This document shows, in pieces, positions 1 to 64,000 of a stretch of DNA of 64,000 nt (positions are counted from its first letter, which is position 1; each line of letters starts with the position of its first letter). The DNA lies in IMG/VR virus record IMGVR_UViG_3300020165_000007, positions 206,384 through 270,383 of that record. The stretch is one strand, 5' to 3'. A program made the position numbers and the translations under genes. The notes under the pieces were generated by a model, which saw nothing but the letters and a program-made list of their open reading frames with translations, did no database searches and was not told where the DNA came from.

Positions 1-35
1 CACCCATACCTATTGATAAATTTATTGAAGATTTT

Positions 36-536
36 ATGGACGTTTTAAAAGGTAATAATGAATTAGATACTTGGGTTAACCTTCCTGGAGGTGGTGACGC
101 CGAGATATATAACTATACTTTTGAGATTAATCCTGAGGAGCGTATGGTAAGAATATATGGGGATTATAGTTACTATACCGAGGGTGAACAAAACAATAAT
201 GTATATGATGCTGACGTATTACCTGAAGAAATTATTGAATTTTTAAATAAATTAAGTGAGGAAGGTCACGGTGAATTGGAGGTAGATTTCCAAGGTTCAG
301 GTGATAGTGGTTGGCTAGAGGAAGATGGTAGAACAAGGAGAGATGACCATTATAAAATACCTGAGGTCGTAGAAAACTATTGTTATGAACTTTTAAAACA
401 ATATCCAGGTTGGGAAATTAATGAAGGTTCTCAAGGTAATTTTTATTTTGATTCCTCAAAAATGATAGTTTCTTTTGAATTCCAATATAATGAAGAGGTT
501 AGTGAGAGAGAATTAATGTATCAGTTCAAATATTAA
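36..536 (+). CDS. Acidic hypothetical phage protein (DUF6878-like)
   Basis: 166-aa ORF; VDFQGSGDSG and GWEINEGSQG motifs resemble DUF6878 as I recall it. Confidence 0.55.
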   Translation: MDVLKGNNELDTWVNLPGGGDAEIYNYTFEINPEERMVRIYGDYSYYTEGEQNNNVYDADVLPEEIIEFLNKLSEEGHGELEVDFQGSGDSGWLEEDGRTRRDDHYKIPEVVENYCYELLKQYPGWEINEGSQGNFYFDSSKMIVSFEFQYNEEVSERELMYQFKY

Positions 537-1570
537 TTACTTAATGGTGCCTTAATCGTTGGGTGTGATTCGTAGTTAATGATTTTATAATCAAACTCAC
601 CATTTAAAATGTCTTGTTCAATAAGATGAATCTTAGGTAATTTAAAAGGTTTTCTTTTAATTTGTTCTTTAGCCTGTTCTATATGGTTATTATATAAATG
701 AACATCACCTAAGTTACCAATCAAATCACCAGGGACCATACCAACTTCATCGGCAATAATTTCTAATAACATCGCATAAGACGCGATATTGAAAGGTAAT
801 CCTAAAAAGGTATCCACACTCCTTTGGTTCCACATAAGTGAAATCTCACGTCTTGGAATACCGTATACGTCCATATGTTCATGGAAGTAGTCATTAGAAC
901 GACTCATAGGATTTACCCCTTCATTATAAATGTCAATTCTCTCATCTAAATTCAATTCTCTTGTGTATACTTGAAAACCATAATGACATGGAGGTAATAC
1001 CATTTTATCAATATCACCTGGATTCCATGCGTTAACCATAAGTCTTCTTGAATCAGGATTATCTTTAACCTGCTCTATCAAATTCCTTATTTGGTCAACA
1101 GAAGACTTAACGTTTGGGAATCCCTCTTTATCGGTTAGTTGGTGGTCGTACTTATCCCACTTCTTCCATTGTTTACCGTAAACAGGGCCTAACTCCCCAT
1201 ACAAATCCGCAAAACTATCATCAGTTTTAATGTTTTCTATAAATTCTTCCATAGACACATAATCGACATCCGTTACTAATAAGTTCATGAGTTTATAATT
1301 CTTATAAGCATCTCCGTTCCATATCTTACAATTATTTTCAACTAAGTAACGAATATTTGTATCTCCTTTTAAAAACCATTTAAGTTCTGTCATAAGTGAT
1401 TTAATCGCCATCTTCTTAGTTGTAAGAAGAGGAAACCCATCTCTCATTTTATGACGTATAGAATAACCGAAGATTGACTTAGTACCTGTACCTGTTCTAT
1501 CTTTTTTTTCTACACCATATTCCAATATGGTCATCAAAAGTTCTTGATATTGTTTATCTAATTTATTCAT
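533..1570 (-). CDS. thyA: Thymidylate synthase ThyA
   Basis: DRTGTGT, LGPVYGKQW, DSRRLMVNAWN, LPPCH, QRSVDTFLGLPFN, GDVHLYNNH motifs. Confidence 0.97.
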   Translation of the reverse strand: MNKLDKQYQELLMTILEYGVEKKDRTGTGTKSIFGYSIRHKMRDGFPLLTTKKMAIKSLMTELKWFLKGDTNIRYLVENNCKIWNGDAYKNYKLMNLLVTDVDYVSMEEFIENIKTDDSFADLYGELGPVYGKQWKKWDKYDHQLTDKEGFPNVKSSVDQIRNLIEQVKDNPDSRRLMVNAWNPGDIDKMVLPPCHYGFQVYTRELNLDERIDIYNEGVNPMSRSNDYFHEHMDVYGIPRREISLMWNQRSVDTFLGLPFNIASYAMLLEIIADEVGMVPGDLIGNLGDVHLYNNHIEQAKEQIKRKPFKLPKIHLIEQDILNGEFDYKIINYESHPTIKAPLSN

Positions 1571-1803
1571 AAGATAGTATTATTAAAATCTTCTTTATTA
1601 ATCATAACGTACTCACCTCGATATTTTCCATACATTTCATAATCATATTCTTTGATTGATTCGAAATATTTTAAATTAAATTCTTTAACCAAAACGTAGT
1701 CGCTTTCATTACTAAATCTCATCCTAACTGTTTGTAATTCACTAATAGCGTGGTTTAACACTCTATCCAATGCGTCTTCCTCATCAAATTCTATTTCATC
1801 CAT
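1567..1803 (-). CDS. Hypothetical protein
   Basis: 78-aa ORF, ATGA-type overlap with thyA start. Confidence 0.7.
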   Translation of the reverse strand: MDEIEFDEEDALDRVLNHAISELQTVRMRFSNESDYVLVKEFNLKYFESIKEYDYEMYGKYRGEYVMINKEDFNNTIL

Positions 1804-1821
1804 AATGATGTATGTTAAAAT

Positions 1822-2073
1822 TTATTCATGATTAAATTCCAAAATAGTGTTACTAATCGGAACCCTTAGTAGAGGAGCGTTTTTTTCTGTTATATTTTGT
1901 TTTTGTAAAACTTCGTAATAATTTTCATGAGTTTTTATAGTCATTACATTTTCAAATGTACGAGTAATATGGTCATACGTGTATTCTAACGAATGATTTA
2001 ATGTATCAAATTTTAGTTCAATCATAATTGTATTGTTATTTTTTAGGGTATAAAAAACCTTTCCCCTAAACAT
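1822..2073 (-). CDS. Hypothetical protein
   Basis: 83-aa ORF packed in the minus-strand run; exact start uncertain. Confidence 0.65.
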   Translation of the reverse strand: MFRGKVFYTLKNNNTIMIELKFDTLNHSLEYTYDHITRTFENVMTIKTHENYYEVLQKQNITEKNAPLLRVPISNTILEFNHE

Positions 2074-2110
2074 AAGGAAAAGGTTTTAATTTTTCAAGTT
2101 TATAATTATT

Positions 2111-2407
2111 TTAGTTGCCTATAACTAAATCATTAAAATCTAATTTATCCATTCCTCCTACCTCACCCTCTATCTCATCGTACATAAAAGCCTTAACAAC
2201 CGCAACTATAGATTGTTCTGACTGTGCAATTTTAGACTCCATCCAATCCTCTAACTGTTCACCGTCTTCCATCGTTTCCCACATCTTATAAGCTAAAGTT
2301 GCTATGGTAAACATTTGTTGTTTGGCCATATACGACCCATCTTTATTCTCTTTGAGGTTCTCTTTTAATTTTTTAAGTTGTTGTTCTGTAATAACTATAT
2401 TACTCAT
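2111..2407 (-). CDS. Putative head-associated protein with (I/L)xE-type N-terminal leader
   Basis: MSNIVITEQQLKKLKENLKE leader; GSYMAKQQ...LEDWMESKIAQ domain resembles small proteins of T4-like phages (from memory). Confidence 0.55.
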   Translation of the reverse strand: MSNIVITEQQLKKLKENLKENKDGSYMAKQQMFTIATLAYKMWETMEDGEQLEDWMESKIAQSEQSIVAVVKAFMYDEIEGEVGGMDKLDFNDLVIGN

Positions 2408-2529
2408 GTCTTATTGTTTTATATTTTATAAGTATCCCGTATAACGGGTTATTCTATTATACCTACCGTTATTCTTTGTATTTCTTCTTCCATAATAGTA
2501 TAAATATTATTATTTTTTTAATCCTTAAA

Positions 2530-2739
2530 CTATTTAATTTTTGACTTATTTTCAATTGATTTAACCCACTTACCCAGTTTAGTTATCTCTTTATTAAATT
2601 CAATGAATGTTCTTTTTACTTCATTAATATAGTTGACATTTTTTTTAACTTCCGTTTTAACCACACCAACAATATAACCTATTAAAAATATAGATATTGC
2701 GATTAAAATAAAACCAAGAATTTTTAAAATTAGAATCAT
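2530..2739 (-). CDS. Small single-TM membrane protein
   Basis: Hydrophobic N-terminal ~25 aa followed by a basic tail. Confidence 0.65.
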   Translation of the reverse strand: MILILKILGFILIAISIFLIGYIVGVVKTEVKKNVNYINEVKRTFIEFNKEITKLGKWVKSIENKSKIK

Positions 2740-2758
2740 GTTTTAAAATTATAGATGT

Positions 2759-3166
2759 TTATTCAATATTCTCATATTGTTCACAATATTTGTACTTACC
2801 GTTATTACTTCTAACCCTTATTTTAATATAATAATCGCGGTTTTCTTTTGTTTCCCCAATTAATTTTAATACTCCATTTGGTATTATATGTGCCTCCCAC
2901 CACCCTGGGTCTATGTTATAATAAAACCATAAATCATCACAACTAATATACTCTTTATCAGTGTTTAAATACATAGTAATATCTAATAATTTACTCATGT
3001 CAGGTGATGACCACCTATCTTTAGTCTCTGTACTTTTCGATATTTCTTTCAATTCCACATTAAACCTATCAATATCAGAATCTCCTTCTTTATTTTTACC
3101 TAAGTAATTTAAATACGTTGGTGTATTTAATATTTTTTCAACTAATTGAGCTTTTTCTACCTCCAT
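2759..3166 (-). CDS. Hypothetical protein (start corrected to MEVEKAQL, 135 aa)
   Basis: The track's 5' extension runs through the upstream terminator (3205-3233); ATG at 3166 is preceded by TATTTAT motifs at 3171-3177 and 3188-3194. Confidence 0.7.
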   Translation of the reverse strand: MEVEKAQLVEKILNTPTYLNYLGKNKEGDSDIDRFNVELKEISKSTETKDRWSSPDMSKLLDITMYLNTDKEYISCDDLWFYYNIDPGWWEAHIIPNGVLKLIGETKENRDYYIKIRVRSNNGKYKYCEQYENIE

Positions 3167-3204
3167 AATAATAAATATAACATGTTGATAAATATAAGTT
3201 AAAT

Positions 3205-3233
3205 AAAAAAGGTGGAGAGTTTCCTCCCCACCT
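3205..3233 (-). terminator. Intrinsic terminator
   Basis: Minus strand AGGTGGGGAG-GAAA-CTCTCCACCT followed by a T run. Confidence 0.8.
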
Positions 3234-3281
3234 GTAAGGCCGACTTGGATGTCGAACTCCACCACTCGTTTCACAACGAGA

Positions 3282-3545
3282 TTAACTAACCCCCTCTTTC
3301 ATTTTAGTAACTGCGTACTGTCCGAGAGTCATGGAAGATGTGTTTCCTACAATCACACATTCCTTTAGAATATCATAAGGGATGTGAATAAGATTGTCAA
3401 CCCCGTTGAACATAGAAAGTGGATTTTTCAGAGCCAAAGCTGAGTGAACCGCATTAAGATAGATTTTGTGTTGGTTTTGTTCGTTATCAAACTCTTGATT
3501 CAACAACTGTCCAAACTGTGGGTGAATAATGACTACGTTTTTCAT
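3282..3545 (-). CDS. Hypothetical protein
   Basis: 87-aa ORF with TATATTTG at 3550-3557 just upstream. Confidence 0.7.
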   Translation of the reverse strand: MKNVVIIHPQFGQLLNQEFDNEQNQHKIYLNAVHSALALKNPLSMFNGVDNLIHIPYDILKECVIVGNTSSMTLGQYAVTKMKEGVS

Positions 3546-3563
3546 ATCACAAATATAAGAAAA

Positions 3564-3818
3564 TTAATTCATACAAACAAGTAATTCGTCCCTAATATCT
3601 GTTAATTCTTCGATAGTACAGTCTTCAAACAAATATTCATATTCTTCAGGTACCTCATCCACAAACAACTCATGTATTGGGTTATGTTTGATGTAATTGT
3701 TTAGGTGATGTAGAAAAAATGTATTGTCTTTTAAGTCACATTCGATTGATTGCCACCTCATAGGTTCGTTATGAATCATATTATCAAATAGGTTGAATGA
3801 GATTTCGTTATTTTCCAT
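3564..3818 (-). CDS. Hypothetical protein
   Basis: 84-aa ORF with TATATTTG at 3823-3830 just upstream. Confidence 0.7.
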   Translation of the reverse strand: MENNEISFNLFDNMIHNEPMRWQSIECDLKDNTFFLHHLNNYIKHNPIHELFVDEVPEEYEYLFEDCTIEELTDIRDELLVCMN

Positions 3819-3874
3819 ATGTCAAATATATACATTTATTACGATGTATCCTATTTTTTTAAAAAAAAAGTTAC

Positions 3875-4807
3875 ATGAGAATTATAGTTACAGGAGGATT
3901 AGGTTTTATAGGTTCTAATTTTGTTAATCTATTGAATGAGAGATTACCAAAAATCGAAGTAGTAATTTTAGATAAGATGACCTACGCAGCAGACCCAAAT
4001 AGTATTATTAAGAATAATAAATTAATTAAAAAAGATATTTGTGATGTCACACCTGAAGATTTAGGTGTATATGATTATATTGTTCATTTTGCCGCTGAAA
4101 GTCATGTAGATAATTCAATATCAGATGGTAGACCTTTTATGAACACGAACATTATTGGAACATTTAACTTAGTTGAATGTGCAAAACAAAATAAATCTTT
4201 GAAAAAGTTTATTCACATATCCACTGATGAGGTATACGGTGATATGGCAGATTCTGAATGGTTAAGTTCGAATGAGGACCACAACTTATCCCCAAGTTCT
4301 TATTACTCATCATCTAAAGCATCTTCAGACATGATTGTGTTGTCGTCTCACAGAACATTTGGTTTACCTTACCTTTTGACAAGAACTTGTAACAACTATG
4401 GTGAAAACCAAAATAAAGAGAAGTTTTTACCTAAAATTTTTGATTCTATAATTAACGAAAAAACAGTTCCTGTTTACGGTGATGGAAAACAGATTAGAGA
4501 GTGGATGTATGTTAAAGATAATGTTGAAGTAATCTTTGACTTGATGATGGATGATAAAGTCGTAAATGAAGTATACAATATTGGTACTGACAATACTTTC
4601 TATAATTTAGAATTAGTTAAAAAGATATCTGAAATTATCGGTAAAGACGTAACATTTGAATTTGTTACTGACCGTTTAGGTCACGATAGAAAATACAATT
4701 TAGATTGTACGAAACTTAAAGAATACTACAAGTCAAAGGGTAAAGAGTACCAACCAAAAGATATTATTGATTGGATGAATCAGTTCCTCCTTGAAGAAGT
4801 GGTATAA
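3875..4807 (+). CDS. rfbB: dTDP-glucose 4,6-dehydratase (RfbB/RmlB-like extended SDR)
   Basis: GGLGFIG, HFAAESHVD, ISTDEVYG, YSSSK, NNYG, DRLGHDRKY motifs. Confidence 0.92.
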   Translation: MRIIVTGGLGFIGSNFVNLLNERLPKIEVVILDKMTYAADPNSIIKNNKLIKKDICDVTPEDLGVYDYIVHFAAESHVDNSISDGRPFMNTNIIGTFNLVECAKQNKSLKKFIHISTDEVYGDMADSEWLSSNEDHNLSPSSYYSSSKASSDMIVLSSHRTFGLPYLLTRTCNNYGENQNKEKFLPKIFDSIINEKTVPVYGDGKQIREWMYVKDNVEVIFDLMMDDKVVNEVYNIGTDNTFYNLELVKKISEIIGKDVTFEFVTDRLGHDRKYNLDCTKLKEYYKSKGKEYQPKDIIDWMNQFLLEEVV

Positions 4808-5144
4808 GTATATTTAAGTACTTCTTTTCTTCTGTTCTATTCAATACATAGGACATGTCAAAGTCTATACCTAGTCTTTCTTTTATACTGTTTTCTAAGT
4901 ACTCCTGCATTTCAGGTGATTGTTCATAACCATAAAGAATAAGATTAGAAACTGATGGGAGTACTTTTAAATCAATAAAATCCAGTATATTTCTAACAAT
5001 TATAAAGTAAGGTTTACCATTCTTATGTAATACCGCAGTATCGTAGAGAAAACCTGGTAGGGTTCTATCTTCTAACTCTTGAAATTTGAGTCCATCGACA
5101 ATATTGTCTATTTGTTTCTTTAATACATCAGGTAGAGTACTCAT
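4764..5144 (-). CDS. Hypothetical protein
   Basis: 126-aa ORF, ATGA overlap with upstream gene. Confidence 0.7.
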   Translation of the reverse strand: MSTLPDVLKKQIDNIVDGLKFQELEDRTLPGFLYDTAVLHKNGKPYFIIVRNILDFIDLKVLPSVSNLILYGYEQSPEMQEYLENSIKERLGIDFDMSYVLNRTEEKKYLNILIPLLQGGTDSSNQ

Positions 5145-6055
5145 TTTTTTAATTTTTTTAAGTTAATAGGTACTACATTTCCTTTATCTAAATACATTAA
5201 TATATCCACTGATTTATAACTACCATTCAAATATCTTTTAATGAAATCTTCTTTTTGACCTACACCAGTTTTTACCTGTACAGTATATAGTTTTCCTTTA
5301 AATTCTACTATTAAGTCGATACCTAATTTCATATCTATAAAATCACCATCCCCGCCTTGTCTTACAACTGTACCTCCCCACTTATCACTTTCAATCCACT
5401 TTACCGCTTTATTTTCAGTCGCTAAACCTATTCTATCCGTAACCCCTAATTTTTTATCTGCTATATCTATTAAGTTATGCCCATCAAACATATTACCAAA
5501 CTCATCTTGGATATCATTTTTATATTTTTTTAAGATGTCTTTTAATCGGGTCGGGTTATTTTCCTCAGAAATTTGTTGTAAGATATCATTTCTACCTTGT
5601 TCAAATAAAATGTCAGTAACCAACTCAGAAAGTAAGGTATAATTTGTGTTTATCTTATTTGAGTGGTGCCACCTTCCGTTAACTTCAACTCTTTTAAAAT
5701 TTTCTAACTCTTCTAAGAGTTTATTGTAATACCAAGAATTTATTTTATTAGCATTTTTTAACTTAAGTAACCATTCTTTTGAGTTTTCCTTTTCCTCGTT
5801 ACTCATAGGTGATTTTATTTCATCCTGAATGTCGTTAACCAATTTTTTAAGACCTAATCCATTATCACTATGTAAAAATGCTCTTAAATTATTAATTTTT
5901 TTTCGTATCTCTGACTTATTAAAACTCACGGGCTCGTTATTGGGTATACCGTCCATATTTGGTATACCGTCATAGTTGTCCCCCCGCGGGTGCATTGGGT
6001 CATTGGGTCCGATAAGGTCTTGTTCTCTTAATATTTTACGTATAAGTTCTTTCAT
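5141..6055 (-). CDS. PD-(D/E)XK-superfamily nuclease-like protein with MKELIRKILRE leader
   Basis: C-terminal E..AVKW, D..LGIDLIV..TVQVKT pattern typical of restriction-endonuclease fold. Confidence 0.6.
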   Translation of the reverse strand: MKELIRKILREQDLIGPNDPMHPRGDNYDGIPNMDGIPNNEPVSFNKSEIRKKINNLRAFLHSDNGLGLKKLVNDIQDEIKSPMSNEEKENSKEWLLKLKNANKINSWYYNKLLEELENFKRVEVNGRWHHSNKINTNYTLLSELVTDILFEQGRNDILQQISEENNPTRLKDILKKYKNDIQDEFGNMFDGHNLIDIADKKLGVTDRIGLATENKAVKWIESDKWGGTVVRQGGDGDFIDMKLGIDLIVEFKGKLYTVQVKTGVGQKEDFIKRYLNGSYKSVDILMYLDKGNVVPINLKKLKK

Positions 6056-6093
6056 ACTTCAGGTAATTTCATGTTATTGTTTTTATCTATTAC

Positions 6094-6765
6094 TTATGAC
6101 CCATATAATCTCCATGCATTTCTATAGTTGTGGTCCATACCAGTCATATACAATCCGTACTTATCGATTATATCTAAAAAAGATTCTTTTGCTGCCATCC
6201 CTATTTCAGTAGTTACTTCATACAAATCATCTTGATGAATATCGTGGTCAATCATAAATAGTTCGTCAAAGTCCCATCTAGTATCATCATCTCTATCTAA
6301 AAATTGTACTGAACCGTTAGTTATGCGGACCTTCATACCTAATTCAGTACCATATGGATTTTCATCAGGGTTACCTTCCGTCCTACTGATAATCCCAATA
6401 GATAAAGGTGTCACATCCATTTCATATCCTCCTGAAGATATATGTCTTTTTTTACCTATACCTATTTCTTTTTTGGCTAATTCAAGTGCTTTATCATATC
6501 CACCATAGAATTTTATTTTCAGTTTGTCAATCTCCTCTTCGTATTCTAAACAATTTATACCAATATATCTACAGGGTGTTAGTTCTGTACCATTTTTACT
6601 CCAATAGTCAAATAAGAATTCTTCTACTTGAGGACTTAGTTCCTTTTTTTTAGGTGCTCCTTGCCAACCTTCACTCATTTCATACTCATCACTTTTAGGT
6701 GAAGCGTCAGTAACATGTGAATACTCTAAGTCTTCTCTCAATATTTTACGTATAAGTTCTTTCAT
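6094..6765 (-). CDS. Hypothetical protein with MKELIRKILRE leader
   Basis: 223-aa ORF; first 11 codons nearly identical to those of 5141..6055; TATTTAT at 6775-6781. Confidence 0.8.
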   Translation of the reverse strand: MKELIRKILREDLEYSHVTDASPKSDEYEMSEGWQGAPKKKELSPQVEEFLFDYWSKNGTELTPCRYIGINCLEYEEEIDKLKIKFYGGYDKALELAKKEIGIGKKRHISSGGYEMDVTPLSIGIISRTEGNPDENPYGTELGMKVRITNGSVQFLDRDDDTRWDFDELFMIDHDIHQDDLYEVTTEIGMAAKESFLDIIDKYGLYMTGMDHNYRNAWRLYGS

Positions 6766-6791
6766 AGTATGTTAATAAATATCGTTAAAGT

Positions 6792-6825
6792 AAAAAAACC
6801 TCAGTCGACTAAGACTGAGGTTTTT
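6792..6825. terminator. Bidirectional intrinsic terminator closing the ncRNA candidate
   Basis: AAAAACCTCAGTC-GACTAA-GACTGAGGTTTTT perfect hairpin flanked by A and T runs. Confidence 0.9.
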
Positions 6826-7680
6826 AATGTTATATATATTGGGGTAGGGAATTAAAGGACGCTGAGATTACACGTTTGAATGACTCGTCTTTTGTGGGAT
6901 TATTATTACTTTTTCCCCACTTATCCACCCCATTGACAGGGGTATCGAATCAGTGTCGGTTACTATCGGTAACCACTCGTATCGTTGATAACTACTCAAC
7001 CGTTACTAAAATCTCTTAAGACTTGCGGTCTCATAAAGGGTCGGCCAACCCACGAGTTGTTTCACAATCGACATCCTTAGACTTGCGGTCTGAAGGAAAA
7101 CTTCGTTGACAAAGGTCCGAAGTATTAGACACCTTTCGTCATCAACGCTCGAAGACTCTTGCTTTTCTAATTGATTTTAGATAAACAACATGGATTTATG
7201 AAAGATGCGCTTCGAGAGAAGTTCTATACCTTTGGAGTACAGAATGCTTCACACCTCTCTGTAAGTCTGTCAACTTACGGTAAGTTAGGACCACGTCGAC
7301 TTGTCGTCTCGGAGACCCCTCATACTGGTACTCAGCCCTACAACACCTGACAGGGTGTGTCGAACCGTCACCTGTAGCTTTTCCTATTGATATCACTATC
7401 TCAACTCTGATATTCCACGGACTCAGAGTGGTTTCATCCCTTTAGCAGTTGCCCTTAGGGTTTTGACCGTAGCCACTTTGTTTAGTTGTCAGAGTAAACT
7501 CTGCGGATATCTGAGAGTTGCTCAACACTCTTCAATCCCTTTAGTCCTGTTACCAGGGTTATCTAACGACGCTAAACCGCCGATGACTAATAACTCACTG
7601 TGATTTTAAAAAAAGGGGGTTAATCTTTTTTGATATAAACTCGATTCAGTGAGTGTTCGTCATTATTATTTCAAAGAACT
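6826..7680 (-). ncRNA. Large structured ncRNA candidate (~850 nt; GOLLD size class, family unconfirmed)
   Basis: No credible ORF over ~1 kb in a gene-dense genome; GC-richer than flanks; many hairpins; TAnnTTTG promoter upstream and terminator downstream. Confidence 0.75.
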
Positions 7681-7684
7681 TCTA

Positions 7685-7692
7685 CAAAGATA
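7685..7692 (-). promoter_or_regulatory. Bacteroidota sigma70 -7 element (TATCTTTG) for the ncRNA
   Basis: Exact TAnnTTTG match just upstream of the structured region; second match TATATTTG at 7779-7786. Confidence 0.7.
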
Positions 7693-7822
7693 AGAAACTT
7701 TTTTCTTAATCTCCAATTTTTTTTTACTTTTTTTTAAAAGGTAATATATAAATATACTGTTTTGTCTAAAAGGTTGTACAAATATATAAAAAATCTTTCA
7801 TATATCAATCAAAAACACCATA

Positions 7823-8035
7823 TTATTTAGAATACTGTTTATAATTACTATTTAATGTATCTAAATTACCCTCAGCAGTAGCAAGTTTTTCTATTAATTT
7901 ATCCATTTCTTCAATAATACCTGGATGTTCTCCAATACCCGTGGGATTGTTAAAGTAAATTTCTAATGTAGCTAAACACTCTAACTTGTCAGCCTCATAC
8001 TTAGACTTTAATGCTTTGTAAATATAGTTTTTCAT
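7823..8035 (-). CDS. Small conserved-type phage protein
   Basis: 70-aa ORF (YFNNPTGIGEHPGIIEEMDK), ATGA overlap with NUDIX gene. Confidence 0.75.
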   Translation of the reverse strand: MKNYIYKALKSKYEADKLECLATLEIYFNNPTGIGEHPGIIEEMDKLIEKLATAEGNLDTLNSNYKQYSK

Positions 8036-8439
8036 TTTAAAATTATGTTTAATAGTTTATTAAGTTGTTTCGTCATTGGTTCCGGTAATTCGTCTTTACC
8101 GAAGTATCCACATTCACTGTGTTCATCACCATCTATAGCGTTATCCAAGTCAGGATATATAGGTTCTTCTGTATCTAAAAGATGACAATACATCACTCCC
8201 TTTAAAATTTCTCCGTCTCTTGTGTACCTTTTTATTGCACCAATAAATTCGACATTACCGTAGATAGGTAAATCTGTTTCTTCAATAAATTCCCTAACCG
8301 CAGCTTCTCTCGGTGTCTCTCCTTGCTCCATTTTCCCGCCAGGACAAGACCAAAAACCTGGTAATGTTCCTTCATTGTTTCTTTTACATAGTAAAACTTT
8401 ATTTTCATGTCTCACTATTATTCCAGCATATTTCTTCAT
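8032..8439 (-). CDS. NUDIX hydrolase
   Basis: Nudix box GGKMEQGETPREAAVREFIEET. Confidence 0.93.
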   Translation of the reverse strand: MKKYAGIIVRHENKVLLCKRNNEGTLPGFWSCPGGKMEQGETPREAAVREFIEETDLPIYGNVEFIGAIKRYTRDGEILKGVMYCHLLDTEEPIYPDLDNAIDGDEHSECGYFGKDELPEPMTKQLNKLLNIILK

Positions 8440-8456
8440 GTATAATATTTATGTAT

Positions 8457-8813
8457 ATGAAGGTAATGATAAATAATAACATTTTTAAAGTCAAATTATG
8501 TACGAGACAAAAATCGATAGAGGAGGGAATGCAAAATAAAAACTTTAACGAATCTTTTAATGGAATGTTATTTATGATGCCAAAAACTACCGAACAAAGT
8601 TTTTGGACGTATAACTGTATTATTCCTTTAGATATATTAATGATTAATAGAGGCGAAATAAATGAGGTACATCATAACTGCAAACCTTGTCACAAACAAT
8701 CACAATGTGATTCATATAAAGGTTACGGTGGTGAAGTATTAGAATTACCTGGAGGTACTTGTAAAAGTTTAGACATTAAAAAAGGAGACTCAGTCTCCTT
8801 TTCTTTAGTTTGA
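8457..8813 (+). CDS. DUF192 family protein (start corrected to MKVMINNN)
   Basis: GMLFM, SFWTYNCIIPLDILMI, VLELPGG motifs; track's longer start overlaps the NUDIX gene; TATTTAT at 8446-8452. Confidence 0.85.
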   Translation: MKVMINNNIFKVKLCTRQKSIEEGMQNKNFNESFNGMLFMMPKTTEQSFWTYNCIIPLDILMINRGEINEVHHNCKPCHKQSQCDSYKGYGGEVLELPGGTCKSLDIKKGDSVSFSLV

Positions 8814-10220
8814 TTTACTTTCGTTAATCTTTTCTTTTAGAACTTCAACGAATCTTCGTTGAATCATCTTTACAAACTTAACGTATGGAGTGTCTCCCTC
8901 TTTTTTACCATACTTCTTCTTACCTGAAGGAGGTCTCTTACTTCTACCAAAATAATTTAGTGCTGAAATATTTGTAATACATTTATGTCCTCCTGAATTT
9001 GCTTGAATCATCTCCCAAGCAGGAACACCTAACTTATCAAGTATTGCCCATTCACCATCCGTTAAATCATTATATGGTTTGTTCATTATTGTCTTTAATC
9101 TATCCATATACTCTTCACCACCGTCTATAGACCTAACTTTATCTCCATAAAACGCTTCTAAATCGGCGTTAGTAAACCCTACAGACTCTTGGTCAAAACT
9201 TTTACCTGATTCTGATATCCACTTAATAGTTGATAATGGTATTATTTTATCTCTGAGTTGTGGTTCCCATTTCGCTAAGACTTCTTGAGCAATCTCACCT
9301 AAGTTTACACCTTTAAGTTCTCTCTCACCCTTAAATGGATTACAACTTGCCTGAACTAATCCCATGGGCCAAGCGATAACTAAAAAATCTGCGTCAGGAT
9401 TGTTTTTAAATGGTGTATATCTATCATATGAACCCGGTTTAAACATAGAACCTCCACCATATTGAACGATTATTCCGTCATCTACTTTTACTTTATCACT
9501 ACTATCTTGTTTTTTCACATAACCTTGTTGATTTAAAACCATTTCCTCAGGTGATGCATATCCTTCTTCTTGTGCAATTCTATTAATATTTTGAAATATA
9601 TTTAATAGTGATGGTGATGAAGACATAACTAATTTTTCTAAGAACTTAGGTTTGTTTTTATAAGCCAGTAGTAGTTTATTCGTGGCCAACCCTAAAGCCA
9701 TTTTATTTTTTTGTAATGATTTATCCTTTTGTAATTTAAATATAAAGTTCATTATATCTTGAGGTTCAAGACCAAATCTAGCGAAATCTGCCGAATCAAC
9801 TGTTGATATTAGTGTAATATCATCTGATGGGAATATGTCTGATGGTGACATAATATCAGAAAGTGTTGCCACATTTGAACGAGATGACCTAAAGGATGTT
9901 GAAGTATCTCCCTCAACACCCGTCTGACTATCGTGGTGGTCTGTATGAACCACAAACATAGGTTTACCATGTGCAAAATCTACAAGAACTGGCATTGTGT
10001 CTCCTTGAGCGTCCTGTTTTTTGACTGCAAACTCTTTATCTCCGTATTGAATTATCTCAGAGTCTACTACTTCTATTCCGTTATTTTCCAAATAGTTTTT
10101 CATCGCTAAGGCGGTAGTTACACCGTCTAAGTCTTGGTGGAAATATATCTTAGCCTTCTTGTACCTATCTGCAAGTGCCTTAATATTTCTTAATCCTGTC
10201 TCGTTTAATATTTTTTTCAT
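8805..10220 (-). CDS. DHH-family phosphoesterase-like protein
   Basis: YFHQDLDG, VDFAHG, TDHHD, DSAD, GGH motifs; MKKILNE leader. Confidence 0.75.
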   Translation of the reverse strand: MKKILNETGLRNIKALADRYKKAKIYFHQDLDGVTTALAMKNYLENNGIEVVDSEIIQYGDKEFAVKKQDAQGDTMPVLVDFAHGKPMFVVHTDHHDSQTGVEGDTSTSFRSSRSNVATLSDIMSPSDIFPSDDITLISTVDSADFARFGLEPQDIMNFIFKLQKDKSLQKNKMALGLATNKLLLAYKNKPKFLEKLVMSSSPSLLNIFQNINRIAQEEGYASPEEMVLNQQGYVKKQDSSDKVKVDDGIIVQYGGGSMFKPGSYDRYTPFKNNPDADFLVIAWPMGLVQASCNPFKGERELKGVNLGEIAQEVLAKWEPQLRDKIIPLSTIKWISESGKSFDQESVGFTNADLEAFYGDKVRSIDGGEEYMDRLKTIMNKPYNDLTDGEWAILDKLGVPAWEMIQANSGGHKCITNISALNYFGRSKRPPSGKKKYGKKEGDTPYVKFVKMIQRRFVEVLKEKINESKSN

Positions 10221-10534
10221 TACGCTCCTATACTTCCAATGTTTAAGTCACCATCCAAAGCGAATGATGCCACTTTTAAATCAGGGTTCTCTTCAACTCT
10301 AAACCTATACTGAGTTCCGTATCCACCATGACAAACTTCACTTAATTTATCACCTCCCAACTCTATTAACCAATTTAGTTTGTTTTTATCTTTTACGACT
10401 TCTTCAATACCTTCTACTTGATTTATTGGTATACATTTACCTTCTTGCTCATTCAAATATTGTCTTTTTGTTGCTGACTCGTGAAGGTTTAATATTCTAT
10501 CTTTTTCCGAGTTATCAATTCTGAATTGTCTCAT
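10220..10534 (-). CDS. Hypothetical protein with LNE-type leader
   Basis: ILNLHES..YLNEQ; TATTTAT at 10551-10557. Confidence 0.7.
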   Translation of the reverse strand: MRQFRIDNSEKDRILNLHESATKRQYLNEQEGKCIPINQVEGIEEVVKDKNKLNWLIELGGDKLSEVCHGGYGTQYRFRVEENPDLKVASFALDGDLNIGSIGA

Positions 10535-10568
10535 AGTAACTTATTTTAATATAAATATCACGTATAAC

Positions 10569-10595
10569 AAAAAACCCCTCACAAGGAGGGGTTTT
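10569..10595. terminator. Intrinsic terminator
   Basis: AAAACCCCTC-ACAAG-GAGGGGTTTT. Confidence 0.85.
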
Positions 10596-10618
10596 AAGTT
10601 AATTTAAATATTTTAATC

Positions 10619-11677
10619 TTACTCTTGAGTCATAATATACTTCTTACCATTATAGATATATAAACTACCAAATGGAAGGTCTAATAAATTATCGATTCTC
10701 TGACCCATAACATTATAATAGTTATTATCTAGTGGTCGTTGAGTATTTTGAATCTCACCTACACTGTTAGTAGTGTTGTCTAACAAGACCGCATCAATTG
10801 CATGTACTACACCATTTTGAGCTTCTAAATCAGCTAAGACGACTGTAGCAGTGCCGTTAATTGTTACTGTTTCACCGACACCGACTGTCAAAGTACCACC
10901 ACCAACTGTGGTCGCTTCCAGTCCATCATATAAATCAGTACTCATAACAGTAGTACCTAATACGTGATACAAAAGAATGTCAGTCAAATTAGGAAGAACT
11001 AAAAGGTCAGTAACCTCAACACCCAACGTAGTTGCCAATGCGACGAACGCATCGTCAGTCGGTGCGAATACTGTAAAGGTACCTTCACCTTCTAAAGTAC
11101 TTTGTAGACCTCCGGCAATAACAGCTGCTTCGAGGTAGTTATGGACATCACTTCCTTCAATCCAGTCCCATACTGTTGCCACTGCAGGTGTACCCGGTGG
11201 AAAAACAACCGCATCGATAACGTGGACTACACCATTGTCAGTAATAAGGTCTGCCACAGTTACTGAAGCTACACCATTTATTGTAATAGTCATACCATCT
11301 GATTGTATGTACATTGGTTCTTCAGGGAGTAAAGTGCCTAACATAGAATTAATTGACGGTGGAAGAAGCACCTCTCCTAAATATACTTCCGGAAGTACGT
11401 GGTATAAAAGAATATCAGTAAGATTAGGTAGTGCAAGTAAATCTTCTACCTCAACATTCAATTCATATGCTAACGCAATAAATGCATCATCAGTTGGTGC
11501 AAATACGGTAAAAGTGCCCGATGTGTCACTTAATGCATCGACAAGACCAGCAGATACAACAGCGGCTTCCAACAATGTATGGTCTTCACTATTAACGATT
11601 ACATCTACTACTGTAGATTGAGAAAAACTAATTAGGGATGTTAAGGCCAACCCAAAGGCCATTAGTACTTTTTTCAT
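10619..11677 (-). CDS. Secreted tandem fasciclin (FAS1) protein with T9SS-like C-terminal domain
   Basis: Signal peptide; two FTVFAPTDDAF..ILLYHV..NGVVH(V/A)IDAV repeats; C-terminus YYNVMGQRI..GSLYIYNGKKYI. Confidence 0.88.
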   Translation of the reverse strand: MKKVLMAFGLALTSLISFSQSTVVDVIVNSEDHTLLEAAVVSAGLVDALSDTSGTFTVFAPTDDAFIALAYELNVEVEDLLALPNLTDILLYHVLPEVYLGEVLLPPSINSMLGTLLPEEPMYIQSDGMTITINGVASVTVADLITDNGVVHVIDAVVFPPGTPAVATVWDWIEGSDVHNYLEAAVIAGGLQSTLEGEGTFTVFAPTDDAFVALATTLGVEVTDLLVLPNLTDILLYHVLGTTVMSTDLYDGLEATTVGGGTLTVGVGETVTINGTATVVLADLEAQNGVVHAIDAVLLDNTTNSVGEIQNTQRPLDNNYYNVMGQRIDNLLDLPFGSLYIYNGKKYIMTQE

Positions 11678-11776
11678 TTTTTTTGAAATTTGTTTTTTAT
11701 TGTTCCTTTAGTATAGTGTGTAGAGTTTTATTAGTCAATTGTTTTTTTGTGAAAGTTTTATTAAAAATATTTAAAC

Positions 11777-11807
11777 AAAAAAGACTCCTCATTATAAGGA
11801 GTCTTTT
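11777..11807. terminator. Intrinsic terminator
   Basis: AAAAGACTCCT-CATTATA-AGGAGTCTTTT. Confidence 0.85.
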
Positions 11808-13264
11808 AACATAGTAAAAAATTTATCTTGTCTATTATTATCAGGTTTTTCAAAAACTTTTTCCATATTGTACTTACCTATTCTTTTTGGAATTTTTAAT
11901 TCATTGTATTCTATGTAATCATCTTCATAATCTCTTTCAATAACCCCATTAATAACTCCACGGGTTTGTGATAATGAGAATCTTTTATAATTTTTATCAA
12001 AACCTGTATTCACTAACCACACTTTTACTTTGTGGTTATTCTCAACCCTATTTCTAAACATATTGGTGTAATCAGATATTTTCCTTGGTAGGAATGGGTC
12101 CCCAAAACAAGGTGAGAACGTTGTGGTAGGTTCAGTAACTCCAACTTCAGTACCCGCAACTTTTGAAGTATACCCTAACTTAAAGTACTCAACTGCTTGT
12201 TCTGTATTTAATAATGATATAGGTGGTAATACACCAAAAGCGTCAAAAGATAGAAAAAATATATTCTCAACCCCTAAACCTCTACCTGGCATACTTACCT
12301 TAACCTCACGTCTTATTTGGTCCAATGGATAAGAAACCCTAATGTTCTCTGTTATACTACTATCACTAAAATCAACATCACCTTCCTCATCAACTATAAC
12401 ATTCTCTAATAATGAGGTATTTGTTTTAGTGAATTTACTATGTATTGCGTCCCATATTACAGGTTCTTTATACTCATCTAAATCTATGAGTTTAGCGTAA
12501 CATCCTCCTTCAAAGTTATATATATAATCATCATACCATCCGTGTTCATCATCACCAATAAAATACTTTAAAGGGTCAGAAGATAGGGTAGTCTTACCAG
12601 TACCTGATAGTCCAAAAAATAAATTAACACCTCTACCGTCTTTAGTATTAGAATTAGCAGAACAATGCATCGGTAAGACTCCTCTATCAACTAAAAGAGT
12701 ATTCATAACGGTAAAGACACTTTTCTTTATCTCACCCGTATAACTCGTACCAGCTATTAAGATTTTTCTATCATCAAAATCTAATATTACAAAATTTTCA
12801 TTTTTAACATCTTCAGGTCTATTTTTACTTACAAAATCAGGGCAATGTAATATTTCCCATTCAGTAAATGTAGTTGAGAATGTTGTGACAAAACTTTGTG
12901 GGTCAATTAACATATTATTAAAGAATATGATAGCCCATGGTTCTGTACTTTCTATATTAAAAGTTGCACTGTGTTCATAATTGTAACCTGCAACTTGTCT
13001 AGCTCTGAAAGTTTTTGCGTTTTCTATATATTCTTTAATTTCATTTTTTAATGAAATATAACTATCTCTACTAACTCGTTGGTTTATGATTCTTTCAAAA
13101 TCGATAGTCTTATCTGTATATTTCCCCTCAGAAAAGTATCTATCTTTAGGTGACCTACCCGTAAATTTACCAGTATTAAAATGTAATAAACCCTCTTTGG
13201 TGGTCTTCATTCCTCTCTCCTTAGCAAGGGTCATTAATTGCTCAGTAGTTTCGTAATAAACCAT
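11792..13264 (-). CDS. pckA: Phosphoenolpyruvate carboxykinase (ATP)
   Basis: TGRSPKD, MHCSAN, FGLSGTGKTTLS, IGDDEHGW, FEGGCYAK, LENV, WLVNTG motifs. Confidence 0.95.
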   Translation of the reverse strand: MVYYETTEQLMTLAKERGMKTTKEGLLHFNTGKFTGRSPKDRYFSEGKYTDKTIDFERIINQRVSRDSYISLKNEIKEYIENAKTFRARQVAGYNYEHSATFNIESTEPWAIIFFNNMLIDPQSFVTTFSTTFTEWEILHCPDFVSKNRPEDVKNENFVILDFDDRKILIAGTSYTGEIKKSVFTVMNTLLVDRGVLPMHCSANSNTKDGRGVNLFFGLSGTGKTTLSSDPLKYFIGDDEHGWYDDYIYNFEGGCYAKLIDLDEYKEPVIWDAIHSKFTKTNTSLLENVIVDEEGDVDFSDSSITENIRVSYPLDQIRREVKVSMPGRGLGVENIFFLSFDAFGVLPPISLLNTEQAVEYFKLGYTSKVAGTEVGVTEPTTTFSPCFGDPFLPRKISDYTNMFRNRVENNHKVKVWLVNTGFDKNYKRFSLSQTRGVINGVIERDYEDDYIEYNELKIPKRIGKYNMEKVFEKPDNNRQDKFFTMLKDSL

Positions 13265-13269
13265 TTTTT

Positions 13270-14145
13270 TTAATTTGTTAATTCATCAACCTGTATTTTA
13301 AGTTGTTGTTGTTCCAACTGATAATCTTTAATTCTTTTTTTGGCGACTTCACAATAGTTTTTTGAGATATCAATTCCTATCCATTTTCTACCTAACATTT
13401 CGGCGGCTAAGCAAGTTGTTCCTGAACCGTTGAATGGGTCGAGTATTATATCTTCTTTATATGAAAGTATTTTAATCGCTCTGTACGGTATATCTAAAGA
13501 GAATGTCGCCTTTGTTTTTTGTTTGGTATCTGCAAAGTAATTCCATTGACCGAAAACTAGTGACATGAAATCTTTCTTATCTTTATCTTCATAAACAAGT
13601 TTCTTTCTCATCCCACCTTTTTTAGTGTCTTCAACCATTTGGTGTTCACCTTTCCATTGTGGAGTACCTTTTACCTTTTTCTTATGTAAGTTTTTATAAG
13701 CCAAAATGACACATTCCTTAGGGTTATAAATATACGGTGAAGAAGGACTCATCCAACTTCCCCAAGCAGTGGTCTTACTTCTATGAGGTGAACTTTCCTC
13801 TAAATCAACAATACCGAAGAATCCAAAACCAATCTCTTTCATTATCATCCACATCTCTGCAGAAAAATAAATTCTACCACCTTTGTCCTGTCGGTTTATT
13901 TCATAAGGTATGTTGATAGCAATCCTACCATCATCTTTAAGTACTCTGTAAGCCTGTGTTAACCAATCTTTCGCAAAGACTTTATACTCTTCGAAATATT
14001 TGTCGTCATCCCAACTATCATAATCAATACCAACACCATAAGGTGGTGATGTAACAATAAGGTCAATCGACCCCTCCTCCATCACCTCCATTTTCTTTAT
14101 AGAGTCTGACGTATAAATCGTGTTTGTTTCCATCTTCATTTTCAA
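13270..14145 (-). CDS. Beta-class N4-C/N6-A DNA methyltransferase
   Basis: TSPPY near N-terminus, DPFNGSGTT near C-terminus. Confidence 0.92.
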   Translation of the reverse strand: MKMKMETNTIYTSDSIKKMEVMEEGSIDLIVTSPPYGVGIDYDSWDDDKYFEEYKVFAKDWLTQAYRVLKDDGRIAINIPYEINRQDKGGRIYFSAEMWMIMKEIGFGFFGIVDLEESSPHRSKTTAWGSWMSPSSPYIYNPKECVILAYKNLHKKKVKGTPQWKGEHQMVEDTKKGGMRKKLVYEDKDKKDFMSLVFGQWNYFADTKQKTKATFSLDIPYRAIKILSYKEDIILDPFNGSGTTCLAAEMLGRKWIGIDISKNYCEVAKKRIKDYQLEQQQLKIQVDELTN

Positions 14146-14356
14146 TTGTTTTTATTCTTCTTTCCAAATACCATAAAGCTTTCTTTAAGTCTTGTAAAGG
14201 GGGGTTATCATCTTTTTTTCCACTACGTCCAATATATTTTAAAACATTAAATAGATAGGCGTCTTTATCTATACCCCAAGCTTCCGCTACTTTTACAACC
14301 TCATATGGGTTATCCTCACCACCGTAATGTGAAGGATGATTTACCTGTTCTTTCAT
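14063..14356 (-). CDS. DUF3310 (SaV-like) phage protein
   Basis: VNHPSHY..NVLKYI.R.GKK..DLKKALWYL. Confidence 0.85.
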   Translation of the reverse strand: MKEQVNHPSHYGGEDNPYEVVKVAEAWGIDKDAYLFNVLKYIGRSGKKDDNPPLQDLKKALWYLERRIKTIENEDGNKHDLYVRLYKENGGDGGGVD

Positions 14357-14517
14357 TCTTCTAATAGTTTTTTTATCTTTTCTTCTGTTAAAACAGCCTG
14401 ACTGTAGTATTCATCAGATTTTTTTCTGTCAATATTTCCGTATTTATGAGAAAGTTCAAAAAATTTATCTTTTTTACTATTTAATCTCTTTAGTTTTATG
14501 TTTTTAAAAATACCCAT
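14353..14517 (-). CDS. 54-aa protein absent from track (resembles Flavobacterial Lacal_2735-type small proteins)
   Basis: MGIFKNIKLKRLNSKKDKFFELSHKYGNIDRKKSDEYYSQAVLTEEKIKKLLEE; fills the gap exactly with ATGA overlap. Confidence 0.65.
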   Translation of the reverse strand: MGIFKNIKLKRLNSKKDKFFELSHKYGNIDRKKSDEYYSQAVLTEEKIKKLLEE

Positions 14518-14518
14518 A

Positions 14519-14740
14519 TTACTTTGATTCGTATTTCTTCTTTTTATTTTCTTTCCTCATTTTTCTCTTTTTCTTATCTGACATATTGTCAGATTCATAC
14601 TCTAATTCCTGTACAGGTTTTTTCTTACTACCTTCTTTCCATAGGTTCTTTGGGCAATATTCCCATCCAAATTTAACCATATTAATAGCCTCTTTATCTG
14701 AGACTCTTTTTACTTCTACACCTCTTTTAATTGTTTTCAT
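14519..14740 (-). CDS. Basic hypothetical protein
   Basis: 73-aa Lys/Arg-rich ORF in operon. Confidence 0.7.
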   Translation of the reverse strand: MKTIKRGVEVKRVSDKEAINMVKFGWEYCPKNLWKEGSKKKPVQELEYESDNMSDKKKRKMRKENKKKKYESK

Positions 14741-14918
14741 AGTTTTTGAGTTTTTCTTTTATTTCATTTATTGGTTTGTTTTCCGAAAACATTTTATAAA
14801 AATCGTGTGACCAATCATCACCAAAAATTAACGCATCTGAATTGAAGAGGTTATCTATGTAGTTATCCTCAGTCATTTCAATTATTTCTTTAGTTATAAA
14901 TCTTTTATTGAAACCCAT
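14727..14918 (-). CDS. Hypothetical protein
   Basis: 63-aa ORF in operon. Confidence 0.65.
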   Translation of the reverse strand: MGFNKRFITKEIIEMTEDNYIDNLFNSDALIFGDDWSHDFYKMFSENKPINEIKEKLKNYENN

Positions 14919-15313
14919 TTTAGTTCTGAATTTAATTTTACCGATACAATATGTTCTTGTTCTTTATCCCATTCATCTGGTGATATTAATGATAAGAATT
15001 TTTTTCCATTATTTCCATAGTATAAGTGATAGATATAACCTACCACAGGCTCGAAAGAATAAGTCGAATTGTAAATCATATTATTTAGGTTAACTTCTTC
15101 TATTAATTTATTGTATTTGTCGACAATTTGTTCAAACTCAGATTTAAATATTTTTTGTATTTTATGAGTCCCTTTTTGTCTAAATAAATCAATGTCCTCT
15201 ACTTCAATTTTAGGTCCTGATAAATTAGAAGCGTATGGTAATATATTAGCGTGGAATTTTTCATTCTCTTCGTCCCATACGATATTATCAGGGTATCTAG
15301 ATTTTTTACTCAT
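14894..15313 (-). CDS. DUF2452-like protein
   Basis: LPYASNLSGPKI, FEPVVGYIYHLY, LSLISPDEW motifs. Confidence 0.7.
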   Translation of the reverse strand: MSKKSRYPDNIVWDEENEKFHANILPYASNLSGPKIEVEDIDLFRQKGTHKIQKIFKSEFEQIVDKYNKLIEEVNLNNMIYNSTYSFEPVVGYIYHLYYGNNGKKFLSLISPDEWDKEQEHIVSVKLNSELKWVSIKDL

Positions 15314-16020
15314 TTTATATTACTTTCTTTGAGTTCATCTAATTTTATTGTTTGAGTAATGTAATTAATTACCTTTCTTTTAATTATCGAAAGTAGACAC
15401 CCGTCAATAGGAAATTCACTATCGAATTTTGCCTCGAAAATTATGTGATTCTTTTTAAATTTATGTGTGATTAATTCTCCCCTTTCTTTTAATATAAAAT
15501 CACACTTCTTTTCGTCATATCTTCTATGAATTTTTTTTATACGATATTCATATAAAAATTTTTCGTCATTATAGTCAAATATTAAATAACCTTTATTCGC
15601 ATTTTTATTATTTAATTTAACTTCTCTGTTAGTAGGCTTTACTAATACAGATTCAAATACGATAGACCATATTGACTTGGCAATTAAAAAGTAATCTTTT
15701 AATTGTTCATTAGCCTTTTTAGATATTTTTACAATTTCTATTAAGTTATCGTCACTAATACCTGTTAATTTTTTATGGGATAAATGAGCTAAAAGTATTT
15801 CATCGTCAACATTTTCAGGTTCTTTTTTTAATACTATTCTAGTTAAGTTTTTACTTATAGAATTAAGATTGGCTAAATGTAAAGAAAGTTCTTGAAATGT
15901 TGGGTATAGTTTAAAGTTTTCTAAGTCTTTATCTATTTTAGAAATATAGTCTAATAGAACATACTCTTTATGTTCCATATCTATAGGTTCTTGTAAAATC
16001 CAATCTAAAGGTAATCTCAT
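15310..16020 (-). CDS. Hypothetical protein
   Basis: 236-aa ORF; IDMEHKEYVLLDY..LYPTFQELSLH resembles conserved Bacteroidota hypotheticals (from memory). Confidence 0.75.
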   Translation of the reverse strand: MRLPLDWILQEPIDMEHKEYVLLDYISKIDKDLENFKLYPTFQELSLHLANLNSISKNLTRIVLKKEPENVDDEILLAHLSHKKLTGISDDNLIEIVKISKKANEQLKDYFLIAKSIWSIVFESVLVKPTNREVKLNNKNANKGYLIFDYNDEKFLYEYRIKKIHRRYDEKKCDFILKERGELITHKFKKNHIIFEAKFDSEFPIDGCLLSIIKRKVINYITQTIKLDELKESNIK

Positions 16021-16067
16021 AATTAATTATTATACCTTAAGAATAAAAAAAACTTTTAATTAATCAA

Positions 16068-17699
16068 TTAATCTACCCTAAATACATAATAATCGTGACC
16101 ATCAATTCTAATATCATATTCTACACCATCATAATGTGATATATTGTGACCAACACCATCCGTATCCACCGCATCCTCAATTATCTCATCTTTATTTAAG
16201 AATTCCTCAAGGTCTAAATCGTAATCTTTAATATAATTTTGTGGGTTAGACCTAACGTCACTTAAATACTCATCCACCTTTTTTTCTATCATTTCCTCAG
16301 TGGGTTCTCCCTCAGGACTTAATGTTAAATCATCTCTCTCCTCTTCTAACTCATCTATTTTATCATATACTTCACCCCTTTCATCACTACTATAAGGTAA
16401 CGAGTCAGTATCTCTTGTCTTTCTATAAAGTTCTTCAATCTCTTGGTCTAATTCTTCGTGTCTTTCCTTTTGTTCTGTAGATAACGGTAGTTCATCTTCA
16501 TCGAATATAGATTCCCAATCATCTCTAACATAATCATAATACCAACTCTCAAAATAACTGACAATAGAATCTATGTCTATGTAATTCATCAAATAGTCTT
16601 CGTTAAATGACTCCATTAACCCTACGTCATTAACCAAGTCGTTTAATCTAGATTTTGCGAGTTCGTAAACATCATCCCATTCACCCACAATATATTCACT
16701 ATCTGTTTCATTTTCACCCATCCATTTAAATGCTAAAATTTCTCCAGGATAAAAATTATTAGTCTCAGGTATTAAATTATATATGTCCTCATCTTCACCA
16801 ACTTCATTCACTAACCACTCATTTCTTAAACCACTCATCACAGCATTTGCCTTTCTTCCTACCTCATCTAATTCGTTGTTTTCAGGATTCCACGCATCTC
16901 TTTCTCTTATATCGTCCATCCTCCTTAGTAATCTTTCTCTTCTTATTCTATCATCTCTTTGGGTTCGTCTTTGTAACTCTTGTTTCGCTTTAATTTCGTC
17001 TTTAAATAATTCGATATCACTAGCGTAATTTGTTGACATGTATCTTTGTATAACATTATCAATCTTTTCAAACTCAGGTGTCCCTAAAATCCACCCCACT
17101 TTAAATGAATCATCAGGCGCATCATAGAAAATTTGTTTTCCATCATATTTTTGTAACATTGCAACTTTATAAAACTTACTACCTGATTTAGCTTTTTTAT
17201 CTAAAAAATAAAATAATTTACCGTCTCTATTGTAGGACATAAAGTGACTATCACTACTTTTAGCTGCTGTACACCATTTACTGCCCGCTCCGTAATAACA
17301 ACTAGCCTCATGTGTCTTTGGTGTTATTACAGTAAACCTGTCGTCTTCATACACTATGTCGGCCCCATCTATTTTTTTAACGTCCCTCCTTACCTTATTT
17401 TCGTGTTTTTCAATCGCATCTGTAATATCTTTTAAAGTATTGTATTGATTAATATCTTTTATTTCTAAATTTTTTTGAAATTTTATAAACTTCTCTACCG
17501 CAATTTTCGCTTTAACTAAATCATCATTTACATTTTCAGATGAAATGACCTTACCTAAAAAGTTTAAAAACTTTTGGTTGGATGATAGTTCTATAGATAA
17601 TAAAAATATTTTTTTTATATCCTCAGGTTTGAACTTATCTTTATATCTTAATAAAAACTCGTCTTTTCTTCCTTCTAATAATACTTTACTAAGATTCAT
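16068..17699 (-). CDS. Large hypothetical with ASCYYG..KWCT domain and acidic C-terminal region
   Basis: 543 aa; MNLSKVLLE leader; paralogous domain in 27475..28818; TATTTAT at 17717-17723. Confidence 0.8.
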   Translation of the reverse strand: MNLSKVLLEGRKDEFLLRYKDKFKPEDIKKIFLLSIELSSNQKFLNFLGKVISSENVNDDLVKAKIAVEKFIKFQKNLEIKDINQYNTLKDITDAIEKHENKVRRDVKKIDGADIVYEDDRFTVITPKTHEASCYYGAGSKWCTAAKSSDSHFMSYNRDGKLFYFLDKKAKSGSKFYKVAMLQKYDGKQIFYDAPDDSFKVGWILGTPEFEKIDNVIQRYMSTNYASDIELFKDEIKAKQELQRRTQRDDRIRRERLLRRMDDIRERDAWNPENNELDEVGRKANAVMSGLRNEWLVNEVGEDEDIYNLIPETNNFYPGEILAFKWMGENETDSEYIVGEWDDVYELAKSRLNDLVNDVGLMESFNEDYLMNYIDIDSIVSYFESWYYDYVRDDWESIFDEDELPLSTEQKERHEELDQEIEELYRKTRDTDSLPYSSDERGEVYDKIDELEEERDDLTLSPEGEPTEEMIEKKVDEYLSDVRSNPQNYIKDYDLDLEEFLNKDEIIEDAVDTDGVGHNISHYDGVEYDIRIDGHDYYVFRVD

Positions 17700-17799
17700 C
17701 TTATAATACTTTTATGATAAATATTAGTAGTTTATAAAATAAACTTTTTAAAGACTATTTATATATTAAATAAACTCTCACTATTAAAAAATTAAACTC

Positions 17800-17931
17800 A
17801 TGGGATGTGGATGTAAAAAAAAGGCTCAACAAGCTCAACAACAAGCACAAGTTCAGCAACAAGATAATACTAAGTCTGTACAAGAAGCGGTAAATAAAAC
17901 TGTGGAAAAGTATTATAAGAAAAAAGACTAA
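17800..17931 (+). CDS. 43-aa MGCGCK microprotein (absent from track)
   Basis: MGCGCKKKAQQAQQQAQVQQQDNTKSVQEAVNKTVEKYYKKKD; TATTTAT at 17756-17762, terminator downstream. Confidence 0.75.
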   Translation: MGCGCKKKAQQAQQQAQVQQQDNTKSVQEAVNKTVEKYYKKKD

Positions 17932-17951
17932 GTAAAATCCGCCATAAACTT

Positions 17952-17978
17952 AAAAAGGGGTGTAATACATCCCTTTTT
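17952..17978 (+). terminator. Intrinsic terminator
   Basis: AAAAAGGGGTGT-AAT-ACATCCCTTTTT. Confidence 0.75.
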
Positions 17979-18026
17979 CTATTTATAGTATTTTTATTTA
18001 TTGGTATATTTCATAAAAAGTATAAT

Positions 18027-18857
18027 ATGGAGACAATTTTTTTTGGGGAGAATTTAGGGAATTTATTTTTAAATGAAATAATAAAGGAGTACGATAATAT
18101 TGACACTTCTCATAAAACCAATTTAGAGTTAATTGATGTTACTCAATTTATTATATTAAAAGGTAAAACTTCAATATCTAACCCTATAAATTATTCTAAA
18201 TTATTTAGAAATTATATGGAAAGTAAGATAGGTGTTGAGAATAACTATAGTATTATAGACTTAATTGAGTACGGGTCTTCAATTAATTACAAAGATGTAA
18301 TAGTAAAAAGTGTTTTCGATAGTAATTCGTTATACCCTAATCGTCTTTTTTTAGATTCACATCAACAAGGAGAGTATGTGATTGACGACATTCAAAATAT
18401 AATATACACTACAAGTGAGTCGTTATATTCTAAAATATTATTAGAAGGTGATTATTCTCAATATATAAATAAGAGGTTAAAAAACAATAAGTCATTTATT
18501 TGTGATAAATTTTATGGAATGAGCTTATCCCCACTCAAAATATATGAAACATATTTAAAATATATTTCACATAATCTTTTTGAAAAACAACTGTGTAAAG
18601 ACATATCTTATAATCTATACTACGAAGGTGATATAAATAAATTAAATTGGGAGACCATGTCTTTTGTAATTGATAGTAATTCTTTAGTTGTTAATAAAGA
18701 ATGGGTGAAGTCATTAATATTGGACTTATTTGACTTTAACATTAATCATGTGAAAAAACATTTATCTTTGGATAAATATGACTTTGAGAATGACATTACT
18801 GGTGTATCTCCTTGTTGGAAGGTTAGAGATAGAACTTCAGAAATGGTTCTACTATAA
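18027..18857 (+). CDS. Degenerate MetK (SAM synthetase)-fold protein
   Basis: N- and C-terminal segments align by eye with MetK, but GHPDK, GAGDQG and GGGAFSGKD are absent. Confidence 0.5.
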   Translation: METIFFGENLGNLFLNEIIKEYDNIDTSHKTNLELIDVTQFIILKGKTSISNPINYSKLFRNYMESKIGVENNYSIIDLIEYGSSINYKDVIVKSVFDSNSLYPNRLFLDSHQQGEYVIDDIQNIIYTTSESLYSKILLEGDYSQYINKRLKNNKSFICDKFYGMSLSPLKIYETYLKYISHNLFEKQLCKDISYNLYYEGDINKLNWETMSFVIDSNSLVVNKEWVKSLILDLFDFNINHVKKHLSLDKYDFENDITGVSPCWKVRDRTSEMVLL

Positions 18858-19133
18858 TAGGAATTCTTTGACCTTGTGAATTGCTTCATTTAAGTCTTTG
18901 AACGATAGGTCTGGAGCTAACAATTGTATATCAGGTTTTTCCCCTTCTTTAATCTCTACTAATGTTAGAGCGGGTAGATATTCATTTTTAGTTACATCAA
19001 CAAATTGTTTATATTCTTTTTCATGTTCATCGACATTTCTTTCAATATACTCTAAATTTTCTTCTTTAAACATTTTTTTTAAAGAATAACAGTGAGGACA
19101 CCCTTCCATACTATATAAGATTACTGTTTTCAT
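18852..19133 (-). CDS. Glutaredoxin-like protein
   Basis: LYSMEGCPHC..LP thioredoxin-fold motif. Confidence 0.88.
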   Translation of the reverse strand: MKTVILYSMEGCPHCYSLKKMFKEENLEYIERNVDEHEKEYKQFVDVTKNEYLPALTLVEIKEGEKPDIQLLAPDLSFKDLNEAIHKVKEFLL

Positions 19134-19450
19134 TATAATACGTTTTTAACCATTTCTAATATTTGATTTTCACTAACTAAACCAACTTTATTACCCACAT
19201 TTTCTCCTCCACTAAAAATTTTAATATAGGGAATAGAACGTACCCCTAGTTGAGTAGCCATTTGTTGGTCTTCTTCAATGTTAAATTTATAAACTTTCAT
19301 TTCACTTCCTTCTTCCTCCAATTTTTTAGCAACACTTTCGATAATCGGACTTAACATTCTGCAAGGTCCGCACCAATCCGCGTACAAATCTACTATAAAT
19401 TTTTCACCTGAATTTATTTTTTCTTGCAATTCCTGTGCATTTATTTTCAT
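19133..19450 (-). CDS. trxA: Thioredoxin
   Basis: YADWCGPC, GVRSIP. Confidence 0.95.
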   Translation of the reverse strand: MKINAQELQEKINSGEKFIVDLYADWCGPCRMLSPIIESVAKKLEEEGSEMKVYKFNIEEDQQMATQLGVRSIPYIKIFSGGENVGNKVGLVSENQILEMVKNVL

Positions 19451-19797
19451 ATTGTTTTATATTTTTTAAGTTGATTTAAGTAGAAGATTATACTATCAGA
19501 AGAATCTTCATTACATAAGTAATAAAATTTATATGTATTTTCATATTCATTTTTAGTAAAGTATAATAATGTTTTAGTATCTAAAAACTGTATTAATCCT
19601 TTATTGTAAATAGTGACTTGACCATCAAAATATTTTTTTGACCATATAATTTTATTTTTTTTTAAAGTTATTCTTAACGCGTCAATAGTATAAAAATCAG
19701 TCTCAATAATAGAAGGTAAACTTCCAATTATATTCTCAGATAAGATTGATACTTTATTTGGTATACCATAATTGTTATGTTTTTCTTTATCTTTCAT
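19447..19797 (-). CDS. Hypothetical protein
   Basis: 116-aa ORF abutting neighbours. Confidence 0.65.
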   Translation of the reverse strand: MKDKEKHNNYGIPNKVSILSENIIGSLPSIIETDFYTIDALRITLKKNKIIWSKKYFDGQVTIYNKGLIQFLDTKTLLYFTKNEYENTYKFYYLCNEDSSDSIIFYLNQLKKYKTI

Positions 19798-20867
19798 TAA
19801 ACTTCAAGTAATTCTTTTTCTATACTTTTTGAGTTTTTTACATAATCAATACTATCACTAATTACTTTAGTTATTTTATATGGGTCAGCGTTAGACGCAG
19901 GTCTTCTATCTTCTAGATACCCCTTCCACGTTTTACTCGTTTGTAGTGGAACTCGTATAGACGCCCCTCTATCAGAAACACCCCAACTAAATTTAGTAAT
20001 ATTCTGGGTTTCATGTAACCCTGTTAGTCTCATCTCATTACTTGAACCATAATTATTAATGTGTATATCATGTCTATCCTTGAAAGATTTAAATATATTT
20101 TGATAGTACTCTTCATCTCCGTCTTCCCTCATTTTTTTATTAGAGAAGTTACAGTGAAGTCCTGAACCGTTCCAATCACCTGTAACAGGTTTAGGATGAA
20201 ATTCGATATCATAACCGTAATCCTCAGACATCTGATGTAAAATATATCTAGTAATCCATAGGTCATCTCCAGCCTTAATTTTACCCTTACTGAATACTTG
20301 GTATTCCCACTGACCTAGCATGACCTCAGCGTTCGTTCCAGTGATGTCTATACCGGCCATTATACAGTTTTCCATATGTTTATCAACAAACTCCCTACCT
20401 GTTACTTGTCCGTTACCTACACCGCAATAGTACTTTCCTTGTGGTTCAGGAAATCCATTTTTAGGAAAACCTATAGGTTTGCCGTCTTTCATTAGAGTAT
20501 ATTCTTGTTCAAATCCAAACCATAAATCCTCATCATCTTCATTAAATAATCCCCTACTATTACTTTCGTGTAATGTACCATCAGGGTTTAAAACTTCACA
20601 TAGAACTAAATAACTTTCTAATAATCCATTATTCAGTGGATTTGGATAAAGTGTTACAGGTTTTAGTATACAATCGGAAAAATGTCCCTCAGCTTGTTCA
20701 GTGGACGACCCATCGAATGACCATTCAGGGCAATCAGTTAACCCTACACCATGAACCGTTTTACCATGAATAGTGTGTGTAGGTGGGTTGATTACTTTTA
20801 CTTTACTTCTGAGATTAGGTTCAGGATTATACCCATCTAACCATATGTATTCTAATTTAATTTTCAT
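19797..20867 (-). CDS. glnII: Glutamine synthetase type II
   Basis: EYIWLDG, WSFDGSST, FGFEQEY, NAEVMLGQWEYQ, HPKP..DWNGSGLH, RLTGLHET, SIRVP, EDRRPASNADPY. Confidence 0.93.
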   Translation of the reverse strand: MKIKLEYIWLDGYNPEPNLRSKVKVINPPTHTIHGKTVHGVGLTDCPEWSFDGSSTEQAEGHFSDCILKPVTLYPNPLNNGLLESYLVLCEVLNPDGTLHESNSRGLFNEDDEDLWFGFEQEYTLMKDGKPIGFPKNGFPEPQGKYYCGVGNGQVTGREFVDKHMENCIMAGIDITGTNAEVMLGQWEYQVFSKGKIKAGDDLWITRYILHQMSEDYGYDIEFHPKPVTGDWNGSGLHCNFSNKKMREDGDEEYYQNIFKSFKDRHDIHINNYGSSNEMRLTGLHETQNITKFSWGVSDRGASIRVPLQTSKTWKGYLEDRRPASNADPYKITKVISDSIDYVKNSKSIEKELLEV

Positions 20868-20896
20868 TTTTTATTTAATTAAAGTTTTATGTAAAT

Positions 20897-21553
20897 TTAT
20901 TTAACCGGAATTGGAGTACCAACGGGATATGGTGACCCTTCTTTCGCAGCAGTGACAGAAGTCATACCTGAATCTACAGGAATAGCAAATCTTAATGGAA
21001 TTGCCGCCTCATTTAAAGGACCATAACATTTGGATAATATTATACCATTGTCAAGTGTGTCTATTATGTCACATGGCATTGCGAACATATTACTCATACT
21101 GGTACTTGGTGAATTTGTGTCAACAATAAACTTACGATTAGTTGGTGGTAACCATTCCCATCCGTTAGTTTCAGGATTAAATTGTGGTACTGTATCACTT
21201 GATGTAAAGAACCAAAAGAATGACCATGTTGTTCCGTCTGTCCCATCAGGAGTTTGTTGATTTTCTTTTACATTAAACTCTCCCCAAGTTTCACTTTTAC
21301 CTTCCATAGCCAAGTTGGAAATTGATAGTCCGTTCATAACAGGACAAATTGCACAACCTTCGTCGAACTCAGTTCCTTGTACAGTTATTTTTTTACCTGT
21401 AGGTACAGCACCTGACGCCCCACAGAATGAGAAAGAACCTTCATGTAGTACAACCACTTCTTCAGGTTCAGGAGCGCATGTATCCACTTCCGTTTGTTGT
21501 CCACAACTTAGTAGTAAGAAGGATGACAACAATGTTAATAATGTTTTTTTCAT
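20897..21553 (-). CDS. Cys-rich lipoprotein of unknown function
   Basis: Signal peptide ending in LLLSC lipobox; several further Cys residues. Confidence 0.75.
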   Translation of the reverse strand: MKKTLLTLLSSFLLLSCGQQTEVDTCAPEPEEVVVLHEGSFSFCGASGAVPTGKKITVQGTEFDEGCAICPVMNGLSISNLAMEGKSETWGEFNVKENQQTPDGTDGTTWSFFWFFTSSDTVPQFNPETNGWEWLPPTNRKFIVDTNSPSTSMSNMFAMPCDIIDTLDNGIILSKCYGPLNEAAIPLRFAIPVDSGMTSVTAAKEGSPYPVGTPIPVK

Positions 21554-21640
21554 TGTTTATGTTTTTTAATGAGTTTATTTGATATTAATAATATCAAATT
21601 ATAAGTATTAGTATACCTAATATTTTAAATTTTTTTAAAA

Positions 21641-21672
21641 AAAAAAGGGGTTCAAAAACTGAACCCCTCTTT
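21641..21672 (-). terminator. Intrinsic terminator after the TBDR gene
   Basis: AGGGGTTCA-AAAAC-TGAACCCCT with 10-nt T run on the minus strand. Confidence 0.85.
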
Positions 21673-21698
21673 CATATATTTTATAATATTATCGTAAA

Positions 21699-24452
21699 TT
21701 AGAAGTTATATCTTAAAGATGCATTCCAAGTTCTACCAAATCCAAACCACACTGAGTTACGTGTGTCAATACCGTTCCACGTATCTGATGTTTCAGATGC
21801 GTGAATATTAGTGTTTGACTCCGCAATGTATGTAGTGTCGAATAAGTTATTTACGTTAACTCTAAACGTTGCATTGTTACCTAACAAGTCAAAACGAGTG
21901 GTAACACCCAAATCAACTAAATTGTATGACGGTAACTTCAACGCCCCTTGGTTATCGGGTGTGAAGAAGTCAGAACCTGTGATTGAGTAGTCAGCGTAAA
22001 GTCCGTCAACATATCTCATACCTAAGTCTACATTCACACCTCTAGTTACTCTGTAGTCAACACCTAAGTTTCCAACAACTTGTGCTGCGTCACCAACTTT
22101 AGCCCCTTCAGTATAAAGAACTCCTGTACCAATCTCTTCTTGATTCTCATCAAACAAGGTGGTTTCAAAATCCTTTGTATACTTCCAATCTCCCAATGAT
22201 AACATACCTGTAAGTTTTAGGTTGTTAGTAGGTCTATATGTAGACTCTAACTCGATACCATTGTGTTGAACGTCAATATCTCTAAACTGTGCAAATCCAT
22301 CGACACCTTGAGCATTAGTCAATGAAAGTGCTCTAAATCTATTACCCCATGTTGTTGCATATGCATTAACATTAACAGTAAGCTCGTCACCTAAGTATCC
22401 GTAACCTAACTCAAATGAAGTAATTTCTTCATTTTGTAAGTCGTCATTAATGTCATTACCATAACTTGGGAATACCGCTGAGAAGTTTGGTTGACGTGAG
22501 ATGAATCCCGCGTTAGCAAAAACATTAGACTTTTCATCGATATTATAGTTAGCACCACCTTTAATGTATCCACCACCTAAATTAGCCGTTTCTGAAATTG
22601 GATTACCTGGTTGGTCAAAGTAATCTTCTCTTTGGAATGATTGGTTCGATAACCCCGCTTGTACAACCGCGTTTATTCTTCCATCATCATTATATTCAAT
22701 AAGTCCGTTTACACCGGCCCATCCAACGTTTCCTACATTATAGTAGTCAATTTTTGGACCGTTAAGACCTGTGTTATTAAACGGACTAGCGTTTACAGTT
22801 GTGTTAACAAACTGACCTACACTATTATCATTACCTGTTGAGTAGTATGCGTCAAAACCCATTAGGTTATTTACTGTACGATAGTGATAACCTTTGTACT
22901 TTCTGAGGTCAATACCTACAGAAGCCCTAATCTTGTCTTTATCGTACTCTAAATTAGAGATTGCACCTACCCAGTCGTGTGAGTTCATAGACGCTCTACG
23001 AATCATCCCACTTCTATTAACACCACCTTCATCATATCCATTTGAACCGATGAGTTGTCCGAAAAAAGGACTGTCCATTAAGGTTGAGTCAGGAATTGTT
23101 CCGTCAGCATCAATACCATAAGTCTGTGCCCCTGATTGGTTATCAGCGACAATAGCGTCAAAATCAATTGTACCATCATCGTTACGAAATTGTGTTGTAC
23201 TGTCTTCATACATGAATTCATACAAATCCTTTCTATAAGGATGGACATCGTAGTTTCTACCACGAGGACCTGTTCCTCCACCTCGACCAGCAGAACCATA
23301 GACTGAAGTATTCAATGTTAAATCTTCGTTGATGTCCCAATCCCAGTTAAAGGTTGCAAGTGGTTTGTTATAAAAGTTTCTTCTCATAGAGAACTCTTCC
23401 CCATTTAAAGTACCTCCGTTTGTGTTCCAACGAGCGTTGATACCATCGTCATTCTGTTCACCAAATGTTTGAAAGTCTCTAATAGAAACCCAAACGTCTC
23501 TTTGGTGGTGCCATTGACCCGCACCTAAAATAGATAGGTTCAATGCGTGTTTTGAACCTTCAGGTTGGTAACCTACAGCTCCGAAGTATGTCCAACCTTC
23601 ACCACTGGTGTTGTCGACATATCCATTACCTGCCCATCTACTCATTAAGAACGATGACGCCCATCCATTCTCATTTTTACCGGTATTGTAGTTAACACTT
23701 GTCTTAGTGTAACCATCATTACCAATAGTTTCAGATACTGAACCACCTTGTTCTTTCTCCGCCGCTTTAGTAGAAATAGAAACGGTACCACCAACAGATG
23801 GAACCGCAAGACGAGTAGCACCCAATCCTCTCTGGATTTGAATACCTGAAGCAACGTCAGTAAGACCTTGCCAATTAGACCAATATACCCATCCATTTTC
23901 CATATCATTAACAGGTTGACCGTTAATTAGGAATGATGTGTTACGTTGGTCGAAACCTCTAAGAGATATTCTTGAGTCACCATAACCACCACCTTGTTTC
24001 GTAGCATAGACACCAGGTGTTCTATTCATGATTTCAGGGAATTCTTGGTTTCCGACTTTCAAAGCAATCTCTGACGGACCAATGGTTGATACCGCAACTG
24101 GTGTTTCTCTCACTTTCGCAAAGTCAACAACGTTAACGATTACGGATGCCTCATCCAAACCCAACGCAGTAGCGGTTAATGATATGGTACCCATATCTTT
24201 TAGTGCCGGTGTAGTTATTGTTTCATACCCGATAAAACGTACAACTAGGTTTCCTGTGGCCTCACTGTTGAGAGTGAATTCACCTGATACATTAGTTGAT
24301 GTTCCTCGTGTGTTACCTTCAAGATAGACATTCGCTCCGATGAGCTCATTACCTGTCTTAGAGTCAACAACTTTACCTGTAATTTGGGAGAATAGACTCG
24401 TAGTTGAGACCATCATTACTCCTAAGATAAACAATCGATTAATTAATTTCAT
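21699..24452 (-). CDS. TonB-dependent receptor with N-terminal carboxypeptidase-regulatory-like domain
   Basis: Signal peptide; GKVVDSKTGNELIGANV; plug TPGVY..ISLRGF..LINGQP; C-terminal NNLFD..GFGRTWNASLRYNF. Confidence 0.93.
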   Translation of the reverse strand: MKLINRLFILGVMMVSTTSLFSQITGKVVDSKTGNELIGANVYLEGNTRGTSTNVSGEFTLNSEATGNLVVRFIGYETITTPALKDMGTISLTATALGLDEASVIVNVVDFAKVRETPVAVSTIGPSEIALKVGNQEFPEIMNRTPGVYATKQGGGYGDSRISLRGFDQRNTSFLINGQPVNDMENGWVYWSNWQGLTDVASGIQIQRGLGATRLAVPSVGGTVSISTKAAEKEQGGSVSETIGNDGYTKTSVNYNTGKNENGWASSFLMSRWAGNGYVDNTSGEGWTYFGAVGYQPEGSKHALNLSILGAGQWHHQRDVWVSIRDFQTFGEQNDDGINARWNTNGGTLNGEEFSMRRNFYNKPLATFNWDWDINEDLTLNTSVYGSAGRGGGTGPRGRNYDVHPYRKDLYEFMYEDSTTQFRNDDGTIDFDAIVADNQSGAQTYGIDADGTIPDSTLMDSPFFGQLIGSNGYDEGGVNRSGMIRRASMNSHDWVGAISNLEYDKDKIRASVGIDLRKYKGYHYRTVNNLMGFDAYYSTGNDNSVGQFVNTTVNASPFNNTGLNGPKIDYYNVGNVGWAGVNGLIEYNDDGRINAVVQAGLSNQSFQREDYFDQPGNPISETANLGGGYIKGGANYNIDEKSNVFANAGFISRQPNFSAVFPSYGNDINDDLQNEEITSFELGYGYLGDELTVNVNAYATTWGNRFRALSLTNAQGVDGFAQFRDIDVQHNGIELESTYRPTNNLKLTGMLSLGDWKYTKDFETTLFDENQEEIGTGVLYTEGAKVGDAAQVVGNLGVDYRVTRGVNVDLGMRYVDGLYADYSITGSDFFTPDNQGALKLPSYNLVDLGVTTRFDLLGNNATFRVNVNNLFDTTYIAESNTNIHASETSDTWNGIDTRNSVWFGFGRTWNASLRYNF

Positions 24453-24490
24453 TAGTTTTTTTTTAAGTGTTTATTGGTTGTTTATATAAT

Positions 24491-24519
24491 AAAAAACTAC
24501 CCCCACTCTGAGGGTAGTT
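24491..24519 (-). terminator. Intrinsic terminator upstream of the TBDR gene
   Basis: AACTACCC..GGGTAGTT hairpin with T run on the minus strand. Confidence 0.75.
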
Positions 24520-24530
24520 CTAAATTCAAT

Positions 24531-25127
24531 TTATGTGGTTTTTTCGGTTTCCGTTTCCGTAAACACGAAGGGGTCACCTTCCCCATCATTAATAAATGCG
24601 TAACCTCTTTCTATAAAAGCGTCCTGTGTCATACCAACACTATCATAAAGTTCCATCATCGCATCTTCATACGCCTCTTCATTTTCCATATCATCCTCAT
24701 CAGGATATTCGAAGTCCTCATCCTCATCTGCGAATATTTGATTTTTATAAACCAATATACCACCGACTGGGTCGTATCCTTCATCTTCATATCTGTTCTC
24801 AACAGCCACATCGGGGTCTAACTCAACAAGTAAATTGTAAAGGTGCATCGTAAATTCTTTAACCGGATGCCATGCCGATGTAACTTTAATTTCGTTATCA
24901 TCTATAGTGTGTTCAAAATATGCCCATTTAGCTCCTAAATTTTCACCAGCCCATGAGTTGAATGTTCCTCCATTTTCACTTATGTGTGGGTTTTTATAAA
25001 AGATTTTTGCGAAACCTCCTGTGTCTGAGTATTCTAAAGAATCAAGTAAATCGATGTACTCATTCATCTTATTAGTTACTTTTTCATTTCCAACAACTCT
25101 AATGTTGTTACTTACGTGATTTGCCAT
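24531..25127 (-). CDS. Hypothetical protein (DUF1281/YubB ferredoxin-like family)
   Basis: MANHVSNNIRVVG..W..ENLGAKW..SAWHP pattern. Confidence 0.55.
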   Translation of the reverse strand: MANHVSNNIRVVGNEKVTNKMNEYIDLLDSLEYSDTGGFAKIFYKNPHISENGGTFNSWAGENLGAKWAYFEHTIDDNEIKVTSAWHPVKEFTMHLYNLLVELDPDVAVENRYEDEGYDPVGGILVYKNQIFADEDEDFEYPDEDDMENEEAYEDAMMELYDSVGMTQDAFIERGYAFINDGEGDPFVFTETETEKTT

Positions 25128-25204
25128 TATTTTAATTTTTTTATTTTAAACTTGTTAAAGTTAATTGAACTAAACCATAAGGAAAGTCTTAATATTAAAT
25201 AATA

Positions 25205-25336
25205 TTATCGACCTTGACCTCTATAAGATTTACGATAATTTTTAGAATTTTTATTCTTAGATGATTTTGTTTTGGAGTGAACTCCTGGTCGATTTACTTT
25301 GTTTTTACTTTCGTAACCTCCTGCAATTTTTGCCAT
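25205..25336 (-). CDS. 43-aa very basic microprotein ending YRGQGR (absent from track)
   Basis: MAKIAGGYESKNKVNRPGVHSKTKSSKNKNSKNYRKSYRGQGR; TATATTTG at 25368-25375. Confidence 0.75.
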   Translation of the reverse strand: MAKIAGGYESKNKVNRPGVHSKTKSSKNKNSKNYRKSYRGQGR

Positions 25337-25394
25337 AATTTTTTATTATTTAAAATGTTTTACTAATCAAATATACAACATTTTTTTTAATAAA

Positions 25395-27086
25395 TCAAAA
25401 AGGTAAATCGAAATCTACGAATTCATCTATATTTCCAATATTATCTTCCCATACCAAAAAATCAAAACTATTATTAAGTTTTTTATTTTTATGGAAATAT
25501 GATTTGGTTTTCATTACTTTACCATTACTAAACTCTTTAATCATTTTAGGTAAATCAAAATTATTACTATTAAACAATAATTCAATTTTATTATCTAAAA
25601 CTTCTAAAGGAACGTTCCACGTATCATCTAAATTACTATTAAATTTTCCTCTACTCTGAACTCGTTTTAAACTACTTTTTAATATTCTATATTCTACTGT
25701 TGCCCTGTCTTTATTCAATATATCATTTTTTCTTAATGATATAATTAAAGATTCAGGTTTTTCAATATAGGTCCTAACACAATTGGACTGTACTTGAGAC
25801 TCCTCATTATATTCTCCTGAACTTGTTAAAACTACAGGGTAATAATTTTCATTTGGCAGTACTTCTATCGGTATTTCTATAACCTGAAGGGTATGGTCGT
25901 TATATATTCTCTTTATTTTACCTTTCTTGTATGTTTCAACTAATTCACTTATGATATAATGTTCATCATTAAATTGAGTTATGTTAGTAAATTTCATCTT
26001 GAAGTCTTCTCCATACTTTTTTAAAGATTTTATAATATGTAGATGGTCTTTTATGATTGACCAATTCATATCTTTATTTTCGTTAATTAAATTAACTATT
26101 CTTTTTTTATCGATATTACTAAGGTCGAAGTAAGACCTTCTATTAAAATCAACGAAATTGAACCATGTGGAATACATATCCACACTATTTTTACTAAAAA
26201 AACTTTCTCTTATTTTATTAAAATAGTCTACCCCTAAATTGTGAAATACTTCGAATAAAATAAAAAAGTCAATATCTCTACCTTGGTTTAGTATCTTTCT
26301 GACTTTCTTACCCTTTAATCTATTTTTATCCATAAAAAACTGTGTTAGGTTTCCCTTTTTAATAAGTTCTCTTTTTGGGAGTTGTAGGACTCTATACTCT
26401 AATACCGAATCAGGGTAAGACACTTTGTTAACTTTTAAGTATAGTTTATACATTTCACCCTCTAAGTGGTTTGACGTATATTCCATTAAAATATTGGTTT
26501 GCTTATGTAGTTGATTAATAAATATTTTTATTGATTGTAGAGCAATTTCATCTCCTACCGTATTAAAGTTATTAGTTGTGGAAATCATATCTTTCCATTC
26601 CTTATTTTTACTTACTACATGATTAAAGTTTCTTCTTACAGCAAGTTTTATTTCTGTTAAAAATGGTAACTGAAATCCATTACATCTTACTTTTTTGGAA
26701 ATTATCTTTTTACGTTTCTTAGATATGTGTCCGTGGTAAAAATTTTTACTTTTAGTATTATAAGTAACAAAACTAATTTCTTTATTGACTTTAAAGTATT
26801 GACTACCAACCAATCTTTTAAAAATATTATGATAAAACCTAATACTGATTTTATCGCCTGATTGTACAACTTTAACCTTTATTTTAATAAGATGTAGTTG
26901 TTTAGTCTTATCAGAATAAAACTTTTTTACATCTTCGTCTTTAATTATCTCATCTTTTTCAAAAAAAAATTTTCCGTATTTTAGAGTTGATTTTTCGGAC
27001 TGTACGTAACTTATTTCACAACTATTTTTAAAATATTCTAATATGTTAATTGTCCCTTCTTTTTCATACAGTATAGTTTCACCCAT
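25395..27086 (-). CDS. PcfJ-like domain protein
   Basis: C-terminal EESQVQSNCVRTY..IISLR..ATVEY preceded by DHLH. Confidence 0.75.
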   Translation of the reverse strand: MGETILYEKEGTINILEYFKNSCEISYVQSEKSTLKYGKFFFEKDEIIKDEDVKKFYSDKTKQLHLIKIKVKVVQSGDKISIRFYHNIFKRLVGSQYFKVNKEISFVTYNTKSKNFYHGHISKKRKKIISKKVRCNGFQLPFLTEIKLAVRRNFNHVVSKNKEWKDMISTTNNFNTVGDEIALQSIKIFINQLHKQTNILMEYTSNHLEGEMYKLYLKVNKVSYPDSVLEYRVLQLPKRELIKKGNLTQFFMDKNRLKGKKVRKILNQGRDIDFFILFEVFHNLGVDYFNKIRESFFSKNSVDMYSTWFNFVDFNRRSYFDLSNIDKKRIVNLINENKDMNWSIIKDHLHIIKSLKKYGEDFKMKFTNITQFNDEHYIISELVETYKKGKIKRIYNDHTLQVIEIPIEVLPNENYYPVVLTSSGEYNEESQVQSNCVRTYIEKPESLIISLRKNDILNKDRATVEYRILKSSLKRVQSRGKFNSNLDDTWNVPLEVLDNKIELLFNSNNFDLPKMIKEFSNGKVMKTKSYFHKNKKLNNSFDFLVWEDNIGNIDEFVDFDLPF

Positions 27087-27135
27087 AGTAAGTTTAATTT
27101 ACTAAAGAATAAAATACAATATCTGAACTTTCAAC

Positions 27136-27411
27136 TCAATTTAAATATATTTTACCAAACTTACCTTCCATAGTTACTTTATATTCTTTCTTACTTTCAA
27201 CTACATTCAACTTTAAAATAACCTCTATCATTTGTTTTTGGGTAAGTTGTATGTCATTACCTTCTTTATGGTTAATTAACGCTTTCTTATATATTGCATC
27301 AAAAAAATTATCAATAGGTGAGTCACCGATTAAACTATACAATTCTTTTGGATTTTCTTTAAAGAATGTTTTAATCTGTGAAAGATATATTTGCACGTCA
27401 ACATCACTCAT
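27136..27411 (-). CDS. Hypothetical protein
   Basis: 91-aa ORF. Confidence 0.7.
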   Translation of the reverse strand: MSDVDVQIYLSQIKTFFKENPKELYSLIGDSPIDNFFDAIYKKALINHKEGNDIQLTQKQMIEVILKLNVVESKKEYKVTMEGKFGKIYLN

Positions 27412-27474
27412 TTAATTATTTTTTAAAAAACTATGTAAAATGAAAATAACCGATTTAACGGTTATTTTCAAGTA

Positions 27475-28818
27475 TTACCTAAAGATATGTAATTTTTTAT
27501 TATTCTCAATCTCGTCAGGTATTTTAACGTTTGGACTATTCTTTAAGTTAATTACCTGTAGGTTTTTCAAGTTACTTATCCCCTTAGGTATCGTTGTAAG
27601 ATTATTATTGTTCGGTAAGGATAGGAATACTAAATCTTTCAACTCTTCGATTTCTTTAGGTAGTTCTTTAATAATACCTTCCAAGTGAAGGGCATTTAGA
27701 TTTTTAAATCTACCTAGCGTTTTTGGGATAGTAAGTGCGACTTCATCTGAAGATTCCCCGTATCTATTATTCGACTTAACAAAATCAAATCTTTCAAGAT
27801 TATCAGGTAGAGTTTCAAAAAACTCATCAAACCCATATAATGATATAAACTTAGAAGCGGAATCTTTTGGATATTCAACAGATATCGAAGTTCCTTCTCT
27901 ATTAGTTAAACTTTTCATAAATTCCGGTTTAAATACTTCTTTAAGTTCTTCGTTTTTATTCAAAAATTCTATTAGATTAATTTGTCTATCATTTGCCCCC
28001 ATATACTGATTAGATGGGAAATGAAACTGATACCTATTTGCAGGTAATCCACTTTTTTCTCCTGTAGTCACACCTCCATCTCGGAAAGATTCAGGTTTGT
28101 TTGGAATTACCACATATAAAGGACCATCTTTAATATAAGTATTAAAGTAGTTACTTCTTCCAGGTGCAGATGTACACCAACCACTTTCACCTTTTGCAAT
28201 ATCTAAACCATATCCACCGTAAAAACAAGCCGCATCGTGCCCTAACTTTCCAGTGTCTTCGATTTTTACAACGGTCCACTTACTACCTTTAAAAATTACT
28301 TCACCACCTGGATGTTCATAAGTTTTAGCGGCTTCTTCTTTTTCTGATTTAGAAGCTTTAGTTTTATCCAAACTAAAATCTACAGTAATATCTGCTAATT
28401 TTTCAATATTAAGTTTATTAATATCTCTAAGTTCTTGGTCAAGTTGACCTTTGAACCTGTCGAACTTTTGTAAAGACTCTGTAGTTTTATATAAATCCTC
28501 AAAAAATAGTTCTTGTAACCTACTCATTTCACTTTTAAATTCTGAAGTACCATACTCCGATTCAGGCTCAAGTCTAAGAAATTGTTTTACCAACCACGGT
28601 GTATATGTACCGGCCTTTTTAATTTCGTCTCCGTCTCTACGAGTCGTAGGGTCAGCTAATACTATTTTATTCAAATCCTCTAAAGACATTCTAGCAGGTT
28701 TTACTTTGTCACCTTTTTTCTTAGGTTCAGTATAAGTCTTCCTAAGAATTTCATAACGACCCTGTTCTAAAATTATATGTCTAATAATACCACTAAATTT
28801 CATATTATTCTTTTTCAT
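27475..28818 (-). CDS. AACFYG..WCT domain protein with C-terminal leucine-rich repeats
   Basis: IIRHIILEQ leader (likely start 28803); LRRs IPKTLGRFKNLNALHL, LPKEIEELKDLVFLSL, IPKGISNLKNLQVINL; TATTTAT at 28819-28825. Confidence 0.8.
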   Translation of the reverse strand: MKKNNMKFSGIIRHIILEQGRYEILRKTYTEPKKKGDKVKPARMSLEDLNKIVLADPTTRRDGDEIKKAGTYTPWLVKQFLRLEPESEYGTSEFKSEMSRLQELFFEDLYKTTESLQKFDRFKGQLDQELRDINKLNIEKLADITVDFSLDKTKASKSEKEEAAKTYEHPGGEVIFKGSKWTVVKIEDTGKLGHDAACFYGGYGLDIAKGESGWCTSAPGRSNYFNTYIKDGPLYVVIPNKPESFRDGGVTTGEKSGLPANRYQFHFPSNQYMGANDRQINLIEFLNKNEELKEVFKPEFMKSLTNREGTSISVEYPKDSASKFISLYGFDEFFETLPDNLERFDFVKSNNRYGESSDEVALTIPKTLGRFKNLNALHLEGIIKELPKEIEELKDLVFLSLPNNNNLTTIPKGISNLKNLQVINLKNSPNVKIPDEIENNKKLHIFR

Positions 28819-28843
28819 ATAAATATATAGTTAACTTAAAAGA

Positions 28844-29689
28844 TTACGAATTATAATTCAAAATTAATAGTTCGGTTCCTTTATTTTGTGTTTTTCCTTT
28901 TTTAGCTGACGCCGCTTTGACGAAGTCTTTCTGTTCCCAAAGATAATCATTTTTTGGAAACCACCCATTTAAAAGTTCAAAATCATAGTAAGATAATGAA
29001 AACTTTCCTTTGATATTGTTTAGAATTTTTGCCAACCTTTCGTGGTCATTCCTATCAAAGTCGTGATTAGAATAGTAGTTCTCTGTTTTCCAGTACGGTG
29101 GGTCTAAGTAAAAGTATGTCTTATCTCCATCATATTTGTTAATGAGTTCTTCAAAGTCCATATTTTCAACAAAGTTAATTTTTGAGAATTTGTCTATCCA
29201 CTTTTCGTTTTTCAGTTTATCTCTAAAAGTAAGGTATTTTGATTTGTACTTACCCTTTAAGTCGATGTAATTTGATGACTCTGGTTTACTGCCGCTGAAT
29301 ACCTGTGTAAGAATGTAAGCATACTTAGCAGCAACATCATAGTCAGGGTAATTTATTTCAAAGTCATCTGCAAATATCTCAGACTGGAACTCTTTGAATA
29401 GGTCTTTATATTCTGTAGGTGTGTTCTCCACTCCTCGTTGTTGACAAGGGATAGACTCAACAGATTTAAGAAGTTCTGTAGGGTTTTGCACACACATAAA
29501 GAGATTGTAGTTCAACGGATTGAAATCGTTATAAACAATGTTCTTTAGATTTGGGTACTCATCCAAATCCATATTGTAGTAACACCAAAACATACCTCCG
29601 AATGGTTCAACATATGTCTCCATATCTTTAGGGTAATATGGGACTATCCATTTACCTATCCTACTTTTTCCTCCTATATAACTAAGCAT
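28844..29689 (-). CDS. Dam/D12-class N6-adenine DNA methyltransferase
   Basis: YIGGKS, EPFGG, YNDFN, LDPPY; TATATTTG at 29707-29714. Confidence 0.92.
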   Translation of the reverse strand: MLSYIGGKSRIGKWIVPYYPKDMETYVEPFGGMFWCYYNMDLDEYPNLKNIVYNDFNPLNYNLFMCVQNPTELLKSVESIPCQQRGVENTPTEYKDLFKEFQSEIFADDFEINYPDYDVAAKYAYILTQVFSGSKPESSNYIDLKGKYKSKYLTFRDKLKNEKWIDKFSKINFVENMDFEELINKYDGDKTYFYLDPPYWKTENYYSNHDFDRNDHERLAKILNNIKGKFSLSYYDFELLNGWFPKNDYLWEQKDFVKAASAKKGKTQNKGTELLILNYNS

Positions 29690-29840
29690 ACTTATTAATT
29701 TTACTACAAATATAGTAAAGAAAATTCAAAAAGAAAATTAATCTTGATTTTTGAATTTTTCAATCAATACAGATATAACGGATATAGTTATTATTGAGAT
29801 TGAAAGGATTAAAAAAAGTATGTCGAATATTGGGAAACCT

Positions 29841-30776
29841 TTATACATAATGTATTAATAATACTATAGCTACTGAAACAAGTAGACCAACTAATAACTT
29901 TAAGAAATCTTTAGCTACTATAGGAAATACTTGTTTTAAATTACCTTTCTTAGTTAGGTATGTGTTTAAAGCAAGTTCTCTACCACACAACAATCCAACA
30001 AATACCCATGTAGTTGACATAGGGACGTTATTTAATTGTTTAAAATACAATAGTAGGAAAGCATACACTAAGTCAATTAAAGTCGCTGAGCGAACGTATT
30101 TTGTATTTTGTTTGTCAAGAACTATCTGTTGTATCTTACCACCTTGTTGATAAAATATCCATCCCAATCCTATAGTAAAAAAGGTTATAACACCTGACAG
30201 TTCAACAACTGAAAGTTGTCTTGGTAAGAACACTGCGATGTTTGCGATATCGTGTGAAAGCCACGTAAACCACAAAAAACTTGTGGTTAACCATTGTCCT
30301 ATTCTCCAATATTTTTTATTACTTTCTTTTATGTCGTTATCTTCGTTGAATACTCCTGATATTAAGAACCATAATCCGTACGCCGCCACAGCTGCCAGAC
30401 CATATCCTACAATACTTTTCATTAACATCTTCTCTAATACAAATGTTGACGCAAAAGCCGATAATACCAAAAATGATGTAGACACAGGAATACCTTTTCT
30501 TGTTAGTGCAACTAAAGCAAGAGGTGCAAGTGCGTGATACCACTGTACTTCTTGGAAGGGTATCTTATCTAATCTACCAAAGGATATGTCACCGTCATAT
30601 ACATTCCATCCATATATTAATGTGAAAGCCATTACGACTGAAGCTGCTAACCATAATACATACCATTTAAATTTTTCTTTATTTGATGCAATCCATGTGC
30701 CGAGCGTTTGTACACTATCATTGGCAATTACTGAGTAACCCGCCAATGTAAATCCTATTAACGAAAGTAATGTCAT
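29841..30776 (-). CDS. PiT/PHO4-like phosphate (or sulfate) permease
   Basis: Multi-TM; duplicated PiT-like signatures IANDSVQTLG and SHDIANIA, plus PVSTS and PMSTT. Confidence 0.7.
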   Translation of the reverse strand: MTLLSLIGFTLAGYSVIANDSVQTLGTWIASNKEKFKWYVLWLAASVVMAFTLIYGWNVYDGDISFGRLDKIPFQEVQWYHALAPLALVALTRKGIPVSTSFLVLSAFASTFVLEKMLMKSIVGYGLAAVAAYGLWFLISGVFNEDNDIKESNKKYWRIGQWLTTSFLWFTWLSHDIANIAVFLPRQLSVVELSGVITFFTIGLGWIFYQQGGKIQQIVLDKQNTKYVRSATLIDLVYAFLLLYFKQLNNVPMSTTWVFVGLLCGRELALNTYLTKKGNLKQVFPIVAKDFLKLLVGLLVSVAIVLLIHYV

Positions 30777-30780
30777 ATTT

Positions 30781-31227
30781 TTAAATTTTTATAGAAAATC
30801 TGAATCTTATGGTTTTAGAATTATCCCATCCAATTCTGTAAACAAATTTATTATTTTTATATGGTATGTCAACAGCTACTGCCAAATTATATAATTTATC
30901 ATACCAAAATTCTTGTTGTACCCAAAGTTTGAACTTTTCAAATTTGTAAATTAATCTAGGTTCAAACGTTGGTTGGTTATTTTCAATCTTATAATGTAGT
31001 GGTACACTAAATACTATCGGTGATTCTGCAAAATTAAAGTTGTGTCTGTATGTGACTCTATTCTCATCCAACTTTGTTTTGTGTCTGAGTTCAAGTCCTC
31101 CCTTCTCAGTAATTTTGTGACTAAATGTTATGTAGGATTTTCCGTTGGTTCTCATCTCATAACCTATTTTTTGGGATAGGAGACTACAACTGATTAATAA
31201 CATTAAAAATGTTAGTGTTAGTTTCAT
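30781..31227 (-). CDS. Small outer-membrane beta-barrel-like protein
   Basis: Signal peptide; alternating hydrophobic beta strands; C-terminal RFRFSIKI. Confidence 0.6.
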   Translation of the reverse strand: MKLTLTFLMLLISCSLLSQKIGYEMRTNGKSYITFSHKITEKGGLELRHKTKLDENRVTYRHNFNFAESPIVFSVPLHYKIENNQPTFEPRLIYKFEKFKLWVQQEFWYDKLYNLAVAVDIPYKNNKFVYRIGWDNSKTIRFRFSIKI

Positions 31228-31287
31228 AATAATCTATTTCTAACCATATATAGAAATAGATTATTTAAAATTTCACATTATCTAATA

Positions 31288-31305
31288 TGTTAACCTTGTG
31301 TTAAC
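31288..31305 (-). promoter_or_regulatory. Pho-box-like direct repeat (GTTAACA-N4-GTTAACA)
   Basis: Two perfect 7-mers with 11-bp period, ~60 nt upstream of the barrel/PiT operon. Confidence 0.5.
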
Positions 31306-31320
31306 AATTAAGAAACAATA

Positions 31321-31491
31321 TTACTTATAGCAATTCTTATAAGGTCTACACGAAGCTTTCTGTGAGAACCCCATATCTTTACAAAGCGTTTTTTCACAAT
31401 AAGATTTACTCATCTTACGAGTTCCCTTATCATTACTTTGTTCTTTCTCCTCTAAGTAGGATTTAATAACACGTTTAATAATACTATTCAT
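31321..31491 (-). CDS. 56-aa Cys-rich microprotein with YLEE leader (absent from track)
   Basis: MNSIIKRVIKSYLEEKEQ...YCEKTLCKDMGFSQKASCRPYKNCYK; TATTTAT at 31497-31503. Confidence 0.75.
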   Translation of the reverse strand: MNSIIKRVIKSYLEEKEQSNDKGTRKMSKSYCEKTLCKDMGFSQKASCRPYKNCYK

Positions 31492-31505
31492 TAAAAATAA
31501 ATATC

Positions 31506-31655
31506 ATGAAAGAAAAAAAAGAAGAAGGTTGTAGTAGTTGTAAAAAAGGATTAGACATTAAACAAAAGTCTATGGTAGTATTATCAGTTTATATATTTAT
31601 TACCTCTATATATGGAACCTATAAAATAATACAGAATGTAGTTTCACACTTTTAA
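31506..31655 (+). CDS. 49-aa CxxC plus TM microprotein (absent from track)
   Basis: MKEKKEEGCSSCKKGLDIKQKSMVVLSVYIFITSIYGTYKIIQNVVSHF. Confidence 0.6.
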   Translation: MKEKKEEGCSSCKKGLDIKQKSMVVLSVYIFITSIYGTYKIIQNVVSHF

Positions 31656-32618
31656 TTTTTCTATAATATTATTTTTCATCTCTGCATCCATAATTTCGTT
31701 AACTACACTCATTTTAACGTAAAAATCACCTACCCCACCATTAGTTTTATATCCTTTACCTTTTAACCTTAATGGTTTACCCGTCTCAGTATTTTTAGGG
31801 ATACTTATTAATACTTCACCGTCAGGGTGAGGGAGACTAATTTCATTTTCCATAATTAAATCATATAATTTAACCGATTTAGTATAAACTAAATCATGAT
31901 TAATTTTTTCAAAGTTATCACTATTAATTACCTCTATTTGTAATATTAAATCACCAAAACCTAAATTAGGTGTAAAATCACCCTTACCTTTAACTCTTAA
32001 ATATTCACCCGTATTTACATTTGGTGGAATATCTACAGTTATGTTCTCTATTTTTTGTTTAATCCCCTTACCCTGACAATTAAAACATGGGTCTATCATA
32101 ATACTACCCACTCCATTACAACTACTACACGGAGTATCTATTATATGGTTAACAAACCCTGAACCCATCTTTCTTCTTATGTTACCACTTCCTTTACAAG
32201 TTTGACATACATTCTTTTTACCTCCACTTCCAGCACAGGTACCACAAGTATTATTGGTTTGATAGGTTATCGCTTTACTAACACCTTTAAATGATTCGAT
32301 AGGGTTAATTTGTATATTTATTTTTTTGTCAGGTCTTCTTCTATTTTTTTGATTTTGACTCCTAAACTGATTCATAAAATTAGAAAAAGGGTCAAATCCA
32401 TTACTTCTTTGATTATTGAATAGATTAGGATTATCGTATTTCGCTTTTTTATCATCATCCGTCAATGTTTCATATGCCTCAACAATCTCTTTGAACTTGT
32501 CTCCCCCATTGGGGTTAACATCAGGGTGATACTTTTTAGATAACTTTCGATAAGATTTCTTAATCTCATCTTTGGTTGATTTTTTATTAACACCTAGTAT
32601 TTTATAGTAATCCTTCAT
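31644..32618 (-). CDS. dnaJ: DnaJ co-chaperone (class A-like)
   Basis: J domain with HPD; four CxxCxGxG-type repeats; C-terminal domain. Confidence 0.93.
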   Translation of the reverse strand: MKDYYKILGVNKKSTKDEIKKSYRKLSKKYHPDVNPNGGDKFKEIVEAYETLTDDDKKAKYDNPNLFNNQRSNGFDPFSNFMNQFRSQNQKNRRRPDKKINIQINPIESFKGVSKAITYQTNNTCGTCAGSGGKKNVCQTCKGSGNIRRKMGSGFVNHIIDTPCSSCNGVGSIMIDPCFNCQGKGIKQKIENITVDIPPNVNTGEYLRVKGKGDFTPNLGFGDLILQIEVINSDNFEKINHDLVYTKSVKLYDLIMENEISLPHPDGEVLISIPKNTETGKPLRLKGKGYKTNGGVGDFYVKMSVVNEIMDAEMKNNIIEKLKV

Positions 32619-32620
32619 TT

Positions 32621-33265
32621 ATGGAAAATTTTATAATAGTATTATTTAAGAATAAGAAAAAGAAAAAAATTATCAAAGGTTATTCTACAGAGAAAAACGC
32701 TTTATCTAAATTTAATTCTTTATTAAAAAGTAATAACGTTTTATTTGATACTAAATATGAAAATTCGGAAAAGGTTAAGTACGAGTTAGCACTACTCTCT
32801 AAGATAGACGACTATCAATTACCCTTATATAAAATGGATGAGATTGGTCGAAATAATCGAGTTTTTATGGATGACCAATCAGGTTATATAATTAAAAATA
32901 TATCAGACTATAAGTTAGAAGAATTAGTGTATGACTGGCAGTCATCTTCTCGTATTTCTTTTAATCAATTAATATCAAAATATTGTAAGAAAAAAGACTT
33001 TAAAGTTATATCTAAATTAAATAATAAAATTGTTATTCAAATAGACGAAATTTTTAGTTTATTTTCTCTAAAAAACACAGAAGACTCTGAACGTCTAATC
33101 GACACTCTAGAGTCTTCATTTAGAGAGTTAGGAAGGAGTGACGCCATGTTTATTAAAGATAGTACTCAAACTCAACGTAAATGGTTATATAACGTATTAG
33201 AAAAAAATGGATTTGATAAGAAAAAACTTTATAGACAAAAGACTACTTTTTCAAAACGAACTTAA
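32621..33265 (+). CDS. Hypothetical protein
   Basis: 214-aa ORF divergent from dnaJ. Confidence 0.75.
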   Translation: MENFIIVLFKNKKKKKIIKGYSTEKNALSKFNSLLKSNNVLFDTKYENSEKVKYELALLSKIDDYQLPLYKMDEIGRNNRVFMDDQSGYIIKNISDYKLEELVYDWQSSSRISFNQLISKYCKKKDFKVISKLNNKIVIQIDEIFSLFSLKNTEDSERLIDTLESSFRELGRSDAMFIKDSTQTQRKWLYNVLEKNGFDKKKLYRQKTTFSKRT

Positions 33266-33473
33266 AACTAACCTTACCAAAAGTAATAAAAAACTTTTCT
33301 GAATTCCAATCAATCTCTCTAAAGTGTTTTAATATCTTATCGTATTTAGGTTTTTCTAAATTAAGTTTTATCTGTACTTCTTCATCCTTTAATAAAGAAT
33401 TTTTCTCAATTAAATCTGCAATTTCCGCAAATGATTTTATGTTATCCCCAAAGTTTTCTTGATTCTTTTCCAT
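33243..33473 (-). CDS. Hypothetical protein
   Basis: 76-aa ORF. Confidence 0.65.
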   Translation of the reverse strand: MEKNQENFGDNIKSFAEIADLIEKNSLLKDEEVQIKLNLEKPKYDKILKHFREIDWNSEKFFITFGKVSFKFVLKK

Positions 33474-33640
33474 AATGAATATTTTTCTTCTTCGTTAACT
33501 TTAGTCTCTACTATGAGTTTTTGAGTACTTTTTATTTCTTTAATAAGAACTTGTTTATGTTGTTTTAGGTTCTGTTGATTTTTCTCTATCTGTAGTTTCA
33601 ACTTCTCCACTTCCTTCTGAACTTTGTCCATTTTCTTCAA
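33437..33640 (-). CDS. Coiled-coil hypothetical protein
   Basis: 67-aa ORF. Confidence 0.6.
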   Translation of the reverse strand: MKKMDKVQKEVEKLKLQIEKNQQNLKQHKQVLIKEIKSTQKLIVETKVNEEEKYSLWKRIKKTLGIT

Positions 33641-34025
33641 TGTTATTAGTTAATAGGGTAAACTCATCAATATCAAACTTAAGATTCTTTAGTATATCCA
33701 GATTTTTATCTTCAAAAATACTCTTTAATTCTTGAACTTTATTTTTAAACAGTCTTTCTTTCTCCTCTTTTTCGATATTGAATTTAATTATAGAGTTAAT
33801 AGTATTTTCTATTTTATTAATTGACTCTTCTTTAAAAGGAGTTACGAAGGATATTATAATTCTTCCAGTCTCACCTTTATTTTTAATTATTTCAATTCCT
33901 TCTGAATGTTCTTTTAGAATTACCCATTTATCAGGAAATGACATATCAAAACTTATATAGTCTTTTATAACCCTAACCGACTTAAGGTAGTCTTTAGTAG
34001 AATTTATGAAATTATAGTACGACAT
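33555..34025 (-). CDS. Hypothetical protein
   Basis: 156-aa ORF. Confidence 0.7.
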   Translation of the reverse strand: MSYYNFINSTKDYLKSVRVIKDYISFDMSFPDKWVILKEHSEGIEIIKNKGETGRIIISFVTPFKEESINKIENTINSIIKFNIEKEEKERLFKNKVQELKSIFEDKNLDILKNLKFDIDEFTLLTNNIEENGQSSEGSGEVETTDREKSTEPKTT

Positions 34026-34231
34026 TATGTTATAATATTAAATAAAACTGTAATTAAAAAAGATAAACATATCCCATAGTAAATTAGTGCGTTATTACCC
34101 ATTACAAACTTTTCTGGTGGTGTGGACAACAACGCACTAATAAATTTAAACAACAACCTAAATAATGAAATTATTGCAAAAACAAATAAAAAAGTGATAA
34201 TATATCCCAGTATAGGTATTTCTATATTCAT
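34025..34231 (-). CDS. Small two-TM membrane protein
   Basis: Two hydrophobic segments. Confidence 0.7.
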   Translation of the reverse strand: MNIEIPILGYIITFLFVFAIISLFRLLFKFISALLSTPPEKFVMGNNALIYYGICLSFLITVLFNIIT

Positions 34232-34232
34232 A

Positions 34233-34403
34233 TTATTTACTTCTCTCTTCTAAAATTTCTTTTCTTAAGTCTTGAAGTAAAGCTTTTAGTTCCTGTGCTG
34301 ACTTTCTAGCTCTAGTACCCGCTGATTTATTACCTCCGTAAAATTTAACAGTATCTACTGATAGTGTTTCAACAAGTGTCTTAATGTTTTCTAAAGTTTC
34401 CAT
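34233..34403 (-). CDS. Histone H1-like (Hc1-family) nucleoid protein, 56 aa (absent from track)
   Basis: METLENIKTLVETLSVDTVKFYGGNKSAGTRARKSAQELKALLQDLRKEILEERSK; GNKSAGTRARK is the family hallmark. Confidence 0.85.
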   Translation of the reverse strand: METLENIKTLVETLSVDTVKFYGGNKSAGTRARKSAQELKALLQDLRKEILEERSK

Positions 34404-34480
34404 TTGTGTATTTTTTTTATTTTTATTATTCTATAAAAAAGTAATTTTTTTACATTTATAGTAAATAGATAACCACTTTT

Positions 34481-34966
34481 TTAAATATGTAAAGACCTTT
34501 CAAGTGTTTTGTAAACATCAGTAAACATCTCTAAGTCGGACTTACTGGTTGGTCTTTTTCTATTGAACATCTGTTTTAAGAAATCGTTAAGAGCCTCTCT
34601 CATTTCCTTATCTTCTTGGTCATAAAATACTTCGAAAAAAAAGTCTTTAAAGTACTCTTCGTCTTTTTCACTAAATTTAAAGATTATATTTTCTTTTTTA
34701 AAGCTGTCTATTGTTTTATTCCAACACCACTGATAGTGTTTGACTTTATCTACTGTCGTCATACCTATTTTAGTCTCTTTAGAATCATTATAACTGTCTC
34801 CTAAATATGTACCCCTAACTAAGTAATAAAAAGAGAAACAGAAGTCTTTAAATAACTCTGTCAGTTCTGGCATTATATTATGAGCCATATTCCATGTATG
34901 TATGTCTTCCTTTCTCATAGGTTCAGATAACCACTTAAAGAATTGGTCCGGATTATATCTCTTCAT
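34481..34966 (-). CDS. Hypothetical protein
   Basis: 161-aa ORF. Confidence 0.75.
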   Translation of the reverse strand: MKRYNPDQFFKWLSEPMRKEDIHTWNMAHNIMPELTELFKDFCFSFYYLVRGTYLGDSYNDSKETKIGMTTVDKVKHYQWCWNKTIDSFKKENIIFKFSEKDEEYFKDFFFEVFYDQEDKEMREALNDFLKQMFNRKRPTSKSDLEMFTDVYKTLERSLHI

Positions 34967-35012
34967 ATAAGAAATATAACACGGACCAATAAAAAATGAA
35001 TAATAAGTTTTA

Positions 35013-37013
35013 TTATTGTGACTTATAATTGTGTGAGAATAATTTTTTCATTCTGTCAACATTCTCATTAATTTTTAATTTATTTTTATCTTCTTTTTTA
35101 GATTCAGGTAACGTAATACCTGCCATCTTACTATTATGTCTTTTTTTACCTGGGTAATCAGTTATAGGTTGGGTTGCCTTATTATAAGCCATATTTTTAA
35201 GTTGAGCTAAGACATTCTTTTCCATTCTTTGTTTAACTTCGTCTCCGACATCAGTAGCCACAGCATTTCCCCACTCAGGATTATTACCTGTATCAGATGA
35301 ACCCATAATGTTTTTATCTAACCATTCCTCATCTGGCTTAATTTGGTCGTATTCTAAGTTTTCTTGTCCTCCTGAACGTGCAATTTGTTCTATATACTCC
35401 TCAACACCATCCGAAGCCGTATACATCATCTTATCATCTTTTATGTCTCCATTACCTGATGGAAATTTTTTGGGGTTAGTTTCATACTTCGCGTTGGAAC
35501 CTTTTAAAAAGTTTGATAGTTTGGACGCTAAATCTTTCATATAACTTTCGGTGTCTTTTTTGCTCTGTTTAAGAGCTTTGTTTTGAGAAGTTATTCCCTC
35601 TATCTTTTGTTCTTCAATTATTTTTTCAATCAAGTCTATCATATCCTCCTCACTTAACTGTAAACTCTTTTTACCTTCATGAAAATCTAAAGGTGCATTA
35701 AAAGAACCTGAAGATGACGCACCAGTGGCTTCTTTAGTCTCTTTCTTTTTCTTTTTCTTATCTTTAGCAGCTTTTTTCATAGATTCTTTTTTGTTTCCAT
35801 CACCATCTAAATCTAAAAAGTCAGGTTTTTCATCTTCCTTCATTTCATCTTGTTTTTTAATGTTAGAATCAACACCAATAACTTCTCCTGGTCTACCATC
35901 AAATTCATCTCTGTCTTCAGGAGCCTTACCCATATCTTCTTTGGTGACCATTCTTTCCTGTTTTCTCTGTTTAGCAATCTCATAGAATTCAGTCATATCA
36001 TCAATTTCTTCTGAGACAGACTCTGTTATATGTTTGGCTTTTTTATTAATCTCTTCAGACAGTACTTTGTCTACTATCCCATCAATCATATTTTCAATTT
36101 CTTTATTCATTTCGGTACTTTTATAATAAATATTAGTGTTTTCTAAAATAACACCTTTTATGTAATCTTGATTTAATTTATATCTTGTTGATATGTTTTT
36201 TATTGCTTCGTTTACTAAATTATTTTCAAAAAACTCTAAAGCTTTTATATCTCCCTGATTACAATATGGGAAAGTTTTACATTTATTTTTTATCTTAACG
36301 AACTTACCTCCCGGTCCTCCATACTTTGGGAAGTTCTTGTCTTTCACAGACCTTAAATCTTTATAAACAGTATCAGGGTTGGAAAGTTTCAGTGGGTCTT
36401 TCTTTGGTCCCCCAAATGGTGCGTCATAAGGTCCTGATGATGATGCTGTTGTCGCTTCTTTGGCTTCTTCCTTATGTGATTTAGATTCCATATCTTCTAA
36501 TTTATCGTAATAATATAAATCTTCATATATATGGTCCATAGCAATTTCAATAGCTATGGATTTATCATTAGTGTGTTCCATTTCAACATTAACACCCTTT
36601 TCCATTTTATCTAAAAGTTGTGTAATATCGACCTCATGTTTATTAGCTAAATCACTAACAGTCATTCCGTCAGCTAATCCTCCAGGTATTTCATCTTCAT
36701 TCACAGATTTAGATAGTTTTGTTTCAGTGTCAGGTTGAAATAATGTATTTTTAACGGGTTCGGTAAACATCGGCTTTTCGAAAGACCCTGATGAAGATGA
36801 GCCAGTCGCTTCTTTAGCCTCAACTTTAGTAATCTCCTCGAAAAACTCATCATAATCCTCTTCCTTTATCTCTTTTTCCGCTTTACTCAAACTAGTCATC
36901 ATTTTTCCATAATTTTTTATCGGTATTGGGTTTTTGCCTGTGGTAATCTGTGTAGCGGCGTCTCTAAACTCACCGCTTAAGGCTTTTTTAAATTGTTGGT
37001 TAACTGAACTCAT
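35013..37013 (-). CDS. Putative processed head/internal protein with DUF5661-like domain and three KEAT..SSSG repeats
   Basis: GVNVEMEHT..IAIEIAMDHIYED..YYDKL; repeats KEATGSSSSGSF, KEATTASSSGPY, KEATGASSSGSF; many xxE motifs. Confidence 0.65.
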   Translation of the reverse strand: MSSVNQQFKKALSGEFRDAATQITTGKNPIPIKNYGKMMTSLSKAEKEIKEEDYDEFFEEITKVEAKEATGSSSSGSFEKPMFTEPVKNTLFQPDTETKLSKSVNEDEIPGGLADGMTVSDLANKHEVDITQLLDKMEKGVNVEMEHTNDKSIAIEIAMDHIYEDLYYYDKLEDMESKSHKEEAKEATTASSSGPYDAPFGGPKKDPLKLSNPDTVYKDLRSVKDKNFPKYGGPGGKFVKIKNKCKTFPYCNQGDIKALEFFENNLVNEAIKNISTRYKLNQDYIKGVILENTNIYYKSTEMNKEIENMIDGIVDKVLSEEINKKAKHITESVSEEIDDMTEFYEIAKQRKQERMVTKEDMGKAPEDRDEFDGRPGEVIGVDSNIKKQDEMKEDEKPDFLDLDGDGNKKESMKKAAKDKKKKKKETKEATGASSSGSFNAPLDFHEGKKSLQLSEEDMIDLIEKIIEEQKIEGITSQNKALKQSKKDTESYMKDLASKLSNFLKGSNAKYETNPKKFPSGNGDIKDDKMMYTASDGVEEYIEQIARSGGQENLEYDQIKPDEEWLDKNIMGSSDTGNNPEWGNAVATDVGDEVKQRMEKNVLAQLKNMAYNKATQPITDYPGKKRHNSKMAGITLPESKKEDKNKLKINENVDRMKKLFSHNYKSQ

Positions 37014-37264
37014 TACTTAACATTTTTTAAAGATGGTTCCCAAAAACTTCTTCTAGTCCACATAATCTTATAGAACTCTTTCATGATTTTAGTCACTATT
37101 TCGTTTATATCACCACGTATCTTTCCGTTATTAATTTCTTTTTGAATATTATCTACAATTTTTTTTTCGAATTGTTGAATCGTATTAGAGTTAAGAAAGT
37201 CTTTAATCTCTTTCCTAACTATCACTTCAATATCCTTTTTATCTGTATTACTTAGTGCCATCAC
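37013..37264 (-). CDS. Hypothetical protein
   Basis: 83-aa ORF; TATTTAT at 37267-37273. Confidence 0.75.
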   Translation of the reverse strand: MMALSNTDKKDIEVIVRKEIKDFLNSNTIQQFEKKIVDNIQKEINNGKIRGDINEIVTKIMKEFYKIMWTRRSFWEPSLKNVK

Positions 37265-37273
37265 ATATAAATA

Positions 37274-37900
37274 TCACTCATTCTTTAATTTCCAATGAAT
37301 ACCTCCTCCAATTGATAAATTATTTTCTATATCTGTTCCTAAACCTAAAATAAATAGATTTCCTTTTCTACTCTTTACCGCACCTTCTAAACCCATCCAA
37401 TTAATTTTTTTCATATTATATCTTGTCCCAAAACCCACGTATAATTCTAACTTATTAATATCTTCTATTCTGTTAATAGTTTTTATTGGTATTTCTATAT
37501 CTTGAATATAACTTCTTGATAAGATATTATTATTATATATGGTGTCAATCACCTCTACATAACCTATACTATCAATCTGTAATGTATCAATATATACGTT
37601 TCTTTGGTGGTATCTTTGAATAATATTTAATGTATCTACTTCTATAGGTACATTAACAATTACAGTATCATATATAAACTTTGTATTTGTTTTCCATAGT
37701 GTCTTAATCTTAACAGTCTCTATGGTGTCGATTAGAGTTTCAGTCTCAATAATAGTTATAGGCTCAGATATTGTAAGTTTATTATCCTCTTCACACTTAA
37801 TTAAAAAAAGAATTACAACAATTAAAGTAAAAATTGTTATGTTTTTTACTCTTCCCCTGCGGGCATAGTTTTCTTTCTTTGTGCTAACGTTTTGGCCCAT
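37274..37900 (-). CDS. Membrane-anchored protein next to the amidase (possible lysis accessory)
   Basis: N-terminal TM ending in LIKC; beta-strand-like C-terminus; start uncertain. Confidence 0.55.
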   Translation of the reverse strand: MGQNVSTKKENYARRGRVKNITIFTLIVVILFLIKCEEDNKLTISEPITIIETETLIDTIETVKIKTLWKTNTKFIYDTVIVNVPIEVDTLNIIQRYHQRNVYIDTLQIDSIGYVEVIDTIYNNNILSRSYIQDIEIPIKTINRIEDINKLELYVGFGTRYNMKKINWMGLEGAVKSRKGNLFILGLGTDIENNLSIGGGIHWKLKNE

Positions 37901-38427
37901 TTTGATTTAAATTTTTCATAAAAAGATGTTAATTTATTTATTAACTCAACTAACTCTGTATCTAATTTAATCATATCTCCATTAATATATACGCCGTTAT
38001 TTTCTCCTATAGTAAAATAAAATTCTAAATCAAAGTCAATTACTTTACCTGACCAATCAACATTATTAGGGTAAATATTTAACGTACCAAAGTCAGATAG
38101 GTCAGAGACTTCATTAACAAAATCATCCATAGTCTCTTGGTAGGATAGCTTCTCATCTGTAGATAGTTCTAAGTCTTGCTTATTCTTTCCATGAAGTGTT
38201 ATTAAACCTCCAGATACCCTATATGTCTTTTGCTTATCTTCTTTAGGTCTTGTATCTAATTCAATCTCCTCCTCACTATCAGCGGCTAAATTATCTGGTT
38301 TAATGTCCATTTCTTTTAAGAGTCCACTTTTAATTAAAGTTTTTTTAGACTCCTCTAATCCACTAACACCCATTAAGTTTCTACTACTTTTTAGTAGATT
38401 TTTGATTTCGTCGTATTGGTTACTCAT
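37846..38427 (-). CDS. Hypothetical protein with LKE-type leader
   Basis: 193-aa ORF; TATTTAT at 38442-38448. Confidence 0.75.
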   Translation of the reverse strand: MSNQYDEIKNLLKSSRNLMGVSGLEESKKTLIKSGLLKEMDIKPDNLAADSEEEIELDTRPKEDKQKTYRVSGGLITLHGKNKQDLELSTDEKLSYQETMDDFVNEVSDLSDFGTLNIYPNNVDWSGKVIDFDLEFYFTIGENNGVYINGDMIKLDTELVELINKLTSFYEKFKSKWAKTLAQRKKTMPAGEE

Positions 38428-39016
38428 CTTTTATTTTATTTATAAATATATCGAAATCAAAAGCAGGATTCAAATCAGTATTAATTATATCATAATTACT
38501 ATTACTAGATATACCTTTAAATCTTTCTATTTTGTCTACCTTAACATTATGTCCTACACTCATTTTAGGTATTTCGTAATCCTCACATAGTTTATTCACT
38601 ACATTAATCAGTGATTCCATTTGGTTATCTGTGTATGGTTGCCAAAAGTGATGACCTCTCCATTTTCTACTATATATTTCATCTTCATGTATATCACCTA
38701 TCCAATTAATAAAATTATGAGTTAAAGGGTTTTTTCTCAACCACCCTAAATTTTCCAAACAAACGATTATAGACTGTTTGTTACTCTTGTTAGTTTCCAT
38801 ATAATAACTGTACGTGTCCGTTGGTATTATACTATATATGTCCCCTTCTCTTCCGATAATAAAATGTGGTAATTTTTTATTATCTCCATTATACCTGTAC
38901 TTTAATGAGGAAATATAATCTTTTAGATTTCTAGAAGTATGAGTGAGAATTATTTGTTTTTTTTTCTTATATCTTCCTACAGGTTTAAAACCATCAATAA
39001 TATTAACTTTTATCAT
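38420..39016 (-). CDS. N-acetylmuramoyl-L-alanine amidase (Amidase_2-like)
   Basis: IILTHT, PHFIIGREGDI, SIIVCLEN, YTDNQMESL, VGHN. Confidence 0.8.
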   Translation of the reverse strand: MIKVNIIDGFKPVGRYKKKKQIILTHTSRNLKDYISSLKYRYNGDNKKLPHFIIGREGDIYSIIPTDTYSYYMETNKSNKQSIIVCLENLGWLRKNPLTHNFINWIGDIHEDEIYSRKWRGHHFWQPYTDNQMESLINVVNKLCEDYEIPKMSVGHNVKVDKIERFKGISSNSNYDIINTDLNPAFDFDIFINKIKDE

Positions 39017-40037
39017 TACGTTTTTTATAAACTAACCTTTTATTGTTTTGAACTTTTTCCATTGTAATCGGTTCTTCTATAATCTCTTCTTTAGGTTCTT
39101 CTATAATCTCTTCTTTAGGTTCTTCTATAATCTCTTCTTTAGGTTCTTCTTTAGGTTCTTCTATAATCTCTTCTATAATAATAGTATTATTTTTTTGTGA
39201 TAAGTCATTATTATTTTCTTTTTTTCTTATAGTTTTAAATAAGAAGTTAGCCGCAATTACAAGTGCAATAGCGAGTGGGTCAAATACAAAAATTATAACT
39301 AAGAGTAAGTAATTAATAATTTTATTCATCGGTAGCCCTGTTAATTCACTTAAGTATTTTAACGGTCCTAATTCAGCTGCTACATCAGAATTAGATTCTA
39401 TATTTAATATTTTAATATCTAAAGATGTTATAGAATCTGTAACTGATTCTAGTTTTACTGATAAATTATTTTTATTATCTATTGCCTCGTCTAACTGTGA
39501 TTGTAAAGCTCGTCTATTAGAAGATGAAGTTGTTGTGATTATTTGACCTGTCTCTTGGTCTTTATATTGAATTACATTGTTGGAGATACCGTCCCTAAGT
39601 GATGATATACTTTCTTCAACAATTTTCTTTTCTTCTATAATATATTCTCGATTTTCAATGAAACGACTACGTTTAACATCTAATAAATTAATTTCTTTAT
39701 CAATTATTCCTGATTTTGAGGCGGTTTCTTGATATGCCGCAGATAAAAATCCATATATACCCATAGAGGTAATAATAACTAATGTAGTTGCCGCTACGGT
39801 TAAATAGAATCGTAACACTTTATTTAATTCATCCCAATATTGATACAGTAATGAGGCGATAATAAGTTTAGAAACTTCTAATGAAGAAGCCATAATTATT
39901 ACTTCAAAACTTGCACCGGCAAACAATTTACTTAATCCAGTTATTGAATAAAATGCCGCGGAAGCACTAACTGACAACGCAGATAGTGCAACCATGGTTG
40001 GGAATAATATTTCTTTTAATCTTTGTATAAATCTCAT
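39003..40037 (-). CDS. Multi-TM coiled-coil membrane protein
   Basis: Four N-terminal TMs, coiled coil, AELGPLKYL..IFVFDPLA, EEPK repeats; TATTTAT at 40059-40065. Confidence 0.8.
   Translation of the reverse strand: MRFIQRLKEILFPTMVALSALSVSASAAFYSITGLSKLFAGASFEVIIMASSLEVSKLIIASLLYQYWDELNKVLRFYLTVAATTLVIITSMGIYGFLSAAYQETASKSGIIDKEINLLDVKRSRFIENREYIIEEKKIVEESISSLRDGISNNVIQYKDQETGQIITTTSSSNRRALQSQLDEAIDNKNNLSVKLESVTDSITSLDIKILNIESNSDVAAELGPLKYLSELTGLPMNKIINYLLLVIIFVFDPLAIALVIAANFLFKTIRKKENNNDLSQKNNTIIIEEIIEEPKEEPKEEIIEEPKEEIIEEPKEEIIEEPITMEKVQNNKRLVYKKRNDKS
39070..39179. repeat. 24-nt coding tandem repeat (EEIIEEPK)
   Basis: GGTTCTTCTATAATCTCTTCTTTA x3 plus partial copies. Confidence 0.9.
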
Positions 40038-40075
40038 TTGATTATTTTTAGTCTACCTATAAATAGACTAAGTTA

Positions 40076-40891
40076 TTACAAATAATCAAAAAGTATACTA
40101 CTCTCGTTTCTTAGTTTTCTTAAAGCCTTTTCTTTAATTTGTCTAACTCTTTCCTTTGTTAGGTTAAAATCTTTACCTATTTCTTCTAAAGTTTTAGGTG
40201 TTCCGCTTATTCCGTAATAATCTTTAACTATTACTTGCTCTCTTTTATCTAAAGTTTTCATAATCGCAAATAATTTACCTTTTAAAGCCTTATCATCATT
40301 AAAAGTTGCGTCAGGACTGCTAGAGTTTTCATTCTCAATTAAATCAAGTAACGTATCACCTTCCTCATTGATGTGATTATCTAAACCTGTAACTTTCGGT
40401 AAAGAAGTGAATTTTGCATCCATCTCTTTATTTGTCTTTTGACACTCTTTTTTAGCCTTATAAAGGTCTTGGACTACATTTACCGGTAGACGGATTGTAC
40501 GAGAGTTCTCATTTAATGATTGCAAAATTGATTGCTTAATCCACCAAACCGCGTAAGATATAAATCTTAGGTTCTTAGTCCAATCAAAGTTTTTTATCGC
40601 CTTCATGAGTCCGTAATTACCCTCAGCGATTAAATCACTTAAGTCTAACCCCTGATTTTGGTATTGTTTGGCCACTGTAATAACAAACCTTAGATTACCT
40701 TGTAAAAGTTCTTGGTGAATTTCTTCTTTTTGTTTTTCAGTACATTCGACTGAACATATGATTTTTGCCAATTCTTTTTCTCTTTCTGGCGTCATAACTT
40801 TAATCTTACGGATATCTTTAAGATACATTTGTATCTCATCTTGATTGATAGGATTGTGATTGTTCATTAAATTAAGTTTTTGAGTATTCAT
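40076..40891 (-). CDS. Sigma70-family RNA polymerase sigma factor (Bacteroidota primary-sigma-like, no region 1.1)
   Basis: NLRFVITVAKQYQNQGL, DLIAEGNYGL, FISYAVWWIKQSI, TLEEIG..LTKERVRQIKEKALRKL. Confidence 0.95.
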   Translation of the reverse strand: MNTQKLNLMNNHNPINQDEIQMYLKDIRKIKVMTPEREKELAKIICSVECTEKQKEEIHQELLQGNLRFVITVAKQYQNQGLDLSDLIAEGNYGLMKAIKNFDWTKNLRFISYAVWWIKQSILQSLNENSRTIRLPVNVVQDLYKAKKECQKTNKEMDAKFTSLPKVTGLDNHINEEGDTLLDLIENENSSSPDATFNDDKALKGKLFAIMKTLDKREQVIVKDYYGISGTPKTLEEIGKDFNLTKERVRQIKEKALRKLRNESSILFDYL

Positions 40892-41453
40892 CTAAAATTT
40901 GTTTTTCTATTTTGGTTAGTGAGGTCATACCTTCCTCTTTTATTTTTTCAAGGATGTCGTCCATACTTGGTTTTTCTTCATTTACTTTAGCCATAATATT
41001 CTCAAACATCTCATTCATTTTTTCCTCTGGTAAAACGTTTTCAGGTAATATAGTAGATGCCGCATTTAATAAAAAGTTGTCTATAATATCTGTCATATCT
41101 TTAAAATTAAAATCTTTTTGTTCAACATTATCATTCTCTTCATTTAAATCAAATAGATTTAACTTTAATTCAGGAGGCATAAAAGCATACATATGTTGTG
41201 GTCTCTCTATGAGAAAGTATTGTGGAGCCACCTTTTCTAAAACCAAATGAATATAATCCCTAATCTCATAAAAAGGTAGAAGACTTTCTAAATTCATTAC
41301 GATACCATAATCACCATAATTATATTTTAGATATGAGTCTTTATTAGTAAAAGGAGATATTTGAGTCGCTATTAATCTGACTAACTCGTCGTCGTTTTTG
41401 AAGTTTCCAAAAATGAATATCATGTATTGGAATTTCTCGGTTTTATTATCCAT
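40872..41453 (-). CDS. Hypothetical with DUF6576-like C-terminal helix pair
   Basis: MDDILEKIKEEGMTSLTKIEKQIL. Confidence 0.65.
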   Translation of the reverse strand: MDNKTEKFQYMIFIFGNFKNDDELVRLIATQISPFTNKDSYLKYNYGDYGIVMNLESLLPFYEIRDYIHLVLEKVAPQYFLIERPQHMYAFMPPELKLNLFDLNEENDNVEQKDFNFKDMTDIIDNFLLNAASTILPENVLPEEKMNEMFENIMAKVNEEKPSMDDILEKIKEEGMTSLTKIEKQILDEYSKT

Positions 41454-41506
41454 ATGTTGTGTTTTATATTTATATATACTTATCTTAATATGTAAAAATT
41501 TACGTA

Positions 41507-41896
41507 TTAAAGTTGTATTTCAAATCTGTTCTTCATTCTCTCAATAGATTCTGAAGGAACTCCATGAATATTATCACCACTATGACGATTTTCCACAATC
41601 AAAGAGAATACCAAATAACCTTTTTCTTCAGACATATCTATATATGGTTTCATCTCCCACTCTTGTGTTGAAGTGTTAGATACTACGATTCTCTCAACCT
41701 CTTCGTCCATCCATTCATTAACCATATTCTGACACCACTTGTGTGCGATAGGTAGACTCGTAGGGTCAAAGTTATATTCTCCATCATCATTAGTAAAATA
41801 CATGTCGGCTTCGATGTGATATCCACCAAGAGATTCTGCAAGAGTGGACTTACCACTACCGGGAAGTCCTCGAAGGATATAAAGTTCTTTTTTCAT
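41507..41896 (-). CDS. AAA_33 P-loop kinase (polynucleotide kinase-like)
   Basis: LRGLPGSGKST, VSNT, HGVP. Confidence 0.85.
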   Translation of the reverse strand: MKKELYILRGLPGSGKSTLAESLGGYHIEADMYFTNDDGEYNFDPTSLPIAHKWCQNMVNEWMDEEVERIVVSNTSTQEWEMKPYIDMSEEKGYLVFSLIVENRHSGDNIHGVPSESIERMKNRFEIQL

Positions 41897-42195
41897 TATG
41901 CAAATTTTACTTCAGTATTAACAACTTTAACCACATTCACAACACTATCGTTATTAATCATCTCAATAACACGGTAAGTGAACCCTTCTTTGGTTTCACC
42001 CGGTAGATTCTCTACCGGAAGTTTGTTACCTTTACGGTATCCAACCTGCATGTTACTCAACGCAAATGCAGTACCACTACTACTATGACCTCCATAAAAG
42101 CTATACTTAAGGCTACCATCGACCAAGTTACACACAAGTGTTTTCTTGTTCTTCATACCATCTTCAAGATGGAAATGGAATATTTTTTCTGACAT
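41896..42195 (-). CDS. Hypothetical protein
   Basis: 99-aa ORF; TATATTTG at 42215-42222. Confidence 0.75.
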   Translation of the reverse strand: MSEKIFHFHLEDGMKNKKTLVCNLVDGSLKYSFYGGHSSSGTAFALSNMQVGYRKGNKLPVENLPGETKEGFTYRVIEMINNDSVVNVVKVVNTEVKFA

Positions 42196-42233
42196 GTTTA
42201 TTTTGTTTGTGGTACAAATATAGGTATAAAGTT

Positions 42234-43166
42234 TTAACTGACCAAAAAAGTATCACTAATTGAACGATTTTCTACTAAACAATGTAATGTGGTTGCAAAA
42301 AGTTCGTTAGTTGGGATTACTTTTATCTTACCGTTAGTCTTGGTTTTGTCAATAGGTATTGTGTCTGTGACAATAAGTTCTGTTAGAACACTTTCTTCAA
42401 TTCTCTGATATGCGGGTCCACTAAGAACTGCATGTGTACATAGAGCTCTAACGGATTTTGCTCCGTTATCCATCATTAGTGATGCGGCCTTAGTTAAAGT
42501 ACCCGCAGTGTCACATATATCGTCAACCAACACCACATCCTTACCACTAACGTCACCGATTACTGTCATACTGTCAACTTGATTAGCGACCTTACGTTGT
42601 TTGTAACAAATAGCCATATCAACACCCAAAAATTTTGAGTAAGAATTAGCTCTCTTAGTTCCGCCAGTGTCAGGGGTTGCAATACATAGGTTATTAATAT
42701 TCATTTTTTGAAGATGTGGTACAAATAGTGTATTAGCATATAGGTGGTCTACAGGTACTTCAAAAAACCCTTGTATTTGGTCTGCATGTAAGTCCATAGT
42801 CACTACTCTATCAACACCTGAAGCAGTTAAAAGGTTAGCCACAAGTTTTGCTCCGATGGGTACTCGTGGTTTATCTTTTCTATCTTGCCTTGCATATCCG
42901 AAATAGGGGATAACTGCGATGATTCTTTTCGCACTAGCTCTTTTCGCTGCGTCAACCAATAATAATAATTCCATAAGGTTATCAGTTGGTGGGAAGGTTG
43001 ATTGAATAATTGCCACCTCATCTCCTCTAATAGTTTCTTCAATACTAACTGAGAATTCACCATCACTAAACCGATGTGTCTTAACAGGAACCAATTTAGT
43101 TCCAAACGATTTTGCCACTTTTTGGGCATACTCTTTTGATGCCGAGCCAGCCATAATTTTTAACAT
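42234..43166 (-). CDS. prs: Ribose-phosphate pyrophosphokinase
   Basis: FSDGE, YFGYARQDRK, DLHADQIQGFF, PDTGG, VDDICDTAGTL. Confidence 0.96.
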   Translation of the reverse strand: MLKIMAGSASKEYAQKVAKSFGTKLVPVKTHRFSDGEFSVSIEETIRGDEVAIIQSTFPPTDNLMELLLLVDAAKRASAKRIIAVIPYFGYARQDRKDKPRVPIGAKLVANLLTASGVDRVVTMDLHADQIQGFFEVPVDHLYANTLFVPHLQKMNINNLCIATPDTGGTKRANSYSKFLGVDMAICYKQRKVANQVDSMTVIGDVSGKDVVLVDDICDTAGTLTKAASLMMDNGAKSVRALCTHAVLSGPAYQRIEESVLTELIVTDTIPIDKTKTNGKIKVIPTNELFATTLHCLVENRSISDTFLVS

Positions 43167-43168
43167 TT

Positions 43169-43714
43169 TTAAACTCTTTTTGAATATCCAACTACTTGAT
43201 AAAAATCCTTTTTTCCTTCTGTATACTCTTTAACAAGACCCAAAAGGTTTCTAAACATAAACGCCCCCTCTGTCTGTTTCTCACATTTAGTGAATAACTC
43301 AATAAATGTTGTGAGTGTACTTACAGTGTAATAACCACTTTTAGATAAACTACCGTATTTTTCTTGTAGTTGGTTATTAACGTATTGTAATTCGTAACCA
43401 TTTCTCTCATCGATACTATTGAATGGTTGTATGGTATCATACATACCAATCATATCATTAATGTAATTTTTTACAGTATCTTTTTGTGTTTCACATTTAA
43501 CCAATAGGTCCACAATCCAGTGAGTGTGGGAAGGCGTCCGAAGACGCCCTCCTTCCTCTTTATATTTGACGATGAAATCTAACTCAGGATTCCCGCCACG
43601 GAACCCCTGATAGATAGCAACGAGGGTTTTCTCATCTGTCTCGTAATATTTGAGTGGTGGGTAATAAACATCCTCACCTCTCTTCTTATATGTAAGTTCT
43701 TTAATAGTGTCCAT
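43169..43714 (-). CDS. Hypothetical protein (start corrected to MDTIKEL)
   Basis: ATG at 43714 overlaps the stop of the HAD gene. Confidence 0.75.
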   Translation of the reverse strand: MDTIKELTYKKRGEDVYYPPLKYYETDEKTLVAIYQGFRGGNPELDFIVKYKEEGGRLRTPSHTHWIVDLLVKCETQKDTVKNYINDMIGMYDTIQPFNSIDERNGYELQYVNNQLQEKYGSLSKSGYYTVSTLTTFIELFTKCEKQTEGAFMFRNLLGLVKEYTEGKKDFYQVVGYSKRV

Positions 43715-44175
43715 CAGAAGTCCCCATTTGCAACTTGAAAACACTGAAGTCCGTTATCCCTCCACATCTTTACCACCTTATCACGGTCATCAAATACACA
43801 AAGAATATCATTCTTCTTTTCACCAGGGAAAAGACTGTCCAACCAATGTTGTTTTAGTTCATCATCAGGCATGTACATCCAATCTTTACTGGTGGGTCGC
43901 ATCTTAATCACATCAAAGGGGACATCAAACTTCTTCAACCACCTCTTGGTTTCGTCTTTAGTTCCTTTGGAACGTCCAGAGAAGATAACGATACGGTTCT
44001 TTTGGCTCAACATCTGTGCCATTTGAATCACCACTTCGTTGGGTGTATCAAACCAAATGTTTTCAGGTGTGAAGAATGTATCCCAATCAATCTTACCATT
44101 CTCTTTGGTTGACATCTCACGACGCTTGGTGATGTCTGCCAACGTTCCGTCCAAATCAAAAATAACTGTTTTCAT
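43714..44175 (-). CDS. HAD phosphatase (PNKP 3'-phosphatase-like)
   Basis: FDLDGTLA, FSGR, MRP, VFDDR..VVKMWR; TATATTTG at 44180-44187. Confidence 0.88.
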   Translation of the reverse strand: MKTVIFDLDGTLADITKRREMSTKENGKIDWDTFFTPENIWFDTPNEVVIQMAQMLSQKNRIVIFSGRSKGTKDETKRWLKKFDVPFDVIKMRPTSKDWMYMPDDELKQHWLDSLFPGEKKNDILCVFDDRDKVVKMWRDNGLQCFQVANGDF

Positions 44176-44213
44176 AAGACAAATATAAGGAAAGTTTTTT
44201 ATTAATCAAAATA

Positions 44214-45131
44214 TTATTTCATCAAGAAACCAAGTTCGTAAACCAATGGTCTCATACGGTTCTCCAATGATTTGTAGAGTTCACGGAACTCTTTAAAGTC
44301 CTCAGGGAAGTATTCCTTCCATACGAGTTTGAGTTGAGCGTAACCCGCATCCCATGAGTTCAAGTGGTTCTCATCGTTTGCCATCATCTGACGCATTTGG
44401 ATGGAGTTCTCAACCATCTCGGTCGCTTTGTCCAACACCTCTTTTGCATCGTCAGAGAGTTTGTCGTAGATACGTTCTTCACCAAAGAGAAGTTTGTATA
44501 CGTGACGGTCTGATGCGGTACGAGCGTCGTTGTAAAGTTCATCGTAACCGTTCTCGTCAGCCAATTCTTTCATTCGGTCAGCAGACATCCAAAAGAATTC
44601 ATTTTTGATGTCCCATAACTTGTCTTTGTATTCAACCTGACGGAGAGAGGATTGATTCGAACCTGAATGAAATAATGAATACACTAAAGAATCATATTTA
44701 AATTGTTCGAAATGTTCGTGTTCTTCGTTCGGCGCAAGGTACTCGTCTTTTTGGTTAACCCAATCGGATTTAACAATTTTTCTAACCGAAAATAATGAGA
44801 CACATCTGAAAAAATTAGAGGAGTGTACTGATAATCCATGAGCCATCGCAAAGGTAGAACTCCCAATAGACACACCTGTACCACTCTTATAAATATTATT
44901 GGAATTATTAATCATATAACCCAAATACCCATTAACCACAGAACCCCCACCTGTTTGTTTGTACGATAACGCAGATGTCATTTGAGGAGCATCATGTGTT
45001 TTCATACCCTTAAGTGGTTCTCTAACCCATTTTGATGCTGGTAGAACATTATCAGTATTATAAAGACTCTTAACTGAAGTTTTAACAACTTCTAAATCTT
45101 TATTCATTTCTAAAACGTCAAATTTAAACAT
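44214..45131 (-). CDS. Putative target-recognition/C-terminal subunit of a type IIG-like RM enzyme
   Basis: Directly follows the ENase-MTase ORF; no catalytic motif; ends WDAGYAQLK..LRPLVYELGFL-like. Confidence 0.55.
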   Translation of the reverse strand: MFKFDVLEMNKDLEVVKTSVKSLYNTDNVLPASKWVREPLKGMKTHDAPQMTSALSYKQTGGGSVVNGYLGYMINNSNNIYKSGTGVSIGSSTFAMAHGLSVHSSNFFRCVSLFSVRKIVKSDWVNQKDEYLAPNEEHEHFEQFKYDSLVYSLFHSGSNQSSLRQVEYKDKLWDIKNEFFWMSADRMKELADENGYDELYNDARTASDRHVYKLLFGEERIYDKLSDDAKEVLDKATEMVENSIQMRQMMANDENHLNSWDAGYAQLKLVWKEYFPEDFKEFRELYKSLENRMRPLVYELGFLMK

Positions 45132-45163
45132 ACTTTTTATTTTTATTTATACAAATATAAGGA

Positions 45164-46639
45164 TTATTTCTTAACTGACAAAATAGAAAAGGTTAAACCC
45201 CACGATTGAACATCGGCAAAGTTAGCAGCATCCATAATAAAACCACCGTCAAAACTATACGAGTCAAGGAGTTTCTTTCTGATTTTAATCGAACTTGGAC
45301 CTGTCAAGTACAGTGGTGGACTAAACATGACAATATTAGACTTAACCTCATTAATAATACGGTAAAGAAACTGGTTATAAATTTGTTGTGTTGACTTACC
45401 CATATCATCATTTCTCATTAACCCTCCAACTTTAGTATCCGACAATCCCACTTTTTTAGCACCTTTATTAGCACCGTCATTGGCTGCGGCATATGGAGGA
45501 TTCATCAACACAATGATTTGACGACCTTCCTCAATCGCTTTACGAAGACCTTCAGGAAGTTTCTCGTAGTCATCATTCAAGAAGTCGTACTGAAACTTAA
45601 CCGCCTCAGGGTTGTAACCCATTTGGTTTGCAGTGTCAATATCTGATTGGTTCAAAGTTGAAACATACAACTCACCGAATTTGTAGTCACGAGTCAAATT
45701 ACCTGTTCCCCAAGCTGGGTCCCATACCACGTACTCCTCTTTCCAATTCTCACCGTAAACAGAAGCAATATATTCGTGAGCTTTATCCACCCAAATTGCC
45801 GGTGTGAAGAACTCACCTTGTTTGCGACGAGTTGTATCCTCAACGATACGGTCAACTACCGCAGTCAACTTATCTTTTTGAGATGGTGAGTAAGAGGAAG
45901 AAAAGTGAGCGAAGAACGATTGAAAACCTTCGCGAGACTTAATAGATACCTCACCAAAAGCTTTAGTTACGACAGTCTTTCTACGTTTTGCAGGGTGAAT
46001 ATAGTTATCTTCTTTATTGACCAACAACTGAACAAAAAGATTAGCCAGCTCATTTGTACCCAACTTAGTACGACTAATAACATTCTTTTCAAAATAACGA
46101 AATACCTCAGTAATATTTTTGTCAGTAACTAAAACCTTTCGTTGAATGTTATCTGTCAATTCTTTTACTTTATCGATACACTGTGTAAATCCATCGGGAT
46201 TAAAGATGAATGGATTAATGTTTTCGTCTTGGATAAGTTCGGTAATCAACTCAGGGATACGATAGGCTGAAGAAGGTGCGATAGACCAATCAATGTCCAT
46301 ATCCAAGTACTTAAGGACATCGTTTACGTGTACTGCAAAACACTCATTACGGTCTCCAACAAAAATTGTAGACGGAGGAATGATACCTTTATCATAAAAC
46401 TTCTTAATGTAAAAAATTGACTGAGCCAAAACCTTACAAACTTCAATTTTATTGGTGAGTTTAAGGTCGTCTTTGAATTCTAATAAAGTACGAATATTGT
46501 GTTTTTTGGAAACCGCAAATCCGTCACAGCCAAAAGGAGAAGTGATTTCAAGGTCACTAAACTTATTCATCAAAGTGTGACGATACAGGTTTTCTACATC
46601 CTTTTCGTTGAGCGTTTTATGAAGTTCTTGTAATCCCAT
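45164..46639 (-). CDS. Type IIG-like fused endonuclease and gamma-class N6-adenine methyltransferase (no TRD)
   Basis: N-terminal CDG..LLEFK; QGEFFTP, VVWDPAWGTGNL, VLMNPPY; TATATTTG at 46645-46652. Confidence 0.8.
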   Translation of the reverse strand: MGLQELHKTLNEKDVENLYRHTLMNKFSDLEITSPFGCDGFAVSKKHNIRTLLEFKDDLKLTNKIEVCKVLAQSIFYIKKFYDKGIIPPSTIFVGDRNECFAVHVNDVLKYLDMDIDWSIAPSSAYRIPELITELIQDENINPFIFNPDGFTQCIDKVKELTDNIQRKVLVTDKNITEVFRYFEKNVISRTKLGTNELANLFVQLLVNKEDNYIHPAKRRKTVVTKAFGEVSIKSREGFQSFFAHFSSSYSPSQKDKLTAVVDRIVEDTTRRKQGEFFTPAIWVDKAHEYIASVYGENWKEEYVVWDPAWGTGNLTRDYKFGELYVSTLNQSDIDTANQMGYNPEAVKFQYDFLNDDYEKLPEGLRKAIEEGRQIIVLMNPPYAAANDGANKGAKKVGLSDTKVGGLMRNDDMGKSTQQIYNQFLYRIINEVKSNIVMFSPPLYLTGPSSIKIRKKLLDSYSFDGGFIMDAANFADVQSWGLTFSILSVKK

Positions 46640-46663
46640 GACAACAAATATAGAACATTTTAT

Positions 46664-47206
46664 TCATAAAGCAAAATCGTTAACATATATTTGAAAAAAT
46701 ATGTCGACTGGAACGGTGACTACATCTCCGTTTGGAAAGTAAAATTCAGAACTTAGTTTTTTTGATTTAATAAGCGTTAATTTCTGTATCTTATCTACAC
46801 AATTATATTTCGTTTTATACTCAAAGTAGTCGGGTAAGATGAACGCAACCACATCCGAAAACTGTGAAGCATGATTTATAAATTTAACCGCTAATTTACC
46901 TCTGTTCCCAAATGGTGGACCACCTATAGTTATATACTTACCTTCATCTTTAGGGTTCCACTCAAGAAAATTACCTTCAACAATCTCTTCATGTCTAGGC
47001 TCTATATCTATCCCGAATCTCCTATCTTTAGGTAGTTTAGTTAAAAAAGCTCCGTCACCGGCTGACGGTTCAATGTATGTATACTCATCTGAGTTTATTT
47101 CTAACTCATTTAGTTTTTCTTGTAGTAGACTTAAACATTCGTTAACCATGTCCTTATGTGCAAAGTATTGGTCTCTTTCCTCATATTTTATAATATTTTT
47201 ATTCAT
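46664..47206 (-). CDS. SAM-dependent methyltransferase-like protein with atypical GPPF motif
   Basis: DQYF, IEPSAGDGAF, GIDIEP, IGGPPFG, VAFILP. Confidence 0.75.
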   Translation of the reverse strand: MNKNIIKYEERDQYFAHKDMVNECLSLLQEKLNELEINSDEYTYIEPSAGDGAFLTKLPKDRRFGIDIEPRHEEIVEGNFLEWNPKDEGKYITIGGPPFGNRGKLAVKFINHASQFSDVVAFILPDYFEYKTKYNCVDKIQKLTLIKSKKLSSEFYFPNGDVVTVPVDIFFQIYVNDFAL

Positions 47207-47642
47207 AAAATAAAACCTCTACTCCACTTTCTTCAAACATTATTCTAGACCTTGCTGCGTGAGCATCCCAATGTTCACGATTACGAGTGGTGTCTTCTTT
47301 TTTAACATATATCTTTTTAATACCAGCATTAATTATACCTCTACAACAATCAGAACATGGAACACCACACGTTAGATACATCGTACAATCCTTTGTAGAT
47401 ACTCCGATACGTGCAGCATTCAATATTGCATTCATCTCAGCATGGACAATCCAATAATACTTCTCAGGTCTTACTTGTCTTTCATCAACTTCATCATCTA
47501 TACCACGAGGAAATGAATTATACCCTGTAGACACTATTTCATTGTCTTTACCAACAATTACAGCCCCTATCTGTGTACGTTTATCTTTAGACTTTAATTT
47601 AACAGTCTCAGCGATATTCAAAAAATATTCTTTCCAATTCAT
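47199..47642 (-). CDS. dCMP deaminase
   Basis: GAVIV, TGYNSFPRG, HAEMNAI, PCSDC. Confidence 0.93.
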   Translation of the reverse strand: MNWKEYFLNIAETVKLKSKDKRTQIGAVIVGKDNEIVSTGYNSFPRGIDDEVDERQVRPEKYYWIVHAEMNAILNAARIGVSTKDCTMYLTCGVPCSDCCRGIINAGIKKIYVKKEDTTRNREHWDAHAARSRIMFEESGVEVLFYE

Positions 47643-50014
47643 TGTACAACTTTTGATACGTTTTTAGTTTTTTCTATTTTTACGATAGAGTCAGACCATT
47701 GACTAACCATCGGATTGTGTGTTATAACAAATATTTTTTCAAAGTATGATTTAATCTTATGAAAAAACTCTGACACCATATCAAGGTTATCGTTTGATAT
47801 CTTACCAAACACCTCATCGAACACCACAATATTTGGTTTAGGTAATGAACATACTTTGGATAGTACCGCTCGTAATGCAAGTGAAGCTATAGTTCTTTCA
47901 TATCCACTACCACTACTCATAAGTTTTTCTATTTGGGTATTGTTATCTACCATCCAAAATTCCACTTCATCTTTTTCGGATATACGTACCTCAAGCTTAA
48001 ACTCTGCAGAGTCCATAAGAAGTCTTTGTAATTCAGAATTAATAACAGGAGTCATACTTCTCATAATCATTTTGGTTATACCTTTCTTACCAAACAATTC
48101 TAAATATATCTTATATACTCTTAGTTTTTCTTCTTCCTCTTTGATTCTAGTTATGAATCCATTAAGTTCTTCAATTTTATCTTTGTACTTATTTATATTG
48201 TTATTTGAGGTTGTTATGTTTGAATTGACTTCTTCTTTTTCATTTGTTAGTTCGTCCAATCTCATATCGGCTTTAAGTAGTACCTCATCAATTTTATTGT
48301 TATCCTTAACTTTAACCTCTTGTTCCCTAAACCTATTTAGTATATCTTCAACACCTTTCTTTTTTAACTCAAAAGACTCTATTTGTATTTCACACTTTTC
48401 TTTAACCAATTTGTTCTTTTCATACACATCAAATTGATTTTTAAGGTCGACAAATATTTTTTCTTCTTTTGTGTGTTTCTTAACTTCTTTTACGCACTTC
48501 TTAAGGTATTCTTTTAGTTCTATTAATTCTAATTTTTTGTTCTCAGAATATTCGGACTGAGCAAGTGTTATTCCACAATACTGACATTTGATTCCTCCTT
48601 CAAATTCTTTTAGTTCCCCCTCGATATCCTTAATCTTTGACTCAGTAGTACCAAAACTAATCTCAGACATTAACAACAGTTCTTTAACCCCGTCATGTTT
48701 ATCTTCCTCATACCCTTTTGGTGGTTCCGTAATGTCTAGTTCATCGATATCTTTCTGAGTGTTTGTAATCTTAGACTCGTAATTCTTTATATCTAAATCT
48801 AAGTCGTTTGGATTAACTCTAAGTAAGTCTTTATCAATTCCTGTATGTTTCTTCTGTATCCATTCATCACGGTATTTTTGTCCTTTATCAATTCTTTCGT
48901 TAACATCTTTTATTTGGTTATTATATATTTTAATATTAACCTTTTCCTCTGATATCTTTTCTTTATTGATTTCAATATCTGATTTTAAATCTTCAATATT
49001 ATATAGATTTGAGGTCATCCTTTTATTGAAGTTGGATACAATTTCTTTAGCCGCTTCTTCTTTAAGTTTTAAACTATCTAAACCTAAGAATCTTGATAGT
49101 ACCTGACCTCGTGCTGTTGGTTTAGAATCTATTAGTTCCTCTAAATTACTCGATGTGGTTAAGATAGTCATTAGGAAATCATTCATCTCACCTATGGACC
49201 TCTTAATGAACTCTTCGGTTTCCCTTCTTTGTTCTCCAGTAAAGTTAACCAAGGAACCGTCAACCAACTTCTTAAAGAAATCTAATTTGGTACTTACTGT
49301 AAACCCATCACCATTTCTTTTTGGTTTTCTTATAACCTCACGAACTATAATGTAGTTTTCACCGTCAATAGTAATATCACCTTTAACGCTAACTTTATTC
49401 TTATCTCTAAACCTATTGAATATCTCTTCAGCCTTATTTGTTTTGGTGGTGGTATTAAAGAATAAGAAAAGTAAAAGGTCTACTGTTAATACTGTCTTAC
49501 CTCCAAAGTTTGGTGGGTTAGATTCAACAGCGGTGATACCATTTACCTTATTAAAGTCTATTATTTGATTATCACCAAAAGATAAAAAGTTAGAAAACTC
49601 AATCCTATTTATATACCATTTTTTAAAGGGCGTGATATCTGATTTATCAGCACTTACTTTATTCTCAACAATATCATTAAATTCAAGTATTTCTTTTTCG
49701 TCACCCAATAACTCATGGACTTTTAAAAACTTAGTAATTAAATCTTTTTGAAAATTCTCATCGAGAATATTCATAGATACGTCAACCGACTGTATTTCTT
49801 CGTTTGAAGATTTTACTTTAGTAACTACATTAACATTTTTTGAACCGTACTTTTTTTCAAAGTAAGAACGGACTCTCTTGATTCTTTCTTGTGTGAAATT
49901 GTCAGGAGTGTCTTCCCATACAACTTGTATGTATGGGTTTTTTATTTCGTCTACTTTTAAATCGTGGTTCATATTAACATAGTCAAATTCTATCGGTTGA
50001 TTGAATAGGTCCAT
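47639..50014 (-). CDS. SbcC/Rad50/gp46-like ATPase with ~130-aa N-terminal extension
   Basis: FSNFLSFG, NFGGKT Walker A, CQYC zinc hook, SSGSGYE signature, FDEVFG, ITH. Confidence 0.92.
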   Translation of the reverse strand: MDLFNQPIEFDYVNMNHDLKVDEIKNPYIQVVWEDTPDNFTQERIKRVRSYFEKKYGSKNVNVVTKVKSSNEEIQSVDVSMNILDENFQKDLITKFLKVHELLGDEKEILEFNDIVENKVSADKSDITPFKKWYINRIEFSNFLSFGDNQIIDFNKVNGITAVESNPPNFGGKTVLTVDLLLFLFFNTTTKTNKAEEIFNRFRDKNKVSVKGDITIDGENYIIVREVIRKPKRNGDGFTVSTKLDFFKKLVDGSLVNFTGEQRRETEEFIKRSIGEMNDFLMTILTTSSNLEELIDSKPTARGQVLSRFLGLDSLKLKEEAAKEIVSNFNKRMTSNLYNIEDLKSDIEINKEKISEEKVNIKIYNNQIKDVNERIDKGQKYRDEWIQKKHTGIDKDLLRVNPNDLDLDIKNYESKITNTQKDIDELDITEPPKGYEEDKHDGVKELLLMSEISFGTTESKIKDIEGELKEFEGGIKCQYCGITLAQSEYSENKKLELIELKEYLKKCVKEVKKHTKEEKIFVDLKNQFDVYEKNKLVKEKCEIQIESFELKKKGVEDILNRFREQEVKVKDNNKIDEVLLKADMRLDELTNEKEEVNSNITTSNNNINKYKDKIEELNGFITRIKEEEEKLRVYKIYLELFGKKGITKMIMRSMTPVINSELQRLLMDSAEFKLEVRISEKDEVEFWMVDNNTQIEKLMSSGSGYERTIASLALRAVLSKVCSLPKPNIVVFDEVFGKISNDNLDMVSEFFHKIKSYFEKIFVITHNPMVSQWSDSIVKIEKTKNVSKVVQ

Positions 50015-50217
50015 TACAGACTTATATTCATAGACTCTGATGTGTCTATCTCTTGGTTTTCCGTTTCTCCTGAACCTTTTAATTCTTCCATTTTTTTCAT
50101 CATCTCTTCTTCGAACATCTGTTGCATTTTACTACGTTGATTCGTAATGGTGTTATTTCTTTTCTGAACTCTTTTTCTGTGTGCTTTTGCACCGCCTCGT
50201 AATCTTGATTTTGGCAT
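50014..50217 (-). CDS. Hypothetical protein with basic N-terminus
   Basis: 67-aa ORF. Confidence 0.7.
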   Translation of the reverse strand: MPKSRLRGGAKAHRKRVQKRNNTITNQRSKMQQMFEEEMMKKMEELKGSGETENQEIDTSESMNISL

Positions 50218-50244
50218 GATATTTATATTTAAAGTTAATTTACT

Positions 50245-50463
50245 ATGAAAAAATTTATTAAAAAAATATTAGATAATACTTGGGTTAAATTATTATTCTC
50301 TATTTCAATTATTGTCTCATCTGTACCCTCAATTATACAAGATTTTCAGGACCCAGTCAACAATGGTTACACACATTATGGATTATTTATTGTCGGAGTG
50401 ATGTATTTATTAGAAAGTTTATTATGGATAGCCGACATTTGGAAGACCTCAGAAGAGAGTTAA
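50245..50463 (+). CDS. Small two-TM membrane protein
   Basis: Two hydrophobic segments. Confidence 0.65.
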   Translation: MKKFIKKILDNTWVKLLFSISIIVSSVPSIIQDFQDPVNNGYTHYGLFIVGVMYLLESLLWIADIWKTSEES

Positions 50464-50819
50464 GTGAGTTTGAGAACCTTATTTTTAAGGGTGAAGAGAT
50501 TGACGATAAAAAGTTTTTTATGTTAAAAAAGACTCTTATCGATAACCGAGAAACTTGTAGAGATTTATTGGAACTTTACGATATGTTAGAATCTCTAATT
50601 GATAAAATACAGAATGATAAAATTAATAGAAGATTAAACGTATTAACTATATGGTCCACATTATTCCTTCCGTTATCTTTTTTTACAGGTCTATTCGGTA
50701 TGAATTTTAATGATATTCCTTTTTTAAATAGTCATTATGGTTTTTGGATTTTTGTAATACTTAGTTTATTAACCGTAGGTGGGTTATGGTACTACTTTAA
50801 AAAATACAAATGGTTTTAA
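50424..50819 (+). CDS. Minimal CorA-family Mg2+ channel-like protein
   Basis: INRRLNVLTIWSTLFLPLSFFTGLFGMNF..P with GMN filter, then a second TM. Confidence 0.85.
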   Translation: MDSRHLEDLRRELSEFENLIFKGEEIDDKKFFMLKKTLIDNRETCRDLLELYDMLESLIDKIQNDKINRRLNVLTIWSTLFLPLSFFTGLFGMNFNDIPFLNSHYGFWIFVILSLLTVGGLWYYFKKYKWF

Positions 50820-51043
50820 CCTAAATAAAACTCCATCATTTTACCCATTCTACCATTATTAAAACCTTCTAAAAATAGTACATAGGCTAAGTATACCCAA
50901 CCTAAAAAGAAATGGAATATACCCCAAAATACAGATTTATTAAAGTACCAACTAACAAACATAGCTAACACTCTAAAAATTAAACGGTAGTCTGTTGGTA
51001 TAAGGTGACTTTTAACTATATTTTTCTTTTCTTCTTCAGTCAT
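50816..51043 (-). CDS. Small membrane protein (start corrected to MTEEEKK)
   Basis: SWYFNKSVFWGIFHFFLGWVY; track start overlaps the upstream gene. Confidence 0.65.
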   Translation of the reverse strand: MTEEEKKNIVKSHLIPTDYRLIFRVLAMFVSWYFNKSVFWGIFHFFLGWVYLAYVLFLEGFNNGRMGKMMEFYLG

Positions 51044-51377
51044 TTTTTCTATTTTCTTCAAACCATTCAACAATTGCGTTAATAGCCCAAACACCACCTG
51101 AAGCAAACATACCGTCAAAGAATATCCCAAAGGCCGGATGTAAACCTAAGTACCACGTAAACGGTGAATAGAACAAACTCATAAAAAACCCTACCCAAGT
51201 TGATGTACACATCATACAGACTATAAGTCCTGATAGGAATTTAAATAATGGTGTAATAAGTGGTATATCTGTATTTGACATACTATGAATAGTATTTCTA
51301 TACCCTTCAAATATAGAACCGTATACAAGAATATTACTCATCCCATAAGCGGCTATTAACCATAAAAACATTTCCAT
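51036..51377 (-). CDS. DUF1360-like membrane protein
   Basis: TM helices around LIVCMMCTSTWVG. Confidence 0.65.
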   Translation of the reverse strand: MEMFLWLIAAYGMSNILVYGSIFEGYRNTIHSMSNTDIPLITPLFKFLSGLIVCMMCTSTWVGFFMSLFYSPFTWYLGLHPAFGIFFDGMFASGGVWAINAIVEWFEENRKND

Positions 51378-52267
51378 TATTTATATAAATTATCGTTTAG
51401 ATTGGACGAGCCCATATATTGAGCCTTTATAGGTCCTTTTATCTTTTGTAATTCTAACACATTTTTCTCTAATTGTAAAATGTTTTTATCTTTTTTTATC
51501 ATTTCTTCTCTTAATGTTTGAAGTGTTTTTTGTAGTTTCTTTTGTTTTTCTTTGTTTTCTACTTCCTTAGTAACTTCTACTATTTTTTCAGTAATAACCT
51601 CCTTCACTACTTCAACAATTTTTTCTACCTCAACTTCTTTTATTACTTCAACAATTTTTTCTACCTCAACTTCTTTTATTATTTCAACCGGTTTTTCTAT
51701 TATTATTTCTTTTTCAATCGTCTTGGGAGGTATATTTTCTAAATGTTGTATTTTAACTAATAGTTCTTTTATCTCGGTATCATCTGTAATGTAAATTTCT
51801 TTCTCTACTTCTATTTCTTTTATGGTTTCTATTAATTTTTCAACTTCGACCTCTTTTATTACTTCCACAATTTTCTCAACTTCTTTTATAACTTCTACTG
51901 GTTTTTCTATTTCTTTTATAACTTCTACAATTTTCTCAACCTCAACCTCAACTTCTTTTATAACTTCTACAATTTTCTCAACTTCTTTTATAACTTCTAC
52001 CGGTTTTTCTATTTCTTTTATAACTTCTACAATTTTCTCAACCTCAACTTCTTTTATAACTTCTTTTATAACTTCTTTTATAACTTCTTTTTCAATAACA
52101 GATTGCCCGTCTATAGTTAATAAACCATACTTTTCAATTTGATATCCTTTATTAAAGCACTCTTTTACGAATTTAAAATAATCTAACTCATTAAGATTAC
52201 AAAATGAGTTGATGTCTTTTAATTCATCTGCAGAAAATTTAATTATTGACAAGTCTTTCTTTTCCAT
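51377..52267 (-). CDS. E/V/K/I-repeat (VEKIVEVIKE) protein
   Basis: About 180 aa of EKIVEV-type repeats between a small N-terminal domain and a coiled coil. Confidence 0.85.
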   Translation of the reverse strand: MEKKDLSIIKFSADELKDINSFCNLNELDYFKFVKECFNKGYQIEKYGLLTIDGQSVIEKEVIKEVIKEVIKEVEVEKIVEVIKEIEKPVEVIKEVEKIVEVIKEVEVEVEKIVEVIKEIEKPVEVIKEVEKIVEVIKEVEVEKLIETIKEIEVEKEIYITDDTEIKELLVKIQHLENIPPKTIEKEIIIEKPVEIIKEVEVEKIVEVIKEVEVEKIVEVVKEVITEKIVEVTKEVENKEKQKKLQKTLQTLREEMIKKDKNILQLEKNVLELQKIKGPIKAQYMGSSNLNDNLYK

Positions 52268-53024
52268 TTACCAAATCATCTATCGATTTAATTTTAAAAT
52301 TTAAAAATGGTCGTGGGTTGGGTAAGTCAATTGTTTCATACTTATCCTTATCAACATGATAAATACCATATCCGTGATTCTTTACACTTTCACCAAAATT
52401 TTGTTGTATTGTGGAACCAACCATATATGCCTTTTTATTATTAGGTATGTTAAAAGTTTGTCTTTTATGTATGTCTCCACATAAAACTAAATCACACCCT
52501 TTAAACCTTGCAGTATCAAACCCATCTTCAAACTTATACCCGATATCAGTCGTTAATCCTTGAATAGGTCCGTGAAATAATCCAATTTTAAGGTTATCCG
52601 ATTTATCGATTTGAGGTCTTACATTATGGTTAACTAATGAGTATACTACCCATTCTATGTTTTCGTCAGTATATACACCACTATCTTTATGATACACTAT
52701 ATTATTATTTTCTAGTGAATCTATAATCGGTGATAAAGCATCAACTCTGTTTAAATTACTTTCTAAAAAATCATGATTACCAATAATTAATACAGTTTTA
52801 CATATCTTGGAACATTCACCTAAAATCCAAACAACAAAGTTAATTAATTCGGGAGTCATCTGATTTTTAGAGTGTACTAAATCACCCGTAAATACTATTC
52901 TATCAGGTTTTTCTTTTTTCCACTGAGATAACGCATTAGTCATTATTTCACGATATAAGTCGTGGTCTTTGAATAACCTAATGTGTAAGTCAGAAAAATG
53001 TATAATTTTATTAATCATAAGCAA
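52239..53024 (-). CDS. SbcD/Mre11/gp47-like metallophosphoesterase
   Basis: SDLH, TGDLVH, GNHD, FHG, GDIHKRQ. Confidence 0.92.
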   Translation of the reverse strand: MLMINKIIHFSDLHIRLFKDHDLYREIMTNALSQWKKEKPDRIVFTGDLVHSKNQMTPELINFVVWILGECSKICKTVLIIGNHDFLESNLNRVDALSPIIDSLENNNIVYHKDSGVYTDENIEWVVYSLVNHNVRPQIDKSDNLKIGLFHGPIQGLTTDIGYKFEDGFDTARFKGCDLVLCGDIHKRQTFNIPNNKKAYMVGSTIQQNFGESVKNHGYGIYHVDKDKYETIDLPNPRPFLNFKIKSIDDLVNGKERLVNN

Positions 53025-53926
53025 CTTAAGTATCTTTCTCCTCTGTCACATAGGAATGTTACAACACGACCTCTAGGGTTGTTTTTTTCGACCCACCTTT
53101 CAGCCGCTAAAATATTTGCACCTGCAGATATACCTACAAAGATACCTCTTTCTTTTGCTAATCTTATTGCTCTATGTTTAGCGTCTTCGGTAGATATTGT
53201 AACCACTTCTTTCACACTATCCATGTCTACAAGAAATTTAGAGCCGTCACCTATTCCCTGTATACCGTGTAATCCAGGTTCTCCACCACTCATAACAGGT
53301 GATTCTGAAGGTTCAACTGCAATCATTTTTATTAGTGGATACTGTTTGTCTAATGTTTTTTTACACCCCATTAAAGTTCCTCCAGTTCCTGTCCCTGTAA
53401 CTACCGCCTCAAGATATTCAGACCTTTTTTGAAAGAAGTCTAATATCTCAACCGCAGTACCTTCAGAGTGTGACTTTATGTTTATCGGGTTACCGAATTG
53501 ATTACAGTTGTACCATCCGTTTTCTATAGCTAATTCATCTCTTAGTCTAATGGCTCCATCAAAATCACCAGCGTCAACCTCAATTAATTCCGCACCATAT
53601 AGTCTCAACATATGTTTTCTTTCGTCAGACATATTAGACGGCATTACAATCTTACATTTATAACCTCTCTCTGCTGCTAACCAAGCAAATGAAATTCCCA
53701 TGTTACCTGAAGTGGCCTCGATGATAGTATCACCATTCTTTAAAACCCCCATAAGTTCGGCATTATCTAAAATATAACTAGCGGGTCTATCTTTGATGGA
53801 ACCTGTAGGGTTAAAAATCTCAGCCTTAGCATATATTTTATCGCTGATTTTTATCATAGGAGTATTTCCTATCATAGAAGATAATTTCATTTTATTATCT
53901 GGTATACCGTATTTACTTATACTCAT
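53015..53926 (-). CDS. cysK: Cysteine synthase (CysK/CysM family)
   Basis: GNTP, NPTGSIKDR, EATSGNMG, GTGTGGT, HGIQGIG, GISAGA, CDRGERYLS. Confidence 0.93.
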   Translation of the reverse strand: MSISKYGIPDNKMKLSSMIGNTPMIKISDKIYAKAEIFNPTGSIKDRPASYILDNAELMGVLKNGDTIIEATSGNMGISFAWLAAERGYKCKIVMPSNMSDERKHMLRLYGAELIEVDAGDFDGAIRLRDELAIENGWYNCNQFGNPINIKSHSEGTAVEILDFFQKRSEYLEAVVTGTGTGGTLMGCKKTLDKQYPLIKMIAVEPSESPVMSGGEPGLHGIQGIGDGSKFLVDMDSVKEVVTISTEDAKHRAIRLAKERGIFVGISAGANILAAERWVEKNNPRGRVVTFLCDRGERYLSCL

Positions 53927-54153
53927 ACTTTAAATTCTTTGTTAATATTTCCACATTCAGTACATTTATAGGTTTCCACGGGTACGTATTGGTCCTCAGA
54001 TGTACGAGCTATTAATCTACTAATTTTTTTTAAAACTGTCACTTTATCAAAGTAAATATTTTTACAATTTTCACACTCAGTATTAGTAGCATCTTTAATA
54101 TTAACTTGAATTTGATGTCCTCCCTGACCTAAATTTTCTAAATCCATATTCAT
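53923..54153 (-). CDS. Small Zn-ribbon protein
   Basis: CENC..CTECG. Confidence 0.75.
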   Translation of the reverse strand: MNMDLENLGQGGHQIQVNIKDATNTECENCKNIYFDKVTVLKKISRLIARTSEDQYVPVETYKCTECGNINKEFKV

Positions 54154-54154
54154 A

Positions 54155-54832
54155 TTATCTATTATCTATATGTATTATTACCTCATTATAAAATTCTATA
54201 AAGTGTTCATTCCATAAGTCCCATTTTATATCGATTCCATCAATAGAGTAAACTTTATGATTAGGAAATATTCTTAAAAATACATCTCTAAATTCTCTAA
54301 ATTGTTTTTTACTTTTAGGTGAATTTAAATGCCATTCACCTGCACATTTTTTCATATTTTCTTTTAACCAGCATATATTTTCGACCTTGAATACTCCATA
54401 TTCCCCACCTTCACAATCAGTTTTTAAAAAGTCTATTTTTTCTATATTATTTTCTTCAATAATTTGCATAAATGTTTTAGCTTTTACAATCTCATGATTC
54501 GTACTATCACCAAAAGATTCCGCAATTACTAAATCATTATCACTGATTACATTAGGTATGTAAGTATATGGAATACCATCTATATTTTTAAGTAATGTAA
54601 TTGATTGAGTTTTTGATGGTTCAATAACGTACAGGTGCTCTACGTTCCTATCTTTTAATTGGTATGACCAAGGTCCGATACTTGCACCTATGTCCATAAC
54701 TACATCATTTTCTTCTACTTCAAAAACAGTTTCGTATACATTTTTATCGGAATTAAAGAATTCCTCTTTAATAGTTCTTACGAACCATTCATTGGATTTT
54801 CCCCAATCAAATTTTTCTAAATCTATACTCAT
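54155..54832 (-). CDS. FkbM-family methyltransferase
   Basis: VVMDIGASIG, IEPS, IDFLKTDCEGGEY. Confidence 0.88.
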   Translation of the reverse strand: MSIDLEKFDWGKSNEWFVRTIKEEFFNSDKNVYETVFEVEENDVVMDIGASIGPWSYQLKDRNVEHLYVIEPSKTQSITLLKNIDGIPYTYIPNVISDNDLVIAESFGDSTNHEIVKAKTFMQIIEENNIEKIDFLKTDCEGGEYGVFKVENICWLKENMKKCAGEWHLNSPKSKKQFREFRDVFLRIFPNHKVYSIDGIDIKWDLWNEHFIEFYNEVIIHIDNR

Positions 54833-55590
54833 AATTCTTCTAACATTAATTTAATTTCCGTCTCTAAGTCTTTACACTTATAAACCTTATAGTTTTTATT
54901 TTTTTCATTAATCCATATAAGGTAACAATTACCTATTTTTAAATCAGTATTCTTTTCAATAATATGTTTATATAATGATAATTGTAGTGAATATGTATTT
55001 ATTTCGCACACATCTAAATGTGAAATAGGTTCTTTAAACCTTTGACCATAATTATTCTTGGTGTTAATAGCTTTGTTTGTTTTATAATCCCAAACTTCCA
55101 ACATATTTGATTTTTTATTATAAAATAAGCAATCAACCATACCACCTAAACCATAATCTTCATCTCCCACTACCAATTCCATTTTTACTGGGATTAAGTT
55201 TATTCGTGAGTCCTCATAAAAATTTTTAAATATCTGTTGACACTTGTCAAATCTTTCTTTTATTATATCGTGACCAAATTCTCTGATAGCTACAGAAGAA
55301 TCGTAAGGGAACTCTTTATTATTCCACCAATTCTCTGCGTAATCATGAACCGCAGACCCCTTTACTGTAGAGGTGTCCCTTTTTAAATCCCAATCGGCAA
55401 TGACATCATCTACTTTAAGTCCTCTTTTTGCCGCATATTCTTCAGCTATACGTTGTGTCTCAAATTTTGGTTTAAACATTCCGATAAACCTTGTGGCCGA
55501 CATAAGCTCCCTATCATGGATAAAATACTTATGAGGACCATCATAGTACTTTACATGGTTAAATTTACTTAACTCTAATATCGTTTCCAT
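54829..55590 (-). CDS. PD-(D/E)XK exonuclease (RecB/Cas4-like)
   Basis: GSAVHDYAE, GMVDCLF..WDYKT, QLSLY. Confidence 0.85.
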   Translation of the reverse strand: METILELSKFNHVKYYDGPHKYFIHDRELMSATRFIGMFKPKFETQRIAEEYAAKRGLKVDDVIADWDLKRDTSTVKGSAVHDYAENWWNNKEFPYDSSVAIREFGHDIIKERFDKCQQIFKNFYEDSRINLIPVKMELVVGDEDYGLGGMVDCLFYNKKSNMLEVWDYKTNKAINTKNNYGQRFKEPISHLDVCEINTYSLQLSLYKHIIEKNTDLKIGNCYLIWINEKNKNYKVYKCKDLETEIKLMLEEL

Positions 55591-56519
55591 TATTTTTCTA
55601 ATTTTATATATGAACCTTCAGGTATGACTCCTCTTAAATCTCCGAGGTCTTTACCCTCAGGTAGTTTAACTATTTTTATCCTTCCAAACAATTTACCACC
55701 CGATAGTTTATAGTAAAGTCTTTTAGCATCTTCCCACGCATCTTCATCAAGACAAATTATAATGTCTTTTTTAGACCTTTCATAAAGAACTTCCCATAAG
55801 TTATCATTAATATATTTACCTAATAAAGGTATAGAGTTCGGTACAAAGAACCCATCAAACACTCCTTCTACAATCCATATATCTTCTTCCCAATTAATTC
55901 TACTCTCATTAAAAATAAGAAATTCTTTAGCCGCTTCAGGGTTTTTATATTTCATTCGAGTATTTGGGTTCCAACTCCTACTTACAAAGTAATTTAGTTT
56001 ACCTTCCATATCATATGAAGGAACGATAATACGACCCGTATAATCACCTTCGTAAGCAAAACCTATGTCGTACTTATCTATAATGTCTTTAGTGATACCA
56101 CGACCCTTTAAATAGTTCATAGCCCTCTTTTTCTGAGGGTATAAGTCACTAACGTCATCAAACCTATAATATTCCTTGGGTAAGGTTAATTTTTTATAGG
56201 TTTTCTCTTCCCTGATAAATTCATCAGGTCTGATAAGTTCATAATATTGTTTGTCTTTCTTACCCCCATACCTTTCTATTAACCAACCTAAATGACCTTT
56301 TGTGTTGTGTGTCTCAGCACAAGCCCAACATTTATAAACATGGTCACCGTAATTGACTTCTAGGTTACCTTTACCGTCACCTTTATCTAAACCTTTAATA
56401 TCATAGGAACACACAGGACAATCAAAAGATATTTGATTCCTGTGTTCATTATGCGCATGTTCTCTACCGAACATACTTGTCAACATATCAACTATTAATC
56501 CTTCATCAGTATGGTCCAT
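55590..56519 (-). CDS. DNA primase (Zn finger plus TOPRIM)
   Basis: CPVC..CWAC, YLKGRGI, RIIVP, KYKN, VEGVFD, LDED, KDLGD. Confidence 0.9.
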   Translation of the reverse strand: MDHTDEGLIVDMLTSMFGREHAHNEHRNQISFDCPVCSYDIKGLDKGDGKGNLEVNYGDHVYKCWACAETHNTKGHLGWLIERYGGKKDKQYYELIRPDEFIREEKTYKKLTLPKEYYRFDDVSDLYPQKKRAMNYLKGRGITKDIIDKYDIGFAYEGDYTGRIIVPSYDMEGKLNYFVSRSWNPNTRMKYKNPEAAKEFLIFNESRINWEEDIWIVEGVFDGFFVPNSIPLLGKYINDNLWEVLYERSKKDIIICLDEDAWEDAKRLYYKLSGGKLFGRIKIVKLPEGKDLGDLRGVIPEGSYIKLEK

Positions 56520-56554
56520 AGAATGAAGATAAGTAAAATATACTTAATAATCAA

Positions 56555-57157
56555 TTACCATATACCCTCTTTATTCATATAACCTAAAACGCATGTATAC
56601 GCATCTGCTTGGTCGAAACATTCTTTCTTAAGGGTATTATTTCTAGTATATAACCATGTTATTTGTGGTTCCTTATCAGAAACTTTTTTCCAAATTAACT
56701 CTTTTTTATCTATGTCCTTTGGTAGTCCTCCAAATAAAACTCTCTTCCCCTTGTTATTTTCTTGTACTAAAGAAGGCCAAGCAAATTTTCTTGAGTTATA
56801 TGTCGATATGTAGTTTGGGATTATACCTAAAGTTTTATATATCGACCTAGATATCATAGAGTTATATCTCAAAAGTGTACCTACGGTCCATATGTTATTA
56901 GAGTTTAAAAGGGGTTCTTCAATAACTATTTTAGTTATTCCCATATTTTTATAATCATTTAACTTGTCTTCAAACGCGTCGACTTTAAACAATAACTCCT
57001 CCATCTTATCTTCAGGTTTAGGTTTAATAACTGGTGATACGTGAGTTAATTCTAAAAGATTCTGAGTTTCTAAGTCGAATAAAGCCCAACCTATAGTTTT
57101 GGTTGAGATGTCTAACCCCAACACTTTTGGGGTATTCTTAAGGTTACTTTTGGTCAT
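56555..57157 (-). CDS. RuvC-like Holliday junction resolvase
   Basis: LGLDISTKTIG, VIEEP, DQADA. Confidence 0.85.
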   Translation of the reverse strand: MTKSNLKNTPKVLGLDISTKTIGWALFDLETQNLLELTHVSPVIKPKPEDKMEELLFKVDAFEDKLNDYKNMGITKIVIEEPLLNSNNIWTVGTLLRYNSMISRSIYKTLGIIPNYISTYNSRKFAWPSLVQENNKGKRVLFGGLPKDIDKKELIWKKVSDKEPQITWLYTRNNTLKKECFDQADAYTCVLGYMNKEGIW

Positions 57158-57163
57158 GTAATA

Positions 57164-59383
57164 TTAAAAATCTATTTTTATATTGTATTGTTGTACACCT
57201 AACCTCATTTCGGGGGACTGTACTTTAGATATAATCATAAGATTTTTATTATTATCGTAAAGCCCAACCTCAGAAACATAAGGTGTATCGGAGGTTGACC
57301 ATGTGGGATTGTTTGAAGTCATAAATTGACTTTGTCCTAAATTACATAGATAATTTAATACATATATTGTAGCTTGAATATCTGTTTGTAGTTCTCCATA
57401 AAAGAAGTATTCACCTCCAAAATTTAAAGTTTGTCCTGTTTCACCCACAGTCGGGATATCAATATAATTAGATAAATTATAGATTGGTGCAGAATCAAAG
57501 TCAGGTTTATTAATACTAATGGTTGAGTTTGTTAAACCTGTGGCTGTTATATAACCACCTATTTTAGTAGATTCAATCTGACTTGTTACGTTTATCTCAC
57601 TCCATAAAGAAGGATTAGGTCTTTGACCTGTCGTAACTTTTTGTGCTAAAATAATTAATTCGTTTGCTGAAAATCCTGAAGGTGTTGACCCGATTATATG
57701 TTCCAAAAATGGAAACTCGTCACCTAACCTAAATGTAACATCAGCAGTATCTGGTGGACAGTCGGGGTTAGTTCCTGATATCAAACTATAATAATTACAA
57801 TGAAGTGAATCAGTAAATGCAGTACTATTAAATCTATAGGTCACCCATAGAGATTCTGAAGACCCACTTAATAAACCTTCATCATCTGCCGCCGTATCGT
57901 TACAGGTGTTAGGTACAATTAAACCTAACTGAGGTGCGGGTAAAGTCCAATTTCGATTTGACTTATAACTTAACGACGCAATAATTTCATCATCATCAAA
58001 AGTAACTATTTTTAAATCAGGCCATACTTTACCTACTCTATTTGGATATCCGTTTGTATTGGTGTTCGTATCCCATAGGTGGTAGTACCTTAACCCTGGT
58101 TCATTCATGTTACTATTAGGTGTTGACTTCATATAGTAAACCGTGAATAGATTTAGATTACTATAACCAGGTGGGTCCACATAAAATGTTTCCCCAATAC
58201 TACCATCGGTAGATTTGTGCCACATTAAAGTAGGAATTGTTATTTTAAAATTACGAGCCTGACCTGTCTCTCCCGCATCTGTAGAATCATAAGGTTCTAA
58301 AGCAAATTTTTCACCATAATAATTATCAATGGCTTGATTTGTGTAATGTACAATAGATATTGATTTTTGGTCTGATGGTGATAGGTTAATTTTTTCACTA
58401 AATGAATTATAATAATATGTACTACTTGTGTCAGTTTGACCGGTATTCGAATTGTAACCCAAATACTCTTTTGTACCAATATATGACCTAGAATCGTAAG
58501 TGGTATAATCTTGGTTGAGAGTACTGAATACTCCTGATGGCGATTCAGTCCACGGTATATTCATATTCCATATTTTAACATCAGTATTAGAAATATCACA
58601 ATTACTTTCAAAGTCAATTGCGTCACTTTGCCAATAGTATGAAGGTGTTATAGAATCATACAACTCAGTCATACCTGAAGGGTAAAATATGACTCTACCA
58701 TTACCACTATACCCCATACTATTAAAGTCAGGTAACTCTCTATCTAATTTGACACTAACTGAACCTGTATTACCTGACGTATCACCAGTCACATTAATTA
58801 CTTTATATGTGAGTATGGGATAATTCTGTGTGATAGAGGAGACTGAACCCGACTGTCCGAAAAATAACACAGCAAAGTCACCTTCTTGTGTGTTACCTGT
58901 CACGTCACTATCTAAAACATCGGCACCTACTGTTAAGGTATCACCGGAATTAATGTTAGATATATTAAATATAAAGTTAGGGTTAACAGTATATCCCGTA
59001 GAAACTAAAACATTGTCATATCTATTTAAAGTTTCTCCAGTATTAAAAAAACCTCTCGGTGCCGCAGTATTATAGATTGGGTCAATATATGAGTTTTGAA
59101 CTGGTATCCCGAAAGTACTATCTGAAGTAGACGTAACTTTTATAGGGTACTTTATATTAGATTTACTTTTTTCAGGTATTGGAGATAAGTTTTGAGCGTT
59201 ATAATCGGCGTCTAATACCATTCCAGATGTTAAGTCTTCTCCACTCACACAGTCATAACAAACTTCACTATCACCTACTTGGAAATAGGATATATTAAAT
59301 TTACCCTCTGACATCTTTTTACGAGCGGCGTCGGTAACTTTCGTAGTTAATAGAGCTGCGGTATTTTTAATTATATATCCCAT
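57164..59383 (-). CDS. Putative virion structural protein (tail/baseplate-associated)
   Basis: T/S/G/N-rich; ends VSEVGLYDNNKNLMIISKV..KIDF like tail-collar/baseplate modules; TATTTAT at 59389-59395. Confidence 0.55.
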   Translation of the reverse strand: MGYIIKNTAALLTTKVTDAARKKMSEGKFNISYFQVGDSEVCYDCVSGEDLTSGMVLDADYNAQNLSPIPEKSKSNIKYPIKVTSTSDSTFGIPVQNSYIDPIYNTAAPRGFFNTGETLNRYDNVLVSTGYTVNPNFIFNISNINSGDTLTVGADVLDSDVTGNTQEGDFAVLFFGQSGSVSSITQNYPILTYKVINVTGDTSGNTGSVSVKLDRELPDFNSMGYSGNGRVIFYPSGMTELYDSITPSYYWQSDAIDFESNCDISNTDVKIWNMNIPWTESPSGVFSTLNQDYTTYDSRSYIGTKEYLGYNSNTGQTDTSSTYYYNSFSEKINLSPSDQKSISIVHYTNQAIDNYYGEKFALEPYDSTDAGETGQARNFKITIPTLMWHKSTDGSIGETFYVDPPGYSNLNLFTVYYMKSTPNSNMNEPGLRYYHLWDTNTNTNGYPNRVGKVWPDLKIVTFDDDEIIASLSYKSNRNWTLPAPQLGLIVPNTCNDTAADDEGLLSGSSESLWVTYRFNSTAFTDSLHCNYYSLISGTNPDCPPDTADVTFRLGDEFPFLEHIIGSTPSGFSANELIILAQKVTTGQRPNPSLWSEINVTSQIESTKIGGYITATGLTNSTISINKPDFDSAPIYNLSNYIDIPTVGETGQTLNFGGEYFFYGELQTDIQATIYVLNYLCNLGQSQFMTSNNPTWSTSDTPYVSEVGLYDNNKNLMIISKVQSPEMRLGVQQYNIKIDF

Positions 59384-59414
59384 TGATTATAAATATTCTT
59401 TTAGTCATTTTATT

Positions 59415-62114
59415 TTAAGTTAGTGGAGCAGTACAGTCGTATATTGTTATATTTTCAGCGATGGGGGTATTAGCGTTAACCACATTTCCACAGTTACTAT
59501 TATTTAACCTTAGATTAGATACTTGTAATGTCGTATTATATGTTCCGACCATTCTACACTCTGGAGAACAATCAACTCCATTACCACTTATAGTTACAGT
59601 TTGAGTTACAACACCGTTTAATGAAGTATCTGTACTACTTAAATTTAAAGAATTTACAAAGTTTGTGAAGGTTTCAGTAATTTGTTGTGTTGGTTTTACC
59701 GTACATCCTGTATCGACAGATGTTGTTACGGTTGCTGAGGTATTATATGGTATATTTAAATTACCGTTTTTAGTAATTGTATGTACATAACTAAATGATG
59801 ATATTCCAGTATCCCTATATTGTCTAATGTGATTTAAACTTAAATTGAAGGTTATGTCTTCACCCGCACTTAACGCAGGATTAATCTGAACTCCGTAGTT
59901 CCAAGTTCTTGTTCCATTACTACTGTTAGTTACATTTGATGTTAAACTTACAGTATATGTCGTTGAATCCTCACCTTGGTTAATTGTAAATACTGTAGTA
60001 GTGGTATTTCCTGAATTATCCTGCACCTCCCCTAAGTAATTACCTGACGATAAACCGTTAAATATACCAACATTACTATATGCTGGGTATGGTAATATGT
60101 TTTGCACTCTATATTGATATGGAGGATATCCCCCGTCTGCAGTTAGTATTACCGCACCATTTTCATTCCCTTTACACACCTCGTCACTTATTACAGAATT
60201 TAAAGTTAATGGTATCCCTAAACATGAACCTTCAGTCATTTCCCATGTAAGTGGTTGATTATTACCTAAGTTAGTAAAGTTACCTGTAGGTATAGTCTCG
60301 TTAACATTTCTAACCATACCTCCAACACCTATATTAGTCCATGGAGTTATCTCCCATCTATTTAAAGAGATATTATATTTTAAAGTTAAGGTGTTTGGTG
60401 TGTTTTCCCACACAAAATAATTATTTACATCCGTACCACTAGGTGTAAAATCGTATTGATTATTCGAGTTGGAAAAACATAAGGTAGGTTGAAATATTGG
60501 GTTAGGTGGGGATGGTTGACATTTCAAACAACTATCATATATGTTAGATACTGTTAATGCTGAGAATGTTTGACCTGTAGAAAGTAACCTTTGGTTATAT
60601 GAATAACAACCGTTTGTGTTAGTAAAATTATATATTGTGTTACCTGTTAGTCCAGCTATTGGTGATGTGTAAATTTTTTCGGTTGATAGACTGATACCTG
60701 AGAAGAACTCATCTATTACTTCACCTACCACTCCCCCTTGGAATCCTCCTACTGTGGGGTCTACTTGCCAATCAAAATTCTTTAATCCTGCACCGTTTTT
60801 ATATGTTGGGTTTAAGTTAGTATATGTAGTAGTACCAGTTAATCCTGAATATACGTTTGTGGTGGTTAACGCGCTTAAATTTAAACTTAATGGTCCCACA
60901 TTTGTTATAGGTGTATCGTATTTATCCTCAAAGGTTGTTGCGGATATAGTCGTCCCTTCTACCGCAGCAACAGTATGTTGGATATATGGTATCTCTGCCG
61001 TGTTATTTTCAATAACAGGGAAAATAAATCCTTCAAATCTTCCACTCTCATCTTTTATGTCTTCCCATACTTTCAAAAAGGATTCATAGTCATGAGTAAA
61101 TCTATTCGACGGTTCCTGTTGGGTTGTCGCACTCCATCCCGTACCTGACAAAGCAAAAGGGTTGGTGAATAGATAGTTTTTATTTGGCTGTCCACTTATT
61201 GTGTTAACATTACCATGATATAGTCCGGTATCTCCATCTGCCTCATCTGATACTATTATACATAAATAGTTTTTATCACCACCAATAAAATCGCCATATA
61301 TTGTTTCGTAATTACCTGTCATAGATGGTGTAACTGTGAAGGGTACACCCATACTTCTAACATCATCACTACCATAAGCACCTGTTAAGGTAAAACCATT
61401 ATTAATTCTCTGATATATATCTGATATTAAACCTCCAGCAACTGATGTACTAAAATTAAAAGATGGTTGTCTAGGTACACATTTTCCACCGTCACTAGAT
61501 TCACACCAATTCGAGTTATATGTTGAATAGTTTACTGATTGTCCGTCGAGTCCAAAAGATTTTATCTCTGTTATTCCATCTGATAGCGTTCCACCTGTTA
61601 AAGAACCCAAATATGGGTATGTTGACCACCATAACCAATTCTCAGCATTGTGATTTTCTTTACCTACTACACCTTCATATAATAATCCACCAAATCCATT
61701 ATTCTTTTTAGTCTGATACCAAGTTCTTATACTTTCCGAGGCTTGTGCCGCTGTTGTATAATTTAAAGATGTTCCATCATAAAATACAAATATATTCGGG
61801 TTAAATTCTTCTTCACATTTTATAAATTCATCTAAATAAAACGTATCATTACCTACAGTACATGTGACAGTCGTAGTATAATCACCATAATAATCTGTTA
61901 CTGTAGCAACATAGTTTCCTGATTGTAAGTTACCTATATAGTTACCGACACCTCCATTAGCCCAAGTAACTGTATAAGGTGATGTCCCTCCGTTAATAAA
62001 TAACTGAATAGAACCGTCTTGAGTTTCAGGACTTGTAGCATTTGTAGGGTTACAAGTCACCTCAAGAGGTCTTAAGCTAATAACATTACAATTATTTTGA
62101 TTAATTTCTGACAT
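59415..62114 (-). CDS. Putative virion protein with SprB-like repeats and possible vWA-like domain (start corrected to MSEINQ)
   Basis: DGSIQLFINGGTSPYTVTW and NGAVILTADGGYPPYQY; FYDGTS and IVSDE; TATTTAT at 62120-62126. Confidence 0.6.
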   Translation of the reverse strand: MSEINQNNCNVISLRPLEVTCNPTNATSPETQDGSIQLFINGGTSPYTVTWANGGVGNYIGNLQSGNYVATVTDYYGDYTTTVTCTVGNDTFYLDEFIKCEEEFNPNIFVFYDGTSLNYTTAAQASESIRTWYQTKKNNGFGGLLYEGVVGKENHNAENWLWWSTYPYLGSLTGGTLSDGITEIKSFGLDGQSVNYSTYNSNWCESSDGGKCVPRQPSFNFSTSVAGGLISDIYQRINNGFTLTGAYGSDDVRSMGVPFTVTPSMTGNYETIYGDFIGGDKNYLCIIVSDEADGDTGLYHGNVNTISGQPNKNYLFTNPFALSGTGWSATTQQEPSNRFTHDYESFLKVWEDIKDESGRFEGFIFPVIENNTAEIPYIQHTVAAVEGTTISATTFEDKYDTPITNVGPLSLNLSALTTTNVYSGLTGTTTYTNLNPTYKNGAGLKNFDWQVDPTVGGFQGGVVGEVIDEFFSGISLSTEKIYTSPIAGLTGNTIYNFTNTNGCYSYNQRLLSTGQTFSALTVSNIYDSCLKCQPSPPNPIFQPTLCFSNSNNQYDFTPSGTDVNNYFVWENTPNTLTLKYNISLNRWEITPWTNIGVGGMVRNVNETIPTGNFTNLGNNQPLTWEMTEGSCLGIPLTLNSVISDEVCKGNENGAVILTADGGYPPYQYRVQNILPYPAYSNVGIFNGLSSGNYLGEVQDNSGNTTTTVFTINQGEDSTTYTVSLTSNVTNSSNGTRTWNYGVQINPALSAGEDITFNLSLNHIRQYRDTGISSFSYVHTITKNGNLNIPYNTSATVTTSVDTGCTVKPTQQITETFTNFVNSLNLSSTDTSLNGVVTQTVTISGNGVDCSPECRMVGTYNTTLQVSNLRLNNSNCGNVVNANTPIAENITIYDCTAPLT

Positions 62115-62143
62115 TATATATAAATACAATCATAAAATGATTT

Positions 62144-62470
62144 TTAGAATTTTACATCCTTAGAATAACATATTGTTATTTCTTCATCTTTATCGATGTC
62201 CATTAAAGAGTAAAGGTAGAGATATTCATCATTTTTATTGTTTTTTATTACGGCATTTGGTTCCTCTGAATGGTTCAAAAAAGAAGAGTATGATGTCATC
62301 ACACACAATTTACCATTAGTCAATCCGAAAGCATATTTTTTAAACTCTTCAATTTGGTCTTCCCTATTAAATTCTATGTAAGGAATTTTTTCTATTAACT
62401 CCTCTTTATGGATGTCTTTATTCGCAAAAACTCCTCTCCCCTGTATTTTTGATTCTCTTATGTATATCAT
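62144..62470 (-). CDS. SET-domain protein lysine methyltransferase
   Basis: SKIQGRGVFA, FLNHSEEPN, DIDKDEEITICY. Confidence 0.9.
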   Translation of the reverse strand: MIYIRESKIQGRGVFANKDIHKEELIEKIPYIEFNREDQIEEFKKYAFGLTNGKLCVMTSYSSFLNHSEEPNAVIKNNKNDEYLYLYSLMDIDKDEEITICYSKDVKF

Positions 62471-62483
62471 CTAACCATATCTA

Positions 62484-64000
62484 TTAGGTGGCTGCCTGGC
62501 AACAGTCACCTTCATCGGATATACCTCCACCCGCTGATGGTGTAAATGTTATACTAGATAATTCCACACATCCAGGTATAGTATAGAAAGTTTGTACTAA
62601 ATCACCCGCCTCTAGTACATGTGATATTACGGTTGACTCTCCACATAAAGTCCATTGGTATGTTATATCAGTTCCTCCACCCATTGCACCCGCATCACCA
62701 TATGTGTTTTTAACCACTAATCCACTTCTACATCCACATGATTGAGTCTGCACTGATAGGTGTGTTCCGTTTTGTTGTCCTGACCCATCGGAGACTGTAT
62801 ACATAGTACCGTCTGTAACTGTGCCAGTAACTACCTTAACACAACTAATACCCACATTATAACTTGAACTCGTAGTGTACCCATTAATATTACTACCTGA
62901 GAACACATTACCAGTACTATAGTCAACTCCCGTTTGAGGGTTATATATCCATGATATTACTACGCCAGAATCGTCACAAGGTTCTACCGATGCCACACAT
63001 CTGTTACATCTATTATCATCACAAGCATTGTTTGCTACTTGAGTATTCCAACCGCTCAGCTGAGTGTTATCAATCGTAACAGTATTATCATAATTAAACG
63101 AGCTAACACATATCTCAGGGTCTTCAGTGGTATCAATTAATCCATGACCAATATTAATAATATGACCAAACGAACTAAATAAAGCTCCCTGAGTACTAAA
63201 TGGTGCTACATATGATGGACTACCAACAACATCGCAACAAGGTTTAAACGTATATCTACATCCAGAGCTAGTTCCGATTATAGTTACCGCAGCTGCGACT
63301 GCAATTTCACATGAAGCATATGGGTCTGACACATCTGTATAATAATTCACCGTCCCTATTGGTGTTGCACTAGCAGTTTCTATCTCATATGAATGACCAT
63401 CTATTATAATAAAGTCTCCACTTGAAAGTCCTTGTGCTGGTAGTGCGACTGAACCTCCACCTGGTACAGTAACCGGAGTATCTGTAGAATCACAACATAT
63501 AGTAAGTTTAGTTACGTAAATCCATTCAAAACTAGATGTTGGTGTAACCGTAGGCGTAATCGATGGTGTAATCGATGGTGTTGCGGTTATTGATGGTGTT
63601 GCCGTTATCGATGGAGTGGCAGTGATTGATGGAGTTGCGGTAATCGAAGGAGTTACTGATGGTGTTGCAGTTATCGATGGAGTTGCTGTTATCGATGGAG
63701 TGGCAGTGATTGATGGAGTTGCGGTAATCGAAGGAGTTACTGATGGTGTTGCTGTTATCGATGGAGTTGCTGTTATCGATGGAGTGGCGGTGATTGATGG
63801 AGTTGCGGTAATCGAAGGAGTTACTGATGGTGTTGCAGTTATCGATGGAGTTGCTGTTATCGATGGAGTGGCGGTGATTGATGGAGTTGCGGTAATCGAA
63901 GGAGTTACTGATGGTGTTGCTGTTATCGATGGAGTTGCTGTTATCGATGGAGTGGCGGTGATTGATGGAGTTGCGGTAATCGAAGGAGTTACTGATGGTG
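62484..64000 (-). CDS. Cys-rich putative virion protein with long TPSITA linker; 5' end lies outside the window
   Basis: The frame stays open from the track's GTG at 63350 through the repeat to the window edge. Confidence 0.8.
   Translation of the reverse strand, partial: PSVTPSITATPSITATPSITATPSITATPSVTPSITATPSITATPSITATPSITATPSVTPSITATPSITATPSITATPSITATPSVTPSITATPSITATPSITATPSITATPSVTPSITATPSITATPSITATPSITATPSITPSITPTVTPTSSFEWIYVTKLTICCDSTDTPVTVPGGGSVALPAQGLSSGDFIIIDGHSYEIETASATPIGTVNYYTDVSDPYASCEIAVAAAVTIIGTSSGCRYTFKPCCDVVGSPSYVAPFSTQGALFSSFGHIINIGHGLIDTTEDPEICVSSFNYDNTVTIDNTQLSGWNTQVANNACDDNRCNRCVASVEPCDDSGVVISWIYNPQTGVDYSTGNVFSGSNINGYTTSSSYNVGISCVKVVTGTVTDGTMYTVSDGSGQQNGTHLSVQTQSCGCRSGLVVKNTYGDAGAMGGGTDITYQWTLCGESTVISHVLEAGDLVQTFYTIPGCVELSSITFTPSAGGGISDEGDCCQAAT
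63541..64000. repeat. Coding tandem repeat: 18-nt TPSITA units in an 84-nt higher-order repeat
   Basis: ATTGATGGAGTTGCGGTA recurs at 63625, 63709, 63793, 63877 and 63961. Confidence 0.95.

What the first reader, a model, noticed from the sequence alone, without database searches (positions are those of the whole stretch)
29841..31305. Phosphate-permease plus outer-membrane barrel operon under a Pho-box-like repeat
Seen: a two-gene operon (barrel, then PiT-like permease, 4 nt apart) preceded by GTTAACA-CAAG-GTTAACA with 11-bp period. Established: PhoB-family regulators bind direct repeats with 11-bp period, and cyanophage pstS is controlled by host PhoR/PhoB through such boxes. Inference: a two-membrane phosphate uptake module wired to the host starvation regulator in a Bacteroidota phage, using PiT rather than PstS.
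Basis: partly seen in the sequence, partly recalled or inferred. Interest (0 to 1): 0.7.

Follow-up and report, generated by a model that had tools for sequence, protein, structure and literature searches.

The report
Phage phosphate-uptake cassette with host-type Pho box
A 270-kb marine phage of Flavobacteria-like bacteria carries a two-gene cassette (a tiny outer-membrane barrel plus a stripped-down PiT-type permease copied from its hosts). In front of it is the same 11-bp-spaced TTAACA repeat that precedes the hosts' own copy of the permease, next to a PhoB/PhoR-like sensor pair, so the phage probably lets the host's phosphate-starvation switch drive extra phosphate import.

Summary
On the minus strand a 148-aa secreted protein (30781-31227) and a 311-aa membrane protein (29841-30776) lie 4 nt apart. 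GTTAACA-CAAG-GTTAACA (31288-31305) sits 61 nt before the first ATG.

The repeat alone is not beyond chance: 11 such 7-mer repeats occur in the window against 7.5±2.5 expected. Comparison rescues it:
- It is the best match in the whole 270-kb phage genome to a matrix built from cellular sites.
- TTAAC-N6-TTAAC lies at -77 to -110 before cellular orthologues. In Flavobacteriales these follow a PhoB/PhoR-like pair and precede an ACR3 arsenite pump.
- In one other lineage the adjacent regulator passes NCBI's PhoB cut-off.
- Proteobacterial-type loci carry E. coli-like CTGTnAC-AAAA-CTGTnAC boxes instead.
- The phage encodes no OmpR/PhoB-type regulator of its own.

The permease model matches only the PiT fold (TmPiT 6L85) and keeps the phosphate/sodium-site Asp and Ser/Thr residues. 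It is below Pfam's PHO4 threshold.

The small protein models as a 10-stranded outer-membrane barrel whose invariant residues are charged and line the lumen.

Substrate, regulator binding and induction remain untested. I class it as a new variant of a known kind (Pho-regulated phage phosphate genes).

The parts
31288..31305 (-). Tandem direct repeat GTTAACA-CAAG-GTTAACA (11-bp period), the candidate binding site for a host OmpR/PhoB-family regulator. It also reads as the palindrome TGTTAAC-N5-GTTAACA.
   Evidence: Sequence. It is the top hit in the whole phage genome (18.7 bits) for a matrix built from cellular sites. The same motif lies upstream of cellular orthologues.
31277..31304 (-). Sigma-70-like match TTAACA-16 nt-GATAAT that overlaps the first repeat. 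This is a rival reading of the repeat as a -35-like hexamer.
   Evidence: 10 of 12 positions; the number of such matches in the region is not above the shuffles.
31228..31265 (-). Perfect 15-bp inverted repeat in the 5' leader. The folded stem runs into the AUG.
   Evidence: -19.1 kcal/mol, z -4.76. It is degraded in L017 and absent in L027, so it is lineage-specific.
30781..31227 (-). Gene for a 148-aa secreted 10-stranded beta-barrel, a putative outer-membrane channel.
30777..30780 (-). 4-nt spacer (AAAT) between the two genes.
   Evidence: Related phage cassettes keep a 2-12 nt spacing.
29841..30776 (-). Gene for a 311-aa minimal PiT-fold permease with two inverted five-helix repeats and no scaffold helices.
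29721..29759 (-). AT-rich 12-bp perfect inverted repeat followed by a U-rich run, a possible weak terminator of the cassette.
   Evidence: It is not significant on its own (the region's z-score is -1.5).

Best explanation
The locus is a phage auxiliary-metabolism cassette for phosphate import across both membranes of a marine Flavobacteriales host.

The second gene is a host-derived, minimal PiT-type secondary transporter for the inner membrane. By inference it is Na+- or H+-coupled.

The first gene is a phage-specific 10-stranded outer-membrane beta-barrel. Its invariant residues are charged and face the lumen. By inference it is a small anion-selective channel, or at least a lumen-dependent outer-membrane function.

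Transcription is proposed to start downstream of two TTAACA half-sites spaced 11 bp apart. This is the same box that precedes the hosts' own permease gene beside a PhoB/PhoR-like two-component system. Since the phage has no such regulator, the host's phosphorylated PhoB-like regulator would switch the cassette on when the infected cell is phosphate-starved. That would help supply phosphorus for replicating a 270-kb genome.

Shown: gene order, both folds, conserved site residues, origin of the permease, conservation of the box in cellular orthologues, and the link to PhoB-like regulators.
Inferred: the substrate, channel activity, regulator binding and induction.
For: Folds:
- Permease: pLDDT 91.5. 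The only significant PDB hit is TmPiT 6L85 (E 1.9e-5, TM 0.64). All 29 top Swiss-Prot models are PiT family. 23 of 46 family members touch PF01384.
- The residues that bind Pi and Na in TmPiT/hPiT2 (PMC7413737) have invariant counterparts: N19-D20, H175-D176, P97-V-S-T-S and P252-M-S-T-T.
- Barrel: pLDDT 88.7 with 10 strands. It matches transmembrane barrels. Strand residues alternate, with a hydrophobic outside and invariant E24, R26, R48, R57, H78, K80, E82, E89, E106, D135 and R141 inside.

Linkage:
- The barrel+permease pair recurs in unrelated phage neighbourhoods.
- Gammaproteobacterial MAGs have permease+Porin_4 in one operon.

Regulation:
- CTTAACA-N4-CTTAAC(A/C) lies at about -90 in all Flavobacteriales loci with the order RR-HK-permease-ACR3.
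- The box is the only strong hit in those 6-13 kb loci and the top hit in the phage genome.
- Eight other phage cassettes carry host-type boxes more often than chance (Fisher p 0.001 without the window; best hits at -66 to -87 in 8 of 9).
- The neighbouring regulators best match PhoB, and one passes the equivalog cut-off (322 vs 296 bits).
- JGI names the Flavobacteriales regulator PhoP.
- Proteobacterial-type loci carry CTGTnAC-AAAA-CTGTnAC.
- The cyanobacterial Pho box is CTTAACCT at 11-bp period (PMC1906773).
- There is no Trans_reg_C in the phage.

Origin and precedent:
- The tree joins phage and Flavobacteriales permeases with 100/96 support.
- A SAR11 preprint independently proposes what looks like the same kind of PiT-like family (not aligned here) as an alternative phosphate transporter (10.64898/2026.08.15.744057).
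Against: - The repeat alone is no rarer than chance. It is also a palindrome and overlaps a -35-like hexamer.
- The closest relative has a mismatch in one half-site. Several phage cassettes have only degenerate repeats or no convincing box (L030, L042).
- PHO4 scores 26.6 bits against a cut-off of 33.7. A family profile finds no solved structure by sequence.
- PiT-family members can carry sulfate (CysP is among the best fold matches).
- The Flavobacteriales regulator and kinase are below NCBIfam's PhoB/PhoR cut-offs.
- In roughly 1-Mb Gamma MAGs the box occurs only at this permease, so the site could belong to a dedicated regulator rather than a global Pho regulon.
- The barrel occurs without the permease in some phages (L019/L020) and in a Flavobacteriaceae MAG.
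- Ten-stranded natural barrels are often not open pores.
- No Bacteroidota -7 element (TAnnTTTG) is evident after the phage box.
- A strong leader hairpin covers the AUG.
- RNA-library coverage is flat over all neighbouring genes, so it is uninformative.
Confidence: 0.5

Rival explanations
1. The cassette is a transport module, but not for phosphate or not under phosphate control. The PiT-fold permease carries another anion (sulfate as in B. subtilis CysP, or arsenate/another oxyanion). The TTAACA repeat would then be the site of a dedicated permease-linked OmpR-family regulator that senses something other than phosphate starvation.
For: CysP is the second-best Swiss-Prot fold match. The family falls below the PHO4 cut-off. 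The second signature reads HD instead of ND. The Flavobacteriales gene sits beside ACR3. In Gamma MAGs the box is unique to this gene, and the adjacent receiver-less wHTH is the only Trans_reg_C protein in the genome. The Flavobacteriales RR and HK are below the PhoB/PhoR cut-offs.
Against: In four lineages the adjacent regulator's best model is PhoB, and one passes the equivalog cut-off. Proteobacterial-type loci carry E. coli-like Pho boxes. The Pi-site Asp and Ser/Thr residues are invariant. In SAR11 a PiT-like family of this kind is mutually exclusive with Pst/Pho. ACR3 next to a phosphate importer makes sense because arsenate enters cells through phosphate carriers (my own knowledge).
Confidence: 0.2
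2. The repeat in the phage is not a host-regulator site. It is a chance duplicate, a -35-like hexamer of an ordinary promoter, or a palindromic operator for a dimeric phage protein. The cassette would then follow the phage's own temporal programme.
For: The repeat is not rarer than chance on its own. GTTAAC is palindromic, and the element lies in a 14-nt imperfect palindrome. TTAACA-16-GATAAT matches a sigma-70 pattern. L017 has a mismatch, and other phage cassettes are degenerate.
Against: It is the top-scoring site in 270 kb for a matrix trained only on cellular sites. It lies at the same distance from the ATG as in the hosts. The other phage cassettes are enriched for host-type boxes at the same position. 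Bacteroidota do not use the sigma-70 -35/-10 pattern (my own knowledge).
Confidence: 0.25
3. The barrel is not a partner channel of the permease. It serves another outer-membrane role, such as superinfection exclusion, receptor masking or envelope remodelling, and merely travels with the permease.
For: It stands alone after a ribonucleotide reductase gene in phages L019/L020 and alone in a Flavobacteriaceae MAG. Natural 8-10-stranded barrels are commonly closed. Small phage outer-membrane proteins form a family of their own (Phage_OMP appears among the Atlas neighbours).
Against: Loops are minimal, and nearly all invariant residues are charged and face the lumen, which does not fit a surface-recognition role. 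All 14 barrel+permease loci, which lie in several unrelated phage contexts, have the genes 2-12 nt apart. The independent cellular operon permease+Porin_4 shows the same logic. Designed 10-strand barrels of this shape were made as nanopores (8uzl; the conduction is my own knowledge).
Confidence: 0.3

Closest known systems
Cyanophage pstS/phoA auxiliary genes controlled by the host PhoR/PhoB through Pho boxes
   Same: A phage carries a host-derived phosphate-acquisition gene. An 11-bp-period direct repeat of the host's type lies in front of it, and the phage has no regulator of its own. The half-site here (G/CTTAACA) is close to the cyanobacterial Pho box CTTAACCT (PMC1906773).
   Different: The host phylum is Bacteroidota. 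The gene is a secondary PiT-type carrier instead of the periplasmic binding protein PstS. It is coupled to an outer-membrane barrel. Binding and induction have not been shown here.
PiT / PHO4 family (TC 2.A.20, PF01384), e.g. TmPiT (PDB 6L85), E. coli PitA, B. subtilis Pit and CysP
   Same: The fold is the same, with two inverted repeats and re-entrant hairpins. The Asp of both signature motifs and both P-x-S-T-(S/T) hairpin tips are conserved. The length is similar to the short archaeal and Bacillus members (297-354 aa).
   Different: The score is below Pfam's gathering score, and no sequence-level hit to any solved structure was found. The scaffold helices TM4/5 of TmPiT are missing. The second signature is S-H-D instead of G-x-N-D. 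No Trp is visible in the last helix.
PiT-like OG0001433 of SAR11 (SAR11 Genome Atlas preprint, 10.64898/2026.08.15.744057) and 'pitA' of offshore SAR11
   Same: It is a PiT-fold protein missed by Pfam and KEGG profiles, found by Foldseek to resemble 6L85 at about 17% identity, and proposed as an alternative phosphate importer. The 62-67% identical marine loci found here, two of them next to an alphaproteobacterial tmRNA, are probably this group.
   Different: That report is about cells, not phages. It describes no barrel partner and no upstream box. I did not align the two families directly.
Viral PHO4/pit genes: prasinovirus PHO4 (PMC3429862) and soil-phage pit (PMC10987575)
   Same: Viruses carry PiT-superfamily phosphate carriers acquired from their hosts.
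   Different: The virus groups and host groups differ. I saw no report of a co-transcribed outer-membrane protein or of a host-type Pho box.
Phosphate-starvation porins (E. coli PhoE, Pseudomonas OprP/OprO), small specific channels of the KdgM/NanC family, and Pfam Phage_OMP (PF24653)
   Same: These are outer-membrane barrels that let anions reach an inner-membrane carrier. Here the lumen is rich in Arg, Lys and His, and KdgM is among the best solved fold matches (TM 0.58).
   Different: The barrel has only about 129 mature residues and 10 strands, against 12-16 in those families. It has no Pfam match to any of them. No trimer or arginine ladder has been shown.

Membership tests
PiT / PHO4 (PF01384) | Score at or above Pfam's gathering threshold (33.7 bits) | tested here: not met
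   26.6 bits, E 3.8e-6, covering only residues 220-311. 23 of 46 family members match at E <= 0.01, with a best E of 1.5e-11.
PiT / PHO4 (PF01384) | Fold: two inverted five-helix repeats with re-entrant hairpins, as in TmPiT | tested here: met
   The pLDDT 91.5 model has 6L85 as its only significant PDB match (TM 0.64) and 29 of 29 top Swiss-Prot matches in the PiT family (TM 0.56-0.71). The scaffold helices TM4/5 are absent.
PiT / PHO4 (PF01384) | Signature G-phi-N-D-phi with a conserved Asp in both repeats (TmPiT D22 and D258; PMC7413737) | tested here: inconclusive
   The N-terminal repeat reads I-A-N19-D20-S (D20 invariant, N19 nearly invariant). The C-terminal repeat reads S-H175-D176-I/V. 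Both Asp are kept, but Gly is lost and Asn is replaced by His in repeat 2. The match was made by eye, not by a structural alignment.
PiT / PHO4 (PF01384) | P-phi-S-x-T hairpin tips that bind phosphate | tested here: met
   P97-V-S-T-S and P252-M-S-T-T are invariant or nearly invariant.
PiT / PHO4 (PF01384) | Phosphate transport activity | not testable with these tools
   This needs uptake assays. CysP shows that the fold can carry sulfate.
Pho box / PhoB regulon member | Two or more direct repeats at 11-bp period upstream of the gene | tested here: met
   GTTAACA-CAAG-GTTAACA at 31288-31305, starting 78 nt upstream of the ATG.
Pho box / PhoB regulon member | Half-site sequence equals that used by the host lineage | tested here: inconclusive
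   It matches the box upstream of cellular orthologues of the same gene. It could not be compared with pst/pho promoters of Flavobacteriales because no such genome could be reached.
Pho box / PhoB regulon member | The regulator is PhoB/PhoR | tested here: inconclusive
   The Flavobacteriales RR scores 213.8 bits against a 270 cut-off, and the HK is below its cut-offs, though PhoB and PnpS/PhoR are the best models. The L105 RR scores 322.3 against 296.2 on TIGR02154, above the cut-off.
Pho box / PhoB regulon member | Box placed where it replaces the upstream promoter element | tested here: inconclusive
   In Gamma MAGs the box ends 11 nt before TACAAT. In Flavobacteriales it abuts TAAGTTTG-like elements. 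In the phage no clear Bacteroidota -7 element follows the box.
Pho box / PhoB regulon member | Regulator binding and induction by phosphate limitation | not testable with these tools
The metatranscriptome contigs are uninformative.
Outer-membrane beta-barrel protein | Cleavable signal peptide | tested here: met
   An N-terminal hydrophobic helix (residues 2-14) is followed by ...S|Q, with Q19 invariant in 36 sequences. An N-terminal Gln after cleavage is typical of Bacteroidota (my own knowledge).
Outer-membrane beta-barrel protein | Closed antiparallel barrel with an even strand number, a hydrophobic outside, and a C-terminal strand with alternating hydrophobic residues | tested here: met
   Ten strands. 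Transmembrane barrels are the best matches. Residues alternate in every strand. The C terminus reads R-F-R-F-S-I-K-I.
Outer-membrane beta-barrel protein | Membership of a named OMP/porin family (KdgM, OMP_b-brl, Porin_O_P, Phage_OMP) | tested here: not met
   No Pfam, NCBIfam or PHROG match below E 0.001. The resemblance is structural only.
Outer-membrane beta-barrel protein | Channel activity and anion selectivity | not testable with these tools
   This needs bilayer or liposome assays.

The most novel reading that the evidence does not exclude
Marine Bacteroidota phages have assembled a portable, minimal two-membrane phosphate import pathway. It consists of a phage-invented 10-stranded, ~129-residue anion channel and a scaffold-less PiT carrier, and it is plugged into the host's phosphate-starvation regulator through a TTAACA-N5-TTAACA box. 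This would also be the first definition of the Pho box of marine Flavobacteriales, and it would show that the poorly annotated PiT-like family is a Pho-regulon phosphate importer across several marine phyla.
Probability: 0.35. Interest if true: 0.75.

Novelty: new variant of a known kind. Interest (0 to 1): 0.6.

Why it matters
Phosphate limits growth over large parts of the ocean, and a 270-kb phage genome is costly in phosphorus. The known example of a phage using the host's phosphate sensor is the cyanophage pstS gene. This locus would extend that principle to heterotrophic Flavobacteriales, to a different transport mechanism (a secondary carrier instead of an ABC binding protein), and to both membranes at once.

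It also yields three testable by-products:
- a candidate Pho box for marine Flavobacteriales;
- functional context (PhoB/PhoR neighbours, Pho-type boxes, porin or ACR3 partners) for a widespread PiT-like family that standard profiles miss;
- one of the smallest natural candidates for a specific outer-membrane channel.

Tried and rejected
- Whole-genome test of the box upstream of pst/pho genes in Flavobacteriales. The single genome-contig scan returned only five non-Bacteroidota loci.
- Protein-DNA docking of the Flavobacteriales regulator's DNA-binding domain on the phage box. The tool did not fold it and gives no verdict for DNA partners. This is no evidence either way.
- Metatranscriptomes. 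Four RNA libraries hold contigs across the operon, but depth is flat over all neighbouring genes and DNA carry-over cannot be excluded. No transcript ends were reported.
- Rfam found nothing on the related leaders. PADLOC found nothing. A family profile against PDB sequences found nothing. PHROGs and NCBIfam gave nothing for either protein.
- PstS-like genes of the Gamma MAGs were fetched but not pursued. The strict box pattern does not occur there.
- Lipoprotein reading of the barrel (the Cys in LLISCS): rejected. The Cys is not conserved, whereas the Gln after the cleavage site is invariant.
- The leader hairpin as a conserved regulatory RNA: rejected, because it is not kept in the closest relatives.
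Full report
**Setting.** The window is the last 64 kb of a single 270,383-bp IMG/VR virus record. The record has 33% GC and a cluster of 12 tRNA genes. It has a Terminase_6N match in a 596-aa frame and a phoH gene. Its only DNA matches among deposited phages are to 630-735 kb uncultured phages. Nearly all genes of the window are on the minus strand. Neighbours of the locus are an LRR protein, a Dam-type methyltransferase, a full-length DnaJ and small unknown proteins.

**The observation.** On the minus strand, 30781..31227 encodes 148 aa and 29841..30776 encodes 311 aa. TAA, four bases (AAAT) and ATG separate them. The minus strand of 31288-31305 reads GTTAACA-CAAG-GTTAACA, and this 18-mer is unique in the genome.

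Two reservations apply:
- GTTAAC is its own complement, so the element is equally an inverted repeat.
- Exact 7-mer repeats at 11-bp period are common in this AT-rich DNA: 11 in the window against 7.5 +/- 2.5 expected.

The repeat therefore carries no weight on its own. What follows is what gives it weight.

**The permease.** Pfam gives only a sub-threshold PHO4 match (26.6 bits against 33.7). NCBIfam and PHROGs give nothing.

The family itself is real and large. More than 6,000 close relatives turned up in marine data. There are 816 representatives at E <= 0.001 in the 50%-identity library, but not the tens of thousands expected if canonical PiT proteins were within reach. A profile of 46 members finds no solved structure by sequence.

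The AlphaFold model is confident (pLDDT 91.5, pTM 0.90). Its only significant PDB match is the Na+/phosphate transporter TmPiT (6L85; E 1.9e-5, TM 0.64). The 29 best Swiss-Prot models are all PiT-family proteins. They include the short archaeal and Bacillus members of similar length, and also the sulfate carrier CysP.

The helices form two five-helix repeats with nothing between them, so the two scaffold helices of TmPiT are missing.

The TmPiT paper (PMC7413737) lists the motifs G-phi-N-D-phi and P-phi-S-x-T in each repeat. It names D22, D258 and the Ser/Thr hairpin tips as the Pi/Na site. Here N19-D20, H175-D176, P97-V-S-T-S and P252-M-S-T-T are invariant or nearly so across the family. I matched these by eye, not by structural superposition.

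A 2026 preprint on SAR11 describes a PiT-fold protein missed by profile annotation, 16.8% identical to 6L85 and mutually exclusive with Pst/Pho. It proposes that protein as an alternative phosphate importer. It is probably the same wider family, but I did not align them.

**The small protein.** It has only 85 relatives, with no Pfam domain. Almost all are on viral or phage-like contigs.

Q19 directly after the signal peptide is invariant. The Cys in the signal peptide is not conserved. This argues for signal peptidase I cleavage before Gln, a Bacteroidota habit (my own knowledge), and against a lipoprotein.

The model (pLDDT 88.7) has ten antiparallel strands with very short loops. The best solved matches are:
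- a designed 10-stranded transmembrane barrel (8uzl, TM 0.65);
- the KdgM porin (TM 0.58);
- other outer-membrane barrels.

AFDB and Atlas neighbours are OMP barrels, including a viral Porin_4-like cluster, YfaZ and NanC/KdgM.

Within the strands, residues alternate. Ile, Phe, Val, Leu, Tyr and Trp lie on one face. On the other face lie nearly all the invariant residues: E24, R26, R48, R57, H78, K80, E82, E89, E106, D135 and R141, plus the nearly invariant D120, R131 and R143 (the facing is inferred from the strand pattern, not from coordinates). The last strand ends R-F-R-F-S-I-K-I, as a BAM substrate would (my own knowledge).

Conservation concentrated in a basic-leaning lumen, combined with minimal loops, fits a specific channel or lumen-binding function better than a surface-recognition role. 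Channel activity is inferred, not shown.

**Linkage of the two genes.** The pair, 2-12 nt apart, recurs in phage contigs with quite different neighbours:
- a 122-kb contig, next to thymidylate synthase;
- contigs up to 255 kb, next to CHU_C and RNase H-like genes;
- a contig where it follows a ribonucleotide reductase.

The barrel also occurs alone in two phage contigs. A 38%-identical copy stands alone in a Flavobacteriaceae MAG beside HD and metallophosphoesterase genes.

Independently, ~1-Mb gammaproteobacterial MAGs have the permease overlapping by 11 nt a 368-aa Porin_4 gene. So 'inner-membrane carrier plus outer-membrane channel in one operon' has arisen twice.

**Origin.** In a maximum-likelihood tree of 78 permeases, all barrel-linked (phage) sequences and all cellular Flavobacteriales sequences form one clade (100/96). 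The cellular ones form a subclade (100/99) beside two groups of phage-cassette sequences. The cellular proteins are 76-78% identical to the phage protein and differ mainly by an acidic, Thr-rich C-terminal tail.

**Regulation, the central point.** In Flavobacteriales MAGs and metagenome contigs the order is conserved: pheT, a glyoxalase-like gene, a response regulator, a histidine kinase, the permease, and ACR3 (412 bits against a 283 cut-off).
- The regulator's best NCBIfam models are the two PhoB models (213.8 and 206.5 bits, below cut-offs of 270 and 296).
- The kinase's best models are PnpS and PhoR, also below cut-off.
- JGI labels the regulator PhoP.

Between kinase and permease every such locus has CTTAACA-N4-CTTAAC(A/C), starting 88-90 nt upstream of the ATG. 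Another Flavobacteriales MAG has three to four GTTAAC-type repeats at 11-bp period.

In the Gamma MAGs the permease follows a 116-137-aa receiver-less winged-helix protein. Its best model is the C-terminal domain of PhoB, and it is the only Trans_reg_C protein in the genome. There the box CTTAA(C/T)A-N4-(C/T)TTAA(C/T)A ends 11 nt before TACAAT, the classical Pho-box geometry (PMC1906773). In those genomes the strict pattern occurs at essentially no other place.

In a further lineage (L105) the divergently transcribed regulator passes the PhoB equivalog cut-off (322.3 against 296.2).

Among 59 non-redundant loci of the 62-67%-identity group, about a dozen to fifteen carry CTGTnAC-AAAA-CTGTnAC with at most 2-3 mismatches at -78 to -128. 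This is the E. coli type of Pho box (PMC4415409 gives CTGTCAT).

The cyanobacterial Pho box is CTTAACCT repeated at 11-bp period, and predicted sites include GTTAACCT (PMC1906773). A TTAAC core therefore has precedent.

**Applying this to the phage.** I built a position matrix only from the cellular half-sites.
- Its best hit in the whole 270-kb phage genome is the site at 31288 (18.7 bits; the next best is 16.1, inside a coding region).
- The phage has no Trans_reg_C protein at E <= 1, so only a host protein could read the site.

In the other phage cassettes the box is weaker:

| Locus | Sequence |
|---|---|
| L017 | GTTAACA-CAAG-GCTAACA |
| L008 | AGTAACA-ATAA-GTTAACA |
| L031 | GTTAATA-GTTT-GTTACCA |
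| L027 | GTTATCT-ATTT-GTTAATG |
| L042, L049 | three GTTA-type repeats |
| L030 | nothing convincing |

Combined over the eight loci other than the window, host-type boxes are enriched (Fisher p 0.001; p 0.007 without L031, which shares the upstream gene). The best hit lies at -66 to -87 in 8 of 9 loci. That positional window was chosen after seeing the data.

I could not identify a Bacteroidota -7 element after the phage box. A sigma-70-like TTAACA-16-GATAAT overlaps it.

**Other features of the locus.** A perfect 15-bp inverted repeat (31228-31265) folds at -19.1 kcal/mol (z -4.8), and the stem includes the AUG. It is degraded or absent in the closest relatives. It is therefore lineage-specific and possibly a translational brake, but not part of the conserved design.

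An AT-rich 12-bp inverted repeat followed by Us lies 82-120 nt after the permease stop. It could be a weak terminator.

**Expression.** Four metatranscriptomic libraries, one of them DNase-treated, contain contigs 90-100% identical to the operon. One is a 1,547-nt contig running from the methyltransferase gene through the permease into the barrel gene. Depth is flat across all neighbouring genes, and the tool warns that DNA may be present. This shows the phage was in those samples. It does not show regulated transcription.

**Verdict.** Its interpretation survives every computational test I could apply:
- The fold assignments and the Bacteroidota host are well supported.
- The link of this permease family to PhoB-type regulators and Pho-type boxes across several lineages is well supported.
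- The link to phosphate specifically is moderately supported. The same holds for the functionality of the box in this particular phage and for the channel role of the barrel.

The main rivals are another substrate or a dedicated regulator, a non-functional or differently used repeat, and a barrel with an unrelated role. None is excluded.

I therefore rate this as a new variant of a known kind. What is new is the divergent minimal carrier, the phage-specific mini-barrel partner and the Flavobacteriales-type box.

Noticed in passing
L048-L102 (e.g. L100:389-428, L063:2455-2494); not in the window: A short hairpin lies directly before the Shine-Dalgarno sequence and ATG of the 62-67%-identity permeases. 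The consensus is GAGCGACGGGGUAAAGCCGUCAAGCAAAGGAG, with a 5-bp stem and a conserved GGUAAAG loop. All five pairs covary: 20 double-change cells against 4.3 in shuffles (0 of 500), and 93% of cells are paired against 17-41% when the partner is slid. There is no Rfam match. Often a second hairpin with the same loop plus a U-run precedes it. This is a candidate new cis-regulatory RNA of this transporter family.
   Followed up: partly
L011/L015/L034/L036/L039/L110: RR-HK-permease-ACR3: In marine Flavobacteriales the PiT-like gene is always flanked by a PhoB/PhoR-like pair upstream and an ACR3 arsenite exporter downstream. This suggests coupled phosphate uptake and arsenic detoxification.
   Followed up: partly
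L023-L025 (G001-G003): Gammaproteobacterial MAGs of about 1 Mb carry a receiver-less PhoB-type winged-helix protein of 116-137 aa (frameshifted in L025). It is the only Trans_reg_C protein in the genome and sits directly before a permease+Porin_4 operon.
   Followed up: partly
L063:3492-3829 and L072:3489-3887: An alphaproteobacterial (permuted) tmRNA gene lies immediately downstream of the permease in two marine loci. This is a hint that this clade is alphaproteobacterial (SAR11-like) or sits at a tmRNA-linked integration site.
   Followed up: no
L019 and L020 (barrel at L020:2938-3360): In some phages the barrel gene stands alone, without the permease, after a class II-like ribonucleotide reductase and before small membrane proteins and an amidase-like gene.
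   Followed up: partly
window 31321-31491 (-): The 56-aa ORF just upstream has a Cys-rich C terminus (CEKTLCKDMGFSQKASCRPYKNCYK). It is conserved in L017 and L031, and no family matches it.
   Followed up: no
window 31644-32618 (-), 28844-29689 (-), 27475-28818 (-), 47639-50014 (-): The phage encodes a full-length DnaJ (J domain, Zn finger and C-terminal domain), a Dam-class N6-adenine methyltransferase, a 447-aa protein with C-terminal leucine-rich repeats, and an SbcC-like nuclease subunit.
   Followed up: no
L013:7029-7046 and L037:3521-3538: A second good box (CGTAACA-CTTC-CTTAACA) lies at the 3' end of the cellular permease gene. In L013 it precedes a 549-aa beta-helix protein with a T9SS sorting tail, which may be another target of the same regulator.
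   Followed up: no
P0088 (412 aa): One database homologue carries an internal tandem duplication of about 95 residues of the C-terminal repeat. It is probably an assembly artefact and was left out of the structure alignment.
   Followed up: no
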